NCBI GenBank assembly: GCA_031290405.1
Contig: JAITNO010000036.1
Coordinates: forward strand, 1 to 15,190
Direction of reading: 5' to 3'
DNA: 15,190 nucleotides
Source: Spirochaetaceae bacterium
GTDB taxonomy: Bacteria > Spirochaetota > Spirochaetia > Treponematales > Breznakiellaceae
The position numbers were made by a program, and so were the translations under genes. The notes below the pieces were generated by a model. It did no database searches and was not told the origin of the DNA. It saw only the letters and a list, made by a program, of their open reading frames with translations. How positions within the stretch are numbered: the stretch's first letter is position 1; each line of letters opens with the position of its first letter. Below, piece after piece: positions 1-15,190 of this stretch.

Positions 1-3000
1 TCGGCCAGCTTCATCTGTTCGAGGGCTCGCTTGTATTCGACGGGGAGGACTTTGATGAAGCGGGGCTTTTCTTCGGCCCAGCGGGAAAGGATGCCCGAGG
101 CGTGGGCGGAGCCTGTCCAGTAGACGTGCTTGCGGATTGCTTCTTTGACGAAGGCCTCGTCTTCGCCGTCTTCGAGGCCGGAAAGGTCGACCATGCCGCT
201 GTTGAGGTAATACTCGAAGTTGCCGCGGTGGTCGAGGACGTAGGCGACGCCGCCCGACATCCCCGCGGCGAAGTTGCGCCCGACGTTGCCCAGGACGACG
301 AGGCGGCCGCCGGTCATGTATTCGGCGCAGTGGTCGCCTGAGCCTTCGACGACGGCGGTGGCGCCTGAGTTGCGGACGCAGAAGCGTTCGCCTGCGATGC
401 CGGCTATGTAGGCTTCGCCGGCGGTGGCGCCGTAGAGGATGGTGTTCCCGGCGATGATGTTTTCGCAGCTCTTGTATGTGGAGCCCGGCGGGGGGAAGAC
501 GGCGATGATGCCGCCGGACAGCCCTTTGCCGAGGTAGTCGTTTGCGTCGCCGGAGAGTCTGAAGGTGATGCCGCGGGCGAGGAAGGCGCCGAAGCTCTGT
601 CCGGCTGAGCCGCTCCAGTCGACGGTGATGCAGTTTTCGTGGAGGCCGTCGTCGCCGTAGCGGCGGGAGATTTCGTAGGAGAGCATGGTGCCGACGGCGC
701 GGTCGGTGTTGTGGATGGGGAGCTCGAGGCTTACGGCGCGTTTTTCGTCGAGGGCTTTGCGGCACTTTTCGATGAGGCAGCGGTCGAGCACGCGGTCGAT
801 GCGGTGGATCTGCTCCCCGGTGCAGTGGGTTTCGCCGCCGCCGGCGATGGAGTTTGGGCCTTCCGCCTTGAAGAGCAGAGCTGAGAGGTCGACGCCGGCT
901 GACTTAGGTTTTCCTGAGGGGCGCTGGACGAGGCAATCCGTCCGCCCGACGAGGTCGTCGAAGCGGCGGAAGCCGAGGGAGGCCATCGTCTCGCGGACTT
1001 CTTCGGCAAGGAAGCGGAAGAAGGTGACGAGGTGTTCGGGTTTGCCCTGGAAGCGGGCGCGGAGGACGGGGTCCTGCGTGGCGACGCCCATGGGGCAGGT
1101 GTTTTCGTGGCACTTTCGCATCATGACGCAGCCCAAGACGATGAGGGTTGAGGTGCCGAAGCCGAACTCTTCGGCGCCGAGGAGTCCGGCGATGACGATG
1201 TCGCGGCCGGTCTTGAGCTGCCCGTCGGTTTGCAGGCGGACGCGCCCCCGCAGGCCATTTTTGACGAGGGTCTGGTGGGTCTCACAGAGGCCGAGCTCCC
1301 AAGGGAGGCCGGCGTGGCGGATGCTGGACTGGGGGCTTGCCCCGGTGCCGCCGTCGTAGCCTGATATGAGGAGGTTGTCGGCGTGGGCTTTGACGACGCC
1401 GGCGGCGACGGTGCCGACGCCCGCCTCGGAGACGAGTTTGACGGAGATGCGCGCCCCCGGATTGGCGTTCTTCAGGTCGAATATGAGCTCGGCTAAGTCT
1501 TCGATGGAGTAGATGTCGTGGTGGGGCGGGGGGCTTATCAGCGTAACGCCGGGCGTGGAGTGCCGCGTCTTGCCGATCATCACGTCGACCTTGTGTCCGG
1601 GGAGCTGGCCGCCTTCGCCGGGCTTGGCGCCCTGCGCCATCTTGATCTGCAGCTCGATGCAGTGGGCGAGGTAGTTGCTCGTTACGCCGAAGCGGGCGGA
1701 GGCGACTTGTTTGATGGCGCTGCGCGTGGAGCTGCCGTCGCTCTTGGCGGGGAAGCGTTCAGGGTCTTCGCCGCCTTCGCCTGAGTTGCTGCGTCCGTGG
1801 ATGGAGTTCAGCGCGGAGGCGATGGTTTCGTGGGCTTCTTTGGAGATGGAGCCGAAGGACATGGCGCCGGTGGTGAAGCGCCGCATGATGTCTTCGACGG
1901 GTTCCACTTCGTCGATGGGGATTTTTTTACAGCAGCCCCCTTCACCTTCCTTGAAGTCGAGGAGGCCGCGGATGACGTGGGGGCGACGGTTGAGGGTGTT
2001 GCAGTGGTTGGTGAACTGTTTGAACGTGGCGTAGCAGGCGGTGCGGGCGGCCCACTGGAGCAGGTAGATTGCTTGCGGGTTCCACGCGTGGGCTTCGCCG
2101 CCCTGCCGCCAGCGGTACTGTCCGTCGCCTGAGAGCAGGGTGGTGGGGAGTATGTCGCCGGCGGCGCCTGGGGCGGCGCCTGAGGCGGCGCCTGAGGCGG
2201 CGCCTGAGGCGTTCCAGCCTGGGGCTGATTCGGGCGAGGCTTGGTAGGCGTCGTCCCCCTTGAGGGCGAGGCGGTAGCGGGACAGGGCTTCGGTTTCCAG
2301 CTCGGCGAAGCGCACACCTGCGATGCGGCTTGGGGTGCCGGCAAAGCAGGCGTCGATGACTTCGGGGCCGAGGCCGACGGCTTCGAAGATCTGGGCGCCT
2401 CGGTAGGAGCGCAGCGTGCTGGTGCCCATCTTTGCCATGACTTTGAGCATGGCCTTCTGCAAGCCTTTCAGATACTGATGTTCGGCCTCCGCGTAGCTTT
2501 TCGTCCGGCCGCCGTCGAAGCCGGCGCAGAGGGCGGCGATGGAGGACAGCGCGCCGTAGGGGGCCACCGCGTCGGCGCCGTAGCCAAAGAGGAGGGCGAA
2601 GTGCATGATCTCTCTTGGCTCGCAGGATTCGACGATGAGGGAGAGCTTCATACGGAGGCCGGCGCGGATGAGGGCGTGGTGGACGGCGCCTGCGGCGAGG
2701 AGGGCGGGGATGGCGCAGAGGGCGGCCTCGGGGCGGGCGGCGGCTCTGTCGGAGAGGACGAGGAGGCCGGCGCCGCCGGCGGCGGCTTCGAGGGCTCCGG
2801 CGACGAGGGCGTCGAGGGAGGCTTTGAGGCTGCCGGCGGGGCCGGCGGCGCCAAAGACGGCGTTCAATCTGCACAGGGTAAAGCCGTGTGCGGCGACGGC
2901 GGCGAGGGAGGCCATGTCGCCGTCGGTGAGTATGGGGTTTTTGACTTTGATGCGGCGGCAGTGGGCGGGGCTCTCGTCCATAAGGTTGAGCTGGGGGCCG

Positions 3001-4628
3001 AGGAAGCTCGTCAGGGTCATCACGAGGTCTTCGCGGATGGAGTCGATGGGCGGGTTCGTCACCTGGGCGAACAACTGCTTGAAGTAGGCGTAGGGCCGCT
3101 GCGGGATGTCGGAGAAGACGGCCAGCGGCGTGTCCGTCCCCATGGAGCCGGTGGGCTCCTGCCCCGTCTCCACCATCGGGATAAAGAGTCTGTCGCGGTC
3201 TTCCCGCGTATACCCCGCCTGCCTCTCAAGAAAGAGTATCTCCCTATCGTTTAGTGGCGGGGGCGCGCTCTCCGCTCCCCCCTCCTGGTCGAGCGTAATG
3301 ACATTCTCCTTCACCCACTGCGCGTAAGGCCGCGCCGTGGAGACCTGCTCCTTCACCTCGCCGTCGGGGATGATGCGCCCCTCTTCGAGGTCGACGAGGA
3401 GGAGCTTTCCGGGGAGGAGGCGCCCCTTGTATTCGATCTCTTCGGGGGCGAAGTCCTGGACGCCGGTTTCGGAGGCCATGACGATGAGGCCGCTTTTGGT
3501 GATGGTGTAGCGCGAGGGGCGCAGGCCGTTGCGGTCGAGGGTGCCGCCGACGTAGCGGCCGTCGCAGAAGACGATGGAGGCGGGCCCGTCCCAGGGCTCC
3601 ATCAGGCAGGCGTTGTATTCATAGAAGGCTTTGAGCTCGTCGCTGATGGGGTTCTTTTCGTTCCAGGCTTCGGGGATCATCATCATCAGCGCCTGGGGGA
3701 GGCTTTTGCCCGCGTGGACGAGGAACTCGAGCATATTGTCGAAGCTCGCCGAGTCGCTCTTGTCCGGCTCGACGACGGGGAGGATGCGGGCCAGGTCGGC
3801 GCCGAAGCGGGGGCTCTCGTAGAGGGCTTCGCGCGCGCGCGCCCAGAAGCGGTTGCCCTTGATCGTGTTGATTTCGCCGTTGTGGGCGATCATGCGGAAG
3901 GGCTGGGCCAGGTCCCACGAGGGGAACGTGTTCGTCGAGAAGCGGCTGTGCACGAGGGCGACCGCCGTCTCCACCTCGCCCTCGCCCAGTTCGGGGAAGC
4001 ATTCCCGCAGTTGCACAGGCATCAGCATCCCCTTGTAGACGATGATCTTTGACGAGAGGGACAGGATGTAGGGCTTTTCGCCGGCGCCGCCCGCGCCCAC
4101 CGCGCCCGAGGCCCCCGCGTTCACCGCACCCTCGAACCGCTTGCGGAGGATGTAGAGGCGCAGCTCCAGGGGCTGGTCGCTGGGGGCTTTCGGCACAAAG
4201 AACAGCTGCACCACCGCCGGTTGCGCCGCCCGCGCGATTGAGCCGATGCCGCCGTCGTTCACCGGCACCTCGCGCACGGGGAGCATATCAAGCCCCCCCT
4301 CGTCCGCAAGAGAAGCAAGGCAAGCCAGCGCACGCTCCCGCGCCACCCCCCCCTTAGGCGCAAAGAGCAGCCCCGTGCCGTAGCCCCCCGCGTCCGGCAG
4401 CGCCTCGCCTGCAAGCCCCTTGTAGAAGGCATGGGGAATCTGCAACAGCACCCCCGACCCGTCGCCCGTCTTGTTGTCCGCCCCCTCCGCGCCCCGGTGC
4501 GTCATCCGCTCCAGCACCGTCAGCGCGCGCTCCAGAATCCCGTGCCCCGCACGCCCGCGAATATCCGCGACAAACCCAATGCCGCACGCGTCATGCTCAT
4601 ATTCCCGACCGTATAAACCCTCGCACAT
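1..4628 (-). CDS. gltB: Glutamate synthase large subunit (GltB-type), single continuous ORF, with the C-terminal end beyond the window start
   Basis: The reverse-strand translation from the ATG at 4628..4626 reads MCEGLYGREYEHDACGIGFVADIRGRAGHGILERALTVLERMTHRGAEGADNKTGDGSGVLLQIPH. This is the Ntn-amidotransferase start, with the nucleophile Cys in the ...HDACGIGF motif. Mid-gene it reads RRFTTGAMSFGSISKEAHE...IKQVASARFGV...IQIKMAQGAKPGEGGQLPGHKV...LISPPPHHDIYSIEDLAELIFDLKNANPGARISVKLVSEAGVGTVAAGVVKAHAD...SGYDGGTGASPQSSIRHAGLPWELGL.ETHQTLV (FMN domain). Near position 1 it reads GATAGEAYIAGIAGERFCVRNSGATAVVEGSGDHCAEYMTGGRLVVLGNVGRNFAAGMSGG (the GXGXG C-terminal domain). The frame (top coordinate = 2 mod 3) has no stop in 4.6 kb. 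No listed minus-strand ORF lies in this frame, which fits an unterminated ORF that leaves the window. The start could instead be the ATG at 4634 (MIMCEG); GAGGA lies 5 nt upstream of the 4628 ATG. Confidence 0.9.
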   Translation of the reverse strand, partial: MCEGLYGREYEHDACGIGFVADIRGRAGHGILERALTVLERMTHRGAEGADNKTGDGSGVLLQIPHAFYKGLAGEALPDAGGYGTGLLFAPKGGVARERALACLASLADEGGLDMLPVREVPVNDGGIGSIARAAQPAVVQLFFVPKAPSDQPLELRLYILRKRFEGAVNAGASGAVGAGGAGEKPYILSLSSKIIVYKGMLMPVQLRECFPELGEGEVETAVALVHSRFSTNTFPSWDLAQPFRMIAHNGEINTIKGNRFWARAREALYESPRFGADLARILPVVEPDKSDSASFDNMLEFLVHAGKSLPQALMMMIPEAWNEKNPISDELKAFYEYNACLMEPWDGPASIVFCDGRYVGGTLDRNGLRPSRYTITKSGLIVMASETGVQDFAPEEIEYKGRLLPGKLLLVDLEEGRIIPDGEVKEQVSTARPYAQWVKENVITLDQEGGAESAPPPLNDREILFLERQAGYTREDRDRLFIPMVETGQEPTGSMGTDTPLAVFSDIPQRPYAYFKQLFAQVTNPPIDSIREDLVMTLTSFLGPQLNLMDESPAHCRRIKVKNPILTDGDMASLAAVAAHGFTLCRLNAVFGAAGPAGSLKASLDALVAGALEAAAGGAGLLVLSDRAAARPEAALCAIPALLAAGAVHHALIRAGLRMKLSLIVESCEPREIMHFALLFGYGADAVAPYGALSSIAALCAGFDGGRTKSYAEAEHQYLKGLQKAMLKVMAKMGTSTLRSYRGAQIFEAVGLGPEVIDACFAGTPSRIAGVRFAELETEALSRYRLALKGDDAYQASPESAPGWNASGAASGAASGAAPGAAGDILPTTLLSGDGQYRWRQGGEAHAWNPQAIYLLQWAARTACYATFKQFTNHCNTLNRRPHVIRGLLDFKEGEGGCCKKIPIDEVEPVEDIMRRFTTGAMSFGSISKEAHETIASALNSIHGRSNSGEGGEDPERFPAKSDGSSTRSAIKQVASARFGVTSNYLAHCIELQIKMAQGAKPGEGGQLPGHKVDVMIGKTRHSTPGVTLISPPPHHDIYSIEDLAELIFDLKNANPGARISVKLVSEAGVGTVAAGVVKAHADNLLISGYDGGTGASPQSSIRHAGLPWELGLCETHQTLVKNGLRGRVRLQTDGQLKTGRDIVIAGLLGAEEFGFGTSTLIVLGCVMMRKCHENTCPMGVATQDPVLRARFQGKPEHLVTFFRFLAEEVRETMASLGFRRFDDLVGRTDCLVQRPSGKPKSAGVDLSALLFKAEGPNSIAGGGETHCTGEQIHRIDRVLDRCLIEKCRKALDEKRAVSLELPIHNTDRAVGTMLSYEISRRYGDDGLHENCITVDWSGSAGQSFGAFLARGITFRLSGDANDYLGKGLSGGIIAVFPPPGSTYKSCENIIAGNTILYGATAGEAYIAGIAGERFCVRNSGATAVVEGSGDHCAEYMTGGRLVVLGNVGRNFAAGMSGGVAYVLDHRGNFEYYLNSGMVDLSGLEDGEDEAFVKEAIRKHVYWTGSAHASGILSRWAEEKPRFIKVLPVEYKRALEQMKLA
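2161..2212 (-). repeat. In-frame 12-bp tandem repeat (ggcggcgcctga x ~4.3) inside gltB, encoding a Gly/Ala/Ser linker (…ASGAASGAASGAAPGAAGD…)
   Basis: There are four direct, adjacent copies of ggcggcgcctg(a/g) plus a partial copy. In the gltB frame this translates to SGAA-SGAA-SGAA-PGAA, immediately upstream of the DGQYRWRQGGEAHAW...YLLQWAARTACYATFKQF segment. The unit length is a multiple of 3. In the other two minus frames it yields the PQAPPQAPP and RRRLRRRL strings seen in the ORF track. Confidence 0.8.
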
Positions 4629-4701
4629 AATCATCCTCACTTTTAAGTATCAGCATGATAGCCAAGCAAGACGATTTACGCAACATAGAAGAGGAGGAGA
4701 A

Positions 4702-4790
4702 GGGGGGCGTCCCCCCCTACGCGCGCACTGCGTTGCGCGCTACCCCCCCAGCGGGGGGGCGCCGCCCCCCCGCAACGCCCCCCCCGCTGG
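4702..4790. repeat. Cluster of G-run/C-run palindromes (GGGGGGcgtCCCCCCC; GCGCGCA-ctgcgt-TGCGCGC; ccagcGGGGGGGcgccgCCCCCCCgcaacgCCCCCCCCgctgg)
   Basis: Inverted repeats read directly: 4702-4717; 4721-4740; 4748-4790 with alternative pairings of the G7 run with either of two C7/C8 runs. The cluster sits in the divergent gltB/ftsH intergenic region. Confidence 0.8.
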
Positions 4791-4837
4791 AAGGCCTGAG
4801 GCCCCCCAGACCCCCCCATTAGCCGGGCGTCCTTCCC

Positions 4838-5134
4838 GGGGTGAAAGCCTCACTCCTATAGGGGTGAGGGTATCCCCCCTACTCGGGGTGAGGGTATCCC
4901 CCTACTAGGGGTGAGGGCATCCCCCCTATAGGGGTGAGGGTCTCCCCCCTACTAGGGGTGAGGGCATCCCCCCTATAGGGGTGAGTGTCTCCCCCTACTA
5001 GGGGTGAAAATCTCTGTCCTATAGGACAGATAATCTCTGTCCTATAGGACAGATGATCTATGTCCTAGTAGGACAGAGACTCTCTGCCCTAGTGCGCAGG
5101 ACTCTCTGCCCTCGTGCGCAGAGACTCTCTGCCC
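4838..5134. repeat. Tandem array 1: ~13 abutting units, period 22-26 bp (mean ~23.5), each an imperfect hairpin joined to the next through palindromic CC-TATA-GG / CC-TACTA-GG junctions. The unit sequence drifts progressively along the array.
   Basis: Units start at 4838, 4861, 4885, 4908, 4931, 4955, 4978, 5001, 5025, 5047, 5071, 5097, 5121. Example units in order: ggggtgagggtatcccccc-tactc; ggggtgagggcatcccccc-tata; ggggtgagtgtctccccc-tacta; ggggtgaaaatctctgtcc-tata; ggacagataatctctgtcc-tata; ggacagatgatctatgtcc-tagta; ggacagagactctctgccc-tagtgcgca; ggactctctgccc-tcgtgcgca; gagactctctgccc. There are no unique spacers, so it is not CRISPR-like. Confidence 0.85.
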
Positions 5135-5273
5135 AGAAGCGCCCCGCTCGGGGCGTGGCCCCGTAGGGCATTACAAAAAGCATCCCAAGGCTGGGGAGAG
5201 CAGCTTGCAACCTTTAAGCGCATTGCTCGGCGCCGCAGCGCCGTAGGCCGCGAGAAGCGCCCTCGGCGCCGCC

Positions 5274-5302
5274 TTGCATTTAAGTGTGCTTGGTCTTACA
5301 CT
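5274..5302 (+). promoter_or_regulatory. Candidate sigma70-type promoter for ftsH: -35 TTGCAT (5274-5279), 17-bp spacer, -10 TACACT (5297-5302). The ATG lies 7 nt downstream, implying a leaderless or near-leaderless transcript.
   Basis: Hexamers read directly. No Shine-Dalgarno fits between the -10 and the ATG at 5310. The ORF-track 'start' at 5274 is a TTG that coincides with the -35 element. Confidence 0.4.
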
Positions 5303-5309
5303 GGCGGTG

Positions 5310-7187
5310 ATGAACAACAACCTCCCCGGTGGGAACAATGCTGGACAAAAGGCGCCGCCGAGCCGCATGATACTCGTTTTTTTTCTGGCGCTTGGCGCTA
5401 TAGCGTTCTTTTATATGAGGTCGCACAACGCGGCGCTCGTCGCTCTTTCCTACAGCGACTTTCTGGCCCTGCTGAGCGACGACGCCAAAAAGCCGGCGGA
5501 GGTAACGATCGTCGACGATAAGAAGATCACCTGGCGGACGGGGGCGCCGGCGACCGCCTACGAAACGCTGATCCCCTACGGCGACCCCGGCCTCTTGCCG
5601 GCCCTCGAAGCGCACGGCATTCGGGTGAGCGGCGCGGAGAAGCAGGTGGGCTTCTTCGACGTTGTGCTCGAATTCCTTCCCTGGCTGATCGTGTGTTTCT
5701 TCATTATGACGATCTTCCGCAATATGCAGGCGAACGTCCCCGGCGGGCGGGGCTTTAACTTCGGCAAGAGCCGTGCGCGGCTTTACGAGGGCAAGGGAAA
5801 GAAGGTTGCCTTTGCCGATGTGGCAGGTCAGGTCGACGCGAAGGCTGAGCTTGAAGAGGTGGTGGCGTTCCTCAAGGATCCTGATAAGTTTACGAAGATG
5901 GGCGCGCGGATCCCTAAGGGCGTCCTGTTGGTGGGGATGCCGGGGACGGGCAAGACCTTGATGGCGCGCGCGGTCGCCGGCGAAGCGAATGTGGATTACT
6001 TCCATATTTCGGGTTCCGACTTTGTGGAGATGTTCGTGGGCGTCGGCGCGAGCCGCGTCCGCGATCTCTTTGAACAGGGGCGCAAGCACAGTCCGTGCAT
6101 CATCTTTATCGATGAGCTGGACGCGGTGGGGAGGACGCGCGGCGCGGGCTACGGCGGCGGCCACGACGAGCGGGAACAGACGCTCAACCAGATGCTTGTC
6201 GAAATGGACGGGTTCGACTCGAAGGATGGGGTGATCATCCTGGCGGCGACGAACCGCCCGGATGTGCTCGACCCGGCGCTGCTCCGCCCGGGGCGCTTCG
6301 ACCGTCAGGTTGTCGTCGCCATGCCGGACATTAACGAGCGCGAGGCTATCCTCAAACTCCACAGTAAAAAGGTGAAGACGGCGGTGGAGATAGACCTTTT
6401 CCGCATCGCGCGGGCGACGCCGGGGATGAGCGGCGCGGACATCGCCAACCTCGTGAACGAGGCGGCGCTGCTGGCCGCCCGCAAGGACAAGGCGTCCGTC
6501 GACATGGCCGACTTCGAGGAGGCGCGGGACAAAATCCTCATGGGCGTCGCCCGCAGCTCGCTTGCCATCTCGGACAAGGAGAGGCGCATGACGGCCGTCC
6601 ACGAGGCGGGGCACGCTCTGCTCCACTACTTCCTCCCCAACGCCGACCCGCTGCACAAGGTTACCATCATCCCCCACGGACGCGCGCTCGGCATGGCGAT
6701 CTCGCTGCCCGAACAGGACAGTTTTAGCCGCACGCGGGGCTGGATAGAAGACCGCATCTCGATTTGTTACGGGGGATGGCTGGCCGAAAAGCTCATCTAT
6801 GACGAAACGACGACCGGCACAAAGAACGACCTGGAACAGGCTACCGAAATGGCGCGGAACATGGTCTGCGAATGGGGCATGGCGGAGGATATTGGGCCCA
6901 TCACCTTCGGACAGGAGGAGGAGCCGATCTTTCTGGGCAAGGAGATTGCCCGCCACAAGGATTATTCTGAAGAGACGGCCCGCCGCATCGACGAGGCGAT
7001 CAAGCGCATCCTCGACCAGGCGCGTGCGCGCGCCGAAACGATACTCGACGCCAACCGGCTGATGCTCGAACGCCTGGCCGCCGCCCTCCTCGAGCGCGAA
7101 ACGCTCATCGACGCCGAAGTGCGCCGCCTCCTGGGCCTGCCGGCACGGGACGACGTTGGCGTCATTGCCGCGCCGGCTATGCTCTAG
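5310..7187 (+). CDS. ftsH: ATP-dependent zinc metalloprotease FtsH (AAA+ / M41 peptidase)
   Basis: First in-frame ATG of ORF 5274..7187 ([36 protein letters not shown]...). Two TM segments flank a ~70-aa periplasmic region. Walker A is GMPGTGKT, Walker B is [10 protein letters not shown], and the second region of homology is [20 protein letters not shown]. The zinc site is HEAGHAL, followed by [18 protein letters not shown]. The alignment to E. coli FtsH, recalled from memory, is unambiguous. Confidence 0.95.
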
Positions 7188-7828
7188 GCGGCGCTGCCGG
7201 AGCGCGCCAGGCCGCGCACGAAGCATCCGTGCAGCACGGCCAGGGGCTCGAACTTATACACTTCTATCGCCGTGCTTTCAAACAGAACCTTTATGTCGGT
7301 GGGGAACTCGTCGTCGCCCTCGTAGTAGACGAGCTTGACCGGAACTTTGGGCAACAGGTCGCAGCCCCACCATTTCCCGCCGCCGCGTGAGCCTTCGTCC
7401 TTCATGCCAAGCTTCAACGCCGCTCTCTGGAACGCGCCGTAGTCCGCGCCATAGGCCCTGCCCAAGGGACTGGCCGCCTTCTCAAAGCTGCTGCCGCCTG
7501 ACGCAAAGACGCCGTGCGAAAAACTCGAAAGCAGACGGAAGTCGTTCCCCGGCGCAACGTCGGACGGGGAGAGCGCGTAATACCCCAGGACGCTCCGCGT
7601 GTTAAAGTCCCACTCTTCGCCCATGTCAGGCGCCCCTTCGCCCTTGGGGACGACGGCGCCGCGGGCAATCGAATACGTCCGGCCCAGAAAATCCAGCTCC
7701 GCCTCGTCCGGGGAGATGAGGCGCAAGCCCATGCGCCGCGCCGCGTCCTCAAAATCCAGGTCTTCGAGGAGCCCCGCGACCCAGTTGTACGTCTTTACAT
7801 AGCCTTTTTCCACAACAGCAGCCTCCAT
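7184..7828 (-). CDS. Hypothetical protein, probably a DUF3786-family protein; convergent with ftsH, sharing the CTAG stop overlap
   Basis: ORF 7184..7828 has normal amino-acid composition. Its C-terminal half (…WWGCDLLPKVPVKLVYYEGDDEFPTDIKVLFESTAIEVYKFEPLAVLHGCFVRGL) matches my recollection of the DUF3786 pattern LP.VP..L.WEGDEEFP....LFD.....L..EDLAVL. No SD precedes the ATG; see the leaderless promoter below. Confidence 0.55.
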   Translation of the reverse strand: MEAAVVEKGYVKTYNWVAGLLEDLDFEDAARRMGLRLISPDEAELDFLGRTYSIARGAVVPKGEGAPDMGEEWDFNTRSVLGYYALSPSDVAPGNDFRLLSSFSHGVFASGGSSFEKAASPLGRAYGADYGAFQRAALKLGMKDEGSRGGGKWWGCDLLPKVPVKLVYYEGDDEFPTDIKVLFESTAIEVYKFEPLAVLHGCFVRGLARSGSAA

Positions 7829-7837
7829 AGGGGAATC

Positions 7838-7866
7838 ATTCTAGGCAATGCCTTCCCGCTTGTCAA
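7838..7866 (-). promoter_or_regulatory. Near-consensus promoter on the minus strand: -35 TTGACA (7866-7861), 17-bp spacer, -10 TAGAAT (7843-7838), 9 nt before the ATG of the DUF3786-like gene, i.e. a leaderless mRNA.
   Basis: Minus-strand reading: cTTGACAagcgggaaggcattgccTAGAATgattcccctATGgag. The ATG is at 7828..7826. Confidence 0.55.
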
Positions 7867-8028
7867 CGTTTAAGAGGGGAGGGCGCCCCTTTTGCCCCCC
7901 CTGACCGCCGATGCGCGCGGGCTTTTTGCCGTACCGGCACGGCCGTCCGGCATACCGAACAAGTCATTCGCCATAGCGGATAAGCCGTCCGGCGCACTGC
8001 GCGGGGCGGGCGGCCTACGAACGCAAGC

Positions 8029-9390
8029 CTATTCCACAGCCTCTCCCGCCTCCAGAGAACCCAGGAAGCCCGGCAGGTCCAGGCCCGCCTGCTTCGCAAT
8101 GTCGTGGAGGGGCGGCAGAGCCTTGACCAGACTCCGCATGAAGTTCGAGGTTGAGCTGCCCTCGCCGGTGGGACTGTCCCAGATGGTAATCTTGTCGATC
8201 TTGATGTTCTTGATGGCCTCGGTCTGCATCTTGACGATCTCTTCGAGCTTTTCGACCAGGAGCAGCGTCGCCGCGCTCTTCGCATCGCTGTTCGCCGCCG
8301 CGACGAGGGTCTGGTAGCCGCCGGCCTTCGCGTCCAGCACCTTCTTGATGCCCTCAGCCTCGGCGCTCTTCACCATGAGGATCGCGTCCGCTTCGCCCCG
8401 CGCGACAAGCCGCTGCTGCTCGGCGCTCGCCGCCGCGTTAATCTCGACCTTCCGCTTTTCGATCTCGCGCGGGACAACCTCCTCGGCCTCCAGACGCCGC
8501 TGTTCGGCAAGCGCCTTCGCCCGCTGGATCTCCGCCTCGGCCTCCTGCTGGGCAACCTGCGCGCGCTGCTCAGCCTCGGCCTGCTTCTCGGCGAGCGTCG
8601 CGTTCGATGAGGCAATCTCGGCCTTCGACGTGTTCTCGCCCTCGACCGCCCGCGCGTTGAAGTCCGCAATCTGGATGCGCTGCTCCTTGTTGAAGTTCGC
8701 AACCTGCACCTGCTGGTTCATCTTCGCCTCGGCCTCGCCGACGGCGCCCTTCTTGTCCTGCTCGGCCACGTCCACCTTCGCCTGGTTGATCGCCGTAAAC
8801 GCCGCCCGCTTCCCGATGCTGTCGATATAGCCGGACTCGTCGGTAATGTCCGTCACGTTCACGTTGATAAGGCAGAGCCCGATCTTGTCAAGCTCGATGT
8901 CGATGTTCTTGCGGATCGCGTCCAGGAAACGCTCCCTGTCCTGATTGATCTGCTCGATGGTCAGCGAGGCGACCGTGAGGCGGAGCTGCCCCAGGATGAT
9001 CTCCGTCGCCATCGACTCGATGTCCTTGTTGCCCAGCCCCAGCAGGCGCACCGCGGCGGAGTTCATGCTGTCAGTCTCGGTGGCGATCGCCACGGTAAAC
9101 GTGCTGGGCACATTGACGCGGATGTTCTGCTGCGAGAGCGCCGCCTTGAGCGGAATGTTGATCGTCATTGGCGTCAGGTCCAGATAGCGGTAATCCTGAA
9201 TCAGCGGCCAGACGAAGGCCCCCCCTCCGTGAAGGCAGCGCGCCGAACGCCCCCCGCTGATTTTGCCAAAGACGACGAGCACACGATTCGACGGGCAGCG
9301 CTTATAGCGGCTCGCGATAAACACGATGAGCACAAAGATGAAAATCGCCAGAAAGACGACCGACATCAAGGTAAAGTTAAAACTGTACAT
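8029..9390 (-). CDS. Flotillin-like SPFH/band-7 membrane protein (YqiK/FloT type)
   Basis: 453 aa. N-terminal TM helix (SVVFLAIFIFVLIVFIA). The SPFH core is RYKRCPSNRVLVVFGK...VWPLIQDYRYLDLTPMTINI...TIEQINQDRERFLDAI. A long A/E/Q-rich coiled-coil region follows (AEKQAEAEQRAQVAQQEAEAEIQRAKALAEQRRLEAEE). A strong SD, GGAGG, lies 7 nt upstream of the ATG at 9390. Confidence 0.85.
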   Translation of the reverse strand: MYSFNFTLMSVVFLAIFIFVLIVFIASRYKRCPSNRVLVVFGKISGGRSARCLHGGGAFVWPLIQDYRYLDLTPMTINIPLKAALSQQNIRVNVPSTFTVAIATETDSMNSAAVRLLGLGNKDIESMATEIILGQLRLTVASLTIEQINQDRERFLDAIRKNIDIELDKIGLCLINVNVTDITDESGYIDSIGKRAAFTAINQAKVDVAEQDKKGAVGEAEAKMNQQVQVANFNKEQRIQIADFNARAVEGENTSKAEIASSNATLAEKQAEAEQRAQVAQQEAEAEIQRAKALAEQRRLEAEEVVPREIEKRKVEINAAASAEQQRLVARGEADAILMVKSAEAEGIKKVLDAKAGGYQTLVAAANSDAKSAATLLLVEKLEEIVKMQTEAIKNIKIDKITIWDSPTGEGSSTSNFMRSLVKALPPLHDIAKQAGLDLPGFLGSLEAGEAVE

Positions 9391-9435
9391 AGGTAACCTC
9401 CACGTTACATTTGGATTTCTTATTTGACAGACGCT

Positions 9436-10038
9436 TCAAGCGCTTTTCTCCGTTCCCAGAAGGGCAACCGCCACGGTGCGCGAATCGACGACACGCGTGA
9501 TGACAACCCGCTGGAACGACGCAATCAAGGCGGCGCCGTCGCACACCGCGTCGGCCTCGCGCTTGACGCCGTTCACGCTGAAGCGCGCCCTCCCCGTCCC
9601 GCCTGAGGGAATCTCCATGTAGACCTCCGCCGTCGCCCCCACCGCGTCGGCAAGCGCGAAGACTTCGCCCGGGCTCTTCAGCTTCATGGCCAGATAGAAG
9701 AGCAGCGCGCTCAAGACCATCACCACCGCGCCCGCGGCCGTCGCAATGCCCAAGGAGGCGACAAACGGAAGCGTGTACTGGATGTAGGCCGCCAGGCCCG
9801 CCCAACCGAACATGGCGATAAAGCCCGTAATCGAGTTGAGCGAGAGGAGCTTGAACGCCGCGTCGCTCGCCGCCCCATCATGGGCGTCCGCGCCGCTTCC
9901 CGCGTCGTGACTCCCCGCGTCGGCGTCGGCGCCGAAGCCGCCGAATATGAGCAAGGCCACGCGGAGGAGGAAAAAGACCGACCCAAAGATCGCCGCAAAC
10001 CAAAACACGGGGCTCGCCCCTTCAAAAAAGTCCAGCAT
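9436..10038 (-). CDS. NfeD/YqiJ-like membrane protein with a C-terminal OB-fold; upstream partner of the flotillin gene
   Basis: 200 aa. Hydrophobic N-terminal and central TM segments, an acidic G/A/D low-complexity linker (GADADAGSHDAGSGADAHDGAASDA), and a C-terminal domain (...EIPSGGTGRARFSVNGVKREADAVCDGAALIASFQRVVITRVVD) typical of short NfeD proteins. A 45-bp gap separates it from the flotillin gene. This is the classic yqiJ-yqiK / yuaF-floT arrangement. Confidence 0.75.
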   Translation of the reverse strand: MLDFFEGASPVFWFAAIFGSVFFLLRVALLIFGGFGADADAGSHDAGSGADAHDGAASDAAFKLLSLNSITGFIAMFGWAGLAAYIQYTLPFVASLGIATAAGAVVMVLSALLFYLAMKLKSPGEVFALADAVGATAEVYMEIPSGGTGRARFSVNGVKREADAVCDGAALIASFQRVVITRVVDSRTVAVALLGTEKSA

Positions 10039-10177
10039 GGCTCAAGAGTACTCCAGGCAAGGAGTAAAGTATAGTGGGGAGGCGCGCCCCCCCCGCTCCG
10101 CCTCGCATAAGCCCATCGGCGCCTGCCCATCAGCGCGGCCCTAAGGTACAGGGCCGTTTTTGCCGACCATTGAAGGT

Positions 10178-11197
10178 ATGAGAAAGTTTGCATCCTTGTG
10201 CGCCCTTGCAGCCGTCTTCGCCGGCCCACTCGCGTTTCCCGCCGCCGCGCAAGACGCGCCGTCCGTTTCGCTCTCCCTGAGGTATTACGATAAAAAAATC
10301 TATTACCTCCAGGACGAAAGCCCCATCCGCGTTCAGATCGCCGTCTCCAACAATTCGGCCAAGCTCTATCATTTTAGGCTGGCCGACGAACGCGCCTTTT
10401 CCATCGACGTCGACGTAAAGACGCTCGCCAACCGCGCCGTCGAGCCCTCCGAAGTCGTCAAGCGCAAGCGGGCGTCGGCCGGGAGGGTCTTCTTCCGCGA
10501 CATTGCCATCGAGGCAGGCGAATCCTTTTCGTTCGTCGAAAACCTGCGCGACTATGCAAACATCAGCGCGGCAGGCGATTACATCGTTCAGCTCCGCCTC
10601 CACCCCGAGCTCTTGGACGGCTCAGGCTTAGGCAGGCAGAACACCCTGGCAGGCGGCGCAGAGGCGCAGGGAAGCGGGGCCTCCATCCTCCTTTCCAACA
10701 GACTCCCCCTCCACATCAAAGCCACGCCGCTTATCGGCGACGACGGCCTCCCCCTGGCCCTCGACGTGGAGACCAACGCCGTCATCGTTCGCGAAAAGCT
10801 CCCCCCCGACCAGGTGATAGATTGGACGCTTGGCGCGCGGCAGAAAACGCAGTGGGAAAAGTTCTTCCTTTACCTTGATGTGGAAAAGATGATCGTCCGC
10901 GACGGCGCGCGGCAGCGGCAATGGCGGGGAGAGTCCGAAGAGGGCAGGCAGAGGATGCTCGCCGATTATCGCGGCGAACTCCAAAAGTCCACCATTGACG
11001 GCGACGTCTCGTCCATCCCACTGGATTGGACAACCGAGCGGACAAGCTACAACCGCAACGAAGGAACCGTCGTCGTCCTTGAACGCTTCAAAACAGGCAA
11101 TTACATCGAGCGCAAACGCTTCACCTACTACCTTGAAAAAGAGGACGGCTACTGGCGCATCGTCGATTACGTCGTCGTCAACCTGGGAACGGAGTAG
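10178..11197 (+). CDS. Secreted hypothetical protein (N-terminal signal peptide MRKFASLCALAAVFAGPLAFPAAA|QD); function unknown
   Basis: ORF 10160..11197. The first ATG at 10178 gives a canonical n/h/c signal peptide; the TTG at 10160 would add only 6 aa. Normal composition; no family recognised. Its stop lies 6 bp before the DUF58 gene start. Confidence 0.65.
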   Translation: MRKFASLCALAAVFAGPLAFPAAAQDAPSVSLSLRYYDKKIYYLQDESPIRVQIAVSNNSAKLYHFRLADERAFSIDVDVKTLANRAVEPSEVVKRKRASAGRVFFRDIAIEAGESFSFVENLRDYANISAAGDYIVQLRLHPELLDGSGLGRQNTLAGGAEAQGSGASILLSNRLPLHIKATPLIGDDGLPLALDVETNAVIVREKLPPDQVIDWTLGARQKTQWEKFFLYLDVEKMIVRDGARQRQWRGESEEGRQRMLADYRGELQKSTIDGDVSSIPLDWTTERTSYNRNEGTVVVLERFKTGNYIERKRFTYYLEKEDGYWRIVDYVVVNLGTE

Positions 11198-11203
11198 CGG
11201 GGC

Positions 11204-12085
11204 GTGGAGCGCAACGAACTCTTACGCCGCATAAACACCTTCCCCCTCATCGCCGACGAACTGGCCCGCGACCTCCTCGCCGGCGACTTCCGTTCAGTCT
11301 TTCGCGGCGAAGGGATCGAGTTCGACGAAGTGCGCCTCTACGAACAAGGCGACGACGTACGCTCCATCGACCGCAACGTCAGCGCCCGTTACGGCAAACC
11401 CTATGTAAAACTCTACCGTGAAGAACGCGAGCTCACCGTCTTCGTCGCCCTCGACTGTTCAGCCTCGATGTTTGCCGGCAATCACAGCGCGACCGCCCCC
11501 AGCCGCTTCGACCAAGCCGTCCTCGTATCGGCCCTCATCGGCTTTTCAGCCGAACGCTCCGGCCAGCGCTTCGGGGCCATCTTCTTTGACAAGGAACCCC
11601 GCGCCGTATTCAAGCCCCGCAAAAGCCGCGCCCACGTCATGGCCTTCATCTCCGCCGCGCTCCAGGCCCACCCCAAAGAGCGCGGCACAAACGTAAACCT
11701 CGCCATCGCCGGCGCAGGGCGCCTCCTTAAGCGGCGCAGCCTCATCATACTCATCTCCGACTTTTTAAGCGTCGGCTGGGAAGCTGAACTCAGGGGCCTC
11801 TCCGAAAAGCACGACTGCATCGCCTGCCGCGTCGTCAACCCACTGGACGCCAGCTTCCCCAACGTCGGACTCGTTACCATCGAAGACCCCGAAACCGGGC
11901 AGCGCGTCACCGTCGACCCCGGATCCCGCGCCTTTCGCGCAGCCTGGTCGGAAGGAGCCGCCGCGCGCGCCGCCGCCTGGCAAAGCGCCTGCCGCCATGC
12001 CGGCGCCGCCGCGCTCAGCCTCTCCACCGCCGAAGACGCCGTAAGCGCCGTCAAAACCTTCTTCAACGCCCGCAAGCGCCGCTAA
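11204..12085 (+). CDS. DUF58-family protein (vWA-like, normally the MoxR-associated partner)
   Basis: GTG start. The N-terminal motif FRGEGIEFDEVRLYEQGDDVRSIDRNVSARYGKPYVKLYREERE matches the DUF58 signature (F.G.G.EF...R.Y..GDD.R.IDW..SAR......V..Y.EER), followed by a vWA-like core (VFVALDCSASM...). Confidence 0.8.
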   Translation: MERNELLRRINTFPLIADELARDLLAGDFRSVFRGEGIEFDEVRLYEQGDDVRSIDRNVSARYGKPYVKLYREERELTVFVALDCSASMFAGNHSATAPSRFDQAVLVSALIGFSAERSGQRFGAIFFDKEPRAVFKPRKSRAHVMAFISAALQAHPKERGTNVNLAIAGAGRLLKRRSLIILISDFLSVGWEAELRGLSEKHDCIACRVVNPLDASFPNVGLVTIEDPETGQRVTVDPGSRAFRAAWSEGAAARAAAWQSACRHAGAAALSLSTAEDAVSAVKTFFNARKRR

Positions 12086-12097
12086 AAGACAGCCGGC

Positions 12098-12745
12098 ATG
12101 ACAAGAATCGCCATCCTCTACGAAGACCAACGCTGCCTCGTCCTCAACAAACCCGCGGGACTGCCCGTACAAGGCGGCGAGCGCGTCAAAACCAGCCTCG
12201 ACGCCCTCCTCGCCAGAGAGTACGACCCACCGCCCCGCCTCGTCCACCGCTTGGACAAAGACAGCTCCGGCGTCATACTCGTCGCCAAAACCCCCCTCGA
12301 CGCCGCCCACTACTCCAAAATCATCGCCGGAGGCCGCGCCGTCAAAGAGTACCTCGCCGTCGTCGCCTGCGACGTCGACCCCCACGCCCCCCGCGCCGGC
12401 GTCATCAAAACAACGCTCTCCGTCAAAGGCCGGGACAAATACGCCGAAACCGGCTGGCGCATACTCCGCCAGACCCACGCTCCCGAAGGCGCCTGGACAA
12501 CCCTCCGCCTCCGCCTCCACACCGGACGCACGCACCAGATACGCCGCAGCCTTGCCCAAGAAGGCCGCCCCATCCTCGGCGACGACAAATACGGCGACTT
12601 CGCGCTCAACAGAAGGCTCCGCAAAGAGCGCGGCCTCAAAAACCTCCTCCTCCATTCCGCCCGCCTGGCCATCCCCCAGAGCGACGGCCCCCCCATCGAC
12701 GTCAGCGCTCCCCCGCCGCCCTACTTCGACGAATACCTCCGCTAG
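12098..12745 (+). CDS. RluA-family pseudouridine synthase (no S4 domain)
   Basis: 215 aa. Catalytic motif HRLDKDSSGVILVAKT, plus LRLRLHTGRTHQIRRSLA and ILGDDKYGD. The ATG lies 12 bp after the DUF58 stop. Confidence 0.85.
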   Translation: MTRIAILYEDQRCLVLNKPAGLPVQGGERVKTSLDALLAREYDPPPRLVHRLDKDSSGVILVAKTPLDAAHYSKIIAGGRAVKEYLAVVACDVDPHAPRAGVIKTTLSVKGRDKYAETGWRILRQTHAPEGAWTTLRLRLHTGRTHQIRRSLAQEGRPILGDDKYGDFALNRRLRKERGLKNLLLHSARLAIPQSDGPPIDVSAPPPPYFDEYLR

Positions 12746-12838
12746 GGGAAGGGCCCCCAGACCCACCCGCAGCCCAGCCCCCATCACCGGAGGAACGCCG
12801 ACACCCGACGCAAAGCGCGAAGACTTGACGTAAAAACG

Positions 12839-13153
12839 TTCGCCGCGACAAACAAACCATTCGCCGCGACAAACAAAACATTCGCCGCGACAAACAAAAC
12901 GTTCGTCGTGACGAACAAACCATTCGTCGCGACAAACAAAACGTTCGTCGTGACGAACAAACCATTCGTCGCGACAAACAAAACGTTCGTCGCGACAAAC
13001 AAAACGTTCGTCGTGACGAACAAAACGTTCGTCGTGACGAACAAAACGTTCGTCGCGACAAACAAAACGTTCGTCGCGACGAATAAAACGTTCGTCGCGA
13101 CGAATAAAACGTTCGTCGCGACAAACAAAACGTTCGTCGCGACGAATAAAATG
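12839..13153. repeat. Tandem array 2: 15 head-to-tail copies of an exact 21-bp unit (consensus TTCGTCGCGACAAACAAAACG), each carrying the 14-16-bp palindrome (G)TTCGTCGCGACGAA(C) or a single-arm variant of it
   Basis: 'ttcg' recurs at 12839, 12860, 12881, ... 13133, always 21 bp apart. There are three unit subtypes: A, ttcgtcgcgacaaacaaaacg (left arm perfect); B, ttcgtcgtgacgaacaaa(a/c)c(g/a) (right arm perfect); C, ttcgtcgcgacgaataaaa(c/t)g. Their order is A A A B A B A A B B A C C A C. The frame-preserving 7-aa ORF-track strings (TNKTFVA...; SRRTFC...) are artefacts of this array. Confidence 0.9.
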
Positions 13154-13464
13154 CGCTCGGCAGAGGGAAAAACGCCCTTTGTAGCTTGAAACGCGGTTGT
13201 TACGGCCTTAAACCGCCTTCGCAGCCGCAAAAGATTTTTACGATTGGAGCTGATTATGGACTGGGAACCCCGCGCCAGAGGCCGCGCCGGACCCCGCTCC
13301 GGAGGCAGCCCCGCAAAGACCCCCACGAGGGAGCCTGAGCCGCCCGCGACAGAGGCCGCGCCGGAGGCCAATGCGCGGGAAAGAATGAGCGATGAAGAGA
13401 GAACAGGGAGCGCTGCGAAAAGCTTTACCGCGAACGACAAACATATTTCGCGGCAGCCGCATCT

Positions 13465-13537
13465 TCCTTTGCTCTTTGCCCATGGCTCTTTGCTCTTTGC
13501 AAGCCCTCTTGACAAAAAACGCGATTTTGTCAAAAAT
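13465..13537 (+). promoter_or_regulatory. Candidate promoter/operator for the OMP gene: heptamer direct repeats (TCTTTGC x4-5) leading into -35 TTGACA (13509-13514), which sits inside a perfect 9-7-9 inverted repeat TTGACAAAA-aacgcga-TTTTGTCAA (13509-13533); -10-like AAAAAT (13532-13537)
   Basis: Read directly. tttgctctttgc occurs at 13468-13479 and again at 13489-13500 (21 bp apart). The IR arms are exact reverse complements. The -35 to -10 spacing is 17 bp. The -10 is a weak match. Confidence 0.45.
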
Positions 13538-13588
13538 AGCCAATCGGTCACGAACACCGCGACCGAAACATCTTATAAGGAGATATTT

Positions 13589-14359
13589 ATGATGATGATG
13601 AAAAAAGCAATGCTTTTAACGGCCGTAATGGCCACAGCGGGTCAAGCGATGTACGCGCTTGACATTAGTTTCGGCGGCGGCTTCCTCGCCGGCGCCACAG
13701 CCAACAAGATGCAGACGGAGGAGAAGAGTTTCAGCGGTTCTCTGTACAACCCCACGAATCCCAGTAGTCCTACATCTGTTAGCGGCGACATGAGCCTCGG
13801 ATACACCGTCAACGACACCGACGTCGGGTTCTTCGTGTTCGCCGATTGCACCTACGCGGAACTTTCCTTTGGATACCTTGAGCAAAACGGCACAGTTTCC
13901 AATACAAAACTAAAGACTACCGATCCTACTGCAGATCAGGGGCTTGCAATGTTACAAGTAACGCCTATCAAAAACGTGCCATACAAATCGACGCTCCTCC
14001 TCATCGACGCCATAGGAAAATATCCCGTAGCGTTCGGCGACAAGGTAAGCCTCTTCCCCGCCCTTGGCCTGTCGGCCCGCTTCGCCGTCGCCGGCAACGA
14101 TTACAGCGACTACAAACACGACGCAAACTGGGGCATCGGCCTCAAACTAGGCGGCGGCATGGACCTCAACGTAAGCGAGAAAGTCTACATCCGCGGCCAA
14201 TTCCTCTGCTACTTTGAGCTCGGCGCCGACAAAGACATAAAGATTGACGAAATGGCTCCCATATTGGGAATGCTCGGCACCGACACCACATTCAAAGTAA
14301 AAAGCGAAGGCTACTACATCCAGCCCCAAGTCAAACTGGCCGTCGGCTACAAACTCTAG
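13589..14359 (+). CDS. Putative outer-membrane beta-barrel protein (OmpW/opacity-like fold) with a signal peptide (MMMMKKAMLLTAVMATAGQAMYA|LD)
   Basis: SD AAGGAG (13577-13582) lies 6 nt before ATGATGATGATG. The mature part has alternating hydrophobic beta-strand patterning (VSLFPALGLSARFAVAGN; WGIGLKLGGGMDLNVSEKVYIRGQFLCYFELG; YYIQPQVKLAVGYKL). GC is lower (~52%) than the surroundings. The ORF track extends the frame upstream to 13244, but that extension contains the promoter/operator and precedes the SD. Confidence 0.6.
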   Translation: MMMMKKAMLLTAVMATAGQAMYALDISFGGGFLAGATANKMQTEEKSFSGSLYNPTNPSSPTSVSGDMSLGYTVNDTDVGFFVFADCTYAELSFGYLEQNGTVSNTKLKTTDPTADQGLAMLQVTPIKNVPYKSTLLLIDAIGKYPVAFGDKVSLFPALGLSARFAVAGNDYSDYKHDANWGIGLKLGGGMDLNVSEKVYIRGQFLCYFELGADKDIKIDEMAPILGMLGTDTTFKVKSEGYYIQPQVKLAVGYKL

Positions 14360-14375
14360 CCGCCCCCCACTCAGC

Positions 14376-14407
14376 AAAAACCCGCCGCCCCCACCGGCGG
14401 GTTTTTT
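14376..14407. terminator. Bidirectional rho-independent terminator (AAAAA-CCCGCCG-cccccac-CGGCGGG-TTTTTT) shared by the convergent OMP gene and the small minus-strand gene
   Basis: The 7-bp GC stem at 14381-14387 / 14395-14401 is flanked by an A-tract on the left and a T-tract on the right, 17 bp after the OMP stop. Confidence 0.8.
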
Positions 14408-14435
14408 ACGCGCGGGCGGGGGGGGGCAAACACGA

Positions 14436-14672
14436 TCATTCAGAAAGGAAATCAGGCCCATATTCCGCCGTCGCTTCCGCCAAATTCCAGCCGCCCTCTA
14501 ACAGCGCATCAAGACCAAGACGGTCTTCCAAAACGTGCGATTCCACGGTGAAGCGCTCCTTCATAGCGCGGCGCTTGATAAAAGGCCCCTGAACGGCAGG
14601 GTCAACCCCCGGAGTGGTTTTAGTCAAAAGTTCGTCAAGCTCATAGGCTTCTTCCTCGGTCATGTCAGACAT
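14436..14672 (-). CDS. Small hypothetical protein (78 aa from the internal ATG), last gene of the three-gene cluster and a candidate cognate partner of the BrnT-like protein. It does not resemble canonical BrnA.
   Basis: ORF 14436..14693. The start is taken at the ATG at 14672, 2 nt after the upstream gene's stop, rather than at 14693, which would overlap it by 29 nt. The sequence is MSDMTEEEAYELDELLTKTTPGVDPAVQGPFIKRRAMKERFTVESHVLEDRLGLDALLEGGWNLAEATAEYGPDFLSE. No ribbon-helix-helix GYQTLIN-type motif. Confidence 0.4.
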   Translation of the reverse strand: MSDMTEEEAYELDELLTKTTPGVDPAVQGPFIKRRAMKERFTVESHVLEDRLGLDALLEGGWNLAEATAEYGPDFLSE

Positions 14673-14925
14673 AATAAGCGCTCTCCTCCGCATAATGATA
14701 GAATTCTTTCCTGCACTTCATGGCATGAAAGACATTGTAACTTCCATTTGCCTTTATATTATACATTATTTCAAGCAAATTGCCATTCCGGTCAAAGCCC
14801 AAGAGCAAAAACTTGTTGGCATACTTAGAAAGCAAGCCGTCAAACACGACCGTTTCCAAAGCGCGATGAATATCTTCCCTAGTAACGCCATGCCGCAGGG
14901 CCGACTCGTTAATCTGGACGACCAT
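14665..14925 (-). CDS. BrnT-like (DUF497) putative ribonuclease toxin
   Basis: 86 aa. ...LRHGVTREDIHRALETVVFD... then ...KFLLLGFDRNGNLLEIMYNIKANGSYNVFHAMKCRKEFYHY. These align with the BrnT pattern I recall (KHGVSFEEA..VFFDP .... ERF..IG.....LL.VV.T.R....RIISAR.A...ER..Y), but the N-terminal FEWD box is missing. SD GAGGAG lies ~12 nt upstream. GC ~45%. Confidence 0.45.
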   Translation of the reverse strand: MVVQINESALRHGVTREDIHRALETVVFDGLLSKYANKFLLLGFDRNGNLLEIMYNIKANGSYNVFHAMKCRKEFYHYAEESAYYV

Positions 14926-14953
14926 AATCTAAGCATCTCCTCTTCAACCGTTT

Positions 14954-15151
14954 TCATGCAAGGGACAATGTGCCACTATGCCGGGCCGGTATCGCCTGCG
15001 GGTTTTCCTCCTGAGCAAGCTCGTATAAGTCCCTCAGCATATCTTCAAGCTCACCAATACTCGCCCCCTGCGTCCAATGATCAGGGTAAGCATTCAAGTA
15101 TCCCAAATACCAGCCGTCTTTTTCCTGCCAATACGTATAATCCAGTTCCAT
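14954..15151 (-). CDS. HicB-like antitoxin-domain protein (UPF0150 / HicB_lk_antitox, RNase-H-like fold), 65 aa from the internal ATG
   Basis: MELDYTYWQEKDGWYLGYLNAYPDHWTQGASIGELEDMLRDLYELAQEE matches the recalled ...EKDEDGGY.A.VPDLPGC.TQGDTLEEAL.N..EAIELYLE pattern. The ATG at 15151 has GAGGAG 6 nt upstream. The ORF track's earlier ATG at 15172 has only a weak SD. The upstream partner (hicA?) would lie beyond the window end. Confidence 0.5.
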   Translation of the reverse strand: MELDYTYWQEKDGWYLGYLNAYPDHWTQGASIGELEDMLRDLYELAQEENPQAIPARHSGTLSLA

Positions 15152-15190
15152 AACAATCTCCTCATTCCCCATCCTACCCCATCCGCCGGC

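Follow-up and report, generated by a model that had tools for sequence, protein, structure and literature searches.

The 13 near-palindromic units that lie head to tail between gltB and ftsH in a Spirochaetaceae genome are best read, with a probability of roughly 0.55, as a lineage-specific, non-coding minisatellite of REP/BIME-like hairpins that grew by slippage and was kept palindromic by hairpin-templated mutation. We place the array itself among palindromic intergenic repeats that have been amplified in tandem, of the REP/BIME or minisatellite type. The recurrence of the same build in other arrays, the variety of gene contexts in which such arrays lie, the lack of conservation among relatives, the higher-order period, and the decay of identity with distance between units together favor a mutational process over a binding or RNA function.

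The array and its setting

The window that we analyzed is the whole 15,190-bp contig of a Spirochaetaceae MAG (Table 1). Genes identified by Pfam place gltB and ftsH in divergent orientation around a spacer of 681 bp (4629–5309), which agrees with the 680-bp divergent region described in an earlier sequence-only reading of this DNA. Pfam detected no DNA-binding regulator, rep, par, cas, or transposase gene in the 15-kb contig. The flanks of the array are 58–71% GC, and a BLAST search with the entire spacer matched nothing among GenBank phages and plasmids. A promoter scan of the spacer gave no acceptable sigma-70-like candidate, and none upstream of the array. By eye, one weak promoter candidate was seen for each gene, TTGCGT-17-TATCAT on the minus strand at 4683–4655 for gltB and TTGCAT-17-TACACT at 5274–5302 for ftsH, both with a −35 hexamer of 3/6.

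Table 1 Features of the window and the evidence on which each was delimited
Feature	Coordinates	Strand	Evidence
gltB, glutamate synthase large subunit; runs off left contig end, start at 4628	3–4628	−	Pfam GATase_2, Glu_syn_central, Glu_synthase, GXGXG
Left-flank element, conserved GC-rich hairpin train	4697–4787	+	Alignment to L029, five-way alignment, covariance model matches, dyad centers
Array, 13 units of ~23 bp, TAGG-arm-center-arm-CCTA near-palindromes	4838–5134		Repeat finder, identity matrix, dyad counts, palindrome centers
Unit 1, GGGGTGAAAGCCTCACTCC + TATA	4838–4860		Identity matrix
Units 2–7, G/C-run subfamily GGGGTGAGGG(T/C)(A/C)TCCCCCC	4861–5000		Repeat finder, identity matrix
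Units 8–11, subfamily GGACAGA..TCTGTCC	5001–5095		Sequence, identity matrix, dyad counts
Longest near-perfect palindrome of the array (41 bp; 20-bp arms, 1-bp center, 1 mismatch)	5013–5053		Palindrome scan
Units 12–13, subfamily GCAGAGA-C-TCTCTGC, TGC/GTGC linkers	5096–5134		Sequence, identity matrix
Right-flank element, one copy of dispersed GCCCCGTAGGGC..CCCAAGGCTGGGGAGAGCAGC	5158–5204	+	Alignment to L001
ftsH	5310–7187	+	Pfam AAA, AAA_lid_3, Peptidase_M41
Sibling array, 15 units of 21 bp (AAAACGTTCGTCGCGACGAAC, includes palindrome TTCGTCGCGACGAA)	12833–13151		Tandem Repeats Finder score 470

Tandem Repeats Finder reported overlapping arrays at 4838–5134 with periods of 22–24, 47, and 70 and scores of 75–253, and parsing by hand divided the same stretch into 13 head-to-tail units of 17–25 bp (mean period 23.3 bp; starts at 4838, 4861, 4885, 4908, 4931, 4955, 4978, 5001, 5024, 5047, 5071, 5096, and 5118), close to the 13 units of about 23.5 bp counted from the sequence alone. 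The units abut directly, with linkers of 0–6 bp. The period of 23–24 bp is not a multiple of 3, and TAG stops lie within the junctions. None of the three unit types had a match outside the array in the window with up to 3 mismatches allowed, and dinucleotide shuffles of the window gave expectations of 0.00–0.07 matches. We confirmed that the array is real and not a product of chance.

That the array is an artefact of the metagenome assembler is extremely improbable. One MAG contig of one metagenome assembly supplied all of the sequence, and a second assembly was not found, but the ordered differences from unit to unit are of a kind that assemblers do not invent, the flanks run on into intact genes, and similar arrays are present in an independent assembly, L003; the risk of collapse is limited to the copy number of the near-identical units 2–7.

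About 9 of the 12 junctions between units are of the CCTATAGG or CCTA(C/G)TAGG type, and the last two are CCCTAGTGCGCAG and CCCTCGTGCGCAG, so that the earlier proposal that every junction is one of two palindromes holds for most of the array and breaks down at its right end. GTAG stands next to a stem at 5 junctions, on the minus strand at four and on the plus strand at one; the other 7 read ATAG or GTGC.

Dyad symmetry and change along the array

The hairpin character that had been attributed to every unit was borne out by dyad counts on a hand-set alignment of all 13 units, in which 80.6% of arm cells paired in the true register compared with 42–56% when the partner column was slid by 1–3 positions. 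A 23-bp unit such as TAGGACAGATA-A-TCTCTGTCCTA illustrates the near-palindromic form, and because the units are near-palindromic the junctions are palindromic too. A palindrome scan accordingly placed centers every 11.5–12 bp from 4847 to 5125, with arms of 7–11 bp, and this spacing is compatible with the several cruciform registers that had been suggested; the longest palindrome of the array (Table 1) is the best candidate for cruciform extrusion.

Single-strand folding of the array was far more stable than that of shuffles, with z-scores of −9.0 as DNA and −9.8 and −9.5 for the two strands as RNA, and the folding energy is equal on both strands, with no strand bias. A canonical G-quadruplex motif (loops ≤12 nt) was found on neither strand; G-quadruplex-like motifs appeared only with loops of at least 15 nt and almost solely on the plus strand, which does not sustain the suggestion of quadruplex-compatible runs on both strands.

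The predicted RNA fold of −180 kcal/mol (z about −9.8), the co-varying stems, and the UNCG-type loops of the neighboring conserved element would suit a transcribed structured RNA, whether a multi-hairpin leader, a small RNA, or a protein sponge. We nevertheless regard such an RNA as highly improbable, given that the two strands fold equally, that the mismatches carry no G–U strand signature, that nothing promoter-like turned up in the promoter scan upstream of the array, and that the array is not conserved in relatives. Rfam 15 likewise returned nothing for the array at gathering thresholds; a permissive search gave generic miRNA-like hairpin matches only, at 11–31 bits compared with gathering scores of 37–106, and the best of these, to a generic miRNA hairpin model, reached 31 bits against a threshold of 98.

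The arms change together along the array. In 6 of 11 arm pairs the changes occur on both sides, and the arm covariation score was 0.226 compared with 0.137 ± 0.029 in shuffles (0/500), a statistic that overstates significance and independence because the units are related by descent. Three adjacent positions are mirrored in both arms where GGGGTGA/TCCCCCC gives way to GGACAGA/TCTGTCC. Dyad symmetry that is kept across three sequence types is also what selection on structure is expected to produce. Template switching, however, turns a change in one arm into its mirror change in a single event, so mirrored three-base changes can arise without selection. The T/C mismatch in the arms of units 2–7 is consistent from unit to unit and has not been "corrected", which indicates that homogenization by template switching is not pervasive.

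A 13-unit identity matrix showed mean identity falling steadily from 0.82 between neighbors to 0.44 at a distance of 12 units. The monotonic gradient noted earlier is therefore present in the averages, yet it is not strict, because unit 1 is closer to unit 8 (0.83) than to unit 2 (0.67). Three sequence types follow one another, in units 2–7, 8–11, and 12–13. Units 2–7 form a compact block with identical units 4 and 6 and with alternating TATA and TACTA junctions, which produce a higher-order period of 47 bp; Tandem Repeats Finder recorded 92% matches at period 47 compared with 86% at period 23. Unit 8 combines an old left arm with a new right one, and the right arm of this hybrid is exactly complementary to the left arm of unit 9. 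Judged from these patterns, unit 1 is probably an old unit that was parted from unit 8 by later expansion, and units 2–7 seem to have arisen later, in a burst of duplications of one and two units within an older array made up of units 1, 8, and 9 onward.

The change of sequence along the array also bears on whether it could be a set of sites for a dimeric DNA-binding protein. Such sites might serve a regulator of gltB or ftsH, form a cooperative array like that of iterons or a centromere, or act as decoys for a phage protein specific to the related phage hairpin. Near-loopless palindromes such as GCAGAGA-C-TCTCTGC are typical of dimer operators rather than of hairpins, and the array lies upstream of both genes. 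Two junctions read CTGT-N8-ACAG, spaced as in the gamma-proteobacterial LexA box, and a period of 21–23 bp approximates two turns of the helix and the spacing of classical iterons. Set against this, the half-site shifts within the single array from GGGGTGA to GGACAGA to GCAGAGA, the 15-kb contig holds no regulator, rep, or par gene, the array is missing upstream of gltB and ftsH in all relatives compared, and the sibling arrays described below are unrelated in sequence. We consider binding sites of this kind very unlikely, and the repeated set of regulator sites put forward in the sequence-only reading is not supported.

Relatives, sibling arrays, and flanking elements

The next relatives by FtsH are termite-gut-type Treponema and Termitinemataceae, and the closest relatives compared have 86% identity in FtsH and 76% in GltB. 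In L001, the non-syntenic locus with 86% FtsH identity, ftsH begins 4 bp after a 465-aa gene; in four others (L002, L003, L023, and L035) it stands beside other neighbors with short spacers; and in the more distant relatives L024 and L025 tilS directly precedes it. The order tilS–ftsH is ancestral. The nearest gltB genes, in L027 (76% identity), L034 (73%), and L028 (71%), are array-free upstream, with the view limited in L028 and L034 by a contig end within ~330 bp of gltB; in L027 a 174-bp spacer separates gltB from a co-directional gene. In none of the relatives fetched did we find the array, the long spacer, or the adjacency of gltB and ftsH, and all three are therefore lineage-specific. 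The spacer arose by a rearrangement that placed ftsH beside gltB, and it is filled with dispersed repeat elements. Absence from all relatives fetched is half of what the sequence-only reading had itself named as evidence against its proposals, and its suggestion of a structural or insulator element gains no comparative support; a passive effect of this kind may exist.

Two further arrays place this one in a wider context. The sibling array in the same window (Table 1) lies between two genes of one strand, rluA and a gene downstream; its sequence is unrelated to that of the 4838–5134 array, its build is alike, and its unit identity decays with distance from 0.86 to 0.70. A minus-strand ORF with heptad repeats that runs through it (12784–13557) was dismissed as spurious, having no homologue among 5.8 billion proteins. 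A shared "leader" before both arrays, GGCCCCC(C)AGACCC(C/A)CCC at 4800 and 12751, was also rejected, as 50 of 1000 shuffles did equally well and other windows of the contig scored higher. In L003, ~6 units of 23 bp with the form GGGGTC-GTTATTA-GACCCC-GACA lie between co-directional genes at 11703–11843, again with the build of the 4838–5134 array (stem 6–7, loop 5–7, linker 4–5, period 23) and with unrelated sequence. The same build in different sequence in L003 points to a recurrent process rather than to one binding motif. One of the three arrays thus lies between divergent genes and two between co-directional genes, so such arrays do not depend on divergent promoters.

The array is bordered on either side by copies of dispersed elements. 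On the left is a hairpin train in which G6-loop-C6 is followed by GCGCGCA-loop-TGCGCGC and then by CCCCCCAGCGGGGGGG..CCCCCCCGCAACGCCCCCC, with dyad centers spaced 21, 21, and 10.5 bp apart. It aligned over ~90 nt to the phage contig locus L029 with a score of 76, compared with 19.4 ± 3.0 in shuffles (0/1000); the IMG/VR phage contig that carries this copy (loci L029 and L032) is 41–43% GC. The 3′ core of the element also occurs in a second, related phage contig (L031), and the core is present in the closest bacterial relative (L001, 44–84). Between the two phage contigs the element is ~92% identical, compared with 72–78% for the flanking coding DNA, and these contigs encode capsid, terminase, D5-type primase, and HTH_17 proteins. 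The window and phage copies differ by a two-sided stem change (GCGCGCAC/TTGCGCGC compared with GGGCGCAC/TTGCGCCC), and their loops are of the UNCG type, UGCG in the window and UUCG in the phages. No array follows the phage copies of the module, and a covariance model of the core, run over 201 kb of fetched loci, recovered the five known copies and no others.

The first hairpin of the left-flank element, GGGGGGA-AGTA-TCCCCCC in the phages and GGGGGG-TAT-CCCCCC in L001, resembles units 2–7 (GGGGTGA-GGGTA-TCCCCCC). The likeness, which extends over ~12 low-complexity bases, does no more than suggest that the G-rich units 2–7 might have arisen by amplification of that hairpin. The right-flank element aligned with a score of 54 compared with 16.5 ± 2.6 in shuffles (0/1000), and in the closest relative its sequence forms a tandem array of 80 bp × 3.9 (L001, 3318–3625). 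It is conceivable, and in our judgment decidedly unlikely, that the array, the left-flank hairpin train, and the sibling arrays all belong to one undescribed mobile or phage-linked family of hairpin modules that seeds self-expanding palindromic arrays, maybe kept as a decoy for a hairpin-binding phage protein or as a cruciform supercoil sink between genes.

Growth, upkeep, and likeness to known repeats

In our preferred reading, a hairpin minisatellite shaped by mutation, the array would have gained one or two units at a time through replication slippage or unequal exchange, as its pattern suggests, and such growth makes neighbors alike and distant units different, which is the "gradient". A mutation in one arm may have been copied to the other by hairpin-templated template switching, which would keep the units palindromic. 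In addition, units still able to fold may keep slipping, as hairpin-forming units would slip more readily. Host selection would be unnecessary for either effect. One report (PMC8794818) describes template switching as creating and maintaining hairpins.

The minisatellite option raised in the sequence-only reading was essentially right as judged by tandem structure, the units found by Tandem Repeats Finder being head to tail, non-coding, and between 10 and 100 bp long. Like bacterial minisatellites (VNTR), the array has head-to-tail non-coding units in this size range, a higher-order period, and neighbors that are most alike; it differs from them in that its units are themselves palindromes with co-varying arms. 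The units are also imperfect palindromes of 20–40 bp able to form a stem-loop, as REPs are. The array shares with REP/BIME elements, including the GTAG superfamily and the 22–25 bp SMAG of Stenotrophomonas, the form of short intergenic imperfect palindromes with small loops, subfamilies that differ by complementary stem changes, tandem clusters, and a GTAG-like tag beside some stems. It departs from them in that the tag stands at just 5 of 12 junctions and on either strand, the units abut rather than alternate with linkers, and, where REPs have hundreds of dispersed copies and a RAYT gene, the array is known from one contig.

These likenesses raise the alternative of a true REP/BIME cluster, in which non-autonomous mobile hairpins, dispersed through the genome and multiplied by a REP-associated tyrosine transposase (RAYT or TIRYT) encoded elsewhere, piled up locally by insertion and duplication. 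REPs, the nearest described counterparts of the array, are palindromes of 20–40 bp with stems of 6–9 bp whose subfamilies differ by complementary stem changes, and large REP clusters often consist of units or dimers reiterated in tandem (PMC3733652). The 23-bp imperfect palindromes of the array, with stems of 7–9 bp and short loops, fall within the published REP range, tandem-reiterated REP clusters such as this would be are documented (PMC3733652), and at 5 of 12 junctions the stem borders on GTAG, the tetranucleotide (GTRG) that marks one end of REP units. Units 1–8 begin with GGGGTGA, and GGGGTGAG in units 2–7 fits GGGGWSAS, a motif reported in inverted repeats flanking RAYT-like genes (PMC3733652). 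Single hairpins like units 2–7 occur at L001 57–71 (GGGGGGTATCCCCCC) and on phage contigs (GGGGGGA-AGTA-TCCCCCC). Even so, we think a true REP/BIME cluster unlikely. The window has zero copies of any unit type elsewhere and no transposase gene, the strand of GTAG varies along the array, and 7 junctions lack GTAG. In most genomes, REPs arranged head to tail are said to be rare, and in the survey that states this GTAG repeats went unreported in Spirochaetes, for which it lists CGTC repeats only (PMC3733652). A scan of a unit pattern through 596 Gb of genomes, through a metagenome collection, and through viral contigs, which did not include the source genome and so weighs only weakly against REPs, gave isolated singles in unrelated taxa or none; further unit patterns scanned against viral contigs had no matches.

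Other known systems resemble the array in part. CRISPR loci also consist of short, partly palindromic repeats in a regular array, and here the units abut without spacers and the window has no cas genes. Pneumococcal BOX elements consist of boxA, boxB repeated n times, and boxC, so that a central hairpin module in variable tandem copies lies between two other conserved modules; the array likewise has a conserved element on either side, and it differs in its unrelated sequence, and its two flanking modules are seen together around an array nowhere else. Plasmid iterons and partition centromeres include the 22-bp iterons of R6K, sopC of F, each unit of which contains an inverted repeat, and parC of R1. 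With these the array shares a tandem period of about two helical turns, and it differs from them in that rep and par genes and an AT-rich or DnaA-box region are absent and the unit sequence drifts. Three divergent unit types, flanks of high GC, and gltB and ftsH as neighbors do not fit an iteron origin, nor does a window devoid of par genes fit a centromere of the parC/sopC type; with housekeeping genes on either side, the setting of the array looks chromosomal. Replication origins, integron attC sites, Xer/dif sites, and terminator arrays were rejected on unit size, missing T-runs, or missing partner genes.

We saw no sequence-specific regulatory role for the array, which would influence gltB or ftsH only passively, if at all. 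It might add promoter spacing, or, as is physically plausible, it might extrude hairpins or cruciforms that absorb negative supercoils between the divergent genes.

If the best reading is true, the array is ordinary repeat DNA whose main use would be as a hypervariable strain marker, and the gltB/ftsH intergenic region would serve as a warning of assembly collapse. The left-flank element, 90 nt of GC-rich hairpins common to phage contigs and bacterial chromosomes, holds more promise for further study. Several independent arrays of 21–23 bp palindromic units seem to exist in high-GC termite-gut-type spirochetes, and the literature we searched does not describe this class of repeat for these organisms. 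The array would be a natural case of hairpin arms changing together along a series of duplicates, and the pattern that it displays, which template-switch mutation is expected to leave, is one easily mistaken for structural selection.

Tandem arrays and inverted repeats

An array in a relative with 75% FtsH identity (L003) is built from the unit GGGGTC GTTATTA GACCCC GACA, which has the same stem-loop-stem-linker build as the array between gltB and ftsH. The window also holds a second tandem array, with phased A-tracts, whose unit AAAACGTTCGTCGCGACGAAC includes the palindrome TTCGTCGCGACGAA. This array holds open a 257-aa minus-strand ORF with 'NVLFVAT' heptads, for which a protein database search returned no homologue; the ORF is spurious. 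In the closest relative (L001), the 790-bp region 3' of ftsH contains a large inverted repeat, each arm of which comprises three 10-bp direct repeats (GTCCACAGAT ATACACAGAT TAACACAGAT ... ATCTGTGTCT ATCTGTGTCC ATCTGTGGAC).

Locations of repeats, hairpin elements and associated features in the window, in relatives (L001, L003, L027, L028) and in phage contigs (L029, L031, L032)
Feature	Position	Context
Multi-hairpin element copies	window 4697-4787; L029 4946-5037; L032 99-141; L031 2225-2371; L001 44-84	
Dispersed sequence GCCCCGTAGGGC..CCCAAGGCTGGGGARAGCAGC	window 5158-5204; L001 3318-3625	
Array, about 6 units x 23 bp	L003 11703-11843	between SNase-domain gene and mntP
Second tandem array, 15 units, each exactly 21 bp	window 12833-13151	between rluA and next gene
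257-aa ORF	window 12784-13557	
Large inverted repeat	L001 10520-10600	
G/C runs	window 4702-4968, also 14418; L003 5186, 10374, 10745; L001 1456	
Sigma-70-like candidate and ftsH start	window 5274-5310	
Sigma-54-like GGGGAGAGCAGCTTGCA	window 5193-5210	
Side-observation loci (retroelement neighbourhood, BREX-like cluster)	L027 10997-18942; L028 8561-15084	

Dispersed sequence and start candidates upstream of ftsH

The dispersed sequence occurs in the window as one copy adjoining the gltB-ftsH array. In L001, the closest relative, it is repeated in tandem (80 bp x 3.9), and this array ends in a terminator-like hairpin with A- and T-runs on its flanks. GGGGAGAGCAGCTTGCA, which lies roughly 100 bp 5' of ftsH, shows the GG-N10-GC spacing and TTGCA -12 element of sigma-54 promoters. 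This likeness is probably due to chance, because the homologous copies in L001 lack TTGCA. The sole sigma-70-like candidate for ftsH is TTGCAT-17-TACACT. Only 7 bp separate its 3' end from the annotated ATG, and this start shows no visible Shine-Dalgarno sequence. Either the ftsH transcript may lack a leader, or translation may truly begin further downstream; JGI calls a gene shorter by 35 codons.

Homopolymeric runs and other gene clusters

The window contains 28 homopolymeric runs of G or C, each 6-9 nt long, and 12 of these fall in the gltB-ftsH spacer; relatives have runs of 12-13 nt. Tracts of this kind are prone to slippage and might be phase-variable, and they are also liable to errors when assembled from short reads. 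On relatives' contigs we observed bAvd/23S_rRNA_IVP genes adjoining FGE-sulfatase and Big_2 proteins, likely a diversity-generating retroelement neighbourhood. These contigs also include a BREX-like defence cluster with PglZ and BrxL. Both features are unconnected with the gltB-ftsH array.

A multi-hairpin element common to spirochetes and phages

Left of the array lies a conserved, GC-rich multi-hairpin element that is common to spirochete chromosomes and low-GC phage contigs, the latter carrying genes for capsid, terminase, D5 primase and HTH_17 proteins. Its core, CCCCCC(T)CAGCGGGGGG-loop-CCCCCCGCAACGCCCCCC, is preceded on the 5' side by one to three hairpins whose sequence varies from copy to copy; the loops are of the UNCG type, and one stem shows a two-sided change. 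No Rfam family matched the element. Between two related phage contigs it is ~92% identical, whereas for the coding DNA that flanks it the figure is 72-78%. The element could be an RNA or an att site, or it could serve a phage as an origin or regulatory region.
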